Sequence record: NC_073060.1 | DNA from: Escherichia phage vB_EcoS_WF5505 | Direction: 5' to 3' (one strand) | Length of the DNA stretch: 47,082 nucleotides | In this document: one piece after another, positions 1 to 47,082 of the stretch | How positions within the stretch are numbered: position 1 is the first letter of the stretch | How the letters are laid out: every line of letters begins with the position of its first letter | Notes under the pieces: generated by a model | The model's input: only the letters and a program-made list of their open reading frames with translations | Told to the model about the DNA's origin: nothing | Databases searched by the model: none | Position numbers and translations under genes: made by a program

Positions 1-103
1 CAGCAGATAGCGATCAACTTTTTCATACGCATGATTAATATTGGTTGCATTCAGCCTGGCACCCTGCTAGATTGGTTGCACACCAACGAGAGGACCAAAC
101 AAA

Positions 104-274
104 ATGAAATTTCCAGTAACCATCAAAGACGGTAAATCAACTATCACCTTCACCAGCAACGACCAGGGCACCTATGAAAGCGGGGCGACTTGCATGTCTA
201 CCCTGGACGATGTGATGATTCGTGTTAATTCCGGTAAAGCCTCGATTGTTGACGACAACACTAAGAAGGACTGA
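104..274 (+). CDS. Hypothetical small early protein (56 aa, MKFPVTIKDG...)
   Basis: ATG preceded by GAGAGG Shine-Dalgarno; stop 3 nt before next ATG; under 60 aa so absent from ORF track. Confidence 0.5.
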   Translation: MKFPVTIKDGKSTITFTSNDQGTYESGATCMSTLDDVMIRVNSGKASIVDDNTKKD

Positions 275-277
275 ACA

Positions 278-583
278 ATGAGAGCATTAATCTGGAAATA
301 CTCACGGGCCATAGCGAAGCTGGACGAAGCGAAAAACACAAACGGCAACGTAGACTATGCGCGCCAGTTTGCGGCACGGGCACACCAACACATCATGAGT
401 GCGCTCGACGATATGGACGCCAGCATGGATGACCTGGGTCCGCTGCGTAAGGCTATCCATGAATACGCGCTGGCATTCTCCCGTGAGCGCCTGGCCTATC
501 GCTTCGGTATTGGCGATAAGGCAGTGACAAACGTTGCCCGGATTAAAGCCCAGCGTGAGCTATTCGCCCAGCTTGCGAAATAA
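278..583 (+). CDS. Hypothetical early protein (101 aa)
   Basis: Track ORF in a tightly packed same-strand gene run; no recognisable motif. Confidence 0.6.
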   Translation: MRALIWKYSRAIAKLDEAKNTNGNVDYARQFAARAHQHIMSALDDMDASMDDLGPLRKAIHEYALAFSRERLAYRFGIGDKAVTNVARIKAQRELFAQLAK

Positions 584-592
584 GAGGCCAAA

Positions 593-862
593 ATGACCCG
601 TAGACGCGCAAAACAGCTTTCGTGGCATATCCCCCTGCATTGCATACGAATATGGGCTAAGAATGCGAATGAGGGCGATTCAGTGTTCTGGTGCTATCGC
701 GACGACGTTAAGCCGTTGACGCAGACTCGCTACTTGCACCAGTTCGCAGCACAACACGATTTCAGGGTGCGGACTTCCTTGCAACCAATGGGGATCCGTA
801 TTACATTACGCCGGAAGCCCGCCGTTGAGCGGGTAGGCAAACACTGGAGACTGAGCAAATGA
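593..862 (+). CDS. Hypothetical early protein (89 aa)
   Basis: Track ORF; stop overlaps start of next gene (ATGA coupling). Confidence 0.55.
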   Translation: MTRRRAKQLSWHIPLHCIRIWAKNANEGDSVFWCYRDDVKPLTQTRYLHQFAAQHDFRVRTSLQPMGIRITLRRKPAVERVGKHWRLSK

Positions 863-1203
863 TTCGAGTAACCGCACGCCACGAACAATCGGGGGCCACT
901 TACGATGTAATCGACGTTCGCGGCGCGTTCGTCATCTTCGGACGGGGTGACGACCGGCTGGCGCTGCCGATCGGTATGCTGAGCACATACGACTATTTCA
1001 AGCATAACGTCCGGTGTGGCGATGTGCTGCGCGATAAGCGCACCGGTGAGCTATGGACGGTGGCGAGTATTTGGGTGAAAGATAAACGGCAGCACACGTT
1101 ATTGCTCGCCCGCCCGGATTGCAAACAGCAAACTATTAACACTATTGGCCTGGTGGACTACACCCGCGTAGGCCGTAACGCTACCTGGAGACTGAGAAAA
1201 TGA
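859..1203 (+). CDS. Hypothetical protein, paralogue A (114 aa)
   Basis: Track ORF; shares GDVLRD-R-G-LW-V and GL--Y-RVGR motifs with the next gene. Confidence 0.6.
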   Translation: MIRVTARHEQSGATYDVIDVRGAFVIFGRGDDRLALPIGMLSTYDYFKHNVRCGDVLRDKRTGELWTVASIWVKDKRQHTLLLARPDCKQQTINTIGLVDYTRVGRNATWRLRK

Positions 1204-1832
1204 AATTACTATTCCGCCGTAACTCAGATGGCTATATCCTGAAGCCGATCCAGACCCTATCGAACTGGGTACGCCTCCACCACGTTGCGAGTGATAAAGT
1301 CTGGTGGGCGACTAAGGCAAAGCTGCCGGAGTACTACGAAATCCTCACACACGATATCGAGCGCGGCGATGTGCTGCGGGATATTCGCGACGGGCAATTG
1401 TGGGTCGTGGAATACGTGGGTCGGCACGGCCTGCGTATGACGTCCCGCAAGGATGGCGTAGCGGGCAACATGGTCAAGGGCATGACTTACTTCGGGCTAC
1501 TCCACTACGAACGAGTGGGCCGCAAGTACAGCCTGCGTGCGCGCCAGCCTCATGAGCGAGCGAACGCCATAGCGGACGTCGTTAACCGCGTAGCGCGGGA
1601 GGTGGAGCAGAAGACACGCGTTGAGTTCTGCAAGTCCCAGCCAGCCTATGCAACCTACGACGCGAGCAAAGCGCAGGAATTGATCCGCAGTGCCACGCAT
1701 GAAATCATCAATCACGTTGATGCCATGACGAACGCCAAGCGCCAGGCCAGCGAATACGGCGTAGGATTCATCCGTGTCGAACAAGACGGCAACATGACCG
1801 CCATCGACCCGCGCACGGTAATACTGAAATGA
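1200..1832 (+). CDS. Hypothetical protein, paralogue B (210 aa)
   Basis: Track ORF; N-terminal half is paralogous to 859-1203, translationally coupled (ATGA). Confidence 0.6.
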   Translation: MKLLFRRNSDGYILKPIQTLSNWVRLHHVASDKVWWATKAKLPEYYEILTHDIERGDVLRDIRDGQLWVVEYVGRHGLRMTSRKDGVAGNMVKGMTYFGLLHYERVGRKYSLRARQPHERANAIADVVNRVAREVEQKTRVEFCKSQPAYATYDASKAQELIRSATHEIINHVDAMTNAKRQASEYGVGFIRVEQDGNMTAIDPRTVILK

Positions 1833-1953
1833 GCGCAACTATCCGTGATATGCTTATGCATAACCGCTTTGAGATAGGCGGGAGAGTGTTCTGCAATTAC
1901 TTCGTGGCGCGTGCTTGGGCGCGCCATATCGGAAAACCAGTAGGGGCAATACG

Positions 1954-2241
1954 ATGCTACACGATTTGATATTTTGGTTTGGTTTGGGGTGTGCGTCACT
2001 CTTTGCTATAGTGCTGGCGCTGTTGATTTGGATCTTTCTGGTATGGCCCGCGGTGGAAGCCGCCAGCATTACCCGGATGACGTTCCAGATATACAAGCGC
2101 CGAGGCATAACGGAACACCCGACCAGGTTGCGCATGTGGTGGCTATGGTATCTGGATATGCTTGGAGGCCGAAGGTTTGAGGCCGTCCGATCATCCGGGT
2201 GGGAATGGAAAGGCGTCGGCAAGTGGTCCATTTTCGATTAA
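1954..2241 (+). CDS. Small membrane protein (about 95 aa)
   Basis: ATG with AGGGG RBS, in frame with track ORF 1915-2241; hydrophobic helix FWFGLGCASLFAIVLALLIWIFLVW. Confidence 0.5.
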   Translation: MLHDLIFWFGLGCASLFAIVLALLIWIFLVWPAVEAASITRMTFQIYKRRGITEHPTRLRMWWLWYLDMLGGRRFEAVRSSGWEWKGVGKWSIFD

Positions 2242-2258
2242 ATATGCAAGCGTGATAT

Positions 2259-2293
2259 AGTCCCAGTGAACTAAAACTTACTGGGACTTTTTT
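2259..2293 (+). terminator. Rho-independent terminator
   Basis: Inverted repeat AGTCCCAG...CTGGGACT followed by TTTTTT, immediately before the holin start. Confidence 0.6.
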
Positions 2294-2584
2294 ATGGATA
2301 AGCTAAACGAGTGGTTATTCGCCCTCGCGTGTCTTGCAGGTGGCTTCGTTGGCGCTCGCATTCACGGTGAGGCAACGAAAGGGCCGCTAAACTTTGTGTT
2401 GTTTATCGTGGTCGGCTTCTTGTGTGCCGTTTTCGGTGCACCAGCTATTGCCGAGTGGGCTGGCTTATCTGGTGAGCGCACTGTTGCCGGATTGGGCTTC
2501 GTAACCGCAATCTTTTGGATGCCAATCGCCGCCCGGATCAGGGAGACGATTGCGTCTATCCGTCTTCCGGGGGGTGCAAAATGA
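2294..2584 (+). CDS. Putative holin (96 aa, three hydrophobic segments)
   Basis: Small membrane protein directly upstream of the lysozyme gene. Confidence 0.6.
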   Translation: MDKLNEWLFALACLAGGFVGARIHGEATKGPLNFVLFIVVGFLCAVFGAPAIAEWAGLSGERTVAGLGFVTAIFWMPIAARIRETIASIRLPGGAK

Positions 2585-2826
2585 GCCTCGCTATCCTGTT
2601 GTTTGTAATTATCGGGGCGTCGTCCCTGTTTAACGTATATGCGCCATCCGTCCAGGATGGCTTCTTCGGTCGGGTGTTATATCTACTAACGGCAATGACC
2701 TGTATTGTCGGTCTGTTGCAAACTGGAGATGTATCTGACGCCACCTGGACCGCGCTAATCTGGCTATTCGCATTGCGCACACTGCGTAATGCTGTTTTAA
2801 ATGGGGTAAAACATGCGATTCAGTGA
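2581..2826 (+). CDS. Second small membrane protein (holin/antiholin partner, 81 aa)
   Basis: ATG overlaps preceding stop (ATGA), in frame with track ORF 2515-2826; three hydrophobic segments. Confidence 0.5.
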   Translation: MSLAILLFVIIGASSLFNVYAPSVQDGFFGRVLYLLTAMTCIVGLLQTGDVSDATWTALIWLFALRTLRNAVLNGVKHAIQ

Positions 2827-3304
2827 CAACGGTCTAAGATTTACGGCAGCTTGGGAGTCATTCAGCCCGGTGCCGTATTTCGCGACTAAGAAAGAGCAGG
2901 CCCGCGGCCTGTACACCTGGGGCTATGGTCACACCGGCACTAATCCGCCGCAGAGCATTACCCGCGCGGAAGCACTGGAACTACTCAAGCGTGATGTGGC
3001 GTATGCCGAGAACTGGGTGAACAAGTATGCACACCCGAGCGTCAACCAGGCGCAATTCGACGCGCTGGTGGATCTGGTAATCAATGCCGGTCAGGGTCCA
3101 ATCGTACCGGACAACATTGCCAATGACTTCGATGACGCGGTGCGCCTGGGTGACTGGGCGAAAGTCCGAGCTACGCTGCCGCAGTTCCGCAAGCAAGGCG
3201 GGGAAGTGCTCAAGGGTCTTGTCCGTCGTGCAATCGGCAGACAGGCGCTATTCGATGGTAAGCAGTGGGACGTTGCCGAGAAAATCGGTCGTAACGCGGC
3301 ATAA
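2813..3304 (+). CDS. Endolysin, phage lysozyme family (GH24-like)
   Basis: Motifs AWESF...GLYTWGYGHTG...ITRAEALELLKRDV...NQAQFDALVDLVINAG resemble T4/lambda-type lysozymes; follows holins. Confidence 0.8.
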   Translation: MRFSDNGLRFTAAWESFSPVPYFATKKEQARGLYTWGYGHTGTNPPQSITRAEALELLKRDVAYAENWVNKYAHPSVNQAQFDALVDLVINAGQGPIVPDNIANDFDDAVRLGDWAKVRATLPQFRKQGGEVLKGLVRRAIGRQALFDGKQWDVAEKIGRNAA

Positions 3305-3320
3305 TACGAGGAAACACAGT

Positions 3321-3488
3321 ATGTTAAAAAGTATTCTTGATCATAACGCGGACGCGCTTGCCGCACTGGCTAAAACGGAAGACCCAGGCGCGCGCGCCAT
3401 TATCGCGGACACTATCAGTCATGCTGGCGTCTTTGACGCTAAGTTGCCGAGTCCGCCACCGCCGGAAGAACCAGGCCCAACGGTGTGA
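3321..3488 (+). CDS. Small hypothetical protein (55 aa, Pro-rich C-terminus)
   Basis: ATG with GAGGAAA RBS, in frame with track ORF 3084-3488; position after endolysin. Confidence 0.45.
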   Translation: MLKSILDHNADALAALAKTEDPGARAIIADTISHAGVFDAKLPSPPPPEEPGPTV

Positions 3489-3495
3489 AATCACA

Positions 3496-3519
3496 AGCCC
3501 GGCTAATGTCGGGCTTTTT
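3496..3519 (+). terminator. Rho-independent terminator
   Basis: AGCCCG-loop-CGGGCT hairpin followed by TTTT. Confidence 0.6.
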
Positions 3520-3523
3520 ATTG

Positions 3524-3563
3524 CTTGACTTGCAACCAACATAGAGGCCATACTGCAACCAAT
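3524..3563 (+). promoter_or_regulatory. Promoter-like region with two TGCAACCAA(T/C) motif copies
   Basis: TTGACT then TGCAACCAAC (3531-3540) and TGCAACCAAT (3554-3563) upstream of small ORFs. Confidence 0.4.
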
Positions 3564-3585
3564 CAACGAGAAGGAGTAATACACT

Positions 3586-3672
3586 ATGACACGCAATGAT
3601 ATTTATGTACTGGCAATCTGGTCCGCAGCGGCCTTTATCGGAATGGTAATTTGTGAGGTGATGTATGGCTGA
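3586..3672 (+). CDS. Possible 28-aa hydrophobic peptide
   Basis: ATG after AAGGAG RBS; MTRNDIYVLAIWSAAAFIGMVICEVMYG; below track length cut-off. Confidence 0.3.
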   Translation: MTRNDIYVLAIWSAAAFIGMVICEVMYG

Positions 3673-3838
3673 GTTAATCCGCCTGATGGCGCGGGATGAA
3701 CACGTGAAAGTAACATTCTATGAAGGCGGCAAGTGCTGCCGAGTGGAGTGCTGCGACCGTGGCGTTAAAATGCAATTCGAAGGATACACGGACACTATTG
3801 TTGATATTCTTCGAGACCTGGGGACGATCCGCGGCTGA
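3665..3838 (+). CDS. Small Cys-rich hypothetical protein (57 aa)
   Basis: ATG overlaps upstream stop; contains CC...ECC cysteine pairs; not in track. Confidence 0.35.
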   Translation: MAELIRLMARDEHVKVTFYEGGKCCRVECCDRGVKMQFEGYTDTIVDILRDLGTIRG

Positions 3839-3885
3839 GGCCGTGGTATATTGTCCCCGGACCCATAATCAGGAAGTAAATTAAT

Positions 3886-5028
3886 ATGCACCCGCAAACT
3901 AAAATTACCGACGAGCAATTGATCGCTGAAGTGCAATCCGGCACTACCTCGAAAGATATTGCGAAGAAATACGGCCTTTCCCTTCGTAATGTCTATATGC
4001 GCAAAGCCCGCCTGTCGAAGAAAGGTATTGGACACGGCAACGATGCTGTAATCCGTAAGCGCGTTGCCGATGGCTTCGGCGTTAAGCGTGTATCCGCCCT
4101 GGTGCGTGGCAATGGCGAGGAGGTCATGTCCTGGGTCATCACCGAGCAGGACAAGGAGCGCCAACTCGAAGCAATGCGCGCCGTTGTCGAGGGCATGAAT
4201 AGCGAAATCACACCGGCAGCACCAGTGAGCGCTCCGCCAGTCCCGATCCAGGCGCTTGACCTGCTTAACCTGTATACCGTGTCTGACTTCCACCTGGGAA
4301 TGTTGGCGTGGGGCGAGGAAACTGGCGAAGACTGGGATATGGCAATCGCCGAAGACCTTTTTTACCGCTGGTTTGTCGAGGCCTTCGCACGCGCACCGGA
4401 CGCTGGCACTGCCGTTATCAATATCCTCGGTGATATGGCGCATTTTGATAGCCTTGATGCCGTCACGCCAGCCAGTGGTCATGTACTGGATGCCGATACC
4501 CGCTACCAGAAGTTGGTCCGCTACATGATTCGCATGGTGCGCAACGTGGTTGAACTGGCGCTGAAAAAACACCATAAGGTCAAACTGCTAATCGTCCAGG
4601 GTAATCATGATGAGTCCGGTATGATTTGGCTGGCTGAAATGTTCAATACCCTGTACGAGAACGAGCCGCGCGTTGATGTGGACACGTCACCGGACGTATA
4701 CAAAATGGTGCAGCACGGTAAAACAACGCTGTTCTTCCACCACGGACACAAAGCCCGCTTTGACGCCATCGAGCCGGTTATGATTTCTAAATTCAGACAG
4801 GCTTTCGGGTCCAGTGAGTACAGCTACGCGCACGTGGGCCACTTGCACCACCAGAAGATTGTTGAATCCCGCAACATGATTGTTGAACAGCACCGGACCC
4901 TTGCCGCTAAAGATGCATACGCAAGCCGCGGCGGTTGGATGTCTGGTCGTAGTGCTAACGTCATCACCTATAGCGCCAACTACGGCGAAGTAGCGCGCTT
5001 AACCATTAGCCCGGAAATGTTGAAATGA
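3886..5028 (+). CDS. HTH domain fused to calcineurin-like metallophosphoesterase (380 aa)
   Basis: N-terminal HTH-like SKDIAKKYGLSLRNVYMRKA; phosphoesterase motifs SDFHLG, ILGDMAHFD, VQGNHDE, FFHHGH, VGHLHH. Confidence 0.7.
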   Translation: MHPQTKITDEQLIAEVQSGTTSKDIAKKYGLSLRNVYMRKARLSKKGIGHGNDAVIRKRVADGFGVKRVSALVRGNGEEVMSWVITEQDKERQLEAMRAVVEGMNSEITPAAPVSAPPVPIQALDLLNLYTVSDFHLGMLAWGEETGEDWDMAIAEDLFYRWFVEAFARAPDAGTAVINILGDMAHFDSLDAVTPASGHVLDADTRYQKLVRYMIRMVRNVVELALKKHHKVKLLIVQGNHDESGMIWLAEMFNTLYENEPRVDVDTSPDVYKMVQHGKTTLFFHHGHKARFDAIEPVMISKFRQAFGSSEYSYAHVGHLHHQKIVESRNMIVEQHRTLAAKDAYASRGGWMSGRSANVITYSANYGEVARLTISPEMLK

Positions 5029-5237
5029 TTAGACAAGTATTCATGAGCACGCAGGCCACCCGCCTGAAAGAGCTTCGCAAACAGCTTGAAGGCTTGCGCC
5101 GATTCGAACGAACGGCAGCGGCGATCGGCATGTCTATCAGTGAGCGGATCGAGATACTATCGCAAATACGCTACACAGAAGGCGCTATAAGCGAAGTAGA
5201 AAGCATGTTGACCCGATACTACGGTCGCGCCGTTTAA
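5025..5237 (+). CDS. Hypothetical protein (70 aa)
   Basis: Track ORF, translationally coupled to upstream gene. Confidence 0.5.
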   Translation: MIRQVFMSTQATRLKELRKQLEGLRRFERTAAAIGMSISERIEILSQIRYTEGAISEVESMLTRYYGRAV

Positions 5238-5244
5238 CCCTCCC

Positions 5245-5270
5245 AGCCCGCCGATTTGGTGGGCTTTTTT
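5245..5270 (+). terminator. Rho-independent terminator
   Basis: AGCCCGCC...GGTGGGCT hairpin followed by TTTTTT. Confidence 0.55.
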
Positions 5271-5354
5271 GTGCCTGTTATAATCCCCCTTAGATGGCTG
5301 GGCCGTCTCCTATGTTGCCGATGGTCGGCGCATATGCATAAAAGGGCTTATATC

Positions 5355-5906
5355 ATGGCAGAAATCAAAGTTAAGGGCCGTCGTGCCAAACTGGACGGTC
5401 GAGTAGCAGTTACCCCGCGCCGTAAACCAGGCGAGCAAACAGAACACACCAATCTTGGACCCGAGATCGAATACGGCAAGCGTCGTAAAGGCGGCAAATG
5501 CGGACGCCCGACTGACTACCGCACCGTGTATTGTGACCAGCTTCGCCGCTATTTTGCTGATGCCGTAGCCTGGCAGATCAACTACTCCGACAAGGGTGCT
5601 GCGCAAGTCATCCCTCACAACAAGATGCCGACTCTCGGTCGCTTTGCCGCGGATATTGGCGTTGGCATCGCTTGCCTGTACCGCTGGGCGCGTGCACATG
5701 AGGAGTTCGCCGAAGCAATGGCGGACGCTATGGAGTTGCAGAAAACTTTCCTGATGGAGGCAGGCGGCGTGACCATCGCGGCGGGCTTCGCAACGTTCCT
5801 GCTTAAAGCAAACCACGGCATCCGTGACGATGCGCCGCTGGATGACGACGAAGATGATAACGGCGACGTCGTTGTCGAACCTACCGGCAAAGGCCAGGGC
5901 GAATAA
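5355..5906 (+). CDS. Putative terminase small subunit
   Basis: Immediately upstream of and coupled to the large terminase; acidic C-terminus; ATG with AAGGG RBS in frame with track ORF 5256-5906. Confidence 0.5.
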   Translation: MAEIKVKGRRAKLDGRVAVTPRRKPGEQTEHTNLGPEIEYGKRRKGGKCGRPTDYRTVYCDQLRRYFADAVAWQINYSDKGAAQVIPHNKMPTLGRFAADIGVGIACLYRWARAHEEFAEAMADAMELQKTFLMEAGGVTIAAGFATFLLKANHGIRDDAPLDDDEDDNGDVVVEPTGKGQGE

Positions 5907-7291
5907 TGCGTAACTATGCGGCAGAACACCGCGCACTTGAACGCGCGATCGTAAAGCGCAACCGACCGCCACGCCCTACGCGCGTTGCGCAGGCCGTCCG
6001 CCTGTATCAGCCTGATTGCCTTCCGCACCAGGTGGAACTGCTGCGCGACACGAAGACCAAAATCCTCGGCTTGTGTTCCGGCTTCGGTGGCGGCAAGTCA
6101 TGGGTCGCGGCGCGTAAGGTCATCCAGCTTCTCACACTTAACCCTGGCCATGATGGCATCGTTACAGAACCGACTATTCCACTCCTGGTTAAAATCATGT
6201 ACCCGGAGCTTGAGAAGGCTTTCGACGAGGCTGGATTCCGGTGGAAGTTCAACAAGCAAGATAAAATCTATAGCGTGCTGGTGAAAGGCAAATGGACCCG
6301 CGTTATTTGTGAGTCAATGGAGAACTACACCCGCCTGATCGGGGTTAACGCCGCGTGGATTGTTGCCGATGAGTTCGACACCACGAAGCAGGACGTCGCG
6401 ATGGCGGCGTATCACAAATTGCTCGGTCGTCTGCGTGCGGGCCTGGTGCGCCAGTTCGTCATCGTGTCCACGCCTGAAGGCTTCCGGGCGATGTATCAGA
6501 TTTTCGAAGTGGAGAAGGATAGCCAGAAGCGTTTAATCAGGGCGAAGACTACCGATAATCACCACTTACCGGCAGACTTTATCGACACACTGCGAAGCCA
6601 GTACCCAGCAAACCTGATTGACGCGTACCTTAACGGCCTGTTTGTCAACCTCACCTCGGGCGCTGTATACAAGATGTTTAACCGCGAAGAGAACGCCAGC
6701 ACCGAGGAAGTGCAACCGGATGATACGCTGATTATCGGTATGGACTTTAACGTTACGAAAATGGCGGCGGTTGTGTACGTCAGACGGCAGCGCACTACCG
6801 AGAGCAAGGAGTTCCGCGACGAGATCCACGCAGTGGACGAATTTGTGGACCTGTTTGATACCCCGGCTATGGTTGAGGCGATCGAGGAGCGCTACCCCGA
6901 TCATTGTGCTGCCGGTCGGGTCGTCGTTTACCCGGATAGCAGTGGCAAGTCTCGTAAGACTGTTAACGCGTCATCGTCCGATATCGCGCAACTGGAAGAC
7001 GCTGGCTTCGAGGTGGAGTATGACAGCGTCAACCCGCCTGTAAAAGACAGATTGATCGCGATGAATACGATGATGTGCAACTCGAAGGGCGTGCGCCAGT
7101 ATTTTGTCAACATGGATAAATGCCCTACACTAGCGAAATGTCTGGAACAGCAGGTTTATGACCTGAAGAAAGGCGAGCCGGATAAAACCGCCGGTGTGGA
7201 CCACATGAACGATGCCGCAGGCTACCCTGTTGCGCACCTGTTCCCAGTGATTCGTCCAATCGCCGTTGTTCCAACTGTAGACTTCTACTAA
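5906..7291 (+). CDS. Terminase large subunit
   Basis: Walker A-like CSGFGGGKS, Walker B WIVADEFD, C-terminal nuclease-like region; 461 aa; followed by portal. Confidence 0.85.
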   Translation: MRNYAAEHRALERAIVKRNRPPRPTRVAQAVRLYQPDCLPHQVELLRDTKTKILGLCSGFGGGKSWVAARKVIQLLTLNPGHDGIVTEPTIPLLVKIMYPELEKAFDEAGFRWKFNKQDKIYSVLVKGKWTRVICESMENYTRLIGVNAAWIVADEFDTTKQDVAMAAYHKLLGRLRAGLVRQFVIVSTPEGFRAMYQIFEVEKDSQKRLIRAKTTDNHHLPADFIDTLRSQYPANLIDAYLNGLFVNLTSGAVYKMFNREENASTEEVQPDDTLIIGMDFNVTKMAAVVYVRRQRTTESKEFRDEIHAVDEFVDLFDTPAMVEAIEERYPDHCAAGRVVVYPDSSGKSRKTVNASSSDIAQLEDAGFEVEYDSVNPPVKDRLIAMNTMMCNSKGVRQYFVNMDKCPTLAKCLEQQVYDLKKGEPDKTAGVDHMNDAAGYPVAHLFPVIRPIAVVPTVDFY

Positions 7292-7301
7292 GGAAACGAC
7301 C

Positions 7302-8822
7302 ATGACCGTTAACGTTGACAACCAGCACCCACTCTATGCGCGCATCGCGCAGGAATGGAAAATGATCCGGGATTGCGTAGCAGGGGAGCGCGCCGTGAAG
7401 GCGTGCGGCCCCTTATACCTGCCACACCCAGCCAGTGGCGACAATACCGACCCGAAAGCACGGGCGCGATATAAGGCATATAAGCAACGCGCTGTATTCC
7501 TGAACGCCACCGCACGCACGCTTAATGCGCTGTTAGGCGTCGCCTTCGCTAAGCCGGTAAGTCTGGACCTTTCCGGGGCGATGGCTGACCTGATTGATGA
7601 CGTAGACGGCAGCGGAATGCCACTGCCGCAACTCCTGCGCGGTGCTATGTCGGAAGTGCTGCAATCGGGCCGCGCGGGCTTTATGGTGGACTACGACCGC
7701 CAGGCTAACTTTGATGAACTGGGTAACGTAGTGCCGCAGACCGCCGCCGAGATGGCGACGCACCGCCCGCTTATCCGCCTGTATACGGCAGAACAGATCA
7801 TCAACTGGCGGCAGACCCACGGGATTGACACGCTAATCGTGCTGAAGGAAACGGACGAAATCAGCACCGAAGACCCGGACGACTTTGCAAACCACGAAGT
7901 AACGATCTGGACTGAATTGCGCATGATTAACGGCGCGGCACACGCCCGCCGCTGGTTTTACAACGCAGACACGTCCGAGGTGCAGATGGACTTGCCGCGT
8001 GGCTTCACCCGCACCGAGCTTGTGCCGCTGGTGGATGCTGCCGGTCGAGCGCTTACTCAACTTCCGTTTTGCTGGTGTGGCGCGGTGGACAACAACGCAA
8101 CGCCGGACGCCGCGCCGCTGGCGGATATTGCATCCATCAACATTAAGCACTACAACGCTGAGGCGGACGTTGCCGAGATCGCGCACATCGTGGGCCAGCC
8201 TACCCTTGTCGCCACGGGCTTGACTCAATCATGGGCCGACAAAAACCTGAAGGGTGGGATTGCTCTCGGCGCGACTAAGGGCGTTATCCTGGGCCAGAAC
8301 ATGGACGCTAAACTGATTCAGGCCGAGGAGCGCAACTTGTCTGTTGCACTTTGTGAGCGCCGCGAATTGCAGATGGCTAAACTGGGCGCGGCCCTGGTTG
8401 AGAAGGGGACTGCACCAAAGACGGCAACTGAAGCGGCATACGATGCGCAGACTGACAATAGTATCCTGTCGCTCATTGCCGGTAACGTTGAGAAGGCTTT
8501 CAACCGCGCGCTGCAAATCGTCCAGCTATTCACCGGCGACACCGCTGACCAGCGCGTGACGCTGAACAAGTTCTACACCGAAATCACGGTTGACGCGCAG
8601 CTTATGTCCGCAATGATGGCGGGTGTGCAGACCGGTACTGTCCGACTGGCTGACTTTATCAAGTGGATGATGGCGCAGGGTGTTATCGATGACTCGCAAA
8701 CCGTCGAGCAGGTGGAAGACGAATTGCGAAATCAGAATCCATTGCCTCAAATGTCCCCTGATGCGGTAGAATCTACCGAAGAAGACCCGGACAAGGTAAC
8801 GGACAATGGCGAGAACAATTAA
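7302..8822 (+). CDS. Portal protein
   Basis: 506-aa ORF directly after TerL with acidic C-terminus; assigned by position and size. Confidence 0.7.
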   Translation: MTVNVDNQHPLYARIAQEWKMIRDCVAGERAVKACGPLYLPHPASGDNTDPKARARYKAYKQRAVFLNATARTLNALLGVAFAKPVSLDLSGAMADLIDDVDGSGMPLPQLLRGAMSEVLQSGRAGFMVDYDRQANFDELGNVVPQTAAEMATHRPLIRLYTAEQIINWRQTHGIDTLIVLKETDEISTEDPDDFANHEVTIWTELRMINGAAHARRWFYNADTSEVQMDLPRGFTRTELVPLVDAAGRALTQLPFCWCGAVDNNATPDAAPLADIASINIKHYNAEADVAEIAHIVGQPTLVATGLTQSWADKNLKGGIALGATKGVILGQNMDAKLIQAEERNLSVALCERRELQMAKLGAALVEKGTAPKTATEAAYDAQTDNSILSLIAGNVEKAFNRALQIVQLFTGDTADQRVTLNKFYTEITVDAQLMSAMMAGVQTGTVRLADFIKWMMAQGVIDDSQTVEQVEDELRNQNPLPQMSPDAVESTEEDPDKVTDNGENN

Positions 8823-9909
8823 TCAACATATGGCGGATCGTATGATTCGCCGTCACATCTTCACCCAGCGCCTGAGCAATGACCAGGCGCGGCGGGTGTT
8901 GGCTATGTGGGAGAAGTTCCGGCCCACGTTACTTGGTAAGCTGACCGAGTTACTTGATGGCAAAAAGTCCATGAATAACAAGGCACTGACCACACTGTTA
9001 ACGCAAATCGACAAGACCGTCAAAACGGAACTGCGCACCGAGTTTAAGGCGCTGGCTGAAAGCCTTCAGGAGTTCGCCGACACGGAGGCTGATTATCTTG
9101 CCGATACATTAACGGCAGCGATCCAGCCAGCGGTCGCCGTACCGGCTGTTGAGGTTGTTGGCGTAGTGACTGGCGCGCAGATCGCAGCGACGGCTATGAA
9201 AAACCCATTCCAGGGTAACACCATGATGCAATGGCCCGATTCACTTTCGGAGTGGACCAGGACGCAGATCGGTAATCAGGTGCGCGCTGGATTCATCCAG
9301 GGCAAGCCGACTATGGAAATTATCGCGGACGTAAGGCGCGCTCTCGGCGGTCGTAGTGCGCAGGCAATCTCAAGCGTTGTTAAGTCCGCAGTAAACCACT
9401 ATGCGGCGACCGCCCGCGAATTAATGGTAAAAGCTAATGACGATATTCTCGAAGGTCGCCAATGGTTGGCTACATTGGATACGCATACTTCTCCCATGTG
9501 CCAGCTACGCGATCGCCTGTTTTATCCAGTTGATGTTACTCCCGACACCAAAGGAAAGCGCGGCGGGAAAGTGGTGGCTGGGTCACAATATGGCGCTGGT
9601 CCGGGCAAGCTGCATTATTGCTGCCGGTCTACGGAGACGTGGAAAGTCAAAGGCATGGAAGATTGGCCCAGTGGTAAGCGTCCGGCACTGAAGGCTGACG
9701 CGGGTCGATTGCTGAGTGAGCAGGTCGACGCGCAGACTGATTTCTTCTCATGGGTGCAGCGCCAGCCGCGCCATATTCTGGAGGAATTATATGGGGTGCA
9801 GCGCGCAGACCAGATTATGCGCGGCGTGAAAGTGCCTAAGATGTTCACCGATACCGGCGAACTAATGACTATTGCACAGCTTAAAAACCGGGGGTTATGG
9901 CGTGATTAA
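8806..9909 (+). CDS. Head morphogenesis / minor head protein (Mu F- or SPP1 gp7-like)
   Basis: 367-aa ORF following portal; assigned mainly by position. Confidence 0.5.
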   Translation: MARTINQHMADRMIRRHIFTQRLSNDQARRVLAMWEKFRPTLLGKLTELLDGKKSMNNKALTTLLTQIDKTVKTELRTEFKALAESLQEFADTEADYLADTLTAAIQPAVAVPAVEVVGVVTGAQIAATAMKNPFQGNTMMQWPDSLSEWTRTQIGNQVRAGFIQGKPTMEIIADVRRALGGRSAQAISSVVKSAVNHYAATARELMVKANDDILEGRQWLATLDTHTSPMCQLRDRLFYPVDVTPDTKGKRGGKVVAGSQYGAGPGKLHYCCRSTETWKVKGMEDWPSGKRPALKADAGRLLSEQVDAQTDFFSWVQRQPRHILEELYGVQRADQIMRGVKVPKMFTDTGELMTIAQLKNRGLWRD

Positions 9910-10210
9910 ATATGCGGCTATTGGACTGGTTATCGGTCTGGCGGTTGGATTCTGGCAGGGTGATTCCTACCGCACTGGCGTTGTGGCGAAAGCGGCGCAA
10001 GAAGCGCAAGCGAAAGCCCAACGGCAGCAAACTAAGGTTGTTGAGGGGTCGGTGAAGGCTGAGCAAGCCCGCGACGTGGAATACCGGACTATCACGAAAG
10101 AGGTTGTAAAATATGTTACGCGTCCTAACCGTCCTGATTGTAGTTTTGATGCTGAGCGCGTGCGGATCAAGCAAAGCGCCATCGACGCCGCTAACCGAGT
10201 CGGTCTATAG
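9902..10210 (+). CDS. i-spanin (Rz-like)
   Basis: N-terminal TM segment IKYAAIGLVIGLAVGFW then coiled-coil-like region; o-spanin gene embedded at its 3' end; start taken as GTG 9902 with GGGGG RBS (track start 9872). Confidence 0.6.
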   Translation: MIKYAAIGLVIGLAVGFWQGDSYRTGVVAKAAQEAQAKAQRQQTKVVEGSVKAEQARDVEYRTITKEVVKYVTRPNRPDCSFDAERVRIKQSAIDAANRVGL

Positions 10211-10343
10211 ACCGCCTTGCACCTTTGAGAATGCCTCGGCAGATCCAGACGAGGATTTGCTTGTTGATGTTAAGAATATGGAGTGTGGTGCTAAGCTAAG
10301 GGCGCAAGTGCTGGAGTTGCAGAAAATAATTCGGGGGCCGTGA
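10113..10343 (+). CDS. o-spanin (Rz1-like outer-membrane lipoprotein)
   Basis: Signal peptide with lipobox LSAC, Pro- and Cys-containing mature part; overlaps i-spanin out of frame. Confidence 0.65.
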   Translation: MLRVLTVLIVVLMLSACGSSKAPSTPLTESVYRPPCTFENASADPDEDLLVDVKNMECGAKLRAQVLELQKIIRGP

Positions 10344-10356
10344 TGGCCCCTTTTTT
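10333..10356. terminator. Bidirectional rho-independent terminator (GGGGCC-N-GGCCCC family)
   Basis: GGGGGCCGTGATGGCCCC followed by TTTTTT; separates plus-strand spanins from minus-strand island. Confidence 0.65.
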
Positions 10357-10361
10357 GTTAA

Positions 10362-10874
10362 TTACAAACGCATCGGCATGATAACTAAAAAGGCACCTCC
10401 TTTGAACAGCACGCGTGTTGCCTTGTCTACTCCCTGAAATTCCAGTTTTAAGCCCTCAAACTTATGGTCGAACAATTTAGCAATTTTGCAGGCGTCGGAC
10501 AGGTATGCCCCTTTAAACCCGATAGCCTCCACTTTATTGCTGACGAAAGACGTAACTCTTCTCCAGTCTGGAAATCGTCCGTCTACAATCTCGATGGGTA
10601 TGGTAGCTATTAATACGTCTTTACTATCGAAGAACGCGGCGGAGGTGCCGTCTATGTTGCAGTATTCGAATTTAGTAGGTAAGCGGCCTTTAATTGATAC
10701 TATTTTACTTTCACCTTCTGGTACAACCGCAGACCCGCAGAACAAACGGTGACCGTCTGTAGCCACGATGTATCCTTTCTCGTCGAAAAATACACCATTT
10801 AGGAAGTATCGGACGTCATTAGTTGCGGCGCATATCGTAGCGGCTTTAAGATCGGCGTAGTTAACTTTAATCAT
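10362..10874 (-). CDS. Truncated beta sliding-clamp (DnaN)-like protein, 170 aa
   Basis: Matches E. coli DnaN (recalled, not searched): VRYFLNGVFF, ATDGHRL, VDGRFPDWRRV and C-terminal MPMRL; start MIKVNY with GAGGA RBS. Confidence 0.7.
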   Translation of the reverse strand: MIKVNYADLKAATICAATNDVRYFLNGVFFDEKGYIVATDGHRLFCGSAVVPEGESKIVSIKGRLPTKFEYCNIDGTSAAFFDSKDVLIATIPIEIVDGRFPDWRRVTSFVSNKVEAIGFKGAYLSDACKIAKLFDHKFEGLKLEFQGVDKATRVLFKGGAFLVIMPMRL

Positions 10875-10931
10875 TTTAATTTCCTCGTGGTTATGTAGAC
10901 GATAATTCGGGGCCATTACAGCCCCCTTTTG

Positions 10932-11696
10932 TTAGCGCGGAATACCGCAGATTTCGTTTAACGTCTTCACATCCAGCGCTACTGCCGTTGACTTCGGCTT
11001 GTCCGGGTATGGAATGAATTGTTCAACTTCAGGCCACGCCGCGATCAGCTTCTTGTCAGTATTGTGCATATCCAGCACGCCGGTAACGGTTAGTTTGAAC
11101 GCGTCATACTTCGCACGCAATTCACGGCGGGCCTTGTCGTTGTGGTCCAGGCGCTTGCAGAAATCATGCTCTGCCGGGTAGTCTACGCGACCGCGTGGTA
11201 GATATATCGGCAGCGCTTTTCCGTCCTCATCCACTTCACATACTGACGCGAGCATAATTTCCTCGTACCCCGGTACAATATCGCTAACGTCAGGCGCGAG
11301 CGTATTCATATATTTTTCTTCCCAGTATCCGCGGTGCTGGCGGTAGCGGTATCCGTCGCCGCTCATATGCAGGGTACGGATGTTACCGCCTGCGTTGATT
11401 TCGAAAGTGGAGCAGTAAACGCGTCCAATGCCTTTCTGACGGTCTTTGTTATAGCTATACGTCGCCTTGTCGGTGTAAACGCTGACGCCGTACATCTGCG
11501 ACTGGTTATCGCGGATTTCTGCGATATATGCGCGTAGCTCGGCGAACGTGTGAATGCCTTCTGGCATACAGTCCAGCGTAATTGCGTACGCCAGGTCGCG
11601 AGAGGCCATCATGATTGATTTGGCTTCAGTCGCGATTTCGTGGTCGCGCAGGATGTTAGCCAGAATCTGGTTTTTAATGTCTTTTGTCAGTCTCAT
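10932..11696 (-). CDS. Hypothetical protein (254 aa), upstream partner of DnaN-like gene
   Basis: Start MRLTKD with GAGGA RBS inside track ORF 10932-11741; no recognised motif. Confidence 0.55.
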   Translation of the reverse strand: MRLTKDIKNQILANILRDHEIATEAKSIMMASRDLAYAITLDCMPEGIHTFAELRAYIAEIRDNQSQMYGVSVYTDKATYSYNKDRQKGIGRVYCSTFEINAGGNIRTLHMSGDGYRYRQHRGYWEEKYMNTLAPDVSDIVPGYEEIMLASVCEVDEDGKALPIYLPRGRVDYPAEHDFCKRLDHNDKARRELRAKYDAFKLTVTGVLDMHNTDKKLIAAWPEVEQFIPYPDKPKSTAVALDVKTLNEICGIPR

Positions 11697-11845
11697 TTGT
11701 GTTTCCTCATTGTTGGTGTGCAACCAATATAGTGCAACCAATACCTGTATTGCAAGCGAATTTTGCGATTATTTTTATCGCTGATAATATTAAAGGCGTG
11801 AAGTCGAGCGGGTGGCCCGCTCTGCCACGATCCCAGGGGGATAGC
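11697..11845. promoter_or_regulatory. Divergent promoter region with two TGCAACCAAT copies
   Basis: TGCAACCAAT at 11719-11728 and 11733-11742; candidate plus-strand sigma70 elements TTGCGA (11763-11768) and TAATAT (11785-11790). Confidence 0.45.
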
Positions 11846-12550
11846 ATGGAAATTACTAAAGCAGAATATGACGCGTTGCCGGAAGGTATGAAGGCGCTTT
11901 TTGTTGCCAATGGCGACGGGTATAAATCAACATTTATGTCCGCTGAGGAAGTACAGGCGGAAATCAAGGGTCTGAAAGACAACAACGCAAAGCTGGTGAG
12001 CGAGAAGAAAGCAGAAGCTGAACGCCGCGCCGAAGCCGAGCGCCTTGCGAAAGAGAAAGAGGAAGCCGCCGCGCGCAAAAATGGCGACCTCGAAGCGATC
12101 GATAAATCCTGGAAGGATAAGTTGGCAAAACACGAAGCTGACACATCGGGGAAAATCGAATCCTATCGCAAGCAGATCCACGACCTTACTATCGGCAGCG
12201 CTGCCAAAGACCTGGCATCGAAGCTATTTGGTAAGAATGCTGGCATCATGCAACGCCACGTAATGGAGCGCCTCGCGCTGGAAGACGGTGAAGACGGCAG
12301 CTTGAAAGTGCGTGTCTTGCAGGATGGCAAACCGTCCGCGCTGACTATGGACGAGCTTGAAAAAGAGTTCCGTAATAACGCTGATTTTGCATCCGTCCTG
12401 GCTGGCACGCCCGCCGGTGGCGCTCCGAGCAAACCGACACAGGTTATCGAAGATGCGAAGTCTAAAATCACGATGGGCCATAGCTTCGGTATCACGGACC
12501 TGACGAAACAGGCAGGGGATATCATCGCTAAGATGGGCGACGACGAGTAA
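11846..12550 (+). CDS. Putative scaffolding protein
   Basis: Charged, Ala/Glu/Lys-rich coiled-coil-like 234-aa protein directly upstream of major capsid gene; ATG with AGGGGGA RBS. Confidence 0.55.
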   Translation: MEITKAEYDALPEGMKALFVANGDGYKSTFMSAEEVQAEIKGLKDNNAKLVSEKKAEAERRAEAERLAKEKEEAAARKNGDLEAIDKSWKDKLAKHEADTSGKIESYRKQIHDLTIGSAAKDLASKLFGKNAGIMQRHVMERLALEDGEDGSLKVRVLQDGKPSALTMDELEKEFRNNADFASVLAGTPAGGAPSKPTQVIEDAKSKITMGHSFGITDLTKQAGDIIAKMGDDE

Positions 12551-12647
12551 GCAGATCGCCCGCGAAAGCGGGCGATTTTGCGAGCGCGTAAATCTAAGGT
12601 AACATTAACGTCACTGGGCGAATGCTCACAACTCAAAGGATTTCGAT

Positions 12648-13748
12648 ATGTCTTTAACAGTGTTCCAGCGTAAACTCGTTACCGCGGTTACGCAAATGAT
12701 CCCCGACAACCTGAACGTGTTCAACGCTGCCGCTAATGGCGCTGTTGTTCTCGGTACAGGTGAAGTGCTGAAGGACGTTGTAGAAAAAATGTCCGTCGGC
12801 TTGATCGCCAACCTCGTTACTGACCGTAACGCATATGCGCCTGTTGGCACACCGGCAACCGCTAAAGTGCTGGCGCGTATGCTGACTAACTCGGTTAACC
12901 TCTCCGCGAAAGTGGGTCCGGTAGCAATCACTAAGGCTATGATGGCTAAGATCGAAACCAACGTTAACAGCGTTGCGGCTGAGATTGCGGCACAGGCTAC
13001 TCAAGCGATTATGCTGCATTACCTGAAAGCTGGTATCGGCGCAAGTAAAGCGGCGATCGAGAGCAACGCAGCGGCAGCATACACCCAACCGGCGCGCGTA
13101 GATGGCGTTGGCGGTCGAACCTTCCCGACCCTGGCAGACTTCCCGCTGGCGGCTTCTAAGTTCGGCGATCAGGCGTCTTTGATTAAGTCCTGGTTTATGG
13201 ATGGCGTTACCTGGGCTAACTTCATTGCCTATCAGGCGCTTCCTTCCGCTGAGCAGGTATTCGCGATCGGCGATCTGCAAGTAATGGGTGATGGCCTGGG
13301 CCGTCGTTTCATTATCTCCGATGCCGCTGCCGATGCTATGGGCGCTGGTAAAATGCTGGGTCTGGTCCCTGGCGCGGTTGCGGTTACTACCAACGGCCTC
13401 GATATGCTGGCGCAGGAAAAAGGCGGTAATGAGAACATCGAACGCTGGTGGCAGGGTGAGTTCGACTTCAACGTGGCTGTTAAAGGCTATCGTCTGAAGG
13501 CGTCCGCTCGTACTCCGGTTGAAGGTGTCCGCTCGTTCACACTGGCGGATATCACCACCAAGGACAACTGGGAGCTGGATCAGGGCCAGGTAGACAACGC
13601 TCCGGCAACCGTCCAGGATGTTGGCGCGGTGGGTGATGGCGATACTAAAGGCCGTCGCAAGACCCAGGCAGCGCAGGCCGTGCCGACCCGTAACATCAAG
13701 GAAACGGCTGGCGTACTGGTTACGCTGACTGCTACCAGCGCGTCGTAA
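12648..13748 (+). CDS. Major capsid protein
   Basis: 366-aa ORF after scaffold gene and followed by a strong terminator; position and size. Confidence 0.7.
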   Translation: MSLTVFQRKLVTAVTQMIPDNLNVFNAAANGAVVLGTGEVLKDVVEKMSVGLIANLVTDRNAYAPVGTPATAKVLARMLTNSVNLSAKVGPVAITKAMMAKIETNVNSVAAEIAAQATQAIMLHYLKAGIGASKAAIESNAAAAYTQPARVDGVGGRTFPTLADFPLAASKFGDQASLIKSWFMDGVTWANFIAYQALPSAEQVFAIGDLQVMGDGLGRRFIISDAAADAMGAGKMLGLVPGAVAVTTNGLDMLAQEKGGNENIERWWQGEFDFNVAVKGYRLKASARTPVEGVRSFTLADITTKDNWELDQGQVDNAPATVQDVGAVGDGDTKGRRKTQAAQAVPTRNIKETAGVLVTLTATSAS

Positions 13749-13765
13749 TCGGCGCACATCCCAAA

Positions 13766-13792
13766 GGGGCGGGCTTATGCCCGCCTTTTTTA
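13766..13792 (+). terminator. Rho-independent terminator after capsid gene
   Basis: GGGGCGGGC-TTAT-GCCCGCC hairpin followed by TTTTTT. Confidence 0.7.
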
Positions 13793-13806
13793 TAGGAGTG
13801 AATAAA

Positions 13807-14307
13807 ATGTATGGCGACCCGCAAACCTTTACTGATTATGCCGCAGCGCGTGGCATTGAAATTACGCTGGGCGATGCAACGCGACATCTTACCATCGTTA
13901 ATGACTTCCTCAACGGCCTCAACTGGATCGGCGAACAAGCGGACCAGACCGGAATCGACGCATGGCCCCGCATCAATTACCCGTCGGACGGTAAGCCGGT
14001 GCGAGACACGCTCACTGAAGTTGTGGCGGTAGTGCCTGCCGGGCAGATCGTAAACTTCGCATCAATCCCCGTTGCCGTTGAGCAAGCCGTTTACAGGCTG
14101 GCGCTGTTGGTGGCGGACGATATTGACATTTCGCCGATCGGCGGTGGCAAAGAGACTATTCGCGAAACGGTTGGCCCAATCACGATGGAATATGACCCCG
14201 CTACAATCGGCGGATACGTGGCGTTCCCGTGGTGGGATGGCTTGCTTGGCTACTGGGTGAACGTAGACGGCAACGCTTCAGGTAACTTTGACGTATACAG
14301 GGGCTAA
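13807..14307 (+). CDS. Head-associated structural protein (connector/adaptor candidate)
   Basis: 166-aa ORF with GGAG RBS in head-to-tail region; function by position only. Confidence 0.4.
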   Translation: MYGDPQTFTDYAAARGIEITLGDATRHLTIVNDFLNGLNWIGEQADQTGIDAWPRINYPSDGKPVRDTLTEVVAVVPAGQIVNFASIPVAVEQAVYRLALLVADDIDISPIGGGKETIRETVGPITMEYDPATIGGYVAFPWWDGLLGYWVNVDGNASGNFDVYRG

Positions 14308-14308
14308 T

Positions 14309-14428
14309 ATGAATCCGGCTGTTATTGCAGCGTTGCTGGCGGCGCTGGCGACGAAAGAGAAAGAGAAAGAGGAAGAACCAGTACCGCCGGAAGTACCGGC
14401 GCAGGAGGAAGACGATGGCGGGATTTGA
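14309..14428 (+). CDS. Possible 39-aa acidic peptide
   Basis: ATG with AGGGG RBS, Lys/Glu repeat KEKEKEEE; overlaps next gene start; may be spurious. Confidence 0.25.
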   Translation: MNPAVIAALLAALATKEKEKEEEPVPPEVPAQEEDDGGI

Positions 14429-14768
14429 CTACGCAGGCTTAAAGCGGAAAGTAAATCCGCTGATTAAAAAATTCGGCATGACAGTTACCGTGACGCGTCC
14501 TGGATCGGTTGACCGCGTAGACGGCAACGAGATAGTAATCCCGCCAACGTCGTTTGATATCATCGGGCTTCGAGAGGAGTACAAGCCTCGTGAGATCGAC
14601 GGGACTCGGGTCATTGCCGGTGATGTTAAGTTCTTATGTCAGGCGGCGGAGCAAGTGCAGGTAGGCGATCTGGTTAACCTGAATAACACAGATTACCGTG
14701 TTATCAATCCTACCCCACTGCAACCGGCGGGCACTACCATGCTGTTTCAATTACAGCTAAGGGGCTAA
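14415..14768 (+). CDS. Putative head-tail joining protein (117 aa)
   Basis: ATG with AGGAGGA RBS, in frame inside track ORF 14325-14768 whose Arg-rich extension looks like a frame artefact. Confidence 0.45.
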   Translation: MAGFDYAGLKRKVNPLIKKFGMTVTVTRPGSVDRVDGNEIVIPPTSFDIIGLREEYKPREIDGTRVIAGDVKFLCQAAEQVQVGDLVNLNNTDYRVINPTPLQPAGTTMLFQLQLRG

Positions 14769-14769
14769 C

Positions 14770-15363
14770 GTGGCTGAGGTCTACTCGTTCGCCGCTACCA
14801 TTGCAACATGGGTAGATAAGACGAAGGAGAACAACGACAAGGCGGTGCGGGCGACCGGTATGCAAATACTCGGACGCCTGATTGAGATCTCCCCGGTGGG
14901 CGACCCCCGCCGGTGGAAGATAAACAAGGCGTACGCGATGGCCCGCCAGCACGCGAACAAGGTGAACGCCGCACAGCGCCGAAAGAATGGCGGCAAACTG
15001 AAGCGTGGGCAGAAGAAGCACGCCAGTGTGCTCGTATCGTTCAAGACTAAAAACGGCAACGTCACGTTCCGCCAGCGTGGCTGGGCCGCGAAGAATTACA
15101 CCGGCGGGCGCTTCCGGGGAAACTGGCAGGTGTCTTTCGACCGTCCGGCTGTTGGCGCTGTTGACCGGGTGGACAAGGCCGGAACGGCAACATTAGCGGC
15201 GGGGCGTGACGTGCTGGCGCATTACGATTCTGGCGAATATGGGTCTATCTGGTTTACTAACAACGTGCCGTACGCGCAGCGACTGGAGTATGGCTGGAGT
15301 AAACAAGCGCCCGCGGGGATTGTTCGCGTCGTAGCGGCAGAAATCAATTCTAAGGTGAAATAA
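14770..15363 (+). CDS. Putative neck / head-tail connector protein (197 aa)
   Basis: GTG-initiated track ORF in connector gene run; by position. Confidence 0.4.
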   Translation: MAEVYSFAATIATWVDKTKENNDKAVRATGMQILGRLIEISPVGDPRRWKINKAYAMARQHANKVNAAQRRKNGGKLKRGQKKHASVLVSFKTKNGNVTFRQRGWAAKNYTGGRFRGNWQVSFDRPAVGAVDRVDKAGTATLAAGRDVLAHYDSGEYGSIWFTNNVPYAQRLEYGWSKQAPAGIVRVVAAEINSKVK

Positions 15364-15785
15364 TGAGCAATACGCTAATCCGCAAGGCGCTTAACAGCGT
15401 AGTAGAAGAATTATCGGCAAGCCTGAGCACCAACCAGCGCCCGATCAAGGTTAACTGGGAGAACGTGAAGGGCGACCACGCTAACGGCAATGGCGTGTAC
15501 CTGGAGCCGTACTTGCTTCCGGCCCCGACCCAGTTTGTGGGCTTTCAGCAGAAAGGCCGGATCTATGCAGGCGTTTATCAGGTTGCCGTAGTGTTCCCCG
15601 CGGGCGCTGGCACACAGTACGCGAGCGAACTGGCGGACGCCATCGCGACGTCAGCCAAGTGGCAGGGCGTCAAGATTGCTGGCGCGGCTTTCCAGCTTCA
15701 GGACGCGCCCTACACCAGTTCGGTGATTGAAGATATCGACCGCGCCCGCATCGTAGTATCGGTCCTGTATAACTGTTGCGCCTGA
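15363..15785 (+). CDS. Putative tail terminator / completion protein (140 aa)
   Basis: Coupled (ATGA) to upstream gene, immediately before the major tail protein gene. Confidence 0.4.
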   Translation: MSNTLIRKALNSVVEELSASLSTNQRPIKVNWENVKGDHANGNGVYLEPYLLPAPTQFVGFQQKGRIYAGVYQVAVVFPAGAGTQYASELADAIATSAKWQGVKIAGAAFQLQDAPYTSSVIEDIDRARIVVSVLYNCCA

Positions 15786-15845
15786 TTTGGCGCAATTCTG
15801 CGCGTGCTGTATCATTAAACCGTACATCTAAACAGGAGCTTCATT

Positions 15846-16571
15846 ATGGGTTATCAACTTCCTAACGGGTCCAGCGTCCAGATTGGGTCCGTACTGGGCG
15901 ACGGCATCGCTGTTACGGCAGCTACCAACGCCACCGCGTCGATCGCCGACCTTACCACTGGTTGCGTTATTACCTGCGCGGCTTCGCATGGTCTGGTAGT
16001 GGGTGACGTGGTTATGTTCACTAAAACCCCGTGGGTCCGTGCGCTAAACCGCGCGTTCATCGTGGGTAAAGTAGACGTGAACGACGTTACGCTGGCGCGC
16101 TTCGACACCGAAGACGTCACCAAATATCCAACCGGCGCTTTTGGCGTAGGCACTCCGGGTGAAGTGGTGAAGGTGTCGAGCTTTATCGACTTCCCGTTTA
16201 TCACCAACGTTGCTGTTTCGGGTGGCGACCAGCAGACGACTACCTTCCAGCCGTTGCAGGTGAACACCGCGATCAGTCTGAACACCACGAAAAACCCGTT
16301 GGTCCAGACGTACACCTTCACCCACGACGAAGAAGACCCGATCCGCCCTATCCTGGAAGACCTGGACGATACACAGAAAACCACTGTTATTAAGTTCACG
16401 AACCCAGCGGCAGCAAGCGGCAAAGGTGAGATCCGTATTTACCCGGCAAAGGTATCTTTCCAGAAGATTCCGTCCGCTGAAGTAAACAACGTGGAAACGG
16501 TACAATCCACTCTGACCATGCAGTCTGATATGGTTATCTACCGTAAGGATCTGGTCGAGGCACTGTCTTGA
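15846..16571 (+). CDS. Major tail (tube) protein
   Basis: 241-aa Thr/Val/Gly-rich protein upstream of G/GT chaperone genes and tape measure; followed by terminator. Confidence 0.6.
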   Translation: MGYQLPNGSSVQIGSVLGDGIAVTAATNATASIADLTTGCVITCAASHGLVVGDVVMFTKTPWVRALNRAFIVGKVDVNDVTLARFDTEDVTKYPTGAFGVGTPGEVVKVSSFIDFPFITNVAVSGGDQQTTTFQPLQVNTAISLNTTKNPLVQTYTFTHDEEDPIRPILEDLDDTQKTTVIKFTNPAAASGKGEIRIYPAKVSFQKIPSAEVNNVETVQSTLTMQSDMVIYRKDLVEALS

Positions 16572-16601
16572 TTTGGTCGCTTAAATAGCGAGTGTTAATA
16601 T

Positions 16602-16625
16602 GGGGCCAGCACGGCCCCTTTTTTA
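16602..16625 (+). terminator. Rho-independent terminator (GGGGCC-N-GGCCCC family)
   Basis: GGGGCCAGCACGGCCCC followed by TTTTTT. Confidence 0.65.
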
Positions 16626-16640
16626 TTGGAGAATATTACA

Positions 16641-17003
16641 ATGGCTAAAGCACCACTCTTCACACTTGACCCTAAGCCGACCTTTAAGCTGCCGATTGAG
16701 ATCCCGCGCCCTGGTGAGAACGAACCAGGCAAGATGACGTTTACCGTCCGCCACCGCCCGATCGACGAGTTTTCGCAGACCATGCAGGACACCGAACGCA
16801 AGCTATCGGAATATGACGACAATGACCCTGACGGCTTTAACGTTATGGTTGAGGCCATCATGCACGTCGCTGAAGGCTGGAATCTGCCAGACCAATTTAA
16901 CGCTGAGAACGTCCGCCGTCTGGTAGTCAACTACCCCCGTGCGTTCGGCGTGTTCCACACCTCGTACTACCTCGAATTGATGGGACTACGTGAAAAAAAC
17001 TAA
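16641..17003 (+). CDS. Tail assembly chaperone (G-like)
   Basis: 120-aa acidic protein between major tail and tape measure genes; ends with slippery A_AAA_AAC. Confidence 0.7.
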   Translation: MAKAPLFTLDPKPTFKLPIEIPRPGENEPGKMTFTVRHRPIDEFSQTMQDTERKLSEYDDNDPDGFNVMVEAIMHVAEGWNLPDQFNAENVRRLVVNYPRAFGVFHTSYYLELMGLREKN

Positions 17004-17317
17004 TTGAGGCGGCGCGACGCTTTTATGGCCCGCCGCCACCCTCCGAAGATGTAGCCGCAAGTTTATGGGGCGCGGCCCCCGAAGATGTTTGCCCGTCTGT
17101 TGCGCTATGGCCCGACAACGCGAAGATAGTCGCAGTCTTCACAGATTGCTCTACGCAATGGCGCACCGGATTCGGTGGGGCATACGGCATCGACTACGGA
17201 GTTCTGGAGTGGCTATTTAAGATGCACGGCATCGAAAACGAGCAACGTGCATTTAAAGATATAAAGCTAATGGAACGGATCGCGCTTGACGAAATGGCGC
17301 AACAAAACCCCGCATAA
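16641..17317 (+). CDS. Tail assembly chaperone GT-like fusion via programmed -1 frameshift
   Basis: A_AAA_AAC at 16994-17000 just before G stop; the -1 frame is open from 17000 to 17317 with no start codon of its own. Confidence 0.6.
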
Positions 17318-17319
17318 TG

Positions 17320-17645
17320 AAGCGGGACAAGCGGGACGTCCCGATCTGTCCCGTTTTGTCCCGCCCCTGTAAAACTGCATATCTACTCACTTTCATTGCA
17401 TAAACTCAAAGCGGGACAAGCGGGACGTCCCGCTTTGTCCCGCCCCTAAATATGCATACCTATTCAGATTTCGTGCATAAAACAAACGGGACAGAAAGCG
17501 GGACAAACAAGGGGCGGGACAAAGCGGGACAGCACCCCGTCCCCGTCAGTGCTGCCGCGGGTTTCAGCCGATCGGGACAGGCGGGACAACTACCAGTCTT
17601 TCAGACTAGACGGGGGTCAATGGCCCCCCTCGTCTTAGACTGAAT
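17320..17645. repeat. Non-coding iteron/palindrome element A
   Basis: Two tandem units with palindrome GCGGGACAAGCGGGACG/TCCCG.T.TGTCCCGC, then direct GCGGGACA repeats and a GC-rich hairpin; homologous to 44770-44945. Confidence 0.8.
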
Positions 17646-17710
17646 AAGGTTTGTTTGAAATTCGCTGATACAATGTCAATCGGCAACTGCATAAAAAAGG
17701 GGACTGCATA

Positions 17711-20356
17711 ATGGCAGATCAAGCAGCAGGCATCACGCTAAAGGCGGATGTTGCACAAATCAGAACGGCGAATACGGTGCTGGACTCATTCGCGCAGAAG
17801 TCCGAAAACACCGAAAACAAGGTCAAGAAATTAAACGACACCCTCGGCAACTCAAAAAAGGTGACGAGTGACGCCGCGGGCGGAATGGGGAAGCTGGCAA
17901 CTGAATCGCAGCGGGCCGCCGATGGCATGACGAAGCAGGAGCGACTTGCCAACCGCTTAGGCATGTCGACCAAAAACCTGGGCTTCGCATCGCGTAACGC
18001 CGCATTTCAGTTACAAGATATCGCGGTCACGCTCGAGATGGGTATGCCGGTGCACCGCGTCATGATTCAGCAGCTACCGCAGTTAACCGGGGCATTCGGT
18101 GGACTGGGTAACACGCTGCGTTATGTTGCTGGCTTTCTCGGTCCGGTAGGGATCGGCCTTGCTGCGGTAACGGCAACGCTAGGCGTAGGCGTGGCTATTA
18201 CGTCCCGCGCAGAAAACCAGGTAGCGGCGCTGAATAAGACGCTGGCGCTATCCGGTAACATCTCGGGCCTCACCGCTAACCAGATCCTGGTGCTGTCGGA
18301 GAACGCCGAACGAATGGGCGGTTCATTCAGCAAGACGCGTGACACAATTCAGGCGCTGGCGGCGGCAGGTGTGAAAGCGGGTGCTGACTTCGGCGCGCTG
18401 GCGAAAGTAGTGAACGACTTCGCGAAGGTGTCTAATCAGCCGATCGCCGACGTGGTGGAGTCCATCTCCAAATTGTCCAACGACCCGGTGGGCGGCTTGC
18501 GCGCACTGGCGGACAAGTATCACGTCGTTACCGAGGCGCAGATCCAGCAGGTGCAGTCACTGGTTACGACGGGTCGCGAAACGGAAGCGGTTGCGCTGGC
18601 TAACAAAACCGCAGCGGCGTCGTTCACCAGCATGACCAACGAGATCAAGTCCAACATGGGTACGCTTGAGCGGTCGATGAACGTCGTAACATCGGCAGCT
18701 AAATCTATGTGGGACGCCATCCTGGATGTGGGCCGCGCGCAGTCTTCGAATGAATCCGAGATGAAAGCGCGTGAATCATTGCAGCGCATGACCACGGCCT
18801 ACTACGCTGAGATGAAAGCGGTCAACGCTGCCGGTGGGGTAATGACTGAGGCGCAGAAAGCACGAATTAACATGCTTTATAGCGAACTGGTTGCACAGGA
18901 AAAAGTAGTAGCGTCGCTTACCCTGCGCAACCGTGCGGAGCGTGACAACGCCAGCGCCGCGGACAAATCAGCGAAGGCGAACGAGGAGGCCAACCGCACC
19001 GCCCGCGACCGTGCCGCGTTCGAGAAGGAATTTGCCACCAACGCTAAGAAGCGCGCCGACGAGATCGCCCGCCTCAATTTGCTGAATAAGCGCGGTGTGA
19101 TTAACGAGAAAGAACTGGCTGAGGCGGTGAAGCAGGTCAACGAGCGCTACAAAGACCCCGCACCGAAGAAGGCGGCAGCAATTCGCGTCGATGCCGGTGT
19201 TAAAATGCTGGAGGTCGCGCGGAGCGAACTGGCACAGCTTAAGGAGTCCGGCAAGCAGATCGAGGCCAATGCCACAACGCAGACCCGCACGCAGCGCGCA
19301 CAGGCCGCGTTGAATAAGCTGGTGGCGGATAATGAGCAGATGGTCGCAGCAAGCAAGGAGCGCACTCTAACGGCAGCAGAAAAGCAGCAAATGGCTGAGT
19401 TCGAGGCGGTTAAAGCGGTACGAGAGCAGATCGTCGAAGAAGCCAAATTGCTGGACGCGAAAGAGAAGCAGATCAAGGCACACGCCCAGGTCGAGGCATT
19501 CATCAAGAACCAGAATGCCGAGCTAAGGGCCACCGCTGCGGGCTATGCGCTTTCCACTCGCGAAGCGGCTAACCTGCGCGAAGAATTACAGCTAATTGAC
19601 CGCCTTCAGCGTGTCGGGGCTAACGATACCGATATCGACAACGCGGTGTCTAAACTGCGCGAAGTGCAGGAAGCACAGACCGGTGCTAACGCCTCGTTGT
19701 GGGATGGCTTCAGCCGCGGGCTTAAGGATAGCGTGGATGAAATGGGGAACGGCTACACGCAGATGACGTCACTCACAAAATTCACGTTCGGCGCTATGCA
19801 GGACACGATGAACGAGTTTTTCGAGACGGGCAAGCTGAACGCGAAGGATATGGTTAAGTCCATCCTGAGCGAGTTAATCAAGCTGGCTACCTCACAGGCG
19901 TTTAAGTCCATCGTTAGCGCTTTCGGTGGGGACGGCGGCAAAAACGGATTGTTCGGCGCTATCTTCTCTGGCCTTACTAAGAACGCGGACGGCGGAGCGT
20001 ACGCAGGGGGCAATCTCGCGGCCTATTCGGGGCAAGTGGTAAGCCAGCCTACCTTTTTCAGTTATGGCGTTCAGGCGTTCGCTAAGGGCGCTGGATTGAT
20101 GGGTGAGGCGGGGCCTGAGGCAATCATGCCACTGAAGCGCGGGCCGGATGGGAAACTGGGCGTTGCCGCTGCCGGTGCTGGTGGGGGTGGGATGATTGTA
20201 ACAACCAACGTGAACATGGGTACCGGTAAGACGGACACCAGTGTGCGCGGACCGGACCCACGCACCGCGCAGGCGTTCGGAAAGCAAATCACCGAGTCGG
20301 TCAAGGCCGAGATCGTGAAAGCGACGAAACCGGGTGGAGTACTTTACAAACGATGA
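17711..20356 (+). CDS. Tail tape measure protein
   Basis: 881-aa protein with long Ala/Gln/Glu-rich coiled-coil region and Gly-rich C-terminal segment; between GT and tail-tip genes. Confidence 0.85.
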   Translation: MADQAAGITLKADVAQIRTANTVLDSFAQKSENTENKVKKLNDTLGNSKKVTSDAAGGMGKLATESQRAADGMTKQERLANRLGMSTKNLGFASRNAAFQLQDIAVTLEMGMPVHRVMIQQLPQLTGAFGGLGNTLRYVAGFLGPVGIGLAAVTATLGVGVAITSRAENQVAALNKTLALSGNISGLTANQILVLSENAERMGGSFSKTRDTIQALAAAGVKAGADFGALAKVVNDFAKVSNQPIADVVESISKLSNDPVGGLRALADKYHVVTEAQIQQVQSLVTTGRETEAVALANKTAAASFTSMTNEIKSNMGTLERSMNVVTSAAKSMWDAILDVGRAQSSNESEMKARESLQRMTTAYYAEMKAVNAAGGVMTEAQKARINMLYSELVAQEKVVASLTLRNRAERDNASAADKSAKANEEANRTARDRAAFEKEFATNAKKRADEIARLNLLNKRGVINEKELAEAVKQVNERYKDPAPKKAAAIRVDAGVKMLEVARSELAQLKESGKQIEANATTQTRTQRAQAALNKLVADNEQMVAASKERTLTAAEKQQMAEFEAVKAVREQIVEEAKLLDAKEKQIKAHAQVEAFIKNQNAELRATAAGYALSTREAANLREELQLIDRLQRVGANDTDIDNAVSKLREVQEAQTGANASLWDGFSRGLKDSVDEMGNGYTQMTSLTKFTFGAMQDTMNEFFETGKLNAKDMVKSILSELIKLATSQAFKSIVSAFGGDGGKNGLFGAIFSGLTKNADGGAYAGGNLAAYSGQVVSQPTFFSYGVQAFAKGAGLMGEAGPEAIMPLKRGPDGKLGVAAAGAGGGGMIVTTNVNMGTGKTDTSVRGPDPRTAQAFGKQITESVKAEIVKATKPGGVLYKR

Positions 20357-20392
20357 TAAAATGGCCCTCACATACAACGTGGGGGCTTTTTC

Positions 20393-20992
20393 ATGGCACA
20401 AGGTACAATCACACTAACGAACGGAAGTAAGACCGTCACGGGCGCGGGACGGCGTTCCTGGAGCGAGATCGGGAAGGTCCGCGTATTTGCCCGCATCGAC
20501 GGCAACGACTACACCGGCAAAATTGCAGCATTCAACTCTGATACAGTCATCACCCTGGTGGATAACTGGGCCGGTCCGACAAAAGCCGGTGCAGCCTACG
20601 AGCTAATCGAAGCGCACGACCCGCGATCAAACGAATGGCCCTATTACTGGCACATGCAATTGCAAGGTGGCGGCGACGTGCAGTTGGCTTTCCGGTCGGA
20701 GGAATTGCAATTCGGCAATGGCTACGGGCAGAACATCGCGGATGGCCCGAACGCCGAGACGAAACAGTTCCCCGTGCAATTCATCGGACTGACTACTGAC
20801 AAGTGGTGCGACCCTAAACTGGTGTACAACTTCCTTCGCGGGCATTTCGTCAAGCCGTTTGTAGTCACCGCGCCTGATGGTGAAACAGGTTTATTCGTGG
20901 TCGAGCGTTCGAGCTTGTCGTACACTGACAACGGACACTACACGGCAACGGTATCCGCCACCCTTAAGACTGCTATTGGATTTGTAAGATGA
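20393..20992 (+). CDS. Distal tail protein (gpM position)
   Basis: First gene after tape measure; N-terminal MAQGTITLTNGSKTVTGAG shared with the tail fibre. Confidence 0.5.
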   Translation: MAQGTITLTNGSKTVTGAGRRSWSEIGKVRVFARIDGNDYTGKIAAFNSDTVITLVDNWAGPTKAGAAYELIEAHDPRSNEWPYYWHMQLQGGGDVQLAFRSEELQFGNGYGQNIADGPNAETKQFPVQFIGLTTDKWCDPKLVYNFLRGHFVKPFVVTAPDGETGLFVVERSSLSYTDNGHYTATVSATLKTAIGFVR

Positions 20993-21771
20993 ATAAACTC
21001 TATCGTGAGGCGACGCGCTTTGACCCATCGGGCCGCGTTCGCCTGATTCACATTGATGCGCAGGACGTGGAGCCGGGCGACGGCGCGATCGGCGCGGGCC
21101 ACCATTATTTCCATTACTGCTTTATTCCGCACACTGCCGAAGATATTGCTGCCGCTGGGGGTGACGAGGGCAAGCTAAAGCCAAAATCTATCTTCTTCGG
21201 CGGGCAGGAGTTCGAATTTTGGCCCTTCGATTTGTCTGGCCTCAACTTCTCCACATCAACGGCAGCAGAACCGCAGCTAACCATCGTCGATATTGGCGGG
21301 ATTATCACCCGGCTGTCACTGAATCACGACCAGCTACTGGGCGCGAAGGTTGAAATCATCGACACGTTTGCGAAGTTCCTGGACAACGGCCGATCCAGAC
21401 CCGACTCAGAAACGGTCCAGGAGTTTTACATCGACTCACAGGTCGGTCGCAATCCGGGCAAACAAATCACCTTCGCATTATCCTCACCCGCGGATATGGA
21501 GGGGCAAGTCGTCCCGCGCCGCCAAATCATGAATATGTGCGAATGGGCGCTCAACGGAAGTATGCCAGCGGGACGGGTGCACGTGGAACCTGCACAACCA
21601 GGCATCAAGTATTATGACGAACGCGGTAATGAAGTCATCGCGATGGAGATGGACCGGTGCGGCGGCTGTTTGTCCGACTGTTATCTTCGATTCGGACAAG
21701 GGCTTGCAGATCCGAAAGCGGCGGTACTGGATTACGGCGGCTTTCCGGGGTCCAGATTAATTAAGGGGTAG
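20989..21771 (+). CDS. Minor tail protein L-like
   Basis: 260 aa, C-terminal Cys cluster DRCGGCLSDCY like the lambda gpL Fe-S site; position in M-L-K-I-J order. Confidence 0.75.
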   Translation: MNKLYREATRFDPSGRVRLIHIDAQDVEPGDGAIGAGHHYFHYCFIPHTAEDIAAAGGDEGKLKPKSIFFGGQEFEFWPFDLSGLNFSTSTAAEPQLTIVDIGGIITRLSLNHDQLLGAKVEIIDTFAKFLDNGRSRPDSETVQEFYIDSQVGRNPGKQITFALSSPADMEGQVVPRRQIMNMCEWALNGSMPAGRVHVEPAQPGIKYYDERGNEVIAMEMDRCGGCLSDCYLRFGQGLADPKAAVLDYGGFPGSRLIKG

Positions 21772-21773
21772 TC

Positions 21774-22514
21774 ATGTTAACGAAAAAGGTTAAGAGCGAT
21801 ATCGCCGCACACGTTGCGGCATGTCTGCCGGAAGAAGCGTGTGGCCTGGTTGTCATGGTGGGTCGTAAGCAAGTATTCATCCCGTGCCTGAACGTATTCG
21901 AAGACCCTACCGGCGCGCGCTCGCGTAAGGACGCGTTTACAATTAGTGATATGGCATGGATGGACGCCGAGGATATTGGTGACGTCGTGCGCGTAGTCCA
22001 CTCACATCCAGGCCAGCGGGAGTTAACCCCGTCATTGGGCGACGTTAACGGATGCAACGGCAGCGGCATTGTGTGGACCATCGCCAATGAGTATGGCGAC
22101 TTTATCGAGATCGACCCGGAAGACCCGCCGCTGGTAGGTCGCCGATTTGTTCTCGGAATTACGGATTGCTATGGCCTCGTCATGGACTGGCACAAAAAAC
22201 AGGGCGTGATTCTGCCTGACTTCCGCGTGCCGTATAACTGGTGGGAAATGGGCGAAAGCCTGTACATGGATAACTGGTATGATGCGGGATTCAGGGAGTG
22301 CGAGGAGAATACACCGGGGGCAATGGTCATCATGCAGATTAGCGCGCCAGTGCCTAACCATGCTGGGATCTTCCTTCCGGGCAACCAACTACTACACCAT
22401 ATCTACGGCAGCTTGTCGAGCGTGGTCCCCTTCCGGGCAGGATTTTTCCGCGACAATGTGGTTAAATGGGTGCGTCATAAAGACTTACCTGGGGATATTA
22501 CAGAATGGCAATGA
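21774..22514 (+). CDS. Tail assembly protein K-like (MPN/JAB + NlpC/P60 type)
   Basis: HSHPGQ metal-binding motif typical of gpK; 246 aa; between L-like and I-like genes. Confidence 0.8.
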   Translation: MLTKKVKSDIAAHVAACLPEEACGLVVMVGRKQVFIPCLNVFEDPTGARSRKDAFTISDMAWMDAEDIGDVVRVVHSHPGQRELTPSLGDVNGCNGSGIVWTIANEYGDFIEIDPEDPPLVGRRFVLGITDCYGLVMDWHKKQGVILPDFRVPYNWWEMGESLYMDNWYDAGFRECEENTPGAMVIMQISAPVPNHAGIFLPGNQLLHHIYGSLSSVVPFRAGFFRDNVVKWVRHKDLPGDITEWQ

Positions 22515-23122
22515 CCACATTTAAATTGTACGGCGTCTTAGGACGTCGTTTTGGTAAAGTGCATAAGCTGGACTGTTTCACACCTGGCGAGGGTATCACC
22601 GGCCTATGCGTGAAGTTACCAGGCTTACAGGACTTTCTAATGTCGGCCCACCTGAACAGCATGATGTTCAAGGTGCGCAAGGGCAAGCACACAATGACCA
22701 GCTACGACGAGTTGGGCGAGTTCCACGGCGACCGCGTAGTTACCATCGCGCCAGTCATGACTGGTGCTAAAAGCGGACTTGGACAATTGCTGGCGGGCGT
22801 AGCTATCGTGGTGGCGTCGTTCTATACCGGTGGGCTTGCCGCTGCCGCTTTCGGTGCTTCCGCTGCTACCGCTGCCGCTATTGGAACGGCGACGTTTTCG
22901 TTCGGTATGTCGCTTGCGCTGGGCGGCGCTATGCAATTGCTGTCACCGCAGCCGAAAGGATTGCAGACACGGCAGGACGTGGATAACAAGGCGTCGTATG
23001 CGTTTGGCGGGCCTGTAAACACGACCGCGCAAGGTACGGCACTTGGTGTATTATGGGGCGAGCGTGAGATCGGCGGCGCTATTATTTCAGCCGGAATTGT
23101 AACCGAGGATTTGAACGAATGA
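22505..23122 (+). CDS. Tail assembly protein I-like
   Basis: 205 aa with Gly/Ala-rich hydrophobic C-terminal half; immediately upstream of and coupled to J-like gene. Confidence 0.65.
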   Translation: MAMTTFKLYGVLGRRFGKVHKLDCFTPGEGITGLCVKLPGLQDFLMSAHLNSMMFKVRKGKHTMTSYDELGEFHGDRVVTIAPVMTGAKSGLGQLLAGVAIVVASFYTGGLAAAAFGASAATAAAIGTATFSFGMSLALGGAMQLLSPQPKGLQTRQDVDNKASYAFGGPVNTTAQGTALGVLWGEREIGGAIISAGIVTEDLNE

Positions 23123-26100
23123 CGATTGTATACGACGTCACGGGTCATAAAGGCGGCGGTGGCAAACAGCACACCCCACAGGAGACGCCTGATAGCCTGC
23201 ATTCGCTGGCTAAAATCCGCATCTTGCTCGCACTGGGCGAGGGCGAATTTGAAGGCATTCCCGACCCTAACGAATTACGGCAGCGTGTATACCTGGACGG
23301 CACACCGATCCAGAACGCCGACCTGTCGGATAACTTCCCCGGCGCGCGTGTGGAGTTCCGCCCCGGCACGCAGCACCAGGATGTGATTCACGGTTTTTCA
23401 GCGGTGGAAAGCGAGCAAACAGTAGGCGTAAAACTGGAGAACGGCGCGCCGTGGGTGCGCCAGATTTCGGACACCAGTTTGGACGCCGTGCGCATTCGAA
23501 TCGGTATTCCGGCCCTGTACACCAACGAAGATAATGGCGACCTGGTGGGCGGGCGCATCGACTATAAAATCGTTGTGTATACCGACAATGCTGATCCGCG
23601 GGAGTTTACATTCGCTGCCGTTGGTAAAACAATGTCGCTGTATGAGCGCGATCACCGAATCGAATTACCGCCGAACGTTAACACCGGCTGGCGCGTGGAG
23701 GTGCACCGCACAACGGCAGACTCCACATCGGCAAAAGCGGTCAACGATATTCAGGTACAATCCATTACTGAGATTATCGACGCCCGCCTGCGATACCCGC
23801 TAACCGCGCTGTTGTTCGTGGAGTTCGATGCTAAGGCGTTCCAGAACATCCCGCGTGTGTCCATCAAGTGCAAAGGCCGCAAAGTGCTGGTGCCGAACAA
23901 CTACGACCCGATTAATCATACCTATTCTGGTGACTGGGACGGCACATTTAAACGCGCCTGGACGGATAACCCTGCGTGGCACTGGTACGATATTTGTATT
24001 ACTGAGCGCTTCGGCCTCGGTCGTCGTGTCAAGCCACAAATGCTAAACCGTTACGCACTCTACCAGATTTCGCAGCGCTGCGATCAGATGGTCAGTGACG
24101 GCAACGGCGGTCAGGAAATCCGATTTAAGAATGATATGTACATTCAGTCGCAGACCGACGCCTGGACCGTGCTGAAGGATTTAGCGGCTATCTTTGCGGG
24201 CATGACCTGGTGGGGCAACCAGATGTTGAATATCGTCAGTGACCAGCCTGTCGCAGCGGTATCGCATACTATCACCAACGCCTCGGTCATTGATGGTCGA
24301 TTCGACTACGCATCGGGAAGCCAGAAAACTCGGTATTCCACGTTCTCGGTAGCCTACGGCAACCCGAAGAACCACTATGATGACGCCATCGCAACGGGTC
24401 AACGTGTCGAACTGGTGCGCCGCCATAAGATTAACCGCCTTGATATCACGGCGATCGGCTGTACGCGAGAATCTGAAGCGCAACGCCGCGGGCACTGGGC
24501 GCTAATCTCCAACCAGCTTGACCAGCAAGTCAGCTTTAAGGTTGGCATGGAGGGGTTATTCTTTATTCCGGGGAGCGTAGTCGCGATCGCAGATACTAAC
24601 ATTTCTGGCGGCTTCGAGACACGCGGCGGACGCCTGTTGTCAGATCCAGGCACGCGCACCGTGCTGAACACGGACAGCGAAATCACGTTCCGCCCTGGTG
24701 ATAAATTCCTGGTGCGCACCGATAGCGGTAATGTGGAGACTCGCGAGATTGCCAGCGTCAACGGCAACCAGGTCACGCTAAAAACCGCACTGGACTCCGA
24801 CCCGATTCCCGATCAGCCGTTTTGCGTTGATGGCGATGATATCCAGTTGCAGAAGTTCCGCATCACAGACCTGGAATATGACGACGCTACCAGCACTTTT
24901 TCGGTGCGCGGGATTGAGTACAACGATAGCAAATATGATGCCGTTGATAATGGCGCGCGTCTTGATCCGGGTATCTTCACGCAAGTGCCGGACGGAGTAA
25001 TGAAGGGGCCAGAATCCGTTACCATCACCCCGTCGCAGATTTCATCGCAAGGCCAGCTAATCACCAACGTGGACATTGTATTCCCGCCGGTGAAGGATGC
25101 CGTTGTGTACGAAATACAGTGGCGACGTACCAGCTTGCAGAATCTGGAAGTACAGTGGGGCAACGACTGGGTGAACATCCCCCGCACGGCATCGAACGGC
25201 GCGCACATCCCGAACGTGTTTTCTGGTAACTACCAGGCACGCGTCCGCGCTATCGGTATGGGCGAGATTTCATCCCCGTGGGTGTCATCCGAAATCACGC
25301 CGGTCGAGGGCCGTCTTGGCGGGCTAAACGCGCCAATCATTACCAACGCGATTTCGGGCCTTCATCAAATTTTGTGGAAGTGGAATCACAACAACGCCGC
25401 GACGGATATTTCGTATACCGAGCTTGAAGTGCGCAAGCTGGGTGAGACTGAATGGAAATTCTTGACCAACGTCCCATATCCGGGGTCGGACTATGCGCAA
25501 ACGTCGCTGGAATTCGGGATCTACCAGCAGTTGCGCGCACGCGTAGCGGATAAAATCGGCAACCTGTCGGACTGGTCAGACCCGTTTGACGGTCAGGTGA
25601 GTGACAAAGTTGACGAGTACATGCAGGGGCTTGATGACGAGTTCTTGACTTCCGAGGACGGTAAACACTTCCAGGAAGCAATCGACACCATTCCACAAGG
25701 CATTTACGAGGCCATGCTCACCGACGCGCAGCAGTTGTTTAACGCCCGCTCCGAGTATCAAGGGATTTATGCGGAAATCAAGGTGGCGTACAACGTTGCG
25801 GTGGACGCAAACGAGGCCGTAGCGCAACTGGAAACGCTGATCGGCACGCGCCTTGACGATGCGGAAGCGTCAATCCACACGTTGCAGACTGCGCAAAGCA
25901 CGCACGAACAAGCGTTCGCCCAGTATCAACAAACTGTTGCCGCTAAGTTCGGGGAACAGGAAGCTGCCATCCAGCAGGTACAAACGGCAACGGCAGACGT
26001 AGCGGGCGCGCTGGCTGAGTATAAGACCCAGGTAGCGGCACAGTTCGGTCAGCAGTCCGCAGCGATCGAGCAGAAGATGACGTCTTCGTTTAACCATGCT

Positions 26101-26565
26101 GGCGGTAGCGCCACCTACAGCCTTAAAGCTGGCGTGACGTATAACGGGACTTACTATGATGCCGGTATGCAGCTTTCCGTTGTGGCGGAAGGTGGCGCGG
26201 TTAAATCTCGCATCGCGTTCAAGGCGGACCAGTTCTACATCATGCACCCGTCGAATGGGTCGCTTTCGTCCGCGTTTATCGTCGACGGCGGTCAGGTGTA
26301 CATTGACACGGCGCGCATCAAGAATGCGTCCATCAACTTCGCACAGATCACGGACACGCTGCAATCCAATAACTGGAATCCGGGTAACAGCGGCTGGCGA
26401 ATCGCGAAGGATGGCGGGGCGGAGTTCAACAACGTAACGGTACGCGGCAACTTGTTCGCGACTACGGGTAATTTCGGATTCTCCGGCGGGTCCGTTACGA
26501 TCGACGCAACGGGCGTCAACGTGCCATTACCTGGAGGGGGAAGGGTTAAAGTCGGGACGTGGTAA
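23119..26565 (+). CDS. Central tail fibre / host specificity protein J-like
   Basis: 1148 aa; N-terminus KQHTPQETPDSLHSLAKIRILLALGEGEFEG and YSGDWDGTFKRAW resemble lambda gpJ (recalled). Confidence 0.9.
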   Translation: MTIVYDVTGHKGGGGKQHTPQETPDSLHSLAKIRILLALGEGEFEGIPDPNELRQRVYLDGTPIQNADLSDNFPGARVEFRPGTQHQDVIHGFSAVESEQTVGVKLENGAPWVRQISDTSLDAVRIRIGIPALYTNEDNGDLVGGRIDYKIVVYTDNADPREFTFAAVGKTMSLYERDHRIELPPNVNTGWRVEVHRTTADSTSAKAVNDIQVQSITEIIDARLRYPLTALLFVEFDAKAFQNIPRVSIKCKGRKVLVPNNYDPINHTYSGDWDGTFKRAWTDNPAWHWYDICITERFGLGRRVKPQMLNRYALYQISQRCDQMVSDGNGGQEIRFKNDMYIQSQTDAWTVLKDLAAIFAGMTWWGNQMLNIVSDQPVAAVSHTITNASVIDGRFDYASGSQKTRYSTFSVAYGNPKNHYDDAIATGQRVELVRRHKINRLDITAIGCTRESEAQRRGHWALISNQLDQQVSFKVGMEGLFFIPGSVVAIADTNISGGFETRGGRLLSDPGTRTVLNTDSEITFRPGDKFLVRTDSGNVETREIASVNGNQVTLKTALDSDPIPDQPFCVDGDDIQLQKFRITDLEYDDATSTFSVRGIEYNDSKYDAVDNGARLDPGIFTQVPDGVMKGPESVTITPSQISSQGQLITNVDIVFPPVKDAVVYEIQWRRTSLQNLEVQWGNDWVNIPRTASNGAHIPNVFSGNYQARVRAIGMGEISSPWVSSEITPVEGRLGGLNAPIITNAISGLHQILWKWNHNNAATDISYTELEVRKLGETEWKFLTNVPYPGSDYAQTSLEFGIYQQLRARVADKIGNLSDWSDPFDGQVSDKVDEYMQGLDDEFLTSEDGKHFQEAIDTIPQGIYEAMLTDAQQLFNARSEYQGIYAEIKVAYNVAVDANEAVAQLETLIGTRLDDAEASIHTLQTAQSTHEQAFAQYQQTVAAKFGEQEAAIQQVQTATADVAGALAEYKTQVAAQFGQQSAAIEQKMTSSFNHAGGSATYSLKAGVTYNGTYYDAGMQLSVVAEGGAVKSRIAFKADQFYIMHPSNGSLSSAFIVDGGQVYIDTARIKNASINFAQITDTLQSNNWNPGNSGWRIAKDGGAEFNNVTVRGNLFATTGNFGFSGGSVTIDATGVNVPLPGGGRVKVGTW

Positions 26566-26570
26566 ATGAG

Positions 26571-26595
26571 AAGGGGCCATCCGGCCCCTTTTTTA
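26571..26595. terminator. Bidirectional rho-independent terminator (GGGGCC-N-GGCCCC family)
   Basis: AGGGGCCATCCGGCCCCT flanked by A-run and T-run; between J (+) and minus-strand gene. Confidence 0.7.
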
Positions 26596-27558
26596 ATACA
26601 TGTTAGGTATGACGAGTAACGGGGTTGGGACGGCTATGTTGCGGTTAGGCATCTGGAATTGCTGCCGTGAGTAGTTACCGATTACGCGATTACGCGCCGC
26701 ACTAACCACGTTGCCCGCCATGCGTATCCCGTTCATTCGAACGTGGTTGTAGCCGCTGTTGTTCTCAATGAGCGCGCCGGTATATGAAAGCTGTACGAGG
26801 CTATTACCGATATTCTGACCGCCGGTGCCGATATTAATTACCGAATTGAGCACAAACGGCTTGTTAACGGTCGAGAACGTGACCTGCCCCTGGTTGTTCG
26901 TCATGGTGATACCAGTCCCCGGTGATGGAGGCGTATTGTTGAAGATAACCAGATCCAAGTCCACTTCGGCCCCGACGTCATCAATCCCGCCATAAGACGA
27001 ATTGCGGACGATGATACTACTACCATCGAAGCCTACCGATACGTTGCCATTATCCCAGCGCGCGAACGGGATACCGCCCACAGGCAAAGGCATACTACCG
27101 TTCACGTGCACGCGCTGCGCGTAGCGGCAGGTCATTAACCGGGACACGTTGGAAATCGCGGTGAAGTCTGTCGAGTTCGCCACCAGTAAGCCCGCATTGC
27201 GTGACCCCACCGGCAGCACTTCCATAATTATACCAGCCCATTGCGGGAGGCCGCTGTATGCGTTATGCGCGTCCGCGCCTCGAAGGATAATTCCACTATC
27301 CCCGTTGCGCTGTACCGACGTCACGTAGAACGGGTCGGGGAGAACCAGCGTCTGGTCGAACACCTCAAGCACTTCTACCGGGCGCGTGAGTGCAACGACA
27401 AGGTCCGACCCTGGTGTTAGCGGGGTATTAATGGTCAGCGTCTTGTCGGACTGGCAGCGCTGATCAAACGTAGTGCAGTATGACGGAGCGCGCAAACCGG
27501 CAGTTATCTCCATAATCGGTCGTCCGTCGTTGTAGTCGATGAGTATTCCAGCGCCCAT
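26593..27558 (-). CDS. Putative receptor-binding protein (about 321 aa, Gly/Asn/Ser/Val-rich)
   Basis: Minus-strand gene between J and tail fibre, coupled to an upstream lipoprotein gene; ATG with GGGAG RBS. Confidence 0.45.
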   Translation of the reverse strand: MGAGILIDYNDGRPIMEITAGLRAPSYCTTFDQRCQSDKTLTINTPLTPGSDLVVALTRPVEVLEVFDQTLVLPDPFYVTSVQRNGDSGIILRGADAHNAYSGLPQWAGIIMEVLPVGSRNAGLLVANSTDFTAISNVSRLMTCRYAQRVHVNGSMPLPVGGIPFARWDNGNVSVGFDGSSIIVRNSSYGGIDDVGAEVDLDLVIFNNTPPSPGTGITMTNNQGQVTFSTVNKPFVLNSVINIGTGGQNIGNSLVQLSYTGALIENNSGYNHVRMNGIRMAGNVVSAARNRVIGNYSRQQFQMPNRNIAVPTPLLVIPNMY

Positions 27559-27560
27559 TA

Positions 27561-27782
27561 TTACCACTCCCGTGATTTAACAGATACAGTGCCTGAGAAA
27601 TTGCCGTCGCTATCGGCAGATAGGCCCGTGAAGCGCATGTCCACGTCCCCGGCAGGGACTTTTTGCCCGTCAACGTAGCGTAACATGCAGCTACCGTAAG
27701 CAACCGTAATGCAATCGCCGTTGTTGCGTTCTACAGCACAACCGGACAAAAGGACCGCACAAATCATAATTAAAGTTTTCAT
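27561..27782 (-). CDS. Small lipoprotein (73 aa), candidate superinfection-exclusion protein
   Basis: Signal peptide MKTLIMICAVLLSGC with lipobox, strong AGGAGA RBS; adjacent to putative RBP gene. Confidence 0.6.
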   Translation of the reverse strand: MKTLIMICAVLLSGCAVERNNGDCITVAYGSCMLRYVDGQKVPAGDVDMRFTGLSADSDGNFSGTVSVKSREW

Positions 27783-27863
27783 GTTATCATCTCCTATATT
27801 TGGTTGAGTTTTAGTATTGCACCGCTCAATCAAGAATGCAACCAATTTTAAGAGGATTCAGCT
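27783..27863. promoter_or_regulatory. Divergent promoter region between lipoprotein and tail-fibre genes
   Basis: Contains TGCAACCAAT (27837-27846) and inverted partial copy TTGGTTGAG (27799-27807). Confidence 0.4.
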
Positions 27864-29390
27864 ATGGCAGCGGGTACTATCTTATTAACCAATAACAGCC
27901 GGTCGGTAACGGGGACCGGTACGACGTTTTCGGCGTTCAAAGCCGGTGATTTCCTTTCTGTCGTAGTGGGGCAAGTCCCCTACACTATCGCGATTGAATC
28001 TATCGAAAGCAACACCGGGCTTACTTTGGTGCTGCCGTTTGACGGCCCAACGGCATCCGGCCTCGCATGGGATGGCGTTGCGCGCGATACCATGTCGCTG
28101 GCAACGATGGGCGTAACAGTCCAGGCACAGAAAGCACTGCGTATGCTTATTGCGGACGAGAACAACTGGCGTGCAATCTTCGGCGACGCTGAAGAAATCA
28201 CAGTTACGTTACCGAACGGCACAGTGATGCAGGGTATGTCGTGGGGCTACCTGTCGCAGCTAATGAAGCAGATCGACCCGGTGGAAATGCTCAACCTGCA
28301 ACAACAAGCCGCCGCATCTGAGGTCGCAGCGAAAGGATACCGCGACGAGGCCGAAGGCTTCAAGAACGATACTAATACCATCAAGACGCAAACCAACCAG
28401 ATTAAGACTGATACGCAGGCGATCCACGACGCCACCAATACGATCAAGACGCAAACCGACCAGATTAAGACCGATACGCAGGCCATCAAGGACCAGACCA
28501 ACCAGATTAAGACTGACACTGGCGTTATTCGAGATCAGGCCAACACGGCGAAGACTGACGCACAAGCGGCCCGAGATGCAGCGCAGGGATACCGCGACGA
28601 AGCCGAAGGCTTCAAAAACTCAATCGACCCCACTAAGTTCATGCAGAAGTCGCAGAACCTGGCGGACGTTGCCGACAAGTACACCGCGCGCAACATTCTG
28701 GGGGTGGGCGATGACAGTAACGTTAAACACGCAACATTACGCCTGAACGGTGGCGAATCATTAACATTCAATGAAGTGGAGGCTAACGGCTTAATTCTAT
28801 CAAACGCCTCGATGGGAATCGACAATTGGGTAGGCTTCACCATGCATGAATGGTACGCCGACTGGACACGCGCAGGAATTGTGCGTGCGGGTGACACCCA
28901 CGTGTCAGACTACCGCATCCACGTGTGGAAGAATGGGGCTACTGAGGCGCTATTCCGCTTCCTGCCGGACGGGCGTCTGATTCAGGGTAACAGCGGCAAC
29001 CCATCGTCGGCGGAGTTTCAGAAAGCACCGCTATCAGACCGGGACGTGAAGAAAGAAATCCAATACACGGACGGCGCGGAAAGTTACAACCGAGTACGGC
29101 AATGGCTACCAGCAATGTTTAAGTATAAGGAGTCGGACGTACAGCGTTACGGCCTTATCGCGCAGGACCTGGCCATGATTGACCCGGAATATGTGCACTT
29201 GCTGCCAGGACACGGAATCTACGAGGACGTTGTTGTTGGCGTGGACGAGGAAGGGAACGAGATTATCGAGCAAAAGGAGATCGGATACACCGACGATGTG
29301 CTGTCGCTTGACAGTAACGTGCTGTTGATGGATCTATGCGCCGCCTTCGTTCACCTGTTGCAGAAAGTAGAAAAGCTGGAAGGTAAGTAA
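27864..29390 (+). CDS. Tail fibre protein with C-terminal intramolecular chaperone domain
   Basis: N-terminal MAAGTILLTNNSRSVTG; 21-aa tandem repeats; C-terminal LSDRDVKK and GLIAQDL resemble S74 autoproteolytic chaperone domains. Confidence 0.75.
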   Translation: MAAGTILLTNNSRSVTGTGTTFSAFKAGDFLSVVVGQVPYTIAIESIESNTGLTLVLPFDGPTASGLAWDGVARDTMSLATMGVTVQAQKALRMLIADENNWRAIFGDAEEITVTLPNGTVMQGMSWGYLSQLMKQIDPVEMLNLQQQAAASEVAAKGYRDEAEGFKNDTNTIKTQTNQIKTDTQAIHDATNTIKTQTDQIKTDTQAIKDQTNQIKTDTGVIRDQANTAKTDAQAARDAAQGYRDEAEGFKNSIDPTKFMQKSQNLADVADKYTARNILGVGDDSNVKHATLRLNGGESLTFNEVEANGLILSNASMGIDNWVGFTMHEWYADWTRAGIVRAGDTHVSDYRIHVWKNGATEALFRFLPDGRLIQGNSGNPSSAEFQKAPLSDRDVKKEIQYTDGAESYNRVRQWLPAMFKYKESDVQRYGLIAQDLAMIDPEYVHLLPGHGIYEDVVVGVDEEGNEIIEQKEIGYTDDVLSLDSNVLLMDLCAAFVHLLQKVEKLEGK

Positions 29391-29393
29391 TGA

Positions 29394-29418
29394 GAAGGGG
29401 CCATACGGCCCCTTTTTT
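29394..29418. terminator. Bidirectional rho-independent terminator (GGGGCC-N-GGCCCC family)
   Basis: AAGGGGCCATACGGCCCCTT followed by TTTTTT; between tail fibre (+) and minus-strand module. Confidence 0.7.
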
Positions 29419-29992
29419 AGTTTGAGTTTTCCCAGTCCATTTTGCGCCGTACTAACGGGCTTTCGTAATATTCCTTGCCCTCCACTTCCACCAGAGGCCA
29501 GTCGTTGACAATCACGTATGGTTCCGCAATATCCTCAATCACGCCGTGTGCGCTATGTTGCCCGAACGATACGCCCACCAGGATAACACCGGCAACCCGA
29601 CGGGTGAGATACTCGCGAGCGCAACGCGCCTCTACCAGTCCGCGACGGATGCCGCTGGTGGCTTTGACCTCGTAGGTCCAGACGGCATCAATCATGTGCT
29701 CACGGAAGTCGGGGCCGGACTTAACCTTGCGTTTACCGACCATGATAATATCGCCGCGGTCGATAGTATTGGCGCTAAACAGGCCGGTACGCATAAGCAA
29801 GCCTTGCGGGATACAACTACGCCCGCCTGCCTGCCCTTCAAGGTACATGCCAGCAAACATCTCGCCCAGCACACCGACAAGTCGGCTTTGCTTGCACGCG
29901 TCAGACTTTAATCGCCACTGGTCAAACTCGACGCTCGCCAACATTGCCGCTATGTGGAATTGTTTACCGGTTATTTCGTATTCGCCGTACAT
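29417..29992 (-). CDS. Hypothetical protein (191 aa), possible PD-(D/E)XK-like nuclease
   Basis: Track ORF; candidate motif GDIIMV...(about 28 aa)...YEVK; assignment weak. Confidence 0.4.
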   Translation of the reverse strand: MYGEYEITGKQFHIAAMLASVEFDQWRLKSDACKQSRLVGVLGEMFAGMYLEGQAGGRSCIPQGLLMRTGLFSANTIDRGDIIMVGKRKVKSGPDFREHMIDAVWTYEVKATSGIRRGLVEARCAREYLTRRVAGVILVGVSFGQHSAHGVIEDIAEPYVIVNDWPLVEVEGKEYYESPLVRRKMDWENSN

Positions 29993-30034
29993 TGTGAAGC
30001 CCTCATTGCTGCGGGCCGAAGCCCGCTATTAGAA

Positions 30035-30628
30035 TTATTTAAGTGCGCTAGTCACCAGTGTTTTTTCCATATTGCGGAAGTCTTCCGGCGTCATGAGTAT
30101 TTTGGACCCATCCTCGCCAGTGAGCACTACCATAGGCTGGACTTCTTGATCTGCCACACCGAAATTGGCAGCTTTAACCGTCTTTCCGAACGAGGCCACC
30201 GTATCCTCGGCAACGCGCATTGCACTGTTATACGCATTAATCTCGCCATCCAGGCGCACGGACAGGTCCGAAGGCTTGAACGCGCCGCCGGTCTTGATAG
30301 GCCAACCTTTGAGGCTGTCGAATTGCGCTGCCGTTGTATCGATCTGAATCTCGTCATGCACGGTCATGTAAGACTCGCCCAGCAAAGCGGAATACGCAAC
30401 CAGATCAACAATATTGTCTTCCTGGTGCTTACGGTGCTGGCGCACCAGCTTCAGGCAGATCAGGAAGGTCCAGGCTTCTTGCTCGGTAAGGTCGCGACCG
30501 GTAAGCGCGTTAAACACGGCAGCGATTTGCTTCGCGCTGCGTTCTTCTTTCGCGTTATCATAGCCGTTCTCTTTCCCGCGCTGTTCCATAGTGGTGGCGG
30601 CGTTCTTGCAGTATTCAAATGCTTTCAT
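30035..30628 (-). CDS. Hypothetical protein (197 aa)
   Basis: Start MKAFEY with AAAGGAAAAC RBS inside track ORF 30035-30703; no clear motif. Confidence 0.5.
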   Translation of the reverse strand: MKAFEYCKNAATTMEQRGKENGYDNAKEERSAKQIAAVFNALTGRDLTEQEAWTFLICLKLVRQHRKHQEDNIVDLVAYSALLGESYMTVHDEIQIDTTAAQFDSLKGWPIKTGGAFKPSDLSVRLDGEINAYNSAMRVAEDTVASFGKTVKAANFGVADQEVQPMVVLTGEDGSKILMTPEDFRNMEKTLVTSALK

Positions 30629-30680
30629 GATGTTTTCCTTTTTAGTGGGGGCCGGATTGCCCCCGACGAGATAACTATAG

Positions 30681-30702
30681 TGCAACCAACCTATTGGTTG
30701 CA
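30681..30702. promoter_or_regulatory. Perfect 22-bp palindrome TGCAACCAA-CCTA-TTGGTTGCA (operator-like)
   Basis: Read directly; lies about 53 bp upstream of the 30628 minus-strand start and spans the stop of the HAD gene. Confidence 0.6.
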
Positions 30703-31161
30703 AGTAAATTTTGCTACGTTTATAGAATAAATTTTAGGGACCATATCGCTGCACGCCCGACGGATGGCGTCAATATTCTTAGCGCAGTCTTCAATGATGA
30801 CCAGTTCGGACACGTCCGCATAGCAAACCATTTTGAACACCGCGCACGCTTTAAATTCTGGCGGTGGGGTGTCGTCCAGCATGTGGCGCATGAACAACCG
30901 GCCCGTCGGGAATACTTCCAATTGCTTGGCGGTCGTATCCCAGCATTCGCGCTGCCGGTTAGTCAGATACGCTATCTCGAAGCCTTGCTCTTTGTACATG
31001 CGCAGCAACGGCAGCATGTCCATGTTCAGGTCTTCGCGGACGTGCGCTTTGTGCCACTTCGCCCAAAAGGTTGATTTGGTTTTTATGCCGGGCACCAGGT
31101 CAGCACGCGCATCACTTGAACCATTAATAACGCCATCCAGATCACAAATCAGTAGTTTCAT
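30691..31161 (-). CDS. HAD-superfamily phosphatase
   Basis: N-terminal MKLLICDLDGVI (DxDGV HAD motif I); 156 aa. Confidence 0.7.
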   Translation of the reverse strand: MKLLICDLDGVINGSSDARADLVPGIKTKSTFWAKWHKAHVREDLNMDMLPLLRMYKEQGFEIAYLTNRQRECWDTTAKQLEVFPTGRLFMRHMLDDTPPPEFKACAVFKMVCYADVSELVIIEDCAKNIDAIRRACSDMVPKIYSINVAKFTCNQ

Positions 31162-31382
31162 TTTAAGCTCTCAATAAGGGTGTAGCGGGCGCTTCGCGCA
31201 GTAACGGAGTTGCATACAAAATGGCAACGCTTGGTTATGACAAGCCAGCCGGTGAGGTCCAGGCCCAGGATGTATTCCGGGCGGCTGGCGCGCATCACTC
31301 GGTCGCGGCGCGGGTCAATGATGAAGTCCCTTTGCATTTGGTCCACTACCGCGGGGTCGCGGTCAACGATTAAGATATTCAT
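31158..31382 (-). CDS. Hypothetical protein (74 aa)
   Basis: Track ORF coupled to flanking genes. Confidence 0.45.
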   Translation of the reverse strand: MNILIVDRDPAVVDQMQRDFIIDPRRDRVMRASRPEYILGLDLTGWLVITKRCHFVCNSVTARSARYTLIESLK

Positions 31383-31848
31383 GTAGTTCTCTCTCGCTCA
31401 TTATTTCAATTTGTGCGCTGCCGATGGGCGGCGCTTCGTCAAATATTATCAATTGCTGGCACTTGTTATTGCTCGGCCCGACTTCACCGGTGACAGCGTG
31501 TATAAATCTCACCCGCCAGTCCAGAAGAATTATCAGGTTTGCAGTCTTCCGGGCCAGCCTCGCCCACTTCGTCGACGTGTCCTGATTCAGTAGCATGACC
31601 GTCCGGCGTCCGTGCGCTGCGCATTCGACCCACGGCAGCGGATCGGAATACGGCGGATTGCACCACTTCCACCCTTTCAACTCTGCCCAGTCCACATCAA
31701 GCGCGCTATGTTCTGCCGTGAAGTAACGCGGTAGCAGGTGGTTGGCATCGCTTGCCGCCATATCGTAACGGAATCGGTATTTCCGACGAAGCGGTTTGAA
31801 TAAAGCTGGCGGCGTGCGCCAGCTATCTTTTTGCTCACTCTTCTGCAT
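31363..31848 (-). CDS. DNA N6-adenine methyltransferase (phage Dam family)
   Basis: N-terminal DSWRTPPALF and catalytic NPPY motif (CNPPYSD); 161 aa. Confidence 0.75.
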   Translation of the reverse strand: MQKSEQKDSWRTPPALFKPLRRKYRFRYDMAASDANHLLPRYFTAEHSALDVDWAELKGWKWCNPPYSDPLPWVECAAHGRRTVMLLNQDTSTKWARLARKTANLIILLDWRVRFIHAVTGEVGPSNNKCQQLIIFDEAPPIGSAQIEIMSERELHEYLNR

Positions 31849-32299
31849 GACCTGGATCTATCGCGTATAAAGGGACTTTATTGCCGGTTTTCATAACGCG
31901 CTGGACGCGCTTTGACTCCTCGGCGCTCATTGGGCGCATATCAGTGCTATAACCACCGTTTGATGTGTGCCGCCACGCTATCAGCACCAGATCTTTCCGG
32001 TCGATCTTAGACTGGCGGCCCTTCGGTCGCACGTACGCCTCGGCCCGTTTGCAATGCTCGCGCAGACCTTCGGCAGTGATGCGGTTTAGTGCAACGCTGG
32101 TTGTGTATCCGGTGCGCTGCATAATCCCCATCAATTCGAAAAGCAGTTCGAAGCGCTCCTCTAGCTCCTGGCGCACTTTCTTCTCACCTTCATATAGCGC
32201 CTGTTTGGTGTCCGCCAACGCGTTCGCACGTTCGGCCTGTTCGCGGGCTTCGAGGCATTGCGCGGCCCAGTATGCTTTTTCTTCTTGTAAAATTTTCAT
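31835..32299 (-). CDS. Hypothetical coiled-coil protein (about 154 aa)
   Basis: Start MKILQEEK with GGAGA RBS inside track ORF 31835-32380. Confidence 0.5.
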   Translation of the reverse strand: MKILQEEKAYWAAQCLEAREQAERANALADTKQALYEGEKKVRQELEERFELLFELMGIMQRTGYTTSVALNRITAEGLREHCKRAEAYVRPKGRQSKIDRKDLVLIAWRHTSNGGYSTDMRPMSAEESKRVQRVMKTGNKVPLYAIDPGHAEE

Positions 32300-32354
32300 C
32301 GTGTTGTCTCCAGGTATTAAAAAGGGCGTTCCCTTCAGAACACCCCCAATATAA

Positions 32355-32381
32355 TGCAACCAATCTCGCAATGCAACCAAT
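32355..32381. promoter_or_regulatory. Two direct TGCAACCAAT copies, 17 bp apart
   Basis: 32355-32364 and 32372-32381, intergenic, upstream of minus-strand gene starting at 32299. Confidence 0.5.
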
Positions 32382-32705
32382 TTATTCGAAGAAATTTGGG
32401 TCGCTCATCACATCCACAAGATAAAGGTTGTTAAGGCGGTTGCCGTAATGGCCTGGCGTGCGCTGACGGCACACAACAGCGAAGCCTGGAGGGATTGTAT
32501 TGCCAGTCTCGATAATCCACGCCACGCGCGCGCCAGACAGCGTCTTGCCGTTGCATTCGATACGAGTACCGCCATCAGCGGTGTTAAGGTTGCCAATCTT
32601 GCAGCCGGTGGACTTCAGACGGATGACGCCGGTTTTGCTGTCGTAGGTGAATAACTGGTTAGTCATTGCAACCGAGAAGTCGATGGCTTCGAATGTAGTA
32701 TTCAT
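32382..32705 (-). CDS. Small HNH-like endonuclease candidate (107 aa)
   Basis: HNH_3-like pattern GARVAWIIETG...GHYGNRLNNLYL; degenerate, low certainty. Confidence 0.4.
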   Translation of the reverse strand: MNTTFEAIDFSVAMTNQLFTYDSKTGVIRLKSTGCKIGNLNTADGGTRIECNGKTLSGARVAWIIETGNTIPPGFAVVCRQRTPGHYGNRLNNLYLVDVMSDPNFFE

Positions 32706-33397
32706 TTTAAATTTTCCTCATTGACTGCTATTGCGAAGCCGCGCGGAGTGAGCGACCGGATTAATTTGGTGCGGGCAGATTTGCCACCGAGGCGACTATA
32801 CTGCTTCGAGTACCCTTTTTCAACGAATACCGGCTTTTTCTCCGGCATACGAAAGCCATTGCCGGTCCATAAACAGGTCAGCTTTGGATATGAATCGCGG
32901 TCGTTGATGTATTCCGGGAACAACGGATGTACGTCATCCTCCGGCAGATAGCCGCCATACTCCCACGGATCAAACGAGTGGTCTGGCTTGCGCCACTGGG
33001 TGGATAGCACACTGCGCGGATTCTCAATCATATATGGCACTTCAAAGAAGTCACCCAGGTAAGCGGCAATCTTCGCGGTGCGCACTGCCTTAAGCTGAAA
33101 GGCGGGGTCTTTCGCACGCTTGCACGGGAAAGCTGGCGCACCGCTCACCGCCAGATCCGTACACGGCGGAAACGCGTAGATAATATCCGGCGTGCCGAAA
33201 TCGCCATTCATCGCGCGGTCCACGAAGTCCAGATCGATAAACTCGTTACGATAGCGGATACCGCGACCATAAATCCGGTAGTCAAGGTAAGACCCGTGAT
33301 CGGCTTCCGAGTAGTTGAAACAGTAGCATTTATGCCCCATCTCGGCAGCGCGCTCTATCATCAAGCCGCTGCCGTCAAATAATGACCAGATAATCAC
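32702..33397 (-). CDS. Compact DNA cytosine-5 methyltransferase-like protein (231 aa)
   Basis: Motif I-like LFDGSG, motif IV-like FPPC, motif VI-like ENP at C5-MTase-appropriate spacing; too short for a typical target-recognition domain. Confidence 0.45.
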   Translation of the reverse strand: MIIWSLFDGSGLMIERAAEMGHKCYCFNYSEADHGSYLDYRIYGRGIRYRNEFIDLDFVDRAMNGDFGTPDIIYAFPPCTDLAVSGAPAFPCKRAKDPAFQLKAVRTAKIAAYLGDFFEVPYMIENPRSVLSTQWRKPDHSFDPWEYGGYLPEDDVHPLFPEYINDRDSYPKLTCLWTGNGFRMPEKKPVFVEKGYSKQYSRLGGKSARTKLIRSLTPRGFAIAVNEENLK

Positions 33398-34818
33398 TTG
33401 CGCACCTTCTTAGCTTTCATGTATTCCATCAAGTCGTCCTGGATGTCGCGCTTACCATCGCGGCGGTCCGCCACCAGTTCGTCCAGTGTCCCGCGTGCCT
33501 GGATAATATAGACGAATACCGGTCGAGGGTGCCCGGCTTGCATCTGGCGAACTGGCCCGATACGCTCCACGATCTGCGCAAAGTGCTCATAGTTCCACGT
33601 ATCCGAGAAGATAGCCAGGTGATGACCGCCGTCCTGCAAGTTAAGGCCGTGACCAGCCGATGCCGGGTGTGCGAACATGATGGGAATCTCGCCCCTGTTC
33701 CACGCTTCCATATCCTTATTGCCCTGCTTACCCTTACCCATCGCAACGCCGTGGGGAAACTTCTTCTTCAGACGTGCCAGGTCGTGCTTGTACTGGTACG
33801 CAACGAGCAACGGCGCTCCGTTCAACTCCTCTACGATACTTTCCAGCGCGTCCAGCTTGGCGTCGTGAATCTTCTCCCACTCGTCGGTCCGCTCTCCGTC
33901 TTCGTCCACCTTATACACGGCACCGGATGCAAGCTGAAGGCACTTGATGGTCTTAGCCGCAGCGTTCGCCGCTTCCACTGTTCCGCTTTCCAGTTCGGCA
34001 AATAGCTCACTCTCAAACTGGTCATAAATCTTGCGGGCTTTCTTCGGCAGGTCCACGACAACCGGCGTGTAGATTGGCTTGTCACATCCGAAGTATTCAG
34101 CCGCGTCCACGGTAAGGGATACATCGGACAGGCGCTGTTGGATCTCCTTCTCGGAGTTCTTTAGCGGGGCGTGCTGCATAGTGAAGCTGCCTGGCTTAAC
34201 AGGCTTGCTAATAAACCAGCGATCGGTGAATGCCTTATAGCTACTGCCGAGGCGTTCGCCACCGTCGACAAACCACGTCTGACCCCATAAGTCTTTTAGC
34301 CCGTTTGGCGCTGGTGTGCCGGTAAGGTTAATCCAGCGCTTGACGTGTTTATGTGCAATCGCTGCCAGTGCGCGGGCGCGCTTGCTCCCCTGCTTGCTAC
34401 GATAGCCTTTCAGCTTAGTCGATTCATCGGCAACAACCACCGTAAAGGGCCACGCATCGCCGTAATAGTCAACCAGCCACTCAACCACATCGTAGTTAAC
34501 ACAAACCACGTTAGCGTCGCTCTCAAGCGCGGCTATGCGGTCCTTCTCTGGTCCAGTGCCGTCTACGACCAGCAGGGATGAGAACCGCCATTTCTCCTGT
34601 TCCGGGGGCCATGTGCCGGAGGCAACGCGTAGCGGGGCCAGCACCAGTACGCGGTCCTCCTGGTTGGACAGGATGCCAGTCTGGAACATTTTGTTTAGCG
34701 CCCACATAGTCGCGCCGGTTTTACCGGACCCCATTGTCGCCCAAATATTGCAGCGCTCATGCTTGAGAATAAACGCGGTTATCAATTTCTGATATTCGCG
34801 ACGTCGGAATCGTGCCAT
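33394..34818 (-). CDS. SF2 helicase (SNF2/DEAD-like)
   Basis: Walker A MGSGKTG, Walker B-like VVVADEST; start MARFRRREYQK inside track ORF 33394-34908. Confidence 0.7.
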   Translation of the reverse strand: MARFRRREYQKLITAFILKHERCNIWATMGSGKTGATMWALNKMFQTGILSNQEDRVLVLAPLRVASGTWPPEQEKWRFSSLLVVDGTGPEKDRIAALESDANVVCVNYDVVEWLVDYYGDAWPFTVVVADESTKLKGYRSKQGSKRARALAAIAHKHVKRWINLTGTPAPNGLKDLWGQTWFVDGGERLGSSYKAFTDRWFISKPVKPGSFTMQHAPLKNSEKEIQQRLSDVSLTVDAAEYFGCDKPIYTPVVVDLPKKARKIYDQFESELFAELESGTVEAANAAAKTIKCLQLASGAVYKVDEDGERTDEWEKIHDAKLDALESIVEELNGAPLLVAYQYKHDLARLKKKFPHGVAMGKGKQGNKDMEAWNRGEIPIMFAHPASAGHGLNLQDGGHHLAIFSDTWNYEHFAQIVERIGPVRQMQAGHPRPVFVYIIQARGTLDELVADRRDGKRDIQDDLMEYMKAKKVRK

Positions 34819-34822
34819 ATCT

Positions 34823-35047
34823 TTATTCCGCCTTTTTCCAGACTTCGGTTTCACTGTTCCAATTCCTCTTTGTGGCGTCGTAGTTGGTGGCGTGTCCAAT
34901 GTGCACACCGGTCGCGCGGAAGCTCTTAAACTTCTGCCAGCACACTGTCAACGGCAGCGGGTAATTCATGCCTGCGATAAACCATACGCGATCGCCAGGT
35001 TTGCACTCTCCCAGCTTGGTGAGTCGGTAATGTTCTTTCATCGTCAT
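34823..35047 (-). CDS. Hypothetical protein (74 aa)
   Basis: Track ORF between helicase and Zn-ribbon genes. Confidence 0.45.
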   Translation of the reverse strand: MTMKEHYRLTKLGECKPGDRVWFIAGMNYPLPLTVCWQKFKSFRATGVHIGHATNYDATKRNWNSETEVWKKAE

Positions 35048-35083
35048 GCCTCCAAAAATGGCGGGACAAGCCCGCCGTATTGA

Positions 35084-35257
35084 TTATTCTTGTTCTGCGC
35101 GATAGCGGCGCTGCCGATCACGTTCTTTCTTATTGCGGCACGATTTGCACTCGGCCCGATGCCCGTCTGGACTGCGCGCAGTCTTTCCGGTGTATTTGTG
35201 GAACTGGGATAGCGGCTTGATGCATCCGCAATTACTACAACGTTTTTCTTCAATCAT
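35084..35257 (-). CDS. Small zinc-ribbon protein (57 aa)
   Basis: CxxC...CxxC: MIEEKRCSNCGC...ECKSCRNK; GAGGA RBS; in frame inside track ORF 35084-35317. Confidence 0.5.
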   Translation of the reverse strand: MIEEKRCSNCGCIKPLSQFHKYTGKTARSPDGHRAECKSCRNKKERDRQRRYRAEQE

Positions 35258-35297
35258 TTCTAAAATCCTCGATAGGGCTAACCGGCACACTATACCG

Positions 35298-35576
35298 CTA
35301 CGCGACCAATTCAGCAACCAATAAATCGCAGTCGGCTATGTTGTCAATAACGCGAACGTCAGCACCGCGGCGGGCCATTCGCTCATGTTCTCGCACCTGG
35401 TGCGGCTTCGGTTTTCCTCCGGGGCGCTTCACTTCGACGAATACTATGATGCCGTTGATGATAATAATCAGGTCGGGCGCACCTGCGCGCCCCTCCCATG
35501 CCAGCTTGCGGCAGAATCCGCCAACCTCTTTCACCCGTCGCATCAGGTGACTTTGAATATTGCCTTCTGGTGTCAT
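35298..35576 (-). CDS. VRR-NUC domain nuclease
   Basis: 92 aa with IIIINGIIVFVEVKRPGGKPKPHQ (PD-(D/E)XK-type VRR-NUC core). Confidence 0.65.
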   Translation of the reverse strand: MTPEGNIQSHLMRRVKEVGGFCRKLAWEGRAGAPDLIIIINGIIVFVEVKRPGGKPKPHQVREHERMARRGADVRVIDNIADCDLLVAELVA

Positions 35577-35764
35577 TTGGTTTGCAACTCCACGTTACGC
35601 AGACGTAGATCTACCGGTATGTCAGATCTACCGGTTAGCGCCAGCGCCAGGTTTTCAGGCGTGACAAGTGCCGTGATGGTCTTGCCACGTTCCAGTCTAA
35701 GGACGATGCGAATCTCGTCATCGTCCGTCGCGCCAGCGCGCATTATGCTTAATTCTGCTTTCAT
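35573..35764 (-). CDS. Hypothetical protein (63 aa)
   Basis: Start MKAELSIM with AGGAAG RBS, in frame within track ORF 35573-35842; downstream of polymerase. Confidence 0.4.
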   Translation of the reverse strand: MKAELSIMRAGATDDDEIRIVLRLERGKTITALVTPENLALALTGRSDIPVDLRLRNVELQTK

Positions 35765-35768
35765 AATC

Positions 35769-38060
35769 TTACTTCCTGTACCGATACATAATGTCGCCTT
35801 CGGCGGCAAGTGGGAAACCTTTCGCCCATATAGGCAGGTCACACATCAGCGCGCAAAGCTCCTCGGTCGTGTAATCGTCGGTGTCCGGCACTTCGGTGAT
35901 CAATTCATCGTGCACTGACAGGACGATTTCATAGCCCGCAGCTTCAACACCAGGCATGGACCATGCGAGAATATCGCGGCACAACGCCTGTACGATGTTC
36001 TCCGTAAGTTTGCCGCCGTAGGTGTACTGGAATCCCCACTGGCGCGTCGTCTGATTCTCGCCCTGGTATTTGATGCGGGTACTGGTGCGCTTCTTGCCGG
36101 TGTCTTCGTCAATCTCGGTAGTGACAGACAGCGCGATTCCGGGGTAGCTCATGATTCGCCCTGACGGCAACTCAACCTTCAGCCACCAGCCCGCGGCGTT
36201 CGGGTCGTCGCGTTCCTCGTCAAAGGTGGGGTCGTGCTTCGCCTTCGTGCGCACAATCTTGAGCGCTTTCTTGCCATCCGGGCGAACGTTCGCGCCAGCC
36301 CAGTATGCCTTACCTGGATTGCGTATCGCACATAACACCGCCTCCTCAAGCTCGGCCCAAAAGGCTACGGTCTTCGGGTGAGATTCACGCCACATACGTT
36401 TGATCGCGTCGCAGGTCAACCACACGTTTTTAGGCAGTATGTAAGTCGGGCGCTCGTCTTTCTTGCCGGGCTTCGGCGGGCGCTTCGCTTCGTTGATGCG
36501 GGCAAACTCATAACCGCGTTTAGCCGCCGCCCAAATATGATCGGGGAATGTTCCCTTCATGACGTCAGCCATTGCGTACAGGTCGAGGCCCAGGTTTTTA
36601 GCAAACTGCAAGAACGCCGCGACGCCGCCACCATAGCCCAGTCCCAATTCACACGCCTTACCAATCTGGCGTAGGTCTTTGCGGTTGGCTTTGATGTAGT
36701 CCGGGTCAAGGCCAAACATCTTACCGGCAGTTTCACAATAGATATCGCGTCCGGCCTTAAACACCATAAGCGCGGTTTTCTCGCCAGCGATCCAGGCAAG
36801 GCCACGCCCTTCCACGTTGGAGTAGTCCGCTACAACAAACTTCTTGCCCTTAGCCGGGATAATGCACCCGCGAACGGTCGAGGCGGTTAGCTTCGATATG
36901 TCATACGCCCAGTGCGCGGTCCCGCGTAACAGGGAGTTGATGCCGTTGGTGAGCATGTGCGACCGTACCCAAAACGAGACGTCGCTCTCACCTTCGCGGC
37001 GCTTAATCTTCCCTTCGTGGTCATCACTGTACTCGCCACGTGCCAGGTTTTGAGGCTGAAAGCCTTTACCGGCCCAGCGTAGTGTGCGCTTTGCCCCACC
37101 ATACTGAAGACAACCACGGCGGCGACCATCGGCAGAAAGACCATTGACGAGCGGATTGTATTTAGTCGATGCCGTTGATGACGCGCCGAGGCGCATTTCA
37201 ATAAGCACTTTGCCCTCGTCGGGGAAGTCTGGATCTTCCAGCAAGTCATTCAGCGTGGATTTCTGCGCGTTGTGAATGGTGAACGCCGGGGCAATATCAC
37301 GCAGGATTGGCAGGAAGTCATTACCGGTCAGTTTACCGCCGAACAGTTCCCAGGCTTCTTCCTTCAATTCTTCTTTGTGCACCTGCACCGCCTTGATCGC
37401 GGCGTTCGCCAGGTCAACGTCCACATAGAAGCCACGGTCGTTAATCAACTGGTCGATACGCAGGATTTCATCTTCCTTCGGTGAGTTGCCCCAGTCCGGT
37501 ATTCGCCAGTAGACTTCACGCATTGCGATAATATCCAGCGCGGCATAGCGCAGGAATTTAGCCCATTCTTCAGGGTGAGTCTCGCGCGTGTAGCGGCGGA
37601 TTTTGTAGGTCTTAGGGGTCGGCTTACAAAATCGCTTAATCAGCGCCTTGCCTGCCTTATCCTTCGCGTGCTCTGCGTCAACGCCCAGCACCTGGCATTG
37701 CATATCGAGGCCACCCGGCAGCGCGTGACGAAAGGCCATAATCATAGTATCTTCGATCTGGCTTACCGGCAGGTCGATACCCCACTTTTCACGGATAACC
37801 AGGCGGTCAAACAGGAGGCCGTTAGCCATCACTATTTTTGCTTTCTTGCGGGATACGCGGCGGAGCGCCTTGCGTAGTTCGCGCGGCATTGTGGGGGATT
37901 CAGTGGCGTCCCATGTCTGCACGCGGCCCTCGTCGATGGCGTAGGTGCAAATCATAATCTCGGTGGATGGGTGTTCCGCGTAGGCATACGCACCTGCTTT
38001 CTTCAGGTCTACCCCGCTAAACGTCTCGGTGTCTAGAAACAGGCGTTCGAAGTCTTTCAT
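35769..38060 (-). CDS. DNA polymerase, family A, with 3'-5' exonuclease domain
   Basis: 763 aa; N-terminal Exo I motif LFLDTETFSG; polymerase-like motifs further on; within replication gene cluster. Confidence 0.85.
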   Translation of the reverse strand: MKDFERLFLDTETFSGVDLKKAGAYAYAEHPSTEIMICTYAIDEGRVQTWDATESPTMPRELRKALRRVSRKKAKIVMANGLLFDRLVIREKWGIDLPVSQIEDTMIMAFRHALPGGLDMQCQVLGVDAEHAKDKAGKALIKRFCKPTPKTYKIRRYTRETHPEEWAKFLRYAALDIIAMREVYWRIPDWGNSPKEDEILRIDQLINDRGFYVDVDLANAAIKAVQVHKEELKEEAWELFGGKLTGNDFLPILRDIAPAFTIHNAQKSTLNDLLEDPDFPDEGKVLIEMRLGASSTASTKYNPLVNGLSADGRRRGCLQYGGAKRTLRWAGKGFQPQNLARGEYSDDHEGKIKRREGESDVSFWVRSHMLTNGINSLLRGTAHWAYDISKLTASTVRGCIIPAKGKKFVVADYSNVEGRGLAWIAGEKTALMVFKAGRDIYCETAGKMFGLDPDYIKANRKDLRQIGKACELGLGYGGGVAAFLQFAKNLGLDLYAMADVMKGTFPDHIWAAAKRGYEFARINEAKRPPKPGKKDERPTYILPKNVWLTCDAIKRMWRESHPKTVAFWAELEEAVLCAIRNPGKAYWAGANVRPDGKKALKIVRTKAKHDPTFDEERDDPNAAGWWLKVELPSGRIMSYPGIALSVTTEIDEDTGKKRTSTRIKYQGENQTTRQWGFQYTYGGKLTENIVQALCRDILAWSMPGVEAAGYEIVLSVHDELITEVPDTDDYTTEELCALMCDLPIWAKGFPLAAEGDIMYRYRK

Positions 38061-38227
38061 TGCTTTATCCTCACAACGGCGTCAGCGCTGCCGATCATGG
38101 AGAAGATACCGTCGGAAAGGGCAATCTCTTCGCCGTTGTTGCGAATCTCGGCAACGGTAAAATACTCACCCAGCAATTTGGACCACACACGCATTCCGAC
38201 TTTTACTTCACTGGCTTTAATACGCAT
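38057..38227 (-). CDS. Small hypothetical protein (56 aa) coupled to polymerase
   Basis: ATG at 38227, stop overlaps polymerase start (ATGA); below track cut-off; terminator just upstream. Confidence 0.35.
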   Translation of the reverse strand: MRIKASEVKVGMRVWSKLLGEYFTVAEIRNNGEEIALSDGIFSMIGSADAVVRIKQ

Positions 38228-38243
38228 TTTTCATTGTCCTAAT

Positions 38244-38268
38244 AAAAAGCCCGCATTAAGCGGGCTTG
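38244..38268 (-). terminator. Rho-independent terminator (minus strand)
   Basis: AAGCCCGC-TTAAT-GCGGGCTT hairpin followed on minus strand by TTTTTATT; after SSB-like gene. Confidence 0.6.
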
Positions 38269-38285
38269 AATAGTGGGCTTTGCCC

Positions 38286-39074
38286 TTAGCGGCGGCGACG
38301 TTTACGTGGTGCTTCGTCTTCGTCGTCTTCGCCCTCATCTTCGTCATCGCGGGACTTACGACGCTTGCGAGGTTTCTCATCTTCCTCGTCTTCGTCATCG
38401 TCGTCGCGGCGCTTGTACTTCTTGGACTTGCGCGGCTTATCATCTTCGTCATCGTCATCGCGACGTTTGGACTTCTTAGCCTTGCGCGGTGCTTCATCTT
38501 CGTCATCGTCGCCCAGGTCGTCATCGGAACAAGAAGACCCGCCGCCACCGAAGGAATCACCATCATCACGGAAGCGAAGACCCATCAAACCGGCACCGAG
38601 TCCTTTACCGTTGGTGTTGTTCCACGCCCAAATATCCAGGGACACGTTGCAATAACAACCGGAATAGATTTCCTGGCCTTCGATCTCGTCGCCGTCGATG
38701 GTCAGACCCTGTTCGGTCTGCTTCTCGCCCAGTGACGTTTGGATGTTAGGCTGTTTGAACGATTTGGCGTTGATGTACAGCATGCCTTCAAACTCTTCGG
38801 TTACTTCGTCGCGCTCATCACCGTCGCGAACTGCGCATTCCTTAGAATCCTGGGCGTAGTGGCGGTCCATCCACTTATCGGCGTTCTTCTCGGATTTCAG
38901 CTTGTCGGTGAGCACTGCGCGCGCTGCCGCTTCCACTTTGTCCACCTGCGGATCTTCTTTATCAAGAAGAATCACGGCACGGTATGCCGGTTTTTGTCCA
39001 TCCTGTTTAGGGGTATCACGTTCCCAAATTTTCAGGAAGCATACGCGCACGTTTTTCAGGTTGACTTTAGCCAT
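38286..39074 (-). CDS. Putative ssDNA-binding protein (DUF2815-like) with charged repeat tail
   Basis: N-terminus MAKVNLKNVRVCF; C-terminal about 80 aa of alternating (D/E)n and PRK-KK-KRR blocks; adjacent to polymerase and nuclease. Confidence 0.5.
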   Translation of the reverse strand: MAKVNLKNVRVCFLKIWERDTPKQDGQKPAYRAVILLDKEDPQVDKVEAAARAVLTDKLKSEKNADKWMDRHYAQDSKECAVRDGDERDEVTEEFEGMLYINAKSFKQPNIQTSLGEKQTEQGLTIDGDEIEGQEIYSGCYCNVSLDIWAWNNTNGKGLGAGLMGLRFRDDGDSFGGGGSSCSDDDLGDDDEDEAPRKAKKSKRRDDDDEDDKPRKSKKYKRRDDDDEDEEDEKPRKRRKSRDDEDEGEDDEDEAPRKRRRR

Positions 39075-39163
39075 TTTTCATTTCCTCATTTCGCATGTAT
39101 CGGGGTTATTGTGAGCCACCCCGTTCGGCTTGGTTGCTAATTTACTTGGTTGCGCCTAAGCGG

Positions 39164-39406
39164 TCAAGCACTTTTATTAAAAAGATTTCGGGTCACGTAG
39201 TCGGAGGCGTTCTCGATCCAGCTTAACGGCGGGCGGTCTTTATGCTTTAACACCCAGTCTACGGCAACGTCACTGTAGCCATCGTCCAGCCAGCGGGATG
39301 GATGGCGAATCATCCAGGCCACCATTAACACGCCTTGCACGCAATGCAGGATAAATCCCAGCGCGCCGAGCATAATCATCAATACGAATGCAAATACCTT
39401 ATTCAT
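39164..39406 (-). CDS. Small membrane protein (80 aa)
   Basis: Two hydrophobic helices (FAFVLMIMLGALGFILHCV, VLMVAWMI). Confidence 0.45.
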   Translation of the reverse strand: MNKVFAFVLMIMLGALGFILHCVQGVLMVAWMIRHPSRWLDDGYSDVAVDWVLKHKDRPPLSWIENASDYVTRNLFNKSA

Positions 39407-40799
39407 TGCTTAAGTCCTCGTCAGTAGCTTCAGACCACGCGGGGCGCGGGTCATCGATTGGTGCCAACACCGGTTTAGCCGGTGCGCGCGTGATTTTATC
39501 ACACAATTTCGCCCACACTTTCGGTTTCTCGTCCTTCAATACCTTCTCGGCATCGGTAGGACTGAGTAATGTTTCTTTATACATTACGTCACGCTTGATC
39601 CGGGCCTTCGTGAAGACTTCAATCACTTCGCTCTCATCCGCCCACTTGCGAATCCCTTCCTTACCGGCAACCATCTTGAGGCCCAGCGATTCACCATCGC
39701 CCGCCATTACGGCCTTGAATACCGCGGACTCGATAGCCTTGATGTGCTGGCGCATTGCGTCAAGACCTTCATATGCCTTGCGCAGTTCCGCCGCGCTCAT
39801 AGCGCCTGGTGCTTCTTCTTCTTTCTTGCCACGCTTCGCACGTCGTGCCGCTTTCCGGGCTTCGCGATCGGTAGCCTTCGGTGCTTCGTCCGCCAGGTCG
39901 TCGTCTGTTGCCGTTGGTGGGGTCATCGTGTCGATGGCGGCCTTAGCGCGGGCACTACACTGATCCGCAAATCTACACCACTGACAGGCATCAACGCTCG
40001 GTCGGAAGTCGGCACGGGTAAGTCCCTTCTTGCCGCGGGAATACGCGTCCAGTGCGTCAATAGCACGCTTGGATGCAAACTTCGCGAATATCTCCAGCGC
40101 TTCCACGGTAATATCCCACTCCGACGCCCCGCCGCAATACGGCTGGAAGATTACCAGGCGAACGGTTGTAATGTCGTACATGGTTTGCAGCTTGCGCAGC
40201 AGGCCCAGCGCGTACAACATAAGCTGTTTGTTTTCTTTCGCCTCGACCTTATGTCGCCCGGTCTTCAGGTCGCCAACAATAAGCATGTACGTGCCGTCGG
40301 TCTTCTTCATGACCATGACCATATCCGCAGTGCCGAACGTCTTAACCCTGTTGCCGTCTATCTCGAAGCCGGGGTGCAAGATGCGGGTGAGATCGGCGCG
40401 CATTTCAAGCTGGACAAACTCCGCCACTTCAAGGAGCGGTCGCCAGTGGTCGATGTACGCGTCACACTGTTTCACCATATCGTCGTTGACCAGTACGCCG
40501 CCTTTCGGTGCTTTCGGGTGCGCCTTTACCGGCCCCTTACCTTCGTTCTCAACGTAACACCCTTTGTACGTCTTCGCGGATAGCTTCTTCTCTCCGGCAA
40601 TGATGCGGTTTAGCACGACTTCTGATACGGTGTGCATACTCGTACCGTTAATCGCAGCTTGCCCGGATTCGTTCGGGATACCTTTTTCGACTACCAGGGC
40701 GGCGGGGCACCCCATCCATTTTTTAGATCCCGATGGCCCGAGTAATGAGTGTTCGGTATTGCTACCGGATTGCGTTTTGCGCTTTGGTTTAATAGCCAT
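39399..40799 (-). CDS. RecB/Cas4-like PD-(D/E)XK exonuclease (DUF2800-like)
   Basis: 466 aa; C-terminal Cys cluster CQWCRFADQC; family assignment from recalled domain architecture. Confidence 0.55.
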   Translation of the reverse strand: MAIKPKRKTQSGSNTEHSLLGPSGSKKWMGCPAALVVEKGIPNESGQAAINGTSMHTVSEVVLNRIIAGEKKLSAKTYKGCYVENEGKGPVKAHPKAPKGGVLVNDDMVKQCDAYIDHWRPLLEVAEFVQLEMRADLTRILHPGFEIDGNRVKTFGTADMVMVMKKTDGTYMLIVGDLKTGRHKVEAKENKQLMLYALGLLRKLQTMYDITTVRLVIFQPYCGGASEWDITVEALEIFAKFASKRAIDALDAYSRGKKGLTRADFRPSVDACQWCRFADQCSARAKAAIDTMTPPTATDDDLADEAPKATDREARKAARRAKRGKKEEEAPGAMSAAELRKAYEGLDAMRQHIKAIESAVFKAVMAGDGESLGLKMVAGKEGIRKWADESEVIEVFTKARIKRDVMYKETLLSPTDAEKVLKDEKPKVWAKLCDKITRAPAKPVLAPIDDPRPAWSEATDEDLSNE

Positions 40800-40984
40800 T
40801 ATTCCACCCTTGTAAACTGGACAATTACATATTTACAGATATTAGCCATTCCCGCCTGTTCGACACGGCGGTGCACTTCATGCTGCGCATCTATCCAGCA
40901 CATCGAGGCGTCATGGTTAACAACCATAAAAGAGAAGTGGTCGTTTGTTTTGTGGCAAGTTGCCAGCACGAAGAATTTAGCCAT
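40799..40984 (-). CDS. Hypothetical protein (about 61 aa)
   Basis: Start MAKFFVLATCH within track ORF 40799-40999, overlapping upstream stop. Confidence 0.4.
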   Translation of the reverse strand: MAKFFVLATCHKTNDHFSFMVVNHDASMCWIDAQHEVHRRVEQAGMANICKYVIVQFTRVE

Positions 40985-41235
40985 TATTTCGTCTCCCAAC
41001 GGTCAATTACTTTTTCCTCCGACGATACGGCAAAGCGAACATATTCCAGATTGGAGTCCGCCCAAATATAGAAGTCGGGGTTAGTAAATGTGGTGCGCTT
41101 AATTTGCGCGGGGTTATCGCGGCGTTTATCTATTACGGCAACGCGTGATTTAAAGTTGCCGGTACGTTCGAATAGCCAATAATAAGGGCGCTGGTCGCGT
41201 GAATCCACCGCCTCGATTAGCGTGAAGCGTGCCAT
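40984..41235 (-). CDS. Hypothetical protein (83 aa)
   Basis: Track ORF. Confidence 0.45.
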   Translation of the reverse strand: MARFTLIEAVDSRDQRPYYWLFERTGNFKSRVAVIDKRRDNPAQIKRTTFTNPDFYIWADSNLEYVRFAVSSEEKVIDRWETK

Positions 41236-41283
41236 TGTCTCGTCCTCTAAAAATAGGCCCGCAGATTAGCGGGCCGGATAATA

Positions 41284-41805
41284 TTAATCTTCTAATTCGA
41301 AATACGTTTCTACGATTTCTTTTAAATCTTTGTGGAAGTCTTCGACGTCGTCATCTTCCAGCTTGGCAACGGATTTAATTTCGAACGCTTCCAGCAGATC
41401 ATCAAATTCGTCGTTTGCGTCGTCGTCATCACCGCCCGCAATAATAGCGGCATACTGCTTGATTTCGTCGCGCATTTCTTTCAGCGGATCGGCATCTTTC
41501 TTGCCTTTACCTTTCGCCGGTGCTTTCTTAGACTTCGCTGGGGCTTCTTCTTCGTCGTCCGCGTCGTCGTCTTCTTCTACGGCTTCTTTCTTAGCCTTGC
41601 CCTTAGCCGGGGCTTTTTTGGTCTTAGCCGGAGCTTCGTCTTCAGCGTCGTCATCTTCGACCACTTCTTCTTTCGCCTTGCCATTAGCCGGGGCTTTCTT
41701 CGCTTCCTGTTTACCAACGGCAGCGCCAGCAGTTTCATAATGCTTAGCGATTACTTCCAGTGCTACTACGCCGCGTGTGATCAGGTTTACGATTTGCTCA
41801 AACAT
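41284..41805 (-). CDS. Hypothetical acidic protein with tandem charged repeats (173 aa)
   Basis: Two copies of (D/E)n-EAPAK-KKAPAKGK-KK, then acidic C-terminus; first gene of the minus-strand module. Confidence 0.55.
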   Translation of the reverse strand: MFEQIVNLITRGVVALEVIAKHYETAGAAVGKQEAKKAPANGKAKEEVVEDDDAEDEAPAKTKKAPAKGKAKKEAVEEDDDADDEEEAPAKSKKAPAKGKGKKDADPLKEMRDEIKQYAAIIAGGDDDDANDEFDDLLEAFEIKSVAKLEDDDVEDFHKDLKEIVETYFELED

Positions 41806-41906
41806 GGTATATCTCCGATTGGTTAATTTAAGTGTTCGGTGCGGTGTGCCCCGTCAACGAGGTGAATAATAGATTGGTTGCAGGCGGGGTGTCAACAACT
41901 AATTTC

Positions 41907-41942
41907 AAAAAAAAAAGCGCCGAGGCAAAATGCGACGGCGCT
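41907..41942 (-). terminator. Rho-independent terminator (minus strand) in divergent intergenic region
   Basis: On minus strand AGCGCCG-loop-CGGCGCT followed by T10; lies upstream of the 41805 start. Confidence 0.55.
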
Positions 41943-42012
41943 AACCAATAAGAGACAATGAGACGTGATTATTATTACACGCGTGCGCGCCCGTTTCAAT
42001 ATTCAAAAGGAG

Positions 42013-42041
42013 TTGACACCCTGCAATTTTAGGTGTAGTTT
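42013..42041 (+). promoter_or_regulatory. Candidate sigma70 promoter for HTH regulator gene
   Basis: Consensus -35 TTGACA (42013-42018), 17-bp spacer, -10-like TAGTTT; about 30 bp upstream of ATG 42073. Confidence 0.4.
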
Positions 42042-42072
42042 CGTTGGTCATTAACCAATAGGAGACAGAACA

Positions 42073-42402
42073 ATGCATATCAACGACGCAATCGAAATGT
42101 TAACCAATGCTGTTAGCGGTGAGACAAGCCGGTCCTGGGCTTATACCGATGCCGTGGGTGAGGTGCTATTTGAAATCGAACGTCTGCGCAGTGTCGAAAA
42201 AGAATTGCGCGCCAAGCTGGAATTGCTAAACGGTACGGCAGCAAGCAAGTTGCAAAAGCACAATGAAGAAATGGAAGAATACAAAAAGCAGGTTATCCGT
42301 TTGCGCGACGAGGGCAAGTCCTGGGCGATGATTGCCGAGTTGACCGGAATTAATCAAAGCACCGTGCGCTCCTGGGTACGCAATAATAAAACTTCTAAGT
42401 AA
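42073..42402 (+). CDS. HTH DNA-binding protein (putative transcriptional regulator)
   Basis: 109 aa; C-terminal HTH-like SWAMIAELTGINQSTVRSWV; N-terminal coiled-coil-like region. Confidence 0.6.
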   Translation: MHINDAIEMLTNAVSGETSRSWAYTDAVGEVLFEIERLRSVEKELRAKLELLNGTAASKLQKHNEEMEEYKKQVIRLRDEGKSWAMIAELTGINQSTVRSWVRNNKTSK

Positions 42403-42412
42403 GGCATCGGCA

Positions 42413-44677
42413 ATGAGCTTAATTAAATTCGCAGTAACAAGACCCGCTAAAAAAGGCGAAAAAGCCAGGGCGGAAAACTTCGAGATGACCACTGATGAAT
42501 TTTTCGAATTTATCAATGATGCAAAAGAAATCTCGTCGGTGCATATCAACAAGACAGAAGATAAAGCCGAGTATGCGCGCCGCAAGCGTAAGGCCGATGG
42601 TATCGTGGCATATACCAATGACGGATTACGCCGCAAGACCAGTGCGGTCGACCGCTCGATCCTGTTCTTCGATATCGACCGTACTGACACCCGCACTTTA
42701 CGCCGCTGCCGTAAGGCGTTCACCGACGCTGGTCTGGAGCATGTATTTCACACCACGACCGGCGACCGTCACCCGTTGAAAGGCGGAACACGTTGCGCCC
42801 GTTTCCTGGTGCTCACTGATAAGCCTGTACCGGCGGAAGACCTGGGCCGCGTCCAGTATGCATTGTTAGACCAACTGGGCCTGTCAGATGTGGACTTCGA
42901 CGATTGTACAAAAGACACAAACCGCCTTATGTACCTGCCTCACCAGCAGTCTGTCATAAAGTGCCATTATGGCAAGCGCGCCCGTGTCCGTCGTCTGCTT
43001 CGCCTGGCTGACAAGCTGGGAGTTGAGAAAGAGGAAGTGCGCCGCGAACTGACCCAGGGCGACGATGGCGTGGCGGACGGGATTCTGGACTGGTGCTTCC
43101 AGGCTGGCTTTGAACCACTGTCATCCGGTCGCGGTTATGAAGTGCCGTGCCCGAATGAGCACCTGCATAGCGGTGAAGGGTCGACGGCTATCATGGTTAA
43201 GGATGGCGAGATCCGTTTCAAGTGTATGCACACCGGCAACGAATGCTGTTCCGAACTGAATAAACACCAGCACCTGGCGTTACGTCTGATCGGTATCCCG
43301 GACCACTTGAACGTCGAACCACACAACATGTCACGCAAGCAAATCGCCGCCATCCTTCCTGGACTGGACGACGAGGAAGTGGAATCGTGCTACGAGCATA
43401 TTGTTGATGCGGTCGGAGACGGCGACGAGTACGGCGAATGCACCGACGCTGACCTGGACAACGAGCCGGTCGCACTGTTCAGTAAGCACGACCCGATTAT
43501 CGAAGGCCTGGTCAACTTCAAATCGACCTGGTATATGGCGGGTGAGTCGAACATTGGTAAGTCGTTCTACGTGCTGGGCCAGATGGGCGCTGTTGCCGCG
43601 GGCATTCCGTTCGGCGGCGCGAAGGTCGTCCAGTCGCATTGCTTCTATTTCGATGCGGAAGGCGGCGAAGCCTCCAACCAGCGTAAAGAAGCATTGCAGA
43701 TCAAATATGAGCACGACCTCGACAAGCTGCACATTATCGACCTGCAATCACGCGGCTGGGATATTACCAGCAAGTCAGGCTTGCGCGAGGTTATCAGCTT
43801 TATCAACCGCACCGCTAACGGGGAGCCGGTTGGCCTGGTGGCCTTCGACTCACTCAACCAGACTGTAGCGCTGCGGTCCGCTGATGCCAAACCGTTCGAC
43901 GAGAACAACGCAAGCGATATGGGCGAAGTGGTCAAGGCGCTGAAGTCCATTGCGGAAAATACAGGTGGCAGTGCGGGCGTCATCCATCACCCGGCTAAGG
44001 GTGCAAACGGCAGCAGGTCACCACGCGGGTCCGGCGCGCTTCATGGTGCTGTAGATTCTGCGTTCTTCCTGGAACAGCCGGACGATAATCAGCCAGGCCA
44101 GCTTAACCTGTATCACGAAAAGTCACGTAACGGCATCAAGCAAGCGCCGCGTGGCTTCGTCCTGCTCAAGTGCAAAGTTAAGGTGGATCTCCGTAAGTCT
44201 GATGCGTTCGAAGCCCACCAGTCCACCAGCACCGGGCCAGACTTCGGCGATGTGGTTGCCGGTTGGGACGTCAAGCCAATTGCATCCACGCCACGCGACG
44301 AGACTCTCTACCTCGTACCGGTCGCCCTGGCACCGTTCGCTATCGAACAGGCTAAGGCAGCAGGCAAGGCAGCAGTTAAGGAAGAGAACACCGCCGGACC
44401 GCGCAACGAGAAAGAGAAGGTGCTTTATGCGGCACTGGAAAAACTGATGGAAGATAACCCGGACCATACTGGATTCAGTAAATCGGCAATTGTCCGCCAG
44501 GCTGGACTTGCGAAAGGTGGCACATCGACGAAGGCAATCGACGATATGGTAGAGCGCGGAGTGCTCGGATTTTATACAGACCCACACACCGGGGCCATCT
44601 ATGGGTCGTCGAATTTAGTCATCAAATCGGATATACCCATCACGCTTTCAGCGACCGATGACGACCTGAAAGATTAA
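42413..44677 (+). CDS. DNA primase / replicative helicase
   Basis: 754 aa; Cys/His cluster CPNEHLHSGEG...KCMHTGNECC; C-terminal Walker A GESNIGKS; coupled to HTH gene. Confidence 0.7.
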   Translation: MSLIKFAVTRPAKKGEKARAENFEMTTDEFFEFINDAKEISSVHINKTEDKAEYARRKRKADGIVAYTNDGLRRKTSAVDRSILFFDIDRTDTRTLRRCRKAFTDAGLEHVFHTTTGDRHPLKGGTRCARFLVLTDKPVPAEDLGRVQYALLDQLGLSDVDFDDCTKDTNRLMYLPHQQSVIKCHYGKRARVRRLLRLADKLGVEKEEVRRELTQGDDGVADGILDWCFQAGFEPLSSGRGYEVPCPNEHLHSGEGSTAIMVKDGEIRFKCMHTGNECCSELNKHQHLALRLIGIPDHLNVEPHNMSRKQIAAILPGLDDEEVESCYEHIVDAVGDGDEYGECTDADLDNEPVALFSKHDPIIEGLVNFKSTWYMAGESNIGKSFYVLGQMGAVAAGIPFGGAKVVQSHCFYFDAEGGEASNQRKEALQIKYEHDLDKLHIIDLQSRGWDITSKSGLREVISFINRTANGEPVGLVAFDSLNQTVALRSADAKPFDENNASDMGEVVKALKSIAENTGGSAGVIHHPAKGANGSRSPRGSGALHGAVDSAFFLEQPDDNQPGQLNLYHEKSRNGIKQAPRGFVLLKCKVKVDLRKSDAFEAHQSTSTGPDFGDVVAGWDVKPIASTPRDETLYLVPVALAPFAIEQAKAAGKAAVKEENTAGPRNEKEKVLYAALEKLMEDNPDHTGFSKSAIVRQAGLAKGGTSTKAIDDMVERGVLGFYTDPHTGAIYGSSNLVIKSDIPITLSATDDDLKD

Positions 44678-44769
44678 ATTTTGCGCGCATTGGTTGCCAT
44701 TTTGAGTGTTTTTAGCTGGCCGCATTGGTTGCCGTGTAGTGTAAATATAGTGAATAGTTATGCAGTTTT

Positions 44770-44945
44770 ATTGCATAAAACAAACGGGACAAAAAGCGGG
44801 ACAGACAGGGGGCGGGACAAAGCGGGACAGCACCCCTGTCCCGCCCCGGATTACGCGGCTTGCAGGGGTGCGGGACAGGCGGGACAAACCCCAGTCTTTC
44901 AGACTAGACGGGGGTCAGTTGGCCCCCCTCGTCTGAGACTGCATA
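44770..44945. repeat. Non-coding iteron element B
   Basis: TGCATAAAACAAACGGGACA..., four or more GCGGGACA repeats, GC hairpin; about 85-90% identical to 17476-17645; after primase-helicase and before right terminal repeat. Confidence 0.8.
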
Positions 44946-45159
44946 AAATCCTGGATTGCATAATGCACGGCAGCATGATGAGAATTGCGGTCGTTGATGA
45001 ACTAGGCAACCAATGCGAGTTGGATAATGGAGAGTGAAAAATGCAGTTTGCAGTTACAGCAGATAGCGATCAACTTTTTCATACGCATGATTAATATTGG
45101 TTGCATTCAGCCTGGCACCCTGCTAGATTGGTTGCACACCAACGAGAGGACCAAACAAA

Positions 45160-45330
45160 ATGAAATTTCCAGTAACCATCAAAGACGGTAAATCAACTAT
45201 CACCTTCACCAGCAACGACCAGGGCACCTATGAAAGCGGGGCGACTTGCATGTCTACCCTGGACGATGTGATGATTCGTGTTAATTCCGGTAAAGCCTCG
45301 ATTGTTGACGACAACACTAAGAAGGACTGA
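45160..45330 (+). CDS. Duplicate of 104-274 (small early protein)
   Basis: Inside right repeat, identical sequence. Confidence 0.5.
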   Translation: MKFPVTIKDGKSTITFTSNDQGTYESGATCMSTLDDVMIRVNSGKASIVDDNTKKD

Positions 45331-45333
45331 ACA

Positions 45334-45639
45334 ATGAGAGCATTAATCTGGAAATACTCACGGGCCATAGCGAAGCTGGACGAAGCGAAAAACACAAACG
45401 GCAACGTAGACTATGCGCGCCAGTTTGCGGCACGGGCACACCAACACATCATGAGTGCGCTCGACGATATGGACGCCAGCATGGATGACCTGGGTCCGCT
45501 GCGTAAGGCTATCCATGAATACGCGCTGGCATTCTCCCGTGAGCGCCTGGCCTATCGCTTCGGTATTGGCGATAAGGCAGTGACAAACGTTGCCCGGATT
45601 AAAGCCCAGCGTGAGCTATTCGCCCAGCTTGCGAAATAA
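45334..45639 (+). CDS. Duplicate of 278-583
   Basis: Identical translation in ORF track. Confidence 0.6.
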   Translation: MRALIWKYSRAIAKLDEAKNTNGNVDYARQFAARAHQHIMSALDDMDASMDDLGPLRKAIHEYALAFSRERLAYRFGIGDKAVTNVARIKAQRELFAQLAK

Positions 45640-45648
45640 GAGGCCAAA

Positions 45649-45918
45649 ATGACCCGTAGACGCGCAAAACAGCTTTCGTGGCATATCCCCCTGCATTGCA
45701 TACGAATATGGGCTAAGAATGCGAATGAGGGCGATTCAGTGTTCTGGTGCTATCGCGACGACGTTAAGCCGTTGACGCAGACTCGCTACTTGCACCAGTT
45801 CGCAGCACAACACGATTTCAGGGTGCGGACTTCCTTGCAACCAATGGGGATCCGTATTACATTACGCCGGAAGCCCGCCGTTGAGCGGGTAGGCAAACAC
45901 TGGAGACTGAGCAAATGA
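45649..45918 (+). CDS. Duplicate of 593-862
   Basis: Identical translation in ORF track. Confidence 0.55.
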   Translation: MTRRRAKQLSWHIPLHCIRIWAKNANEGDSVFWCYRDDVKPLTQTRYLHQFAAQHDFRVRTSLQPMGIRITLRRKPAVERVGKHWRLSK

Positions 45919-46259
45919 TTCGAGTAACCGCACGCCACGAACAATCGGGGGCCACTTACGATGTAATCGACGTTCGCGGCGCGTTCGTCATCTTCGGACG
46001 GGGTGACGACCGGCTGGCGCTGCCGATCGGTATGCTGAGCACATACGACTATTTCAAGCATAACGTCCGGTGTGGCGATGTGCTGCGCGATAAGCGCACC
46101 GGTGAGCTATGGACGGTGGCGAGTATTTGGGTGAAAGATAAACGGCAGCACACGTTATTGCTCGCCCGCCCGGATTGCAAACAGCAAACTATTAACACTA
46201 TTGGCCTGGTGGACTACACCCGCGTAGGCCGTAACGCTACCTGGAGACTGAGAAAATGA
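45915..46259 (+). CDS. Duplicate of 859-1203 (paralogue A)
   Basis: Identical translation in ORF track. Confidence 0.6.
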   Translation: MIRVTARHEQSGATYDVIDVRGAFVIFGRGDDRLALPIGMLSTYDYFKHNVRCGDVLRDKRTGELWTVASIWVKDKRQHTLLLARPDCKQQTINTIGLVDYTRVGRNATWRLRK

Positions 46260-46888
46260 AATTACTATTCCGCCGTAACTCAGATGGCTATATCCTGAAG
46301 CCGATCCAGACCCTATCGAACTGGGTACGCCTCCACCACGTTGCGAGTGATAAAGTCTGGTGGGCGACTAAGGCAAAGCTGCCGGAGTACTACGAAATCC
46401 TCACACACGATATCGAGCGCGGCGATGTGCTGCGGGATATTCGCGACGGGCAATTGTGGGTCGTGGAATACGTGGGTCGGCACGGCCTGCGTATGACGTC
46501 CCGCAAGGATGGCGTAGCGGGCAACATGGTCAAGGGCATGACTTACTTCGGGCTACTCCACTACGAACGAGTGGGCCGCAAGTACAGCCTGCGTGCGCGC
46601 CAGCCTCATGAGCGAGCGAACGCCATAGCGGACGTCGTTAACCGCGTAGCGCGGGAGGTGGAGCAGAAGACACGCGTTGAGTTCTGCAAGTCCCAGCCAG
46701 CCTATGCAACCTACGACGCGAGCAAAGCGCAGGAATTGATCCGCAGTGCCACGCATGAAATCATCAATCACGTTGATGCCATGACGAACGCCAAGCGCCA
46801 GGCCAGCGAATACGGCGTAGGATTCATCCGTGTCGAACAAGACGGCAACATGACCGCCATCGACCCGCGCACGGTAATACTGAAATGA
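46256..46888 (+). CDS. Duplicate of 1200-1832 (paralogue B)
   Basis: Identical translation in ORF track. Confidence 0.6.
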   Translation: MKLLFRRNSDGYILKPIQTLSNWVRLHHVASDKVWWATKAKLPEYYEILTHDIERGDVLRDIRDGQLWVVEYVGRHGLRMTSRKDGVAGNMVKGMTYFGLLHYERVGRKYSLRARQPHERANAIADVVNRVAREVEQKTRVEFCKSQPAYATYDASKAQELIRSATHEIINHVDAMTNAKRQASEYGVGFIRVEQDGNMTAIDPRTVILK

Positions 46889-47009
46889 GCGCAACTATCC
46901 GTGATATGCTTATGCATAACCGCTTTGAGATAGGCGGGAGAGTGTTCTGCAATTACTTCGTGGCGCGTGCTTGGGCGCGCCATATCGGAAAACCAGTAGG
47001 GGCAATACG

Positions 47010-47082
47010 ATGCTACACGATTTGATATTTTGGTTTGGTTTGGGGTGTGCGTCACTCTTTGCTATAGTGCTGGCGCTGTTGA
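47010..47082 (+). CDS. 5' fragment of duplicate of 1954-2241, truncated by window end
   Basis: Same sequence as 1954-2026; the window (and the repeat) ends inside the gene. Confidence 0.4.
   Translation, partial: MLHDLIFWFGLGCASLFAIVLALL

Follow-up and report, generated by a model that had tools for sequence, protein, structure and literature searches.

The window, by which we mean the whole 47,082-nt stretch analysed here (Escherichia phage vB_EcoS_WF5505, NC_073060.1), carries the same 2 kb at both ends, and this identity is probably ordinary terminal redundancy, the first-headful representation of the genome of a pac-type headful Dhillonvirus. Such a feature is ordinary and belongs to a known kind. 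When the window was compared with itself, positions 1–2026 and 45057–47082 proved exactly identical, with 2026 nt as the longest prefix that matches a suffix; such a match cannot be chance. Removing the second copy leaves a unit of 45,056 bp, of which the repeat makes up 4.50% (2,026/45,056). A preliminary description of this DNA had claimed the end-to-end identity, the size of the unit and the presence of five genes inside the repeat; direct comparison confirmed these claims, and five complete ORFs lie between 104 and 1832. The repeat and its contents are as follows.

1–2026, + strand: left repeat copy, beginning at the putative conserved packaging-initiation (pac) end.
45057–47082, + strand: right repeat copy, which we interpret as what one headful takes in beyond the 45,056-bp unit (4.5% terminal redundancy).
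104–274, 278–583, 593–862, 859–1203 and 1200–1832, + strand: five small function-unknown genes, entirely within the repeat, in PHROG families without known function.
1954–2241, + strand: conserved gene for a 95-aa membrane protein, with codon 25 split by the repeat boundary at 2026.

The five small genes occur again at 45160–46888, and the same five ORFs are annotated as WFI_00001–00005 in the closest relative, vB_EcoS_WFI. Of the sixth gene, the first 73 nt fall within the repeat, and its right-hand copy is truncated (47010–47082). For bookkeeping, 45,056 bp is the non-redundant genome size; the genes at 45160–46888 are duplicates, to be counted only once.

Judged by its sequence, the window is a Dhillonvirus, a member of the HK578/SO-1-like virulent E. 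coli siphoviruses. WFI aligns collinearly over bases 1 to 45056, with 95.1% identity across 96% of the unit, and SP1, UDS3lw and Zar3M are 88.7–94.6% identical and likewise collinear; about 150 Dhillonvirus records matched the window. Bases 1–103 found 157 matching places among 156 related GenBank records, 80–100% identical. The sole record that holds them twice (1 of 156) is the misassembled PQ843332, which is 88.6 kb long and shows 77-nt offset duplications and a 49.7-kb period. A 2,026-bp repeat of the present kind was found in none of the approximately 156 related records: BF9, UDS3lw, Opt-212 and WFI are unit-length, and only the window writes the repeat out. The relatives' sequence runs uninterrupted through both junctions, with the equivalent of 45056/45057 lying mid-record. 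In IMG/VR, a 58-nt junction sequence had no exact match, while a 26-nt cut-site sequence was found in 11 genome-length contigs. The site is internal in all 11, as is expected of circular assemblies, and these contigs are therefore uninformative on ends. The literature on eiAU, the BASEL collection, Danish wastewater phages and Plaque-2-seq is silent on Dhillonvirus ends.

By comparison with these relatives, base 1 of the window is a real, conserved DNA end.

45056–45057 (that is, before base 1), + strand: conserved terminase cut position, ...AAATGCAGTTTGCAGTTA / CAGCAGATAGCGATCAAC..., from the BF9 terminus and record starts.

The published PhageTerm table for BF9 gives Ends Redundant, Left Distributed, Right 28168, Permuted Yes and Headful (pac). 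Its minus-strand read-start peak (T=0.53, p=8e-65) is the only significant terminus, the best plus-strand peak having T=0.04 and p=1; a T of 0.53 means that about half of the reads covering the site begin at the cut. Position 28168 on the BF9 minus strand is the C of CAGCAGATAG, which is homologous, exactly, to base 1 of the window. The peak points in the + direction of the window, and the BF9 record is not rotated to the cut site. The records of WFI, UDS3lw, Zar3M and SP1, which come from Germany, the USA, Kazakhstan and China, have the same first base as the window. The WFI authors stated that contigs were linearised at the point where most reads end abruptly; SP1 and Zar3M may owe their starts to copying from WFI, not to measurement. 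Two further records, 101114B2 and 22664B1, were considered as independent support for the start base and discarded because both seem to have been rotated conventionally; 22664B1 begins at an ORF lying 30 nt upstream. A sequence-specific initiation end, as in the pac class, was found in the relatives' data, and the suggestion that the boundary beside the iteron module is a defined terminus held up, base 1 being both the BF9 terminus and the first base of several GenBank records. A 7-bp inverted repeat (TGAAAAA/TTTTTCA) can be read around the cut, at -22 and +19. The Dhillonvirus packaging-initiation cut can be placed to the base, at ...GCAGTTA / CAGCAGATAG, a position useful for consistent genome orientation across the genus and for engineering. 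Cut and packaging type also bear on transduction risk, pac-type headful phages being able to package host DNA, and the genus is often proposed for phage therapy.

The cut lies in a non-coding region that also holds repeated motifs.

44678–45159 (44678–45056 plus 1–103), + strand: non-coding control region, ~480 bp long and conserved, that separates the primase-helicase gene from the first small gene.
44751–44927, + strand: GGGACA-rich iteron element B, 177 nt, 82% identical to 17453–17629 and recognised by motif clustering.

The control region includes the cut site, TTGGTTGC motifs and iteron module B, and its per-base conservation in 14 Dhillonvirus genomes is 0.8–1.0, versus 0.3–0.6 in the flanking genes. 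The distance from iteron B to the repeat boundary, given earlier as about 110 bp, was roughly right: the module ends at ~44927–44940, ~115–130 bp before 45056/45057. A second copy of the module lies at ~17320–17640. A role of iteron module B as the pac signal is improbable, given the 82% copy at 17.4 kb, for which ends have not been reported, and the end of the similarity ~115 bp before the cut. Because the second copy sits where no genome end is seen, iteron element B is probably not the pac determinant. A scan of 44500–45400 for sigma-70 promoters returned no promoter-like site, and a terminator scan of the same interval returned one terminator-like site, within the primase-helicase gene. 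Rfam and tRNA scans gave no matches, and GC skew merely tracks the direction of transcription.

The opposite boundary has a different character. Position 2026 falls mid-codon inside the conserved CDS at 1954–2241, with no sequence feature there. Aligning the cut-site context to the 2026 region gave a score of 8, below the null mean of 9.5, and no shared motif. The corresponding end in BF9 is 'Left: Distributed' (a relative's reads), and the window at 2026 is without the cut-site motif.

These observations are consistent with the following scheme, in which the terminase of the window would act at the cut described above.

5355–5906, + strand: terminase small subunit (TerS; phrog_3064 terminase, 1e-71).
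5906–7291, + strand: terminase large subunit (TerL), Terminase_6N/6C type, from a domain match and homologues.

The two subunits would recognise pac, presumably located in the 480-bp non-coding stretch past the primase-helicase gene, and would cut the concatemer precisely at the GCAGTTA junction (45056/45057 of the window, equivalent to 0/1). Translocation would proceed rightward, taking in the small genes, the lysis genes, the terminase genes and then the structural genes, and would end once ~47.1 kb, or ~104.5% of the 45,056-bp unit, fills the head. The terminating cut would not be sequence-specific, and the 2,026-bp redundancy that results would permit circularisation by recombination after infection. 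Successive headfuls of one series would each start ~2 kb further along, giving a partly permuted population. We infer that this phage packages like BF9 and that 2,026 bp reflects the true mean headful overrun, not an arbitrary stop of the assembly; provided that the record represents actual molecules, head capacity is ~47.1 kb. Terminal redundancy of a few percent is the usual headful range, and the 4.5% found here lies within it. Since the base-1 end would be packaged first, it would, under the last-in-first-out order of DNA exit seen in lambda and SPP1, leave the capsid last, which speaks against the earlier suggestion that the left end is injected first.

Calls made for other members of the genus largely agree with the headful scheme. 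PhageTerm assigned UDS3lw to headful packaging with a pac site, Opt-212 was called headful, and four bovine Dhillonvirus isolates are listed as circularly permuted; circular assemblies of relatives with arbitrary starts and the 'Permuted: Yes' entry for BF9 are further, indirect hints of permutation. The published PhageTerm calls are not unanimous, one isolate being given as 'Fixed' and EE09 as COS 5'. The EE09 entry, 'COS 5' ATCTTAAGGG', names a motif absent from both strands of the window and is a probable miscall. The current version of the record of bov25_1D, listed with 'Fixed' termini, has been re-oriented to terS and is uninformative.

The terminases were compared with those of other phages. 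TerL is 65% identical to that of Edwardsiella phage eiAU and 40% identical (E=4e-103) to that of the Jerseyvirus SETP3, and TerS is 35% identical to SETP3 TerS; among groups whose packaging type has been described, Jerseyvirus is the closest by TerL. The Jerseyvirus K47 was reported as P1-like headful by PhageTerm, and its restriction profiles were interpreted likewise. TerS matches Sf6_terminase and P22 GP3_package weakly, under the curated cut-offs, and PDB sequence searches with TerL and TerS gave marginal matches only. TerL showed no BLAST-level similarity to the classical headful enzymes, that of T1 (E=1.8) or anything in the 45–94.8 kb segment of P1, a point against the headful scheme, and no significant similarity to T5 TerL (E=1.7), so a tree of classical typed TerL proteins is not useful. 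The 108-kb phage PhiR41_1 initially looked T5-like, but its TerL is only 25% identical to that of T5. A further point against the scheme is that in P22, SPP1, Sf6 and P1 pac lies in or beside terS, whereas the cut in the window precedes terS by 5.3 kb, and a pac in or beside that gene was not found. A location in or beside terS is typical, not obligatory: in T1, terS is 8.4 kb from the pac end.

The identity of the ends could instead be an overlap left by assembly or curation, in which a read graph that was circular or concatemeric yielded contig ends that were left untrimmed, as a long-read assembler may do, and that have nothing to do with virion ends. The start at base 1 would then be a mere rotation to match the RefSeq relative WFI. 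We regard this as unlikely. Records that fit this reading do exist in the genus: PQ843332 is over-long, CHD2B1 apparently retains ~126 bp of overlapping ends, and 22664B1 and bov25_1D (re-oriented to terS) were rotated by convention. The lack of any feature at 2026 also fits an overlap of arbitrary length. However, rotating a contig to a chosen base requires prior circularisation, which removes the overlap, and a start at a read-supported pac end combined with an overrun past the unit is the expectation for a first-headful molecule. The excess of BF9 reads starting at the cut, about half of those covering it, also argues against an origin in assembly, as does an overrun whose 4.5% is a biologically sensible headful value.

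A genuine long direct terminal repeat (DTR) with two fixed ends, as in T5, SPO1 or Wifcevirus, is very improbable. Every virion chromosome would begin at base 1 and extend to base 2026 of the following unit, with the repeat regenerated at packaging. The left end is indeed base-precise and conserved, the record seems to have curated ends and contains an exact repeat of definite length, the same small genes stand at both ends as in the T5 terminal repeat, and one Dhillonvirus is listed with 'Fixed' termini. The curated start and the exact-length repeat could, for their part, stem from a 'DTR (long)' call by the depositor, and the label 'DTR' is here no evidence for fixed-end packaging. Against two fixed ends, BF9 lacks a significant opposite-strand terminus and falls in the permuted, redundant class, the published calls for UDS3lw and Opt-212 are headful, and the depositing laboratory of WFI described terminal repeats in its paper for other phages and none for its Dhillonviruses. 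Conservation of the repeat was not seen, as it is absent from the ~156 related records; position 2026 is mid-codon in a conserved gene and has no motif in common with the left cut; and a DTR-type terminase was not found, TerL being unrelated to that of T5 and its nearest typed relatives being headful. It is likewise very improbable that Dhillonviruses, or at least this isolate, have a fixed 2-kb DTR with five small genes that short-read assemblies collapse and PhageTerm miscalls. Were this true, the published 'headful (pac)' calls and ~150 unit-length GenBank records would be wrong about the ends, and the DNA would always enter with the repeated genes at its leading end, comparable to the first-step-transfer region of T5. 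Of the three options that the preliminary description had left side by side, headful terminal redundancy in a linear record is the one our results favour; its fixed-end option finds no support, given the missing second fixed end in BF9, an in-gene position 2026 unlike the cut site, and the absence of the repeat from every related record.

Read as headful terminal redundancy, the window resembles several described systems to different degrees. BF9, UDS3lw, Opt-212 and WFI share its genus, its cut-site sequence and its packaging direction. The Jerseyvirus members SETP3 and K47, Salmonella phages and pac headful siphoviruses, have a similar genome size and the closest typed terminases, but form a separate genus with little nucleotide similarity to the window. 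Coliphage T1 (Drexlerviridae) carries out pac-initiated processive headful packaging with ~2.8 kb (~6%) of terminal redundancy. Like the window, it is a virulent siphovirus of 45–49 kb in which the left end is followed by a run of function-unknown small genes, the terminase genes lie several kb further in (terS is 8.4 kb from the end in T1 and 5.3 kb in the window), and the gene order is terS, terL, portal, head, tail. Redundancy is a few kb in both, the T1 record annotating a repeat_region at 1..2800, and the T1 left end, with this annotated 2.8-kb repeat_region, is the pac end. The two differ in the extent of redundancy (~6% versus 4.5%), in terminases that are not detectably homologous, and in that the redundant segment is written once in the T1 record and twice in the window. 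Like the window, T5 has whole small genes inside a multi-kb repeat that is exact and present at both ends; T5, however, has two fixed ends and a 10-kb repeat, whereas BF9, the closest relative of the window with read data, has one fixed end.

The window comes from a virulent E. coli siphovirus of the HK578/SO-1-like kind, a Dhillonvirus, and about 150 GenBank records of this genus match it. Its closest relative, vB_EcoS_WFI, is 95.1% identical to it across 96% of the unit and collinear with it (window 1-45056 with WFI 1-45536). The exact 2,026-bp end repeat reported in the preliminary description was borne out: the window opens and closes with the same 2,026 bases, and its longest prefix equal to a suffix is exactly of this length. 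The repeat amounts to 4.5% of a non-redundant unit of 45,056 bp. It encloses five whole small ORFs, and a sixth gene (1954-2241) has its first 73 nt in it. The adjacent genes at 859-1203 and 1200-1832 are paralogues, both matching phrog_10243, and a 46-nt segment at 1018-1063 of this pair recurs at 1365-1410 with 72% identity. Among relatives this is the most variable part of the repeat, with an HNH endonuclease or shorter genes in its place.

Features of the window
From base 1, + strand: five small genes of unknown function
After the five small genes, + strand: membrane protein, holins and lysozyme, and exonuclease, in that order
5355-5906, + strand: TerS, after the exonuclease
5906-7291, + strand: TerL, of the Terminase_6N/6C type
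3′ of TerL, + strand: portal, then head and tail genes
17453-17629 (module 17320-17640): module A, partner of element B, in the tail gene cluster, with the tail-chaperone and tape-measure genes on either side
After the head and tail genes, - strand: replication genes
+ strand: Gam-like gene
42413-44677, + strand: primase-helicase
44751-44927: element B, downstream of the primase-helicase gene
41/72, 3532/3555, 11720/11734, 30682/30694, 32356/32373, 39130/39146, 44690/44725: examples of paired TTGGTTGC octamers
26529-26595, 29353-29419, 10334-10359, 16602-16627: copies of the terminator cassette

The left edge of the repeat is a genuine, conserved terminus and a real DNA end. The first base of the WFI record is window base 1 and its last is the equivalent of 45056, and the records of UDS3lw (USA), Zar3M (Kazakhstan) and SP1 (China) likewise open with CAGCAGATAG. 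WFI may have served as the copied source for some of these record starts, and in two further records of one series (101114B2 and 22664B1) the start was clearly set by convention. Decisive here is BF9, a phage with a record that has not been rotated to the cut site. PhageTerm classified BF9 as Headful (pac), with redundant ends, a distributed left end, a right end at 28168, permutation and reverse orientation; 28168, a minus-strand position, is the one significant terminus (T=0.53, p=8e-65), and plus-strand positions reach at most T=0.04 (p=1) (PMC10059673 supplement). About half of the reads covering this site start there. Read on the minus strand (MW822006), 28168 is exactly the C of CAGCAGATAGCGATCAAC, following ...GCGGTTTGCAGTTA. 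This position maps onto window base 1, which is thus a read-start-supported terminase cut from which packaging proceeds in the + direction of the window. As a by-product, the Dhillonvirus pac cut is placed at base level. A 7-bp inverted repeat, TGAAAAA ... TTTTTCA, flanks the cut at distances of 15 and 18 bp (window 45035-45082, also 1-26), and a direct repeat, TGCAGTT TGCAGTT, lies just upstream; judged by sequence, these are candidate elements that may act in terminase recognition or DNA bending.

PhageTerm calls for BF9, UDS3lw and Opt-212 are headful or pac, and published entries give circular permutation for four bovine isolates and "Fixed" termini for one isolate. EE09 was called COS 5′ with the 10-nt cohesive ends ATCTTAAGGG (PMC10673088), a result that conflicts with the headful calls elsewhere in the genus. 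This 10-mer was not found on either strand of the window, and the EE09 record holds the conserved pac cut sequence mid-record (31461-31563).

A pac-type headful mechanism is already published for Dhillonvirus, and the whole feature is probably the ordinary terminal redundancy of such a phage. The pac element recognised by terminase would lie in the non-coding stretch of 480 bp that separates the primase-helicase gene from the first small gene; conservation there is 0.8-1.0 per base versus 0.3-0.6 in the flanking genes (14 genomes). Terminase would then cut between GCAGTTA and CAGCAG and package rightward until headful measurement ends the process at about 47.1 kb, so that the 2,026-bp overrun would be terminal redundancy and the window the sequence of the first headful. 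DNA in first-headful particles has the genes of the left end at its redundant right end too. The suggestion that the left end is injected first was not supported, since rightward packaging puts the base-1 end into the capsid first. DNA follows a last-in-first-out rule in lambda and SPP1, and under that rule the base-1 end would be ejected last.

The right boundary seems arbitrary. It splits the gene (1954-2241; phrog_2531) of a conserved 95-aa protein at codon 25, where a hydrophobic stretch is encoded. When the 300 bp around position 2026 were aligned to the cut-site context, the score of 8 did not exceed that of random genome segments (null mean 9.5, sd 1.6). Both 2026/2027 and 45056/45057 are uninterrupted in related genomes. 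Bases 1-103 occur once per record across 156 related records, with PQ843332 as the one exception, and the terminal repeat is absent from every other deposited Dhillonvirus in this set. PQ843332.1 (Escherichia phage P-GXEC-L2P5), an 88,607-bp Dhillonvirus "complete genome" of about twice normal size, is a misassembly rather than a truly large genome: its genes are broken up, about 1,800 of its 25-mers recur at an offset of 77 nt, and it has a period of 49.7 kb. The paper from the WFI laboratory gives terminal repeats for T5-like, SP6-like, V5-like and WFC/WFH phages and none for its Dhillonviruses. The Dhillonvirus-like draft contig of the Intesti cocktail measures 46,882 bp, compared with 44,332 bp for the reference EK99P-1 (PMC13193621, Table 1); being near the 47,082 bp of the window, it may, as a lead only, likewise have terminal redundancy written into it.

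That the repeat is purely an overlap of assembly or curation seems unlikely; such an overlap accounts poorly for a linear contig that starts at the read-supported pac end and also exceeds the unit by as much as would be sensible for a headful. A true fixed-end direct terminal repeat is less probable still: a DTR call could produce a record of this form, but the single terminus of BF9, the headful calls in the genus, the lack of the repeat in all related records and its featureless right boundary all contradict this reading. The "DTR" of this window is no evidence for fixed-end packaging.

The GGGACA-rich iteron modules, element B and module A, share a 177-nt stretch with 82% identity. In their common core of about 190 nt, TGCATAAAACAAACGGGACA... 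is followed by a number of (G)CGGGACA repeats, some in each orientation, and then by a hairpin, AGACGGGGG...CCCCCCTCGTCT. The window has 21 copies of CGGGACA versus 7 expected, 18 of them within the two module clusters; no Rfam match was found for the modules. The iteron module is probably not the pac determinant, because the similarity stops some 115 bp short of the cut and module A is a place where reports give no genome ends. It may be an origin, an array for regulator binding or something else. Another repeated motif, the octamer TTGGTTGC, has 23 copies in the window (1.9 expected), mostly in intergenic pairs 12-35 bp apart that point the same way as the genes downstream of them. It resembles a phage-specific operator or promoter motif, at sites that a standard sigma-70 scan did not pick up. 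Several operon ends have in common a terminator cassette, GGGGCC(n)GGCCCCTTTTTT. Downstream of the two tail-fibre genes, two copies reach 67 nt with 73% identity, which suggests module exchange at these points.

Outside the genus, TerL is nearest to that of Edwardsiella phage eiAU (65%) and then to those of Jerseyviruses (40%, E=4e-103), of which K47 is P1-like headful by PhageTerm, with restriction profiles interpreted alike. It has no significant similarity to T1 TerL, T5 TerL or the P1 pac region, so the terminase argument is confined to the Jerseyvirus link. Unlike in P22, SPP1, Sf6 and P1, the cut here lies 5.3 kb upstream of terS. Coliphage T1 offers a parallel: its terS is 8.4 kb downstream of the left end, which is the pac end, and its record has a 2.8-kb repeat_region annotated at the left end, followed by small genes.

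Follow-up and report, generated by a model that had tools for sequence, protein, structure and literature searches.

The window, that is, the whole 47,082-nt stretch of Escherichia phage vB_EcoS_WF5505 DNA that was analyzed (NC_073060.1), is a Dhillonvirus-like coliphage genome. Between its lysis cassette and terS, an ORF encodes a 380-aa protein composed of a tri-helical helix-turn-helix (HTH), a beta-hairpin/helix linker, and a metallophosphoesterase (MPE) core (Table 1). The gene shares a short unit with two small ORFs, which is preceded by a candidate promoter of a kind whose consensus matches were as numerous as expected from shuffled sequence. Between the MPE gene and terS lie a terminator-like hairpin and, after it, an extended -10 element. 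The T1 and tonijn orthologues are likewise followed, at most 50 nt past the stop codon, by a strong terminator-like hairpin, which in T1 is annotated as a terminator; in KpV52, an annotated terminator is located just after the orthologue. An earlier note on this DNA had correctly placed the gene upstream of TerS in WF5505. Its view that this placement is unusual was not supported: adjacency to terS is a property of this genome type, and the hairpin and the -10 element separate the two genes.

Table 1. Features of the HTH-MPE gene and its surroundings in the WF5505 window
Feature	Position	Strand	Remarks
Terminator-like hairpin closing the lysis cassette, upstream of the MPE unit	3495..3516	+	9-bp stem with 6 G-C pairs, then a T run
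Candidate sigma-70-like promoter of the MPE unit (TTGACT, 18 nt, CATACT)	3525..3554	+	Consensus match only
Cys-rich small ORF in the MPE unit, 57 aa	3665..3838	+	From the ORF list
HTH-MPE gene, 380 aa	3886..5028	+	PHROG 704 member; orthologue of T1 ORF16 (ST16) and TLS gp66
N-terminal tri-helical HTH, residues 9-44	3910..4017	+	AF2 helices 9-17, 22-29, and 33-44, pLDDT 85-88
Conserved linker: helix 53-59, long beta-hairpin 64-73/79-88, helix 90-105	4042..4200	+	AF2 secondary structure
MPE catalytic core, residues 126-380	4261..5025	+	
MPE motif I, D134-F-H136	4285..4293	+	Read from the translation; invariant; paired with SDWHLG in T. maritima Mre11
MPE motif II, G182-D183-x-x-H186-x-D188	4429..4449	+	G, D, H, and D invariant; paired with GDLLHS in T. 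maritima Mre11
Family-specific loop after motif II, residues 189-209	4450..4512	+	Invariant or nearly invariant columns
MPE motif III, G239-N240-H241-D242	4600..4611	+	Invariant
MPE motif IV, H286-G287-H288	4741..4749	+	Invariant
MPE motif V, G318-H319-L-H321	4837..4848	+	G, H, and H invariant; aligns to GHIH of T. maritima Mre11
Helical ORF, 70 aa, phrog_20931	5025..5237	+	ATG overlaps the MPE stop codon (ATGA)
Terminator-like hairpin ending the MPE unit, before terS	5245..5265	+	9-bp stem with 6 G-C pairs, then TTTTTT
Extended -10 element TGTTATAAT (TGnTATAAT), candidate terS/terL promoter	5276..5284	+	Read directly from the sequence

The N-terminal segment is, according to the AF2 model, a helix-turn-helix domain of a type predicted to bind DNA. 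GerE and HTH_28 models matched it weakly, and the N termini of homologues matched Sigma70_r4_2, HTH_1, HTH_50, and HTH_23 at or near threshold (for example, Sigma70_r4 on homologue P0383, with 25.3 bits versus a threshold of 24.1); precomputed HTH domains in homologues comprised PF08281, PF00126, and PF18024. The HTH was also the fastest-diverging region, with 18% identity to the alphaproteobacterial clade versus 47% for the MPE core. The linker was well conserved among 40 homologues, with S70, G77, and W83 invariant and K85 and D89 nearly so, and it was retained in homologues from Campylobacter phages, from which the HTH is absent.

All five MPE motifs were unchanged in all 40 homologues, which spanned 38 to 97% identity. 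The motif set of the superfamily (DxH, GD, GNH[D/E], H, GHxH) is thus complete in the WF5505 protein, and the predicted fold is the double beta-sheet sandwich with flanking helices that is typical of MPEs. Since the motifs stayed invariant over this range of identity, the domain is probably an active enzyme rather than a scaffold. General domain models scored below the Pfam gathering cutoffs (20.0 bits versus 21.5 for PF00149 and 21.9 versus 27 for PF12850), and a precomputed Pfam domain was absent from most homologues; judged by these profile scores, the HTH-MPE family is a divergent MPE branch that such models miss. Conservation extended into the loop that follows motif II, where T194-P195, H199, L201-D202, D204, R206, K209, and the nearly invariant S197 stood out. 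The AF2 model assigned pLDDT values below 50 to residues 189 to 203; with the most conserved family-specific loops modeled at this level, the substrate pocket is unreadable from the model. Three invariant loops (residues 143 to 149, 189 to 203, and 343 to 351) are disordered in it; H186, D188, H199, D202, D204, H316, H336, and D343 are candidate residues of a further metal or substrate site.

The WF5505 protein is an ordinary member of an already catalogued and annotated family. It matched the phrog_704 profile with an E value of 8.2e-161 (residues 5 to 380 on profile positions 2 to 390 of 390), and the closest deposited protein, from vB_EcoS-101114BS4, was 99.5% identical. BLASTP aligned it over the full length with T1 ST16 (YP_003929; 45% identity, E = 4e-109) and TLS gp66 (48% identity, E = 3e-112). 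In total, 2,005 phage records matched the protein, with at least 80% of its length covered in 1,678 of them, and 4,636 cluster representatives at 50% identity were found, nearly all of which were 370 to 420 aa long. The earlier note had recognized the complete calcineurin/Mre11-type motif set and an HTH-like N-terminal segment, both of which our analysis confirmed; the HTH fusion, which it regarded as unusual, is the norm in these records and clusters. The gene was carried by 508 of 522 Drexlerviridae as a persistent gene (PMC13164509). Closer to WF5505, ∼150 records contained a copy at least 95% identical, compared with 157 records sharing DNA with the window.

Existing names are diverse. Deposited proteins at 97 to 99.5% identity are called "DNA repair exonuclease," "calcineurin-like phosphoesterase," or "wHTH protein," and the names given to homologues by depositors conflict with one another (exonuclease, oxidoreductase, protein phosphatase, DNA polymerase small subunit, transcriptional regulator). 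The names of PHROG 704 members are computational assignments. In the literature, including papers on Dhillonvirus, Drexlerviridae, defence escape, CRISPRi-ART, and transposon essentiality, we found no member of the family that had been tested biochemically or genetically.

The genomic position of the gene varied between phage groups. It was located upstream of the lysis cassette in Drexlerviridae, in an island among tail genes in Jerseyvirus, at the end of the primase/helicase operon in Jedunavirus, just after DNA ligase in Campylobacter phages, and ahead of DnaB in E. coli prophages; the position next to terS was specific to the WF5505 genome type and not conserved. Neighbors across these contexts included genes for helicase, primase, VRR-NUC, Dam, DNA ligase, RusA, NinB/NinG, DnaB, and dNMP kinase. 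In Drexlerviridae without an SH3 gene there, a polynucleotide kinase or dNMP kinase gene is the commonest direct downstream neighbor (PMC13164509). Using two peptide patterns, one of them taken from loop 189-209, we retrieved 80 bacterial-genome loci. The neighbor census of 71 bacterial-genome loci was diffuse: lysis genes were commonest upstream, nin-region, nucleotide-salvage, integrase, and terminase genes were scattered, and no single strong functional partner emerged from these loci. Rha/ANT-type accessory genes were also present near some prophage loci.

A Rad50/SbcC-type ATPase gene was neither annotated nor detected beside the gene in a close relative of WF5505 and eleven other contexts, and SMC/AAA_23-type families were absent among the 25 commonest of 68 downstream and the 25 commonest of 43 upstream neighbor families. 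In the WF5505 unit, the 57-aa ORF had no match in Pfam, PHROG, NCBIfam, or PADLOC and was not homologous to the upstream neighbor in Jerseyvirus; the 70-aa ORF was not homologous to the overlapping downstream ORFs of Jerseyvirus or Campylobacter phage. The idea of a conserved partner was therefore dropped, since the flanking or overlapping small ORFs were unrelated to those in Jerseyvirus, Campylobacter, T1-like, and Rhodobacter phages. Neither did the locus resemble a replication origin or pac site. No iteron-like repeats were present in or near the gene, the HTH was unlike TerS and unlike the HTH protein upstream of the helicase-primase, and the likely origin region (low GC and a skew minimum near 42 kb) is far from the gene; in T1, the gene lies ∼32 kb from terS.

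Fold and profile searches ranked Mre11/SbcD and PolD-DP1 nucleases at the top and PP1/calcineurin phosphatases at the bottom, with small margins and marginal E values. The structure scores were close (MJ0936, 13.7; Vps29, 13.3; LpxH, 13.1; and Rv0805, 12.0, versus 14.3). A search of all PDB sequences with a family profile limited to the MPE domain found only Mre11/SbcD chains (E = 0.016 to 0.26), followed by the P. putida "Nuclease MPE." This similarity to Mre11 was marginal (best E value of 0.016) and concentrated at motifs I and II, where tDlHlG and GDllHs of the profile paired with SDWHLG and GDLLHS of T. maritima Mre11, i.e., motifs of the Mre11 type (DxHLG; GDLxH) are present. The Mre11 signal became visible only once the profile was trimmed to the MPE core; the whole protein and the full family profile yielded only spurious repeat-protein and weak HTH matches in the PDB. 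When single reference enzymes from E. coli and lambda were compared with the family by local profile alignment, the ranking was consistent: SbcD came first and the lambda phosphatase last or next to last, all scores being insignificant; the hhalign probability versus E. coli SbcD was 13.6%. Among BFVD structures, phage SbcD-like proteins ranked well below the family's own relatives (rank 48). No PADLOC-DB defence-protein model matched at E values up to 0.1, and a search of NCBIfam gave nothing usable. Placement within the MPE clades by structure and profile, a check that the note had suggested, put Mre11/SbcD first in rank, without significance at the sequence level.

Taken together, we propose, with a probability of about one half, that the protein is an HTH-tethered, metal-dependent DNA phosphodiesterase serving phage DNA metabolism independently of Rad50. 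A nucleic acid target fits the finding that family members normally carry an HTH, although its type and number change. The rank of Mre11/SbcD in the searches, the replication, recombination, and nucleotide-salvage genes among the neighbors, and the persistence of the gene are also counted in favor. The domain architecture, motif conservation, fold, structural ranking, distribution, and gene contexts are observations; for the DNA substrate, the chemistry, and the biological role, we infer the following scheme. The core would be a stand-alone Mre11/SbcD-like nuclease lacking both the capping domain and a Rad50/SbcC partner. The variable N-terminal HTH, probably as a dimer, would bind duplex DNA and bring the core there, and the beta-hairpin/helix module would couple the two. 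A dinuclear metal center may be formed by D134, H136, D183, N240, H288, H319, and H321, with H241 and H186 as putative helpers in catalysis, and hydrolysis of DNA phosphodiesters would leave 3'-OH and 5'-phosphate ends. The gene would be expressed in a short unit of its own, located where the early/middle genes end, and the enzyme might break down host or competitor DNA for nucleotide salvage, process replication or recombination intermediates, or both. The predominance of lysis genes upstream in prophage loci, the Rha/ANT-type genes nearby, and the heterogeneous contexts count against a nuclease role, as do the small structural margins, the marginal sequence similarity to Mre11, and the absence of both a capping domain and a Rad50-like partner.

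T1 and TLS break down the genome of their host and recycle the nucleotides, an activity to which no gene has been assigned (PMC11447400); the 2024 re-annotation of TLS lists the gene as unidentified. T1 mutants with a defect in breaking down the host chromosome are reported (Roberts and Drexler 1981). The WF5505 gene is a reasonable candidate for this function of T1-like phages. The stronger proposal that the family (T1 ORF16, TLS gp66, and the WF5505 protein) is the host-chromosome-degrading enzyme for nucleotide salvage in T1-like and related virulent siphophages, working as a Rad50-independent, HTH-tethered Mre11-like nuclease, is put forward tentatively and with the odds against it. Members in temperate prophages fit destruction of host DNA poorly. 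In a more exotic variant, the fast-evolving HTH would aim the nuclease at particular foreign DNAs, for instance those of satellites or of prophages that compete with the phage.

Other activities of the MPE fold were weighed against this reading. Of the three functions that the earlier note had considered, a DNA nuclease was best supported, a cyclic-nucleotide anti-defence enzyme was disfavored, and a protein phosphatase ranked lowest. A small-molecule phosphoesterase could act on 3',5'- or 2',3'-cyclic nucleotides, cyclic oligonucleotides, Np4N, or (d)NDP/(d)NTP and thereby manage nucleotide pools or counter CBASS, Pycsar, Thoeris, or type III CRISPR signaling. This appears rather doubtful, since a DNA-binding HTH as a family norm is of no obvious use to a soluble hydrolase and the sequence-level PDB matches were nucleases only; to our knowledge, the anti-CBASS and anti-Pycsar enzymes known so far have other folds. 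The gene, moreover, behaves like part of the persistent core rather than like a variable accessory gene, as judged from published data (PMC13164509) and our record counts. Dephosphorylation of Ser, Thr, or Tyr in host or phage proteins, as by lambda NinI, is highly improbable, even if both proteins belong to the same superfamily, some depositors name homologues Ser/Thr phosphatases, and ninI, directly before Q and the lysis genes, is likewise a phage MPE gene near the late-gene switch. NinI has 221 aa and no HTH, the WF5505 protein does not carry the PPP-family signatures (GDxHG, GDxVDRG, GNHE), and the PPP class ranked lowest of the MPE classes by structure as well as by sequence.

Two further readings start from the domain fusion and the gene neighborhood. 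As a transcription regulator, the protein would bind phage promoters or RNA polymerase through its HTH and turn on lysis and packaging genes, with the MPE domain in an accessory or sensing role. The position at an early/late boundary beside lysis genes in several unrelated lineages, the terminator-plus-promoter arrangements on its flanks, the N-terminal matches to sigma-70 region 4 and LuxR-type HTH models, and the name "transcriptional regulator" given by one depositor are consistent with this. Conservation, however, peaks in the catalytic core and is lowest in the HTH, which Campylobacter-phage members lack entirely, and the position relative to late genes varies (Jedunavirus, Jerseyvirus, E. 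coli prophages). No transcription factor with an MPE domain is known to us, and we consider this role unlikely. Nucleic acid end healing is quite unlikely as well; here, a 2',3'-cyclic phosphodiesterase/3'-phosphatase like the MPE domain of bacterial Pnkp would mend the ends that nucleases of host defence systems leave on tRNA or DNA. It would agree with the adjoining DNA ligase gene in Campylobacter phages, with the annotated polynucleotide kinase gene that often comes next in Drexlerviridae (PMC13164509), and with the weak PdeM and 6nvo matches given below. Yet these PdeM/Pnkp-type similarities were not significant, and an HTH is unexpected in tRNA repair. In WF5505, the "polynucleotide kinase" matched only a HAD phosphatase model and lies in another operon, and neither a kinase nor an RNA ligase was recognized. 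An RNA repair trio of kinase, MPE, and ligase was likewise rejected, the putative ligase ORF having no Pfam match.

The gene is a persistent component of several abundant enterobacterial phage families. It occurs in groups that are widely employed in biocontrol and phage therapy (Klebsiella Webervirus, Salmonella Jerseyvirus, E. coli Dhillonvirus) and in T1-like phages. If the family does consist of Rad50-independent, HTH-tethered Mre11-like nucleases, a familiar nuclease fold would be at work in a new arrangement, and the family would be a concrete candidate for the host DNA degradation function of T1 and TLS. Degradation of host DNA has a bearing on the frequency of generalized transduction, a matter relevant to the safety of therapeutic phages.

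Compared with known systems, the nearest-ranked nucleases are Mre11/SbcD (Mre11 of T. maritima, P. furiosus, and M. jannaschii, SbcD of S. aureus and E. coli, and, by extension, T4 gp47 and T5 D13). The aligned part comprised 185 to 189 residues of their 319- to 362-residue chains. Their C-terminal capping/DNA-binding domain is absent from the phage protein, whose final MPE strands run to its last residue, 380; unlike them, it carries an HTH plus a hairpin module at its N terminus and had no Rad50/SbcC partner nearby in the contexts examined. Archaeal PolD DP1, an MPE 3'-5' proofreading exonuclease (compare the inactive eukaryotic polymerase B subunits), differs in its OB-fold and PolD large subunit, both of which are absent here, and the record of T1, which has a Drexlerviridae family member, contains no annotated DNA polymerase. 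Class III cyclic-nucleotide phosphodiesterases (Rv0805, E. coli CpdA) lack a DNA-binding domain and differ in the context of motif II; they gave no sequence-level match in the PDB, and CpdA scored below SbcD. P. putida MPE/PdeM (6nvo; TIGR04123) is a ligase-associated, Mn-dependent single-stranded DNA endonuclease that stands alone without Rad50 beside DNA repair genes. It is much shorter (∼215 aa) and has no HTH, and its matches around motif III were weak and not significant (E = 0.94 for 6nvo and 0.059 for the PdeM model); like ligase-associated PdeM, the Campylobacter-phage members adjoin a DNA ligase gene. The closest correspondence is with PHROG 704 itself ("DNA repair exonuclease"; TLS gp66 is called "proof-reading exonuclease"), which also takes in genes of Dhillonvirus, Kagunavirus, Jerseyvirus, Webervirus, Jedunavirus, and some Casjensviridae, and whose HTH-linker-MPE layout and invariant residues the WF5505 protein shares. 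From the T1 and TLS members it differs only in genomic position, between the lysis cassette and terS in WF5505 and upstream of the holin gene in T1 and TLS.

The feature lies where the earlier note had placed it, and its fold was rightly named there: the ORF starts with ATG behind an AGGA ribosome-binding sequence and encodes a metallophosphoesterase (MPE). Five MPE motifs were read in the translation, making up the full set that had been claimed, and every residue of them was invariant when the protein was aligned with 39 homologues, which three separate searches had retrieved and which shared 38-97% identity with it. In an AlphaFold2 model built on the homologue alignment (mean pLDDT 81, pTM 0.70), the proposed N-terminal helix-turn-helix (HTH)-like segment appeared as a tri-helical HTH. 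Since both general Pfam MPE models fall slightly below their curated cut-offs on this protein, nearly all homologues lack a precomputed Pfam domain.

Features of the MPE gene, its product and its surroundings
Feature	Nucleotides	Strand	Residues	Basis or remark
Terminator-like hairpin	3495-3516			ends lysis cassette
Promoter-like site	3525-3554			after lysis-cassette hairpin
Cys-rich 57-aa ORF	3665-3838	+		in MPE gene's unit; no match in profile libraries searched
MPE ORF, 380 aa	3886-5028	+		ORF reading
Tri-helical HTH			helices 9-17, 22-29, 33-44	AlphaFold2 model
Linker			helix 53-59, long beta-hairpin 64-73/79-88, helix 90-105	AlphaFold2 model
MPE core			126 to C-terminus	AlphaFold2 model
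Motif I			D134-F-H136	translation
Motif II			G182-D183	translation
Motif III			G239-N-H-D242	translation
Motif IV			H286-G-H288	translation
Motif V			G318-H-L-H321	translation
Conserved loop 1	about 4312-4332		143-149	
Conserved loop 2	about 4450-4494		189-203	
Conserved loop 3	about 4912-4938		343-351	
Helical 70-aa ORF	5025-5237	+		phrog_20931; start overlaps MPE stop codon
Second, strong terminator-like hairpin	5245-5265			closes MPE unit
Extended -10 element TGnTATAAT	5276-5284			ahead of terS
TerS	5355-5906			downstream of MPE gene
TerL	5906-7291			downstream of MPE gene

The protein matched PHROG 704 ("DNA repair exonuclease") over its full length (E 8e-161). By tblastn, a match was present in 2,005 of 50,697 phage records, 1,678 of which covered at least 80% of the protein. 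Identity was 95-99.5% in Dhillonvirus (about 150 records), about 75% in Kagunavirus and Jerseyvirus, 43-55% in Drexlerviridae, Klebsiella Webervirus and Jedunavirus, 31-39% in Rhodobacter and Ruegeria Casjensviridae, 32% in marine Vibrio siphophages, and 29% in Campylobacter Fletchervirus; T1 ORF16 (ST16; 45%) and TLS gp66 (48%) were full-length orthologues. An exhaustive HMMER search of 1.84 billion cluster representatives yielded 4,636 matches at E ≤1e-3 and 1,129 at E ≤1e-30, nearly all of 370-420 aa. The names given by depositors contradict one another (DNA repair exonuclease, calcineurin-like phosphoesterase, oxidoreductase, Ser/Thr phosphatase, DNA polymerase II small subunit, transcriptional regulator, wHTH protein, proof-reading exonuclease). 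Near-identical annotated proteins are deposited, and the family is catalogued. The HTH-MPE fusion, regarded as unusual in the earlier note, is instead the standard architecture of this very large family. The N terminus diverges fastest, with identity to the alphaproteobacterial clade of 18% in residues 1-60, 27% in 61-120 and 47% in the MPE core. The HTH type differs by clade (Sigma70_r4_2, LysR-type HTH_1, HTH_50, HTH_23/28, or Fis-type); some members carry two HTH modules, and those of Campylobacter phages have none and begin at the conserved hairpin.

Over its first 25 kb, the window shares ~95% DNA identity with Escherichia phage vB_EcoS_WFI and other Dhillonvirus genomes. It comprises one genome of 45,056 bp whose first 2,026 bp recur exactly at the end (1-2026 = 45057-47082, no mismatch; assembly wrap-around or terminal redundancy), and the ORFs of 278-1832 reappear at 45334-46888. 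The close annotated relative Haito_Bas83 has the order helicase-primase, small ORFs, two holins, endolysin, small ORF, MPE gene (named "DNA repair exonuclease"), and small ORF; its record then wraps around at the point where the window has terS and terL. Elsewhere in the window, two minus-strand ORFs of 184 and 269 aa (10362-11741) interrupt an otherwise plus-strand head-gene block within the lowest-GC kilobase (0.477; 10001-11000) and may be an inserted accessory (moron-like) cassette. The stretch at ~41000-42100, among the two lowest-GC kilobases (0.483) and containing the cumulative GC skew minimum, separates a leftward replication operon from a rightward helicase-primase operon and probably serves as the early promoter region or the origin. 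The gene immediately before that of the 754-aa helicase-primase (42073-42402, plus strand) encodes a protein of 109 aa whose C-terminal part contains a clear HTH (HTH_23, HTH_28, Sigma70_r4_2). In a relative this protein is called "transposase"; a role in regulation or origin binding is more likely. It does not resemble the HTH of the MPE protein.

The MPE gene does lie upstream of the packaging genes, as had been stated, and is predicted from sequence to sit in a short transcription unit of its own, in which small ORFs, the MPE gene and the 70-aa ORF follow the promoter-like site. Neither the 57-aa nor the 70-aa ORF is conserved beside the family gene in other phage groups. T1, tonijn and KpV52 likewise have an observed or annotated terminator directly 3' of the family gene. 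Together with the hairpin and the extended -10 element ahead of terS, this marks the adjacency as a predicted operon boundary, not a functional coupling.

That the placement before terS is unusual was not borne out, as the position differs across phage groups. In T1, TLS and tonijn, the family gene is the last of a helicase/VRR-NUC/Dam operon and is followed by a holin-endolysin-spanin cassette; in Jedunavirus it ends a helicase/primase operon; in Campylobacter phages the genes for DNA ligase and RusA come before it; and in a Ruegeria phage genes for a DNA methyltransferase and a dNMP phosphatase come after it. In Jerseyvirus it occupies a small island transcribed opposite to the tail genes on both sides. 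The island of Salmonella phage S532 (4747-7155 of that locus) comprises four genes, for a superinfection-immunity-like membrane peptide, the MPE, a small ORF and a Rha-like DNA-binding protein, and is closed by a bidirectional terminator-like hairpin (7136-7155). E. coli prophages of a widespread, mEp010-like type carry the gene between a replication initiator or antirepressor and the DnaB helicase, where lambdoid phages usually place the helicase loader gene. In three such loci (L010-L012) it spans 10001-11119, flanked by a Rha/ANT antirepressor-like gene and a gene for a DnaB-type helicase; the protein clusters of this prophage type have hundreds of members. Among 71 loci from bacterial genomes (two nearest large ORFs per side), lysis enzymes and holins were the commonest upstream neighbors (about 20 of 71), and Nin-region nucleases, dNMP kinase, dGTP diphosphohydrolase, integrase, terminase and Q were scattered among the others.

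Searching PDB sequences with the whole protein or a whole-family profile gave no useful match. With a profile of the MPE core only, the first eight matches were all Mre11/SbcD chains (E 0.016-0.26), followed by the Pseudomonas putida "Nuclease MPE," and SDWHLG and GDLLHS of Thermotoga maritima Mre11 aligned with tDlHlG and GDllHs (motifs I and II) of the family. The His three residues after the metal-binding Asp (H186) was invariant among the 40 aligned sequences; Mre11 proteins typically have a His at this position, where it is implicated in their exonuclease activity. In the fold comparison, MJ0936 (13.7) and YfcE (12.9), both small generic phosphodiesterases, Vps29 (13.3) and LpxH (13.1) came closely behind the top ranks, with the cNMP phosphodiesterase Rv0805 at 12.0 and PP5, PP1 and calcineurin at only 8.4-9.1. 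Foldseek agreed, ranking Mre11-DNA complexes top. When E. coli SbcD, CpdA, YfcE, ApaH, LpxH and lambda NinI were compared by hmmsearch and hhalign, SbcD ranked highest and NinI lowest or second lowest, all scores being insignificant. Among predicted viral structures, the family's own relatives included proteins from Cellulophaga phages and from phages of Gram-positive bacteria, which often carry the automatic label "DNA polymerase II small subunit"; SbcD of a typical phage kind came only at rank 48. Structural modeling and profiles thus place the protein in a distinct MPE clade, whose nearest characterized relatives are, by rank, DNA nucleases.

Further residues were invariant in the same alignment (D188, T194-P195, H199, L201-D202, D204, R206, K209, H316, H336, D343 and R355) or nearly so (G349-G350-W351), and the extra invariant positions gathered in the three conserved loops. 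Apart from N-terminal residues 1-3, pLDDT dropped below 50 only in these loops, i.e., exactly where the strongest family-specific motifs lie, including the extra invariant His and Asp residues. MPE enzymes form their substrate pockets in the loops after motifs I, II and V. Invariance combined with poor modeling suggests a single substrate kept across the family, or an extra metal site, with ordering upon binding; the coincidence may also reflect a substrate site or a partner-induced fold.

We consider the MPE protein to be a DNA phosphodiesterase, with a probability of about 0.5. A lineage-variable HTH would tether an Mre11-like dinuclear-metal nuclease to DNA, and the enzyme would work without Rad50 in phage DNA metabolism. 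Recurrent company of the family gene includes genes for helicase, primase, VRR-NUC, RusA, NinB/NinG, ligase, DnaB, methyltransferase and nucleotide salvage, and in Drexlerviridae lacking an SH3 gene, the gene directly 3' of it most often encodes a polynucleotide kinase or dNMP kinase (PMC13164509). T1 and TLS break down the host genome and reuse its nucleotides, the responsible early gene not having been identified according to the 2024 TLS re-annotation (PMC11447400). The family is a reasonable candidate for this function, alongside VRR-NUC, HNH and RecE-type nucleases; that temperate prophages also carry members speaks against a purely destructive role. Full-text literature searches turned up no biochemical, genetic or structural work on the family, and the family and taxon terms searched were absent from the text of two genome-scale phage essentiality papers, one of which screened T4, T5, SUSP1 and PTXU04.

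A small-molecule or nucleotide phosphoesterase, including a degrader of anti-phage defense signals, is allowed by the fold and by the nucleotide-metabolism neighbors, but the HTH and the core-gene behavior make it doubtful. Regulation of late genes would suit the early/late boundary position and the sigma-region-4-like HTH; it is improbable, however, given that conservation is greatest in the catalytic core and that some members lack the HTH. Even less probable is an end-healing enzyme, as a HAD phosphatase model is all that the so-called polynucleotide kinase of this phage matches, and an RNA ligase could not be recognized. The match concerned (30691-31161, minus strand; "polynucleotide kinase" in close relatives) was to Acid_phosphat_B of the HAD superfamily at E 4.8e-5, below cut-off; with no kinase domain found, this product looks, judging by sequence, like a stand-alone Pnkp-type 3'-phosphatase domain. 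Of the functions that the earlier note had left side by side, DNA nuclease is preferred on account of the nearest relatives, and protein phosphatase is highly unlikely, the PPP signatures GDxHG, GDxVDRG and GNHE being absent and the fold scores low.

What remains of interest is that the family persists in T1-like, Dhillon-, Jersey- and Weber-type phages and may be the missing host-DNA-degrading nuclease. The MPE protein is not a canonical Mre11/SbcD, since it lacks the capping domain and none of the gene contexts examined contained a Rad50/SbcC-type partner; its fold would be compatible with a cyclic-nucleotide phosphodiesterase.

Follow-up and report, generated by a model that had tools for sequence, protein, structure and literature searches.

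A short DnaN-like protein in a Dhillonvirus genome that appears to keep the docking pocket of the bacterial sliding clamp in a form unable to close the canonical ring

The window analysed here, a stretch of 47,082 nucleotides, consists of a complete Dhillonvirus genome (45,056 bp) followed by a 2,026-bp wrap-around (1-300 = 45057-45356). Within it, the minus strand encodes a 170-aa homologue of the bacterial sliding clamp DnaN. Based on sequence comparison, this clamp-like protein is composed of domain II, the connector between domains II and III (DGRFPDWRRV) and the C-terminal beta-alpha-beta-beta-beta half of domain III. We propose, with slightly less than even confidence, that it is a soluble, ring-less mimic of the clamp docking site that binds peptides of the clamp-binding-motif (CBM) type. 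The broader view, that short DnaN-like proteins are widespread phage effectors acting as soluble beta-clamp pocket mimics that titrate CBM proteins off the host ring, is put forward more tentatively. The gene had already been annotated in GenBank; the pocket-only architecture and the hypothesis arising from it are new.

Homology, architecture and docking pocket of the clamp-like protein

The first-pass annotation had described the product as a truncated DnaN homologue and had quoted four DnaN motifs in its support. All four are correct when compared with the E. coli K-12 DnaN sequence extracted from NC_000913.3, and the homology itself is borne out by phmmer, by a family profile and by the predicted fold, with a similarity beyond chance. 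A phmmer comparison with the PDB matched the clamp-like protein to DnaN residues 141-284 (E 1e-8), while a profile built from 31 family members matched DnaN with an E-value of 4.7e-28. The family profile aligns in two stretches, the first to DnaN 139-289 and the second, comprising the last third of the profile, to DnaN 311-366. The earlier assignment to domain II, the start of domain III and the last strand, with domain I and most of domain III missing, therefore stands for domain II and for the loss of domain I. It fails for domain III, whose whole C-terminal half (DnaN 311-366) is retained; an HMM of the C-terminal third scored 19.8 bits on DnaN 305-366 versus 0.5 bits on 245-310. The segments deleted relative to DnaN are domain I (1-125) and residues ~250-310, which represent the N-terminal half of domain III.

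The homologous clamp fold is present, and the three-domain DnaN architecture is not recovered at family cut-offs (TIGR00663; PF00712, PF02767 and PF02768). PF02767 was the sole DnaN Pfam domain matched (24.2 bits, below the gathering score of 27), and TIGR00663 gave the only NCBIfam match, at a sub-threshold 28.1 bits (cut-off 137.65); no dedicated NCBIfam family for the clamp-like protein was found. In the predicted structure, 155 of the 170 residues superpose on the beta clamp at 2.2 A as a single rigid body, so that domain II and the half-domain of domain III are placed relative to each other in a native-like geometry. The 170-aa protein is thus made up of three spatially adjacent half-domains, IIb, IIa and IIIb. 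The head-to-tail dimer interface, formed by domain I with the N-terminal half of domain III (I272/L273), is lacking because both segments are absent, and the earlier statement that the fragment is unable to form a canonical ring was correct. Residues I272 and L273, whose mutation makes beta monomeric (PMC11139829), fall in the deleted N-half of domain III. Compared with E. coli DnaN (366 aa; PDB 1MMI and others), the phage protein is half the length, keeps two of the six channel-lining helices per chain and has a pI of 8.6 rather than 5.25. The second domain-II helix, which lines the DNA channel, has been lost in the 170-aa subfamily and kept in longer relatives.

The CBMs (QL[SD]LF-like) of Pol III alpha, epsilon and delta, of Hda, of Pol II, IV and V and of MutS and MutL dock in a hydrophobic cleft of the clamp. 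Subsites I and II of this pocket comprise 18 residues, which were taken from a review (PMC11139829). None of the 18 lies inside the deleted segments and 16 are identical to their E. coli counterparts, against an overall identity of 33%. The two exceptions in the phage protein are N320->K and V344->D, and V344 is one of only two pocket residues that are unconserved among real clamps (PMC11139829). Family alignments were made with 30 and with 176 members. Over the larger set of 176 representatives, the E. coli residue was matched with a mean identity of 0.81 in the pocket and 0.22 elsewhere (Mann-Whitney p 1.5e-8), with the caveat that DnaN in general is most strongly conserved at these same positions, so that the pocket signal is partly a product of homologue detection. 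As judged from these alignments, the clamp-binding-motif pocket appears to be preserved.

The clamp-like protein belongs to the short DnaN-like phage proteins of PHROG 3007 (full-length profile match, 170-270 aa), which it matches over residues 1-170 with an E-value of 4.4e-54. This is a large phage family and not a one-off fragment. An exhaustive profile search returned 192 cluster representatives at E<=1e-30, of which the best 150 are all 141-271 aa long, and among the family ORFs (E<=1e-5) called in 80 IMG/VR loci (n=74) none exceeds 253 aa. The tblastn search found the family in 272 phage records, the matches including a few Dhillonvirus, Kagunavirus, Skatevirus, T1-like and Jersey-like Salmonella phages, Serratia phage Eta and Burkholderia Bcep43; the PHROG 3007 proteins of these other phages are members of the same family over their full length. 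Many longer relatives add a helix and a C-terminal tail. Among the long-form members (P0019-P0177), 62 of 108 carry a 15-40-aa Ala- and acid-rich tail ending in -AA, an ending expected from composition in 4.4%. The tail resembles an ssrA/ClpX C-terminal degron and is absent from the window protein, which ends in MPMRL as E. coli beta does.

PHROG 3007 bears the name "RusA-like Holliday junction resolvase", which annotations derived from Pharokka/PHROG repeat (e.g. EP23p08 and Bas78_0042). This identity was considered and rejected, as no RusA family is among the Pfam matches at E<=1 and the predicted fold is that of a beta clamp; the RusA label on PHROG 3007 is a propagated error. Literature searches found no functional study of the short DnaN-like family.

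The locus, its transcription and its distribution

Both open reading frames of the island were confirmed on the minus strand at the positions first given (Table 1). Over 10100-12000, the 1.9 kb tested, the sequence is 99.5% identical to Escherichia phage vB_EcoS-101114BS4, whose record labels the clamp-like gene "DNA polymerase III beta subunit" and the nmad5 neighbour "hypothetical protein". The GenBank product of 184 aa begins inside the intergenic hairpin (window 10875-10916; NC_073061.1 8636-9190). The 170-aa start at 10874 is favoured by the homologues and by a Shine-Dalgarno sequence. An embedded i-spanin/o-spanin pair, with an o-spanin lipobox of LSAC, occupies window 9872-10343 just upstream of the island. 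Because the spanin pair adjoins it, the island lies between the lysis (spanin) and scaffold genes and not strictly inside the head genes.

Table 1 Features of the island and sites of the phage-wide motif (window coordinates)
Feature	Position	Strand	Remarks
Clamp-like gene, 170-aa short DnaN-like protein	10362..10874	-	Domain II, II-III connector and C-terminal half of domain III; CBM pocket kept
nmad5, 254-aa Nmad5 protein (PF18757)	10932..11696	-	Core Dhillonvirus gene
GC-rich hairpin terminator	10333..10351	both strands flagged	Common to converging spanin (+) and clamp-like (-) transcripts
Degenerate second hairpin copy, AACAAAAGGGGC...GCCCCGAATTAT	10909..10925		Between nmad5 and clamp-like gene
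Sigma-70-like promoter (TTGCAA, 18 nt, TATATT)	11726..11755	-	Upstream of nmad5; consensus match only
Two exact ATTGGTTGCAC copies	11718..11742	-	Overlap nmad5 promoter; phage-wide motif
ATTGGTTGCA[C/T] motif sites	40-81, 779-789, 3553-3563, 11718-11742, 27836-27846, 30680-30703, 32354-32381, 41873-41883
ATTGGTTGCA[C/T] wrap-around copies	45096-45137, 45835-45845

The nmad5 promoter is situated within a 150-bp divergent region common to the scaffold gene. The intergenic hairpin has no T-run on the minus strand, which makes read-through from nmad5 plausible. On this basis the clamp-like gene probably owes its transcription to read-through from the nmad5 promoter, and the co-transcription of the two genes asserted in the first-pass annotation is plausible. 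The motif ATTGGTTGCA[C/T] occurs at 16 sites in the window when up to one mismatch is allowed, compared to 0.92 expected. Several of these sites form close pairs, 14-31 nt apart, and they seemingly stand ahead of transcription units. A TTGCA -35-like core lies within the motif, which probably acts as a promoter or operator specific to the phage.

The two genes of the island differ in their distribution. At an identity of at least 80%, nmad5 was detected in 143 phage records versus 14 for the clamp-like gene. The latter is sporadic and present in about 10% of Dhillonvirus records, while nmad5 belongs to the genus core; most Dhillonviruses match everything in the query region but the clamp-like gene (72% coverage). 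The position of the clamp-like gene also varies: in this phage it is downstream of nmad5, in Shigella phage EP23 it is found on the upstream side, and in Bas85 the slot upstream of nmad5 is filled by an unrelated 109-aa gene. In phage WFI, which is without the clamp-like gene, a single terminator hairpin follows nmad5. Alignment with WFI shows that a ~35-bp terminator sequence is present twice here, at the two hairpins of Table 1. The copy downstream of the clamp-like gene (10333-10351) is an intact version of the terminator that follows nmad5 in phages without that gene, and together the two hairpin copies (the other at 10909-10925) bracket an inserted cassette of ~570 bp. From its sequence, the duplicated terminator looks like the footprint of a cassette insertion at a terminator. 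The clamp-like gene is optional cargo inserted at the terminator downstream of nmad5, in a moron-like placement.

An antisense position in the head module recurs among PHROG 3007 relatives, namely in Kagunavirus fFiEco03, in a metagenomic siphovirus and in Bas78. A neighbour census covering 73 IMG/VR loci from 28 lineages placed the clamp-like gene in small antisense islands in 11 of the 28. The first-pass view of the pair as accessory cargo antisense to morphogenesis genes applies to the clamp-like gene, nmad5 being instead a core gene of the genus. Nor do the two genes constitute a fixed pair: nmad5 is core, the clamp-like gene is sporadic and found in different slots, and Nmad5 lies within 10 kb of it in only three of the 28 lineages, with none nearby in the other 25.

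The Nmad5 neighbour and gene neighbourhoods across lineages

The product of the neighbouring gene, previously described as an unrecognised partner, is a member of Pfam Nmad5 (PF18757) and has already been studied genetically in Dhillonvirus (PMC11846954). Residues 1-253 of the protein match the profile over its whole length (1-206 of 206) with an E-value of 6.8e-55 and 186.8 bits, against a gathering score of 27. Single substitutions in Dhillonvirus nmad5 (K216E/K296E) permit escape from Tmn defence; attempts to clone nmad5 encounter toxicity, and phages in which it is deleted are viable and do not escape Tmn (PMC11846954). The Nmad5 of PhiSMA8/PhiSMS22 characterized in that study belongs to the same family as the neighbour gene, and no clamp-like gene features there. 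The Dhillonvirus records found share 82-99% identity in Nmad5, and the Nmad5 alignment shows K216 to be nearly invariant. From this comparison of the records found, K216 here is probably the Tmn-escape site reported for PhiSMA8. The clamp-like protein was also considered as the Dhillonvirus anti-Tmn gene and was rejected, as anti-Tmn is ORF35, a helical rod-shaped protein. The Nmad5 name reportedly originates with Iyer et al. in 2013.

Both ends of Nmad5 are highly conserved. At the N-terminus (MRLTKDIK...), M1, R2, L3, T4, I7 and N14 are invariant. The C-terminal tail (AVALDVKTLNEICGIP, within residues 234-254) contains the invariant part AVALDVKTLNEICGIPR and is predicted by AF2 to be flexible; it could represent a short linear docking motif. 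The tail gave no match to the CBM consensus, a fold search with Nmad5 recognised no catalytic fold, and neither Nmad5 nor the clamp-like protein matched any of the PADLOC defence-system models. Nmad5 is a separate genus-core protein and not an obligate partner of the clamp-like protein. A Dhillonvirus Nmad5 (87.8% identity) was additionally encountered at 198-959 of MG065648.1, a 35-kb record named "Campylobacter phage A144", which is probably a mislabelled or contaminating coliphage sequence.

The census of IMG/VR loci revealed no conserved neighbour of the clamp-like family, in that none occurs in more than five of the 28 lineages. The commonest neighbours are an SF2 helicase, a cI-like repressor, a DUF5906 primase-polymerase, a ParB-like protein and DUF2800, with replication O also present; PolA lies within 10 kb in six of the 28 lineages and DUF2800 in five. 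The clamp-like gene and Nmad5 also occur together in Stutzerimonas phage STP9 and in a Salmonella prophage operon. There the clamp-like gene heads an operon with DUF2800, an Enc34-type SSB, Nmad5 and PolA, with Nmad5 between the SSB and PolA; the phage analysed here has the same type of replication module (DUF2800, Enc34 SSB, PolA, SNF2 and AAA_25). Comparison of the Salmonella prophages L005/L008 with L006/L007, whose replication operons are otherwise identical, shows that the slot between the Enc34-type SSB and PolA (about 10.1-11.7 kb in L005) varies, being occupied either by Nmad5 (212 aa) or by a SIR2_2 protein of 493 aa, a defence-type domain being swapped for Nmad5. The Skatevirus Bas78 encodes a clamp-like homologue and no polymerase of its own, its large unannotated proteins being helicases or AAA_24. 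In Bas78 (L015 5216-7531) the clamp-like gene is the last of a four-gene antisense operon, preceded by a ParB/KorB-like HTH protein, a C5 cytosine methylase and a 57-aa ORF. This constitutes a second case of the clamp-like gene adjoining genes of the DNA-modification type.

Proposed function, rival readings and significance

In the mechanism that we propose, the half-domains IIb, IIa and IIIb would preserve the hydrophobic CBM-docking cleft, the dimer interface having been lost with domain I and the N-terminal half of domain III. We infer that the protein is soluble, either monomeric or a small oligomer, that in this state it binds CBM-type peptides, and that it may compete with, or substitute for, the host beta2 ring as a docking site. 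Its most likely role would be that of a decoy titrating CBM-bearing host or defence proteins during infection, in the service of host takeover or counter-defence. Candidate targets of such an effector are delta, Pol III alpha/epsilon, Hda, translesion polymerases, MutS/L, or defence or mobile-element proteins that use the clamp. Hijacking, an option raised in the first-pass annotation, is viable in the form of competition for clamp clients and can now be stated more specifically. The best functional analogue is monomeric beta (I272A/L273A), a non-ring beta that keeps the pocket; it still binds delta, ~50-fold tighter than the ring does, as well as DNA, and gives no processivity support (PMC11139829). 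That protein is engineered, full-length and three-domained, whereas the phage protein is a natural form of 1.5 domains. Twort Gp168 of a Staphylococcus phage (PDB 7EVP) resembles the proposed decoy in targeting the same hub of host DNA metabolism; it is however unrelated and binds the host ring, while the protein described here is itself a phage-encoded copy of the docking site on that hub. Against a decoy is the observation that replication and early genes (SF2 helicase, primase-polymerase, DUF2800, replication O and cI-like repressor) are the commonest neighbours, so that the genomic context fits a replisome accessory as well as it fits a decoy. A pure poison of Pol III is unlikely, since a homologue occurs in the polymerase-less Bas78, which must use host Pol III.

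This replication-related context also speaks for a rather improbable alternative, in which the protein assembles with itself into a ring or arc and gives the phage replisome (family-A polymerase, SNF2 helicase and primase-helicase) processivity or a tether. The protein might, for example, dimerise through the orphan half-domain IIIb, and four copies might close 12 half-domains; the internal pseudo-twofold symmetry of the clamp fold is in favour of such an assembly. So are the proximity of PolA and DUF2800 in the lineages counted above and the match between this phage's replication module and the Salmonella prophage operon headed by the clamp-like gene. The reported clamp function of E. coli beta* points the same way. 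This UV-inducible, internal-start dnaN product, credited to Skaliter/Paz-Elizur 1996, is reported to span roughly residues 135-366 (domains II and III) and to work as a clamp. Beta* is the nearest natural precedent, being N-terminally truncated and beginning, like the phage protein, near the start of domain II, but it keeps all of domain III and reportedly forms a functional ring, whereas the phage protein is without the N-half of that domain. Several results argue against such a factor. The gene is missing from ~90% of Dhillonvirus records although the replication module is common to the genus, the phage encodes no clamp loader, the 170-aa subfamily has lost a channel-lining helix and the family is also found in phages without a polymerase. 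Moreover, a scan of the 71 annotated phage proteins with Q[AILVM]x[LM][FL] and Q[AILVM]x[LM]x[FL] located canonical CBMs at two sites (terminase and major capsid) versus 3.9 expected, with none in any replication protein. Given the sporadic gene, the lack of a clamp loader and the lack of CBMs in replication proteins, a dedicated PolA processivity factor is unlikely. The earlier suggestion that the fragment serves the phage polymerase received no direct support: the phage proteome is not enriched in CBMs, ~90% of Dhillonvirus records share the same family-A polymerase and do without the gene, and homologues occur in a polymerase-less phage.

The retained pocket is also compatible with an adaptor that would bring CBM-bearing proteins to phage DNA, recruiting host CBM enzymes (Pol III core, ligase, Pol I and MutL) to that DNA or to a phage protein held at a different surface, instead of acting as their sink. 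Occurrence in polymerase-less phages reliant on host Pol III and the DNA-binding or DNA-modifying operon partners (the ParB/KorB-like HTH and C5-methylase in Bas78, Nmad5 here) are consistent with such a role. We nevertheless hold it to have a low probability, comparable to that of the self-assembled ring, as no second interaction surface was identified, no partner is conserved (the top neighbour family reaches five of 28 lineages) and the gene is dispensable within the genus. Lower still is the probability that the protein forms a two-gene unit with Nmad5, for instance by directing to DNA a DNA-modification or replication-associated activity that Nmad5 would have. In this phage the two genes lie side by side and are probably co-transcribed, both are found in the Salmonella prophage operon, in STP9 and in three of the 28 IMG/VR lineages, and the invariant, flexible Nmad5 tail could be a docking peptide. 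However, ~90% of Dhillonvirus records have nmad5 without the clamp-like gene, gene order varies between phages, 25 lineages have no Nmad5 nearby, the tail does not fit the CBM consensus and Nmad5 has no recognisable catalytic fold. The first-pass annotation had further suggested that the fragment could poison the host clamp. Poisoning by co-assembly with host beta monomers into defective rings is suggested by a DnaN fragment 33% identical to the host protein, but it is very improbable because the head-to-tail interface has lost both its sides, namely domain I and the N-half of domain III that carries I272/L273.

In bacterial replication and repair the beta clamp acts as the central docking hub, and it is also an antibiotic target. 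Hundreds of phage genomes label the family discussed here "DNA polymerase III beta subunit" or "RusA-like Holliday junction resolvase", and neither name fits the sequence. The adjoining nmad5 is a documented determinant of Tmn sensitivity in the genus, which makes the locus relevant to phage-therapy engineering. A 19-kDa pocket module would serve as a scaffold to study and screen clamp-binding motifs and pocket inhibitors. If the proposed soluble mimic of the docking site is borne out, a ring-less pocket module would represent a new phage route to rewire or blunt host DNA metabolism, and in "hub mimicry" of this kind phages would have a new way of taking over the host or countering its defences.

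Follow-up and report, generated by a model that had tools for sequence, protein, structure and literature searches.

Between the tail chaperone and tape-measure genes in the window analysed here, the whole stretch of 47,082 nucleotides from Escherichia phage vB_EcoS_WF5505 (NC_073060.1), lies a non-coding array of short repeated boxes, region A. We interpret it as an iteron array, the binder of which would most likely be the C-terminal winged helix of the phage primase-helicase, and which would act as an origin-type site. Judging from sequence comparison and structure prediction, we would give this interpretation a probability of about one half. A second copy of the array, region B, is found 27 kb away, directly after the primase-helicase gene. 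From the repeats, their conservation and duplication, their cross-genus synteny with the helicase gene, the prediction of a winged helix and the joint divergence of that domain with the boxes, we infer the identity of the binder and every functional step set out below.

The last 2026 bases of the window are an exact repeat of its first 2026, so the window represents a single complete genome of 45,056 bp that was read on past its start point. A 5-kb query around region A matched 196 phage records; those matching best (95-99% identity) are Escherichia phages of the genus Dhillonvirus (HK578-like siphoviruses), and the gene content fits this assignment. Up to ~29.4 kb, the plus strand carries terminase, portal, head and tail genes. 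A minus-strand block encodes a family A DNA polymerase, a DUF2800 nuclease, an Enc34-type SSB and an SNF2 helicase, and a plus-strand pair at 42.0-44.7 kb encodes a 109-aa HTH protein and a 754-aa primase-helicase. Region A takes up the 393 bp from 17318 to 17710, bordered on one side by the tail assembly chaperone G gene (16626-17003; Pfam Phage_TAC_4) and the chaperone T frame, which is open to 17314 and stops at 17315-17320, and on the other by the tape-measure gene (17711-20356, with its ATG at 17711; Pfam TMP_2 and Tape_meas_lam_C). The Pfam matches and ORFs bear out a first, sequence-only reading of this DNA, which had placed a palindrome and iteron element between the chaperone and tape-measure genes, within the tail gene cluster. 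That reading had also called the DNA non-coding, and this holds for the gap as delimited here, since 1-nt indels among the relatives fall within the only ORF of region A (17452-17643) and break its frame. Annotation pipelines place spurious 'hypothetical proteins' in region A. GC skew had no inflection at region A; it tracks gene orientation in this genome and was set aside as uninformative.

Region A holds 17 GGGAC/GTCCC boxes, 11 of them as GGGAC and 6 as GTCCC pentamers. The motif GCGGGACA occurs 16 times in the window compared to 2.35 copies expected, a count that none of 100 shuffles reached, with eight copies in 17322-17588 and six in 44796-44886. Similarly, CGGGACA occurs 21 times in the window against 6.95 expected, and 11 of the 21 are in region A. 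The 5' part of the region is built from two tandem units with an 89-bp period (17320-17353 and 17409-17442, 94% identical), each followed by an AT-rich tract containing TGCATA (17370-17404 and 17447-17481, 74% identical). Palindrome 1 (17320..17366, plus strand) has CGGGAC boxes at 17323 and 17332 on the plus strand and at 17338, 17347 and 17357 on the minus strand, and includes one more 10-bp GTCCCGATCT unit here than in most relatives. Palindrome 2 (17409..17445, plus strand), which belongs to the second 89-bp unit, has boxes at 17412 and 17421 on the plus strand and at 17427 and 17436 on the minus strand. As RNA, palindrome 1 folds at -30.1 kcal/mol (z -5.9 vs shuffles) and palindrome 2 at -27.6 kcal/mol (z -5.8). 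Spacer 1 (17369..17408, plus strand) is 67-70% AT in a genome of 54% GC and has TGCATA at 17376 and TGCATAA at 17397, while spacer 2 (17446..17486, plus strand) reaches 67% AT and has GCATAAAACAAA at its end.

The 3' part of region A begins with four direct CGGGACA iterons (17487..17531, plus strand; starts at 17487, 17499, 17515 and 17525). Next is a central variable segment (17530..17572, plus strand), with an inverted box-like GTCCCC at 17539-17544 and a CAGCAC/GTGCTG stem formed by 17530-17535 with 17549-17554, and then a distal direct CGGGACA pair (17573..17588, plus strand; starts at 17573 and 17582). The array ends in a long imperfect hairpin (17594..17642, plus strand) of the form CAGTCTTTCAGACTAGACGGGGG-loop-CCCCCCTCGTCTTAGACTG, in which CAGTCT...GACGGGGG and CCCCCCTCGTC...AGACTG are the two arms around the loop (-24.1 kcal/mol, z = -4.5). 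Repeat counts and folding confirmed all of the components that had been listed before, i.e. the tandem palindrome units, the AT-rich DNA with TGCATA, the direct repeats and the nested hairpin. The direct repeats had also been described as spaced by one helical turn, and this applies only roughly, as their starts are 12, 16, 10, 48 and 9 bp apart, the 48-bp gap separating the fourth direct box (17525) from the distal pair (17573). Downstream of the hairpin, at 17666..17674 on the plus strand and ~37 bp upstream of the tape-measure ATG, there is an element, TGATACAAT, that is invariant in 16 genomes and may, from its sequence, be an extended -10 promoter element. A sigma-70 consensus scan, which needs a -35 element, found no match in region A or B.

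Region B is a non-coding stretch of 480 bp on the plus strand (44680..45159) that begins directly after the primase-helicase stop codon and extends to the next gene at 45160. It contains an iteron-hairpin module (44772-44941, plus strand) that is a copy of the 3' 170 bp of region A (17474-17645), the ~170-bp module common to both regions starting in region A at 17474, within spacer 2. In both regions GCATAAA precedes four identically spaced boxes, after which come an inverted box, a variable stretch of ~35 bp, another pair of boxes and the hairpin. The seven boxes of region B are located at 44785, 44797, 44813, 44823, 44837 (minus strand), 44871 and 44880, and its hairpin at 44892-44941. The central segment differs systematically between A copies and B copies. 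Region B also has TTGGTTGC pairs, and more TTGGTTGC motifs between the hairpin and the gene at 45160. Directly 5' of each array there are AT patches of 40-50 bp, which at 67-77% AT are modest; AT content in region B is raised over 44730-44789, to as much as 77%. This duplicate near the replication genes was missed in the sequence-only reading.

Region A was found in 157 phage records, and in 150 of these the match covers at least 80% of it. The repeats are not absent from related phages but are kept at the same place in at least 150 Dhillonvirus records. In an alignment of 31 module copies from 16 genomes (15 A and 16 B copies, from IMG/VR genomes and the window), 27 of the 36 box columns (75%) were invariant compared to 29 of the 101 other columns (29%; Fisher p = 2.7e-6), and the same was true of 38 of the 41 columns in the hairpin arms (Fisher p = 8.8e-13 against the same 29 of 101). 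Thus the arms are nearly invariant across the 31 copies, whereas the spacers and the hairpin loop vary freely. Module identity was 89.7% among A copies, 87.4% among B copies and 81-83% between A and B; the A copies being closer to one another than to B, the duplication predates the radiation of the genus. There was little sign of gene conversion between A and B, with A-B identity at 83.4% within the same genome and 81.5% between genomes. Nevertheless, the iterons have stayed identical in A and B despite the 27 kb between them and their old paralogy. By blastn, the module had no match in 20,395 E. coli complete-genome records or in 72,556 PLSDB plasmids, and a host repeat or satellite can thus be dismissed. 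A search of IMG/VR with the pattern GACGGGGG-N3-16-CCCCTCGTC returned 85 stretches, in which GGGAC arrays were found in the Dhillonvirus ones only, the others being chance matches. In these alignments, the module behaves as a phage-private DNA site with its boxes and hairpin under selection.

The same layout with another box is found in other genera. Edwardsiella phage eiAU-183 (Eiauvirus) has long non-coding gaps at both places, both with the box TCGCCCCG, and has a related hairpin, GACGGGGG...CCCCTCGTC, before its tape-measure gene. Because the two regions are 27 kb apart, the change of box in both A and B between Dhillonvirus and Eiauvirus is not due to linkage; as far as sequences can tell, this joint change argues for one trans-acting reader. 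Further arrays, each a single module placed directly after the primase-helicase gene, were seen in phages with primase-helicases ~45-50% identical over the full length. The box is GGGGAGA in St162 and AGGGAT in Hafnia TS33, and in nine metagenomic contigs, L194 to L202, the boxes are GGGGATC (L194), ACTCGCAA (L195), TCGCAA (L196), AGGGAT (L197), TTCCGCACA (L198), AGGGATA (L199), TCCGACA (L200) and CGGACAA (L201 and L202). A GGGR core common to all iterons, which was considered, is ruled out by ACTCGCAA, TCGCAA and TTCCGCACA. The array of each relative has AT-rich DNA on its 5' side (often GAATAGTTATGCAG) and a long imperfect hairpin on its 3' side, followed by ...ACGGCAGC, and the hairpins of other genera, while different in sequence, hold the same position. 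Region B and its equivalents in 11 further lineages follow directly after the gene for the candidate initiator; region A does not. St162 has no second array and no gap between its chaperone and tape-measure genes. Jerseyvirus SS3e and the K1G-like Kagunavirus have no array after the helicase gene, and their helicases match in the ATPase core only. Since the single-array relatives have the module next to the primase-helicase gene, the position of region B is, by this comparison, the ancestral one and region A is a lineage-specific additional copy. The one array of St162 implies that the wider group can do without the second copy. With invariant boxes, drifting spacers and a lineage-specific box in a conserved layout, the multi-site protein-binding array that had been offered as one possibility for region A is now well supported.

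The candidate binder is the primase-helicase itself (754 aa, 42413..44677, plus strand), which has an AAA_25 (RecA/DnaB-type) core at residues 357-531 and a predicted winged-helix domain at residues ~666-737 (44408..44623, plus strand), followed by the acidic tail ...ATDDDLKD. For this C-terminal domain, AlphaFold2 with a 52-sequence alignment gave a helix-helix-helix-strand-strand arrangement at pLDDT 86-91, and the best fold matches of the prediction are the winged helices of MarR, histone H1, ORC and Cdc6. The least conserved part of the primase-helicase is the last ~90 residues before the acidic tail. A PDB sequence search with the primase-helicase gave no match. Among protein sequences, matches were obtained with the full-length query but none with only its C-terminal 205 aa.

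St162, L200 and L202 have three different iterons. The first ~640 residues of their helicases are 91-95% identical, whereas identity in the winged-helix domain is only 45-61%. At the DNA level, identity among the three falls from ~90% to ~50% exactly over the coding end of the winged helix and the array, and between L202 and St162 it is back to 84% just after the hairpin. L201 and L202, with an iteron in common, also have in common an insertion before the third helix, an RRR and the wing DRH..FR. Such joint divergence of winged helix and iterons is the pattern to be expected if the winged helix reads the boxes, though it is correlative and not proof. As the two segments are adjacent, the joint divergence may in part be linkage in one mosaic block, and the downstream genes also differ among St162, L200 and L202. 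A simple rule connecting RRPAxxxL in the winged helix to GGGAT iterons held in TS33, L194, L197 and L199 but failed in L200, the recognition helix of which starts with RRPAIMAL, like that of L199 (AGGGATA), while its iterons are like those of L201 and L202.

Two neighbouring gene products were considered as binders. The HTH protein (109 aa, 42073..42402, plus strand; HTH_23 / Sigma70_r4_2-like) is encoded just upstream of the primase-helicase, and it is disfavoured because it does not co-vary with the iterons: in St162, L200 and L202, with their three different iterons, these proteins are 97-99% identical, whereas in L201 and L202, with one iteron in common, they are only 36% identical. A small gene between the HTH and helicase genes in St162, L200 and L202 also varies, but since Dhillonvirus, L199 and L201 lack it, its product is no general binder. 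With the module placed directly after the primase-helicase gene and co-varying with its predicted winged helix, the suggestion that region A has the architecture of a replication origin gains support, and it does so by comparison only.

Because its layout is like that of SaPI and P4, with an AT-rich patch 5' of each array, we read region B as the probable phage origin, an ancestral module immediately downstream of the primase-helicase gene. The helicase would bind its own iterons in region B, the AT-rich DNA beside them would then open, and the primase-helicase would self-load and prime, in a mode of action like that of SaPI Rep/PriRep and P4 alpha. To the same iterons, region A adds two palindromic units; it was put into the tail operon before the Dhillonvirus radiation. 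Since the iterons are the same, region A would be bound by the same protein, and it could serve as a second origin or else, in the way proposed for SPP1 oriR, as a barrier to the fork once bound. It is tempting to generalize further, such that across many siphoviruses of enterobacteria (Dhillonvirus, Eiauvirus, the St162-like and TS33-like phages and numerous metagenomic relatives) the SF4 primase-helicase would be its own origin-recognition protein, with winged helix, iteron array and hairpin forming a swappable cassette, and with the tail-operon copy of Dhillonvirus and Eiauvirus, as fork barrier or second origin, setting the switch to concatemers. This generalization is a tentative one, and we think it rather less than likely to hold as a whole; if it did, the logic of SPP1 oriL and oriR would have been invented independently in Gram-negative phages. 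To our knowledge, no RecA-type (SF4) helicase is known to self-load via a winged helix, the characterised cases being SF3 or AAA+ motors.

In P4 alpha, a primase, a helicase and a C-terminal winged-helix origin-binding domain are combined in one polypeptide, and the same short repeat is found in two separate clusters of P4, ori and crr. However, alpha is an SF3 helicase with another primase fold, and its repeats and their spacing are unrelated to those of the phage. In lambda-type origins, with iterons in gene O, and in iteron plasmids, several short repeats adjoin an inverted repeat and DNA rich in AT, and the DNA-binding domain of the initiator and the iterons are exchanged together between relatives. 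These differ in that the iterons are 18-22 bp long and a dedicated initiator recruits the host helicase, whereas the phage has boxes of 6-8 bp, with the helicase itself as candidate binder. SaPI Rep and PriRep are self-loading helicases that recognise and melt the origin without a loader, and their C-terminal winged helix binds 6-12 penta- or hexanucleotide iterons immediately downstream of rep (PMC9371898). The layout of region B and the primase-helicase is like that of the SaPIs, in which the iterons are just downstream of the helicase ORF and differ between elements, the origin has AT-rich DNA and the self-loading helicase is, in SaPI5, fused to a primase. On the other hand, the SaPI Reps are AAA+/MCM-like 3'-5' helicases while the phage protein has an AAA_25 RecA/DnaB-type core, their AT-rich DNA lies between two iteron sets and not, as in the phage, 5' of an array that has a long hairpin 3', and they have one ori where the phage has a second copy in the tail operon; the likeness on the phage side comes from sequence and prediction.

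For the two-site arrangement, the comparison is with SPP1, a lytic siphovirus of ~44 kb that has oriL at its replication genes and oriR interrupting the order of its virion-assembly genes, both consisting of direct repeats with an AT-rich element and both bound by one initiator (PMC6316719). Bound oriR is proposed to stall the fork and so bring about the switch to concatemer synthesis (PMC6316719; PMC3485210). The phage and SPP1 are alike in having two origin-like repeat arrays, one by the replication genes and one amid the virion genes. They differ in that SPP1 has a distinct initiator protein, gp38, acting together with a loader and a DnaB-type helicase, that oriL is within gene 38 and the SPP1 sites have no sequence similarity to the phage arrays, and that oriR is among head genes with moron genes, not between chaperone and tape-measure genes.

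An annotation of both regions exists in the record of Sodalis phage SO-1, a Dhillonvirus (GenBank GQ502199), and was missed in the sequence-only reading. There the two orthologous sequences are labelled repeat_region, at 11214-11597 between gp16 and the tape-measure gene (region A) and at 40178-40657 after the helicase/primase gene (region B), with the wording 'direct, inverted and palindromic repeat sequences; sequence similarity with region B; possible ...'. Other GenBank records have the repeat_region label only, or call the first palindrome a terminator (HK578, WFI). Literature searches for repeats or origins of Dhillonvirus, HK578 and SO-1 turned up no paper analysing either region. Thus, the existence of the element is already in one GenBank record, and an iteron origin read by a self-loading helicase is of a known kind. 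The SO-1 record is a database note that makes no connection to a winged helix or to other genera, and what the sequence comparison adds is that putative connection and the array equivalents in other genera.

The arrays could instead mark and control the boundaries of transcription units, where a regulator bound to the array would steer termination, read-through or activation of two late operons, the hairpin ending the upstream transcript and a promoter restarting transcription. In that case, B would stand before the small genes and those for lysis, terminase and head, and A before the tape measure and tail. The orientation fits this equally well, as both modules run in the direction of transcription and each directly precedes the start of an operon, and the invariant extended -10-like TGATACAAT after the region A hairpin would be in keeping with it. 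So would the terminator named by the annotators of HK578 and WFI, the one array of St162 in a genome without the chaperone-to-tape-measure gap, and the canonical terminator after gene T in eiAU-183, given which the tape-measure gene there needs its own promoter. Yet the hairpins have no T-run, TAGACTGAATAAGG and CCCCTGTAAAAC coming next, and a terminator scan finds none on the plus strand within 17318-17710. Moreover, promoter regulators usually have far fewer sites than the 6-17 per module, the next gene is ~70 bp from the module in A vs ~220 bp in B, the promoter-like sequences after A and B are unrelated, and the neighbouring HTH protein, which would be the candidate regulator, does not co-vary with the iterons. 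On the whole, we regard transcription control as less likely than an origin role but as its main and a serious rival; it is compatible with an origin role, and the two could coexist. It seems improbable that the modules act as a structured RNA, be it an sRNA or a nut/put-like antitermination signal issuing from both. Their placement at the start of two operons is that of nutL and nutR in lambda, the hairpin is stable (z -4.5) with invariant arms, and a hairpin of other sequence is found at the same position in other genera. However, when folded in full, the 181-nt module is no more stable than shuffled sequence (z -0.93 as RNA, +0.08 as DNA), which speaks against structured RNA or ssDNA in the array, direct repeats with variable spacers are the pattern of a DNA site, and the arms never vary and so offer no covariation within the genus. 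An Rfam scan of the whole window gave 0 matches at gathering score, and a tRNA/tmRNA scan of the window found none.

The first reading of this DNA had also allowed for a packaging recognition site, in which case the repeats would be binding sites of the small terminase subunit. In P1 and SPP1, the pac site consists of an array of short repeats, and three assemblies (L013, Maverick and Kente) end in region A while that of eiAU-183 starts there. Against this, terS (5256-5906) is 11 kb off, each genome has two arrays, and it is the helicase gene, not terS, that the array accompanies in the relatives; the break of L013 is in the hairpin loop, typical of assemblers at a palindrome, as the contig ends in general appear to be. 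Dhillonvirus BF9 has been typed as headful and permuted without reference to the array site (PMC10059673). We therefore find no support for a pac site and consider it highly improbable. Barely credible is a selfish or neutral repeat without function, such as a MITE-like insertion or a product of replication slippage, for which one could cite the duplicated segment in an unusual place and a GenBank label that says only repeat_region. Its constant place in at least 150 Dhillonvirus records, its invariant boxes amid drifting spacers, its absence from the 20,395 E. coli records and 72,556 plasmids and the change of box in step in A and B between genera all speak against this.

In isolate collections, including BASEL and therapy candidates, few coliphages and Salmonella phages are commoner than Dhillonviruses and their relatives, and as far as we know the replication origins of these phages have never been mapped. 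Even if the reading of region A as an origin-type iteron array is wrong, there is still a strongly conserved protein-binding array that needs explanation. If it is true, ~390 bp annotated as spurious 'hypothetical proteins' would be a cis-acting replication element, and the primase-helicase an initiator that loads itself and has an exchangeable module for specificity, from which the engineering of orthogonal phage replicons could benefit. Exclusion or cross-talk between co-infecting relatives would also become easier to explain. Finally, the copy in the tail operon would be a tractable Gram-negative counterpart of SPP1 oriR, at which the switch from theta to concatemeric replication could be studied.

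Three related phages, St162 (locus L189), L200 and L202, have DNA that is otherwise about 90% identical. Identity among them drops to about 50% precisely across the coding end of the winged-helix domain of the primase-helicase and the iteron array that follows, in a segment that starts about 280 bp ahead of the primase-helicase stop codon and ends about 220 bp past it, and in one pair it is back up to 84% beyond the hairpin. Judging from these alignments, the winged-helix end and the iteron array together look like an exchangeable specificity cassette.

The hairpin that follows the array carries, in several relatives, an inverted copy of the phage's own iteron in its loop. The loci concerned are L200, L201, L202 and L188; L200 has TGTCGGA as its loop copy, L201 has TTGTCCG and TS33 has TCTCCCT. 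The loop of the Dhillonvirus hairpin after the array is without an inverted iteron copy. Region B, the non-coding stretch after the primase-helicase gene, contains a 21-bp element, TTATGCA-N7-TGCATAA (window 44756-44778, with the equivalent position in loci L024-L039), which is found in either orientation among Dhillonvirus genomes. Its spacer reads GTTTTAT in 5 of 16 and the reverse complement, ATAAAAC, in 9 of 16. As read from the sequences, the difference in orientation is a loop inversion between the 7-bp inverted repeats, and such an inversion suggests that a hairpin or cruciform forms here in vivo.

A second motif, TTGGTTGC, occurs 23 times in the window against 1.9 expected. Its copies are mostly intergenic and paired, 14-35 bp apart, with most pointing in the direction of the downstream gene, and they include those at 41, 72, 3532(-), 3555(-), 11720(-), 11734(-), 30682(-), 30694, 32356(-), 32373(-), 39130, 39146, 41874, 44690, 44725, 45006(-), 45097 and 45128, further copies being present. 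At two places TTGGTTGC forms TTGGTTGCACACCAAC immediately 5' of an RBS. Motifs related to TTGGTTGC flank the iteron module in eiAU-183 (GCAACCAAC), in St162 and TS33 (GTTGGCTGC) and in L196 (GCGGCCAAC). TTGGTTGC resembles a promoter or operator motif that is specific to the phage. A pair of copies also lies ahead of two minus-strand genes within the head gene cluster, one encoding an Nmad5 (nucleotide-modification-associated) protein (10362-10916) and the other a neighbour (10932-11741) whose match to the DNA polymerase III beta central domain is weak.

Positions 1-2026 and 45057-47082 of the window are identical across 2026 bp, which implies a unit genome of 45,056 bp. The probable source of this identity is an overlap left when a circularly permuted genome was assembled, not a physical terminal repeat; a related Dhillonvirus was typed as headful and permuted (PMC10059673).

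In Eiauvirus (eiAU-183, L008), the stretch that separates the chaperone genes from the tape-measure gene (42130-42900) has also gained a canonical terminator 3' of gene T, together with one or more ORFs on the minus strand (42367-42720 being one). The GenBank record of this phage is linearised within the repeat region of that stretch. In the window, an extended -10-like element, TGATACAAT (17666-17674), lies about 37 bp 5' of the tape-measure start codon and is unchanged across 16 genomes, so the tape-measure gene and the later tail genes may be a transcription unit of their own.

Follow-up and report, generated by a model that had tools for sequence, protein, structure and literature searches.

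The window analysed here is the whole 47,082-nt sequence of Escherichia phage vB_EcoS_WF5505 (NC_073060.1), and all positions refer to it. Two co-directional minus-strand ORFs lie exactly at 26593-27782, flanked by the J-like gene (23119-26565, plus strand, 1148 aa) on one side and the lateral tail-fibre gene (27864-29390, plus strand, 508 aa) on the other, as the original prediction of a two-gene minus-strand operon had it. The upstream ORF of this cassette (27561-27782) encodes the 73-aa precursor of a predicted superinfection-exclusion (SE) lipoprotein, whose orthologue is SEOeko (bas18_0026) and which is homologous to Rtp45. The downstream ORF (26593-27558) encodes a 321-aa DUF6453 protein, a predicted receptor-binding protein (RBP) of the LptD-specific type and the orthologue of RBPOeko (bas18_0025) and Rtp44. 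The stops of the J-like gene (26565) and the RBP gene (26593) are convergent, as they also are in Oekolampad, TheodorHerzl, and Rtp. Situated directly after the gpJ homologue, the RBP gene occupies the position that marks LptD-type RBPs.

The ATG of the RBP gene (27558) is only 2 nt past the TAA of the lipoprotein gene (TGG TAA TA ATG), so that the pair probably forms one operon with translational coupling. The lipoprotein gene is preceded by the strong RBS that had been claimed for it (AGGAG, 8 nt before the ATG), and the RBP gene by GGGAG, 8 nt upstream of its ATG and within the 3' end of the lipoprotein gene. The longest-ORF call for the 321-aa protein begins at GTG 27567; because the homologues and the solved protein (PDB chain) begin with MGAGIL, the true start is ATG 27558. 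Codon comparisons with Oekolampad revealed 110 synonymous and 47 non-synonymous differences in the RBP gene and 16 synonymous and one non-synonymous in the lipoprotein gene, and both genes are under purifying selection relative to that phage. Together with the Pfam matches (E 2.7e-118 and 3.6e-21) and hundreds of phage homologues, these codon differences establish both ORFs as real genes.

An intrinsic terminator hairpin (26568-26592, both strands) with the sequence GAGAAGGGGCC-ATCC-GGCCCCTTCTC, followed by T6, fills the 27 nt that separate the two convergent stops of J and RBP. This hairpin was missed by a simple scan and was revealed by folding and a pattern search. The folding energy on the plus strand is -20.8 kcal/mol (z -4.2), against -16.3 kcal/mol (z -2.5) on the minus strand; either strand can use the hairpin, the U-tract being weaker in the minus direction. 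A second copy, which differs in one loop base, was located by folding and pattern match at 29392-29416 (both strands; -18.7 kcal/mol, z -4.6 on plus; -15.7 kcal/mol, z -4.2 on minus), where it separates the lateral tail-fibre gene from the convergent gene at 29417-29992. The pattern search gave only these two copies of the motif in the window, with none expected. The divergent intergenic region at 27783-27863, with the starts of the cassette and of the lateral tail-fibre gene on its two sides, showed no significant hairpin and no terminator when folded on both strands (z -1.4 and -1.0). The proposal that bidirectional terminators bracket the cassette thus stands on the J side, where the hairpin is strong, but not at 27783-27863; with the second copy at 29392-29416, the terminators bracket the cassette plus the lateral tail fibre instead of the cassette alone.

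Within the same divergent region, a putative minus-strand sigma-70 promoter of the cassette was recognised by eye and was not reported by a consensus promoter scan; it consists of a -35 hexamer TTGCAT (27841-27836), a 17-nt spacer, and TGc-AATACT (27818-27813). The promoter-like hexamers are kept in Oekolampad and in TheodorHerzl, despite the cassette genes of TheodorHerzl being only 33-45% identical. The hairpin pair is likewise present in Oekolampad, and one copy is found in TheodorHerzl. Beyond these phages, the hairpin motif adjoins tail-fibre genes of many Klebsiella Weberviruses and of JLBYU37, a Dhillonvirus of the FhuA type.

The 321-aa protein scores 395 bits for the Pfam family DUF6453 (PF20051), whose gathering cut-off is 25 (E 2.7e-118), its residues 4-297 aligning with positions 1-290 of the 291 in the profile, and a profile search also returned it as a full-length member of phrog_1265. 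Its description as Gly/Asn/Ser-rich holds for Gly (10.3%) and Asn (9.3%), which are moderately enriched, but not for Ser (7.5%), which is unremarkable; Val accounts for 10.0%. A comparison with all PDB chains gave one match, RBPOeko (9rpt_C/9rpw/9rqi; E 3.2e-183), aligned 1-321 on 1-321 with 85.4% identity, and the full-length identity with Rtp44 is 32%. An LptD-type RBP shares more than 30% identity, at about full coverage, with a validated LptD-binding RBP (bioRxiv 10.64898/2026.04.02.716166), and the protein exceeds this threshold with both RBPOeko (321 of 321 aa covered) and Rtp44. The predicted fold is that of the solved RBPOeko, all-beta with two sandwich domains. Gln299, which contacts LptD Ser350 in RBPOeko and is the sole contact residue named in the main text of that study, is conserved. 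The most conserved stretch of the DUF6453 family is the N-terminal ~25 residues, which fits the published proposal that the N-terminus docks on the tail. Neither the PDB chain comparison nor the fold comparison gave any similarity to T5 pb5. Judged by its sequence relationships, the 321-aa DUF6453 protein is predicted to be the terminal RBP. Its receptor would be LptD, an essential protein that exports LPS at the outer membrane, or the LPS translocon LptDE, in place of a TonB-dependent transporter of the FhuA kind.

The 47 amino-acid differences between this RBP and RBPOeko are scattered, and the recognised LptD loops or alleles may have shifted with them. At the DNA level, the RBP gene is 72-83% identical to that of Oekolampad, compared with ~90% for the J and lipoprotein genes. 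DUF6453 homologues with 45-55% identity are present on megabase-size contigs of Citrobacter, Salmonella, and E. coli, presumably in prophages, and another occurs in the temperate Yersinia phage PY54. The records named 'Campylobacter phage A131/A118' carry RBP and lipoprotein genes that are ~60% identical, and their host label looks questionable.

The 73-aa lipoprotein starts with MKTLIMICAVLLSGC... / MKTLIMICAVLLSGCAV... and contains the predicted lipobox, L-S-G-C. The lipobox can be read directly from the sequence as MKTLIMICAVLLSG followed by C15-A16, which places the lipid on Cys15 and Ala at the +2 position; Rtp45-type lipoproteins are characterised by a lipobox-bearing signal peptide and, as the mark of outer-membrane sorting, a residue other than Asp at +2. 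The protein matches PF24052 (Phage_lipoprotein) over residues 3-73 with 75.4 bits against a cut-off of 27 (E 3.6e-21) and phrog_4281 with E 3.7e-33. It is identical to SEOeko (bas18_0026) at 72 of 73 positions (99%), the sole difference being A62S. Compared with Rtp45 (PDB 9rps_D), it has 36% identity (E 5e-13), and the PDB chain search gives 9rps_D with E 2.1e-8. Cys24 and Cys32 align with the Cys30-Cys38 disulfide of Rtp45 and are predicted to form a disulfide, and the hairpin segment VPAGDVDMR aligns with VPAGEVDVR of Rtp45 (VPAG[DE]VD.R); both the cysteine pair and the hairpin motif, which are hallmarks of the Rtp45 type, are invariant in the three-sequence alignment. A phmmer search of PDB chains at E<=10 gave Rtp45 and chance matches but not Llp, and the Pfam search gave PF24052 only. 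The Cor profile (phrog_1119) had no match over the mature lipoprotein; its match (E 6.4e-4, 21 bits) is limited to the signal peptide with the lipobox, residues 1-30.

PF24052 homologues (32-40% identity, E 1e-7 to 1e-4) were also observed in Gordonclarkvirinae podophages, in Kuravirus records of ~76-78 kb that include phiEco32 (EU330206), EK010, and vB_EcoP-101114UKE3. The phiEco32 homologue is gp106 (3468-3749), located among small genes beside tRNA-Arg, and the annotation of the surrounding ~7 kb shows no DUF6453 gene. These homologues might reflect the use of LptD by the podophages themselves or the exclusion of LptD-targeting competitors.

The two genes that flank the cassette encode tail proteins. 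The J-like protein belongs to phrog_31, 'central tail fiber J' (E reported as 0), contains the Pfam domains FNIII-A_GpJ, Phage-tail_3, and Phage_Tail_Tip, and is annotated as 'host specificity protein J' in MZ234016; it is presumed to be the docking platform for the separately encoded RBP. The lateral tail fibre matches phrog_1980 (E 1.2e-118), carries a Peptidase_S74 domain (C-terminal intramolecular chaperone domain) at aa 391-444, and has homologues annotated as 'lateral tail fiber protein' in Oekolampad and TheodorHerzl. It is a second, glycan-directed host-range determinant beside the cassette. Its N-terminal part is ~80-85% identical to that of Oekolampad, and from ~28600 onwards the identity falls to 50-60% with many gaps, which is the noise level. 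With the C-terminal half unrelated, a surface-glycan specificity different from that of Oekolampad is implied despite the shared LptD module.

Previous work on close homologues indicates how such a cassette operates. In Drexlerviridae, Dhillonvirus, Nonagvirus, and Seuratvirus, Maffei et al. (2021) related the alleles of the 'RBP loci' that follow gpJ to receptors, and resistant lptD mutants led them to LptD as the receptor used by Oekolampad, TheodorHerzl, and others (PMC8594841). Dunbar et al. (2025) showed that RBPOeko inserts into the open state of LptDE through an interface of ~1,700 Å2 involving EL3-5 and EL11, and that the LptD substitutions D352Y and Y671N abolish both Oekolampad infection and RBPOeko binding (PMC12685063). 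For an RBP of this type, LptDE binding, presence in the virion, and dependence of infection on lptD were demonstrated in Oekolampad only (PMC12685063, PMC8594841). In the same study, Rtp45 was located on the periplasmic side of LptD between LptE and LptM, with its hairpin rising through the LptD lumen and pushing EL4 aside by up to 20 Å, a state of LptD that does not permit RBP binding (PMC12685063). Expression of SEOeko failed in the hands of these authors, and the SE structure exists for Rtp45 only; we found no in-vivo exclusion assay in that paper (PMC12685063). A 2026 preprint reports a specific association of the DUF6453-type family, delimited at >30% identity, with LptD (bioRxiv 10.64898/2026.04.02.716166). 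The RBP of phage BF9, which is 97.5% identical to that of the present phage, was previously modelled as a predicted LptD binder, and Bas83-85 were previously predicted to target LptD.

Oekolampad (Bas18; PDB 9RPT, 9RPW, 9RQI) belongs to the same genus and carries its cassette at the same position and in the same orientation between J and the lateral tail fibre; it shares the RBP over its full length, nearly all of the lipoprotein, the terminator pair, and the promoter-like hexamers, and differs in the 47 scattered RBP substitutions and the unrelated C-terminal half of the lateral tail fibre. Rtp44 and Rtp45 of phage Rtp (Drexlerviridae, Braunvirinae; PDB 9RPS, LptDEM-Rtp45) fall into the same DUF6453 and PF24052 families and have the same antisense two-gene layout after the J homologue, with the disulfide cysteines and the hairpin motif of the lipoprotein conserved. 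However, Rtp is a member of another phage family, the identities are only 32% (RBP) and 36% (lipoprotein), and its upstream intergenic region is longer and unrelated. In TheodorHerzl, the order J(+)/RBP(-)/lipoprotein(-) is retained, but the RBP and the lipoprotein are 33% and 45% identical, respectively. In the Klebsiella Webervirus RCIP0007 (OR532801), by contrast, the DUF6453 gene directly follows J in the same direction and the lipoprotein homologue is ~10 kb away; hence, the antisense two-gene cassette is not universal for the RBP/SE pair.

The likeness to T5 pb5/Llp and to Cor-type proteins that had been suggested for this locus holds for the functional logic but not for ancestry, there being no pb5 sequence or fold relationship, no Llp match, and a Cor match confined to the signal peptide. 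As in T5, a dedicated RBP at the central fibre tip would be paired with a small lipoprotein of the outer membrane, which attaches to the same receptor from the periplasm and keeps the RBP from binding; however, the T5 receptor is the TonB-dependent FhuA, whereas LptDE is predicted here. The modes of exclusion differ as well, since Llp acts on FhuA by long-range allostery and the Rtp45 type by steric displacement of EL4 through the LptD lumen (PMC12685063). Cor (T1/phi80/N15) is similarly a small lipoprotein beside the host-recognition genes of small siphoviruses and is proposed to inactivate the phage's own receptor, but it acts on FhuA and its mature part is unrelated. By these comparisons, the RBP and the lipoprotein are analogues of T5 pb5/Llp and Cor and not their homologues.

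Taken together, we are highly confident that in this cassette a Dhillonvirus carries its host-recognition module of the LptD type, comprising an RBP and an LptD-blocking SE lipoprotein. The expectation of an RBP with a cognate SE lipoprotein beside J agrees with the experiments on the close homologues Oekolampad and Rtp45. The cassette would be transcribed antisense to the tail operon from its own conserved sigma-70-like promoter, and the transcript would end at the hairpin shared with J. The N-terminal ~25 residues of the RBP probably attach it to the J-like central fibre tip, and its distal loops would enter the extracellular mouth of LptDE and touch EL3-5 and EL11, as demonstrated for the 85%-identical RBPOeko. 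This engagement of LptDE would commit the virion to irreversible adsorption and DNA ejection. The 73-aa precursor likely undergoes export and lipidation at Cys15 and then ends up in the inner leaflet of the outer membrane, since Ala occupies the +2 position and established lipoprotein rules then apply. By analogy with the Rtp45 structure, the lipoprotein would bind periplasmic LptD between LptE and LptM with its beta-hairpin extending up the barrel lumen; if EL4 is displaced by up to ~20 Å in this clade as it is by the 36%-identical Rtp45, LptD could no longer accept the RBP, and superinfecting LptD phages would be excluded. Such exclusion would shield the infected cell against superinfection, and progeny would not be lost on debris. 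Two observations count against this picture: an exclusion factor, expected to be early, would be co-transcribed with a virion protein, expected to be late, and a Klebsiella Webervirus carries the RBP and lipoprotein genes 10 kb apart.

A module of the same RBP and SE architecture might have drifted to FhuA, BtuB, YncD, or a distinct LptD variant or conformation. RBP loci at the J-adjacent position are known to be swapped among receptors (PMC8594841), and the 47 differences from RBPOeko, along with an RBP gene that is more divergent in DNA (72-83%) than its flanks (~90%), would accommodate such a drift; however, the RBPs for FhuA, BtuB, and YncD that occupy this locus come from other, unrelated families, LptD is the receptor associated with DUF6453-type proteins throughout, down to ~30% identity (bioRxiv 10.64898/2026.04.02.716166), the lipoprotein is almost the same as in Oekolampad, an LptD phage, and neither pb5 nor Cor homology exists, which makes such a drift very improbable. 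Even less credible is a reading in which J alone sets the receptor and the 321-aa product counts as a moron or 'membrane protein' without a structural role. This reading derives from the phrog_1265 label ('membrane protein; moron, auxiliary metabolic gene and host takeover'), from the term 'membrane protein' in several GenBank records, and from the antisense position of the gene relative to the tail operon, but the label is inherited without experimental basis, the structure model is an all-beta soluble fold, and the 85%-identical protein forms a specific ~1,700 Å2 complex with LptDE whose formation is abolished by infection-blocking LptD point mutations.

Regarding the lipoprotein, it would be surprising if it bound LptD with a main role other than exclusion, such as the modulation of LPS export or outer-membrane integrity in the course of infection, or only the prevention of new RBP or virions from adhering to debris. 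The Rtp45-bound conformation of LptD is sterically incompatible with RBP binding (PMC12685063), the lipoprotein gene is tightly linked to the RBP gene in Dhillonvirus and Rtp, and the Llp/Cor precedent favours exclusion; these points outweigh the missing in-vivo exclusion in PMC12685063, where SEOeko was not expressible, and the homologues in Kuravirus podophages without a DUF6453 gene at that locus. The preferred reading, an LptD-specific RBP with an LptD-blocking lipoprotein, leads us to infer that this phage uses LptD, which is assigned as its predicted terminal receptor. Resistance mutations are predicted to be changes in EL4, EL5, and EL11 of LptD, such as D352Y, Y671N, and an EL11 deletion. 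Cross-exclusion with other LptD-targeting phages is likewise predicted, which would be useful for the design of phage cocktails. The RBP/SE cassette is an already known and structurally characterised system in a known genus, and nothing in it is biologically new beyond Maffei et al. (2021) and Dunbar et al. (2025).

The block flanked by the two hairpins comprises the RBP, the SE lipoprotein, and the lateral tail fibre, that is, a host-range block. A speculative and rather doubtful joint proposal is that the hairpins serve as recombination anchors that move this block between genera, with the RBP diversifying against LptD loop variants and the SE site remaining fixed; the sequences behind the diversification part are the 47 RBP substitutions (relative to RBPOeko) beside a near-invariant SE lipoprotein.

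The region 26400-27900 is 100% identical to that of Escherichia phage vB_EcoS-101114BS4 (Dhillonvirus), whose record labels the two cassette genes only as 'hypothetical protein' and 'lipoprotein', and is 85-92% identical to many other Dhillonviruses. The genome as a whole is a mosaic relative of vB_EcoS-101114BS4, with 97.7% identity over 3841-41292, near identity at ~16.5-30.5 kb, and much greater divergence at 13-16.5, 30.5-33, and 39.5-40 kb. Positions 1-2026 of the window are repeated exactly at 45057-47082, leaving a unique unit of 45,056 bp; this 2,026-base end repeat has the appearance of wrap-around, either in a genome that is circularly permuted or terminally redundant or in a circular assembly.

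Follow-up and report, generated by a model that had tools for sequence, protein, structure and literature searches.

A probable lateral tail fibre of a Dhillonvirus with a heptad-repeat shaft that varies in length and a C-terminal S74 intramolecular chaperone domain

The window analysed here is the whole 47,082-nt stretch of sequence record NC_073060.1 (Escherichia phage vB_EcoS_WF5505). Outside the fibre gene it is 95-96% identical to Dhillonvirus genomes, and judged by its sequence it is itself a Dhillonvirus genome. The stretch 45057-47082 repeats bases 1-2026 without a difference, and the unit genome thus measures 45,056 bp. The gene under study is an open reading frame on the plus strand (27864-29390) with an ATG start, which encodes a precursor of 508 aa and 55.8 kDa; all features of the gene given below lie on this strand. 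By direct reading of the sequence, a ribosome-binding site, AAGAGGA (27850-27856), lies 7 nt 5' of the ATG. The gene order in the window is a J homologue (23119-26565, 1148 aa), two reverse-strand genes encoding a 324-aa PHROG 1265 protein and a Cor-like lipoprotein, the fibre gene, and a convergent gene. The same order is found in relatives, and the fibre locus is syntenic with that of MZ234016, MZ234029 and NC_012223. After the stop codon a hairpin terminator, AAGGGGCC-ATAC-GGCCCCTT with a T run (29395-29418), was read by eye; it is common to the fibre gene and the convergent downstream gene, and the same hairpin cassette is also present 3' of the J gene at 26563-26595. A scan for consensus promoters and terminators gave nothing above shuffle expectation and did not flag the hairpin after the fibre stop codon. 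Two reverse-strand ORFs of 90-101 aa within the repeat region (28247-28519 and 28260-28565) were dismissed as stop-free artefacts of repetitive, low-complexity coding sequence; they are annotated in no relative that we examined.

The whole 508-aa protein is matched by PHROG 1980 'tail fiber protein' (E 1e-118), and the gene has 99.7% nucleotide identity to CDS 26136-27662 of Escherichia phage vB_EcoS-101114BS4, 98.6% to vB_EcoS-CHD5UKE2 and 95.6% to ST-T-K. The homologues in Dhillonvirus genomes are labelled tail fiber or lateral tail fiber, while several database records name the protein 'tail tip protein' or 'putative tail tip protein'. The nearest GenBank records for the gene carry either 'hypothetical protein' or 'tail tip protein', and the UniRef cluster of the nearest homologue is already titled Peptidase S74 domain protein. 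The PHROG match, the annotations of the homologues and the position in the tail module after J all bear out the reading of this gene as a tail fibre in an earlier note made from the sequence. The conserved anchor and shaft and the tail-module position downstream of J are moreover those of the lateral fibres of Dhillonvirus.

The N-terminal domain (aa 1-143, 27864-28292) is conserved across Dhillonvirus fibres and presumably attaches the fibre to the tail. Most Dhillonvirus matches span approximately aa 1-272 (their ends falling at about 272-296) at 75-84% identity, after which the C-termini diverge; over aa 1-272 the identity to members of the genus is 75-99% overall. The first 72 residues resemble PDB 23gd_B, deposited as 'distal tail protein gp20' (E 9e-6).

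The anchor is followed by a shaft of heptad repeats (aa 144-255, 28293-28628). When the sequence is laid out in sevens from Asn144, 16 unbroken heptads run to about aa 255, with a hydrophobic residue at position 2 in 15 of the 16 (eight of them Ile) and Thr or Ala at position 6, again in 15. Such an uninterrupted periodicity is what a coiled-coil shaft calls for, and we presume that aa 144-255 form a trimeric coiled coil. The segment aa 153-250 also matches residues 172-269 of the T7 gp17 shaft (PDB 7boz, E 0.01) through a common R-[DN]-E-A-E-G-F-K-N heptad segment. The likeness is weak and of low complexity, and the anchor and tip domains of the two proteins differ, but it backs the role of aa 144-255 as a fibre shaft. 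To our knowledge T7 gp17 has no S74 domain.

Within the shaft, Tandem Repeats Finder detected a repeat of 63-bp period at 28360-28501, which scores 200 and has 2.3 copies with 81% matches and no indels. A 21-bp period is nested in it, and a second repeat search of the window gave the same picture. The unit corresponds to 21 aa, or three heptads. In codon register, unit 1 lies at 28371-28433 (TNTIKTQTNQIKTDTQAIHDA) and unit 2 at 28434-28496 (TNTIKTQTDQIKTDTQAIKDQ), identical at 53/63 nt and 18/21 aa, and 28497-28520 encodes part of a third unit, TNQIKTDT. The span of 28371-28523 proposed previously for about 2.3 tandem copies was thus essentially right. The duplicated GYRDEAEGFKN segments said to flank the repeat are likewise present, at aa 158-168 (28335-28367) and aa 242-252 (28587-28619), exactly 84 aa apart. 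At the DNA level these segments are part of a 42-nt direct repeat with a left copy at 28326-28367 (AAKGYRDEAEGFKN) and a right copy at 28578-28619 (AAQGYRDEAEGFKN), identical at 38/42 nt (90%) and spaced by exactly 252 bp. The repeat and the motifs are not due to chance, since the former scores highly and dozens of homologues show the same features.

Downstream of the shaft lies a collar motif, SQNLADVADKYTARNILGVG (aa 263-282, 28650-28709, boundaries approximate), a tail-fibre repeat element that aligns with the repeated NLADVPNK..ARSNLG units of the short tail fibre gp92 (PDB 9zd7). It also marks a junction between modules. SSL-2009a and SM_S22 carry a 30-aa insertion at the collar that contains a second collar copy. 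The collar leads into a beta-rich distal region (aa 283-390, 28710-29033), which from its similarity to T5-like tips and a low-confidence all-beta model is a candidate, and presumably the, receptor-binding domain. From about aa 285 to 453 the protein is 42-48% identical to fibres of T5-like phages (T5_ev212, OSYSP, Seabear), and from about aa 253 to its end it is 63-70% identical to the C-termini of lambdoid phage mEp021 gp82 and Hanrivervirus herni gp3, whose N-termini are unrelated. The sequence comparison thus indicates that tip and chaperone move as one cassette, with the junction close to the collar motif (NLADV...ARNxLG) and the second of the GYRDEAEGFKN segments. The AF2 monomer model of aa 253-508 was poor (pLDDT 63, pTM 0.39) and found no match in the PDB with E below 0.2; in BFVD it matched S74 fibres at TM 0.2-0.3, to which we give little weight.

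The last 118 of the 508 residues of this protein, which matches tail-fibre families and which we infer to be trimeric, form an intramolecular chaperone or Peptidase S74 domain (aa 391-508, 29034-29387, 13.5 kDa). Pfam PF13884, Peptidase_S74, matches aa 391-444 (E 4e-7) over profile positions 1-57 of 58, its score of 30.7 bits exceeding the curated cut-off of 22, and the Pfam search of the protein gave no other family above cut-off. The two motifs on which the domain was originally proposed are both found, LSDRDVKK at aa 390-397 (29031-29054) and GLIAQDL at aa 430-436 (29151-29171). The Ser codon had been put near 29026, however, and its true place is about 8 nt further on, at 29034-29036. A word-index homologue search with the C-terminal 229 aa returned 5 proteins, and an exhaustive HMMER search of representatives that started from aa 280-508 yielded 92. 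When 90 of these are aligned with the query (n=91), Ser391 is conserved in 84 sequences and replaced by Cys in 6; Lys396 is present in 90, Asp392 in 87 and Gly430 in all 91, and Ile432, Ala433 and Gln434 are each conserved in 87-89.

Searched as a single sequence against the PDB, the full-length protein matched no chaperone structure, and with the C-terminal 229 aa the DT57C protein LtfA (8hqz_d, E 6.8e-6) was the sole match. A family profile built from 20 diverse relatives matched the L-shaped tail fibre of DT57C (8hqz_d, E 2.3e-30) and, beyond it, the MyRF ICA domain (7dc3, E 5.9e-10), two further tail fibres (8jov, 6f45) and the neck appendage chaperone of GA-1 (3gud, E 0.008). Apart from a weak match to MYC2 (E 0.5), the profile matches were limited to proteins known to carry an intramolecular chaperone. 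The SD..K motif is aligned in these matches, and the chain of 3gud starts at the aligned Ser. T5 pb1 gave no sequence-level match with HMMER, also when the family profile was used, and is matched by fold alone at 16% identity. The AF2 model of aa 385-508 has a pLDDT of 91.4; in the numbering of the model, residues 67-91 form a beta-hairpin and 100-122 the terminal helix. Its top 13 Foldseek matches in the PDB were all 7dc3, 4uw8, 3gw6 or 3gud (TM 0.46-0.65), led by 7dc3 (TM 0.65) and with T5 pb1 (4uw8) at TM 0.63 and rmsd 4.1 Å; after these 13 chaperone matches the E-value rises from 0.01 to 0.6. A profile score above cut-off, a Ser with a Lys five residues on, the characteristic fold (an alpha/beta body with a long hairpin 'tentacle' and a coiled-coil helix at the C-terminus) and the extreme C-terminal position, which together mark an S74 domain, are thus all present. 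The earlier note had proposed such a domain and had named the lack of an S74 profile match as evidence that would count against it. The match was found with both Pfam and the family profile, and the structural matches and the conserved Ser/Lys dyad agree with it.

By homology the fibre is predicted to cleave itself. T5 pb1 cuts the bond Thr1263-Ser1264, where Ser1264 is activated by Lys1269, and an Arg from the neighbouring chain makes correct folding of the trimer a prerequisite for cleavage; Arg1250 and Asp1239, upstream of the cut, act as folding-sensor residues (PMC4690869). Ser391 and Lys396 have the spacing of Ser1264 and Lys1269. From this analogy and the start of the Pfam match at aa 391, we predict Leu390-Ser391 (29031-29036) as the scissile bond and Lys396 (29049-29051), five residues after the Ser and conserved in 90/91, as the general base. 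Equivalents of T5 Arg1250 and Asp1239 were sought in the alignment of 91 sequences and no mapping was obtained. Among the closest relatives Arg365, Asp369 and Arg371 are invariant, and the column of the family alignment with Arg in 52/91 has Ala362 here.

We further compared the length of the shaft in 57 homologues that carry both boundary motifs, along with CHD5UKE2 from a separate alignment. The length is that of the query in 38 of the 57; 11 alleles are shorter by 7 aa, three by 14, two by 21, and one each by 42 and by 84, and one is longer by 7 aa. CHD5UKE2, additional to the 57, is longer by 21 aa. All natural shaft indels are thus multiples of 7 aa, and every allele inspected keeps its heptads in register. 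The spacing between the two GYRDEAEGFKN segments is 84 aa in 35 of 39 and 63, 70 or 77 aa in the rest. The insertion in CHD5UKE2 is exactly 63 bp, giving 3.3 copies against 2.3 here, so the comparison of copy number across isolates that had been suggested does reveal a difference. Its extra unit matches the adjacent one at 62/63 nt, which points to a tandem duplication of recent date. Phage mckay lacks exactly 252 bp (84 aa) between the 42-nt direct repeats, with one hybrid copy left. In six aligned close relatives the indels are confined to the repeat, the collar and one single-residue gap in the chaperone domain. The proposal that the repeat is a hotspot of length variation therefore holds in so far as natural alleles, CHD5UKE2 among them, do vary; the word hotspot seems overstated, as 38/57 have the same length and the changes are of whole heptads. 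On these alignments the modal length recurs with many different tip modules, which suggests that shaft length is also constrained. A literature search on heptad-quantised length variation in tail-fibre shafts found nothing relevant, and relative to the literature searched this explicit length series and the tip of the present allele appear to be new.

The overall architecture is already known for the genus. Dhillonvirus lateral fibres have been described as a coiled coil with a T5-like tip and an intramolecular chaperone, the homologous Bas85 gp29 as having an 'elongated N-terminal coiled coil', and O-antigen has been shown phenotypically to be a facultative primary receptor for Bas83-85 (PMC11990801). 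Over its first 813 nt the Bas85 gene has 82% identity to the present gene, and the tips of Bas83-85 differ from the present one. The fibres of RuthEpting (Bas85 gp29), JLBYU60, SSL-2009a (gp28) and vB_EcoS-101114BS4 (gp040) have the same gene position and domain plan, with anchor and shaft 75-99% identical to ours. In contrast, the tip of the present allele is unlike that of most members of the genus, which diverge after about aa 272-296, and it is without the second collar repeat, of 30 aa, that SSL-2009a carries. In the literature we found no experimental cleavage of any Dhillonvirus lateral fibre.

T5 pb1 and DT57C LtfA (4UW8, 8HQZ) share the C-terminal chaperone and the Ser with a Lys five residues on, and can be likened to Dhillonvirus fibres as O-antigen-binding lateral fibres of siphophages, a binding that for the present allele we infer. 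They are far longer (1076-1396 aa against 508 aa), and the receptor-binding domain of T5 pb1 is a bullet-shaped structure of about 290 aa, whereas the tip here has about 108 aa. Endosialidase K1F (endoNF, 3GW6) and the GA-1/phi29 neck appendage (3GUD), the founding members of S74, share their fold (TM about 0.5) with the present domain, which when released would likewise begin with SD..K, but the K1F and GA-1 chaperones fold enzymatic triple beta-helix tailspikes, while here the chaperone follows a small non-enzymatic tip. The best structural match, the MyRF ICA (7DC3, E 6e-10), is the same trimerisation-coupled self-cleavage module in a eukaryotic membrane-bound transcription factor of unrelated biological role.

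Taken as a whole, the gene is best explained as that of a lateral (side) tail fibre, a homotrimer with an S74 intramolecular chaperone and a heptad shaft, in a Dhillonvirus, a siphophage of E. coli; to this reading we assign a probability of about 0.88. The labels 'putative tail tip protein' in many GenBank records, together with the resemblance of aa 1-72 to the deposited distal tail protein 23gd_B, could be taken to mean that the protein belongs to the central tail tip. That resemblance is equally compatible with an anchoring domain, the central fibre is supplied by the separate 1148-aa J homologue upstream, and the BASEL work assigns the homologous gene to the lateral tail fibre as distinct from the central fibre (PMC11990801); we regard a central-tip protein as extremely unlikely. 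Nor do we find it at all probable that the S74-like domain aids trimerisation and is then retained uncleaved, so that the mature fibre would be the full 508 aa with the C-terminal domain in the functional tip. Such a fate would fit with the auxiliary Arg and Asp residues finding no placement in the alignment. It sits badly with the conservation of the Ser/Lys dyad and its surrounding motif (84/91 and 90/91) and with a domain of complete fold whose score exceeds the Pfam cut-off. In T5, moreover, uncleaved pb1 cannot compete with the phage for the receptor and does not block infection (PMC4690869).

A different doubt concerns the DNA repeat, which might be a mere by-product of selection for the heptad pattern in the protein and not specially mutable, the length differences then stemming from module exchange and not from slippage. 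Units 1 and 2 differ at 10/63 nt and so are not recent copies, and 38/57 alleles share their shaft length across many different C-terminal modules, as this account would have it. The extra unit of CHD5UKE2, however, at 62/63 identity in a gene 98.6% identical overall, has the signature of a recent tandem duplication; the endpoints of the mckay deletion fall exactly within the two 42-nt direct repeats; and apart from one single-residue gap in the chaperone domain, the repeat and the collar account for every indel among the six close relatives aligned. With this evidence we hold the by-product account to be unlikely, and slippage or unequal recombination among the 63-bp units, or between the flanking 42-nt repeats, would be the route by which whole heptads are added or removed, changing shaft length with the register of the coiled coil unbroken.

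For the fibre itself we propose that the N-terminal 143 or so residues would anchor it in the region of the tail tip, and that the short collar leads into the small beta-rich tip (aa ~283-390), which probably binds a surface glycan such as O-antigen. The chaperone would nucleate trimerisation and the folding of the tip, starting from the C-terminal end. Once a correct trimer has formed, Ser391, activated by Lys396, would cut Leu390-Ser391, releasing a 13.5-kDa fragment and leaving a mature fibre of 42.3 kDa that ends at Leu390 with its tip exposed.

One may also speculate that shaft length is an adaptive, heptad-quantised trait, with the 63-bp and 42-nt repeats as a built-in length switch that matches the reach of the fibre to the thickness of O-antigen or capsule. 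We consider this rather doubtful. If it were true, the alleles seen would cover 4 to 19 heptads in steps of about 1 nm per heptad, the reach of the fibre would be tuned to the host surface layer relative to the central fibre, and the modal length of 16 heptads would be held by selection on common hosts.

For those who would engineer this fibre, C-terminal tags would be lost, because the mature protein is predicted to stop at Leu390; the collar region (about aa 253-296) offers a natural junction for swapping tips, and the shaft could be adjusted by whole heptads, as in the natural alleles. Beyond correct annotation, for which lateral tail fibre with a C-terminal S74 intramolecular chaperone is a safe label, the locus has little import, and the heptad-quantised series of shaft lengths stands as a neat, if unsurprising, example of repeat-mediated fibre evolution.

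The tail fibre of the phage mckay (L006), which is homologous to the 508 aa fibre encoded at 27864-29390, is 424 aa long and lacks exactly the 84 aa that separate the two GYRDEAEGFKN copies in the shaft (L006 927-1040 compared with window 28326-28619). After this loss the mckay shaft consists of 4 heptads, and mckay with its 4-heptad shaft is a viable phage isolate.

At the N-terminus of the fibre encoded in the window, aa 1-72 (window 27864-28079) were found to be similar to aa 1-72 of PDB 23gd_B (E 9e-6), which was deposited under the name 'distal tail protein gp20'. A second match for these residues is PHROG 9922, 'minor tail protein'. The segment is possibly a tail-attachment module that several tail proteins have in common.

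The fibre gene is separated from the J gene, the homologue encoding the central fibre, by two genes on the minus strand (26593-27845), one for a 324-aa protein of PHROG 1265 ('membrane protein') and the other for a Cor-like lipoprotein. In the lambdoid phage mEp021 the homologous fibre is likewise preceded by a 311-aa 'virion structural protein' and a lipoprotein, whereas Dhillonviruses of the SSL-2009a type carry other genes between J and the fibre. A hairpin terminator cassette of about 30 nt follows both the J gene (26563-26595) and the fibre gene (29388-29419), and the sequence common to the two copies is TAATGAGAAGGGGCCAT(C/A)CGGCCCCTTTTTTA. As both copies occupy convergent gene junctions, we suggest that the cassette is a reused bidirectional terminator.

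Further repeats were seen elsewhere in the window. A 173-aa protein encoded on the minus strand (41284-41805) contains three imperfect repeats, each Lys/Ala-rich and then Asp/Glu-rich (KKAPAKGKAKKE...EDDD), which are encoded by 65-nt direct repeats spaced by 90 and 81 nt. A 177-nt direct repeat with 82% identity lies in two distant parts of the genome (17453-17629 and 44751-44927); among the ORFs that lie wholly inside the window, none of at least 80 aa overlaps the copy at 17453-17629. Comparison within the window also showed that positions 1-2026 and 45057-47082 are identical (2026/2026 bases). The terminal 2026 bases are thus an exact duplicate of the first 2026, giving a unit genome of 45,056 bp round which the window wraps. 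Either the assembly is circularly permuted or derived from a concatemer, or the genome is terminally redundant.

In the C-terminal chaperone, the predicted nucleophilic Ser (Ser391 of the fibre) is replaced by Cys in 6 of the 90 aligned relatives, giving the motif C-D-x-x-L-K; relatives from outside the window noted for this Cys-for-Ser motif are P0170, P0185 and P0191. The substitution suggests that in the Cys-bearing relatives the self-cleaving chaperone is of a variant type whose nucleophile is a thiol.
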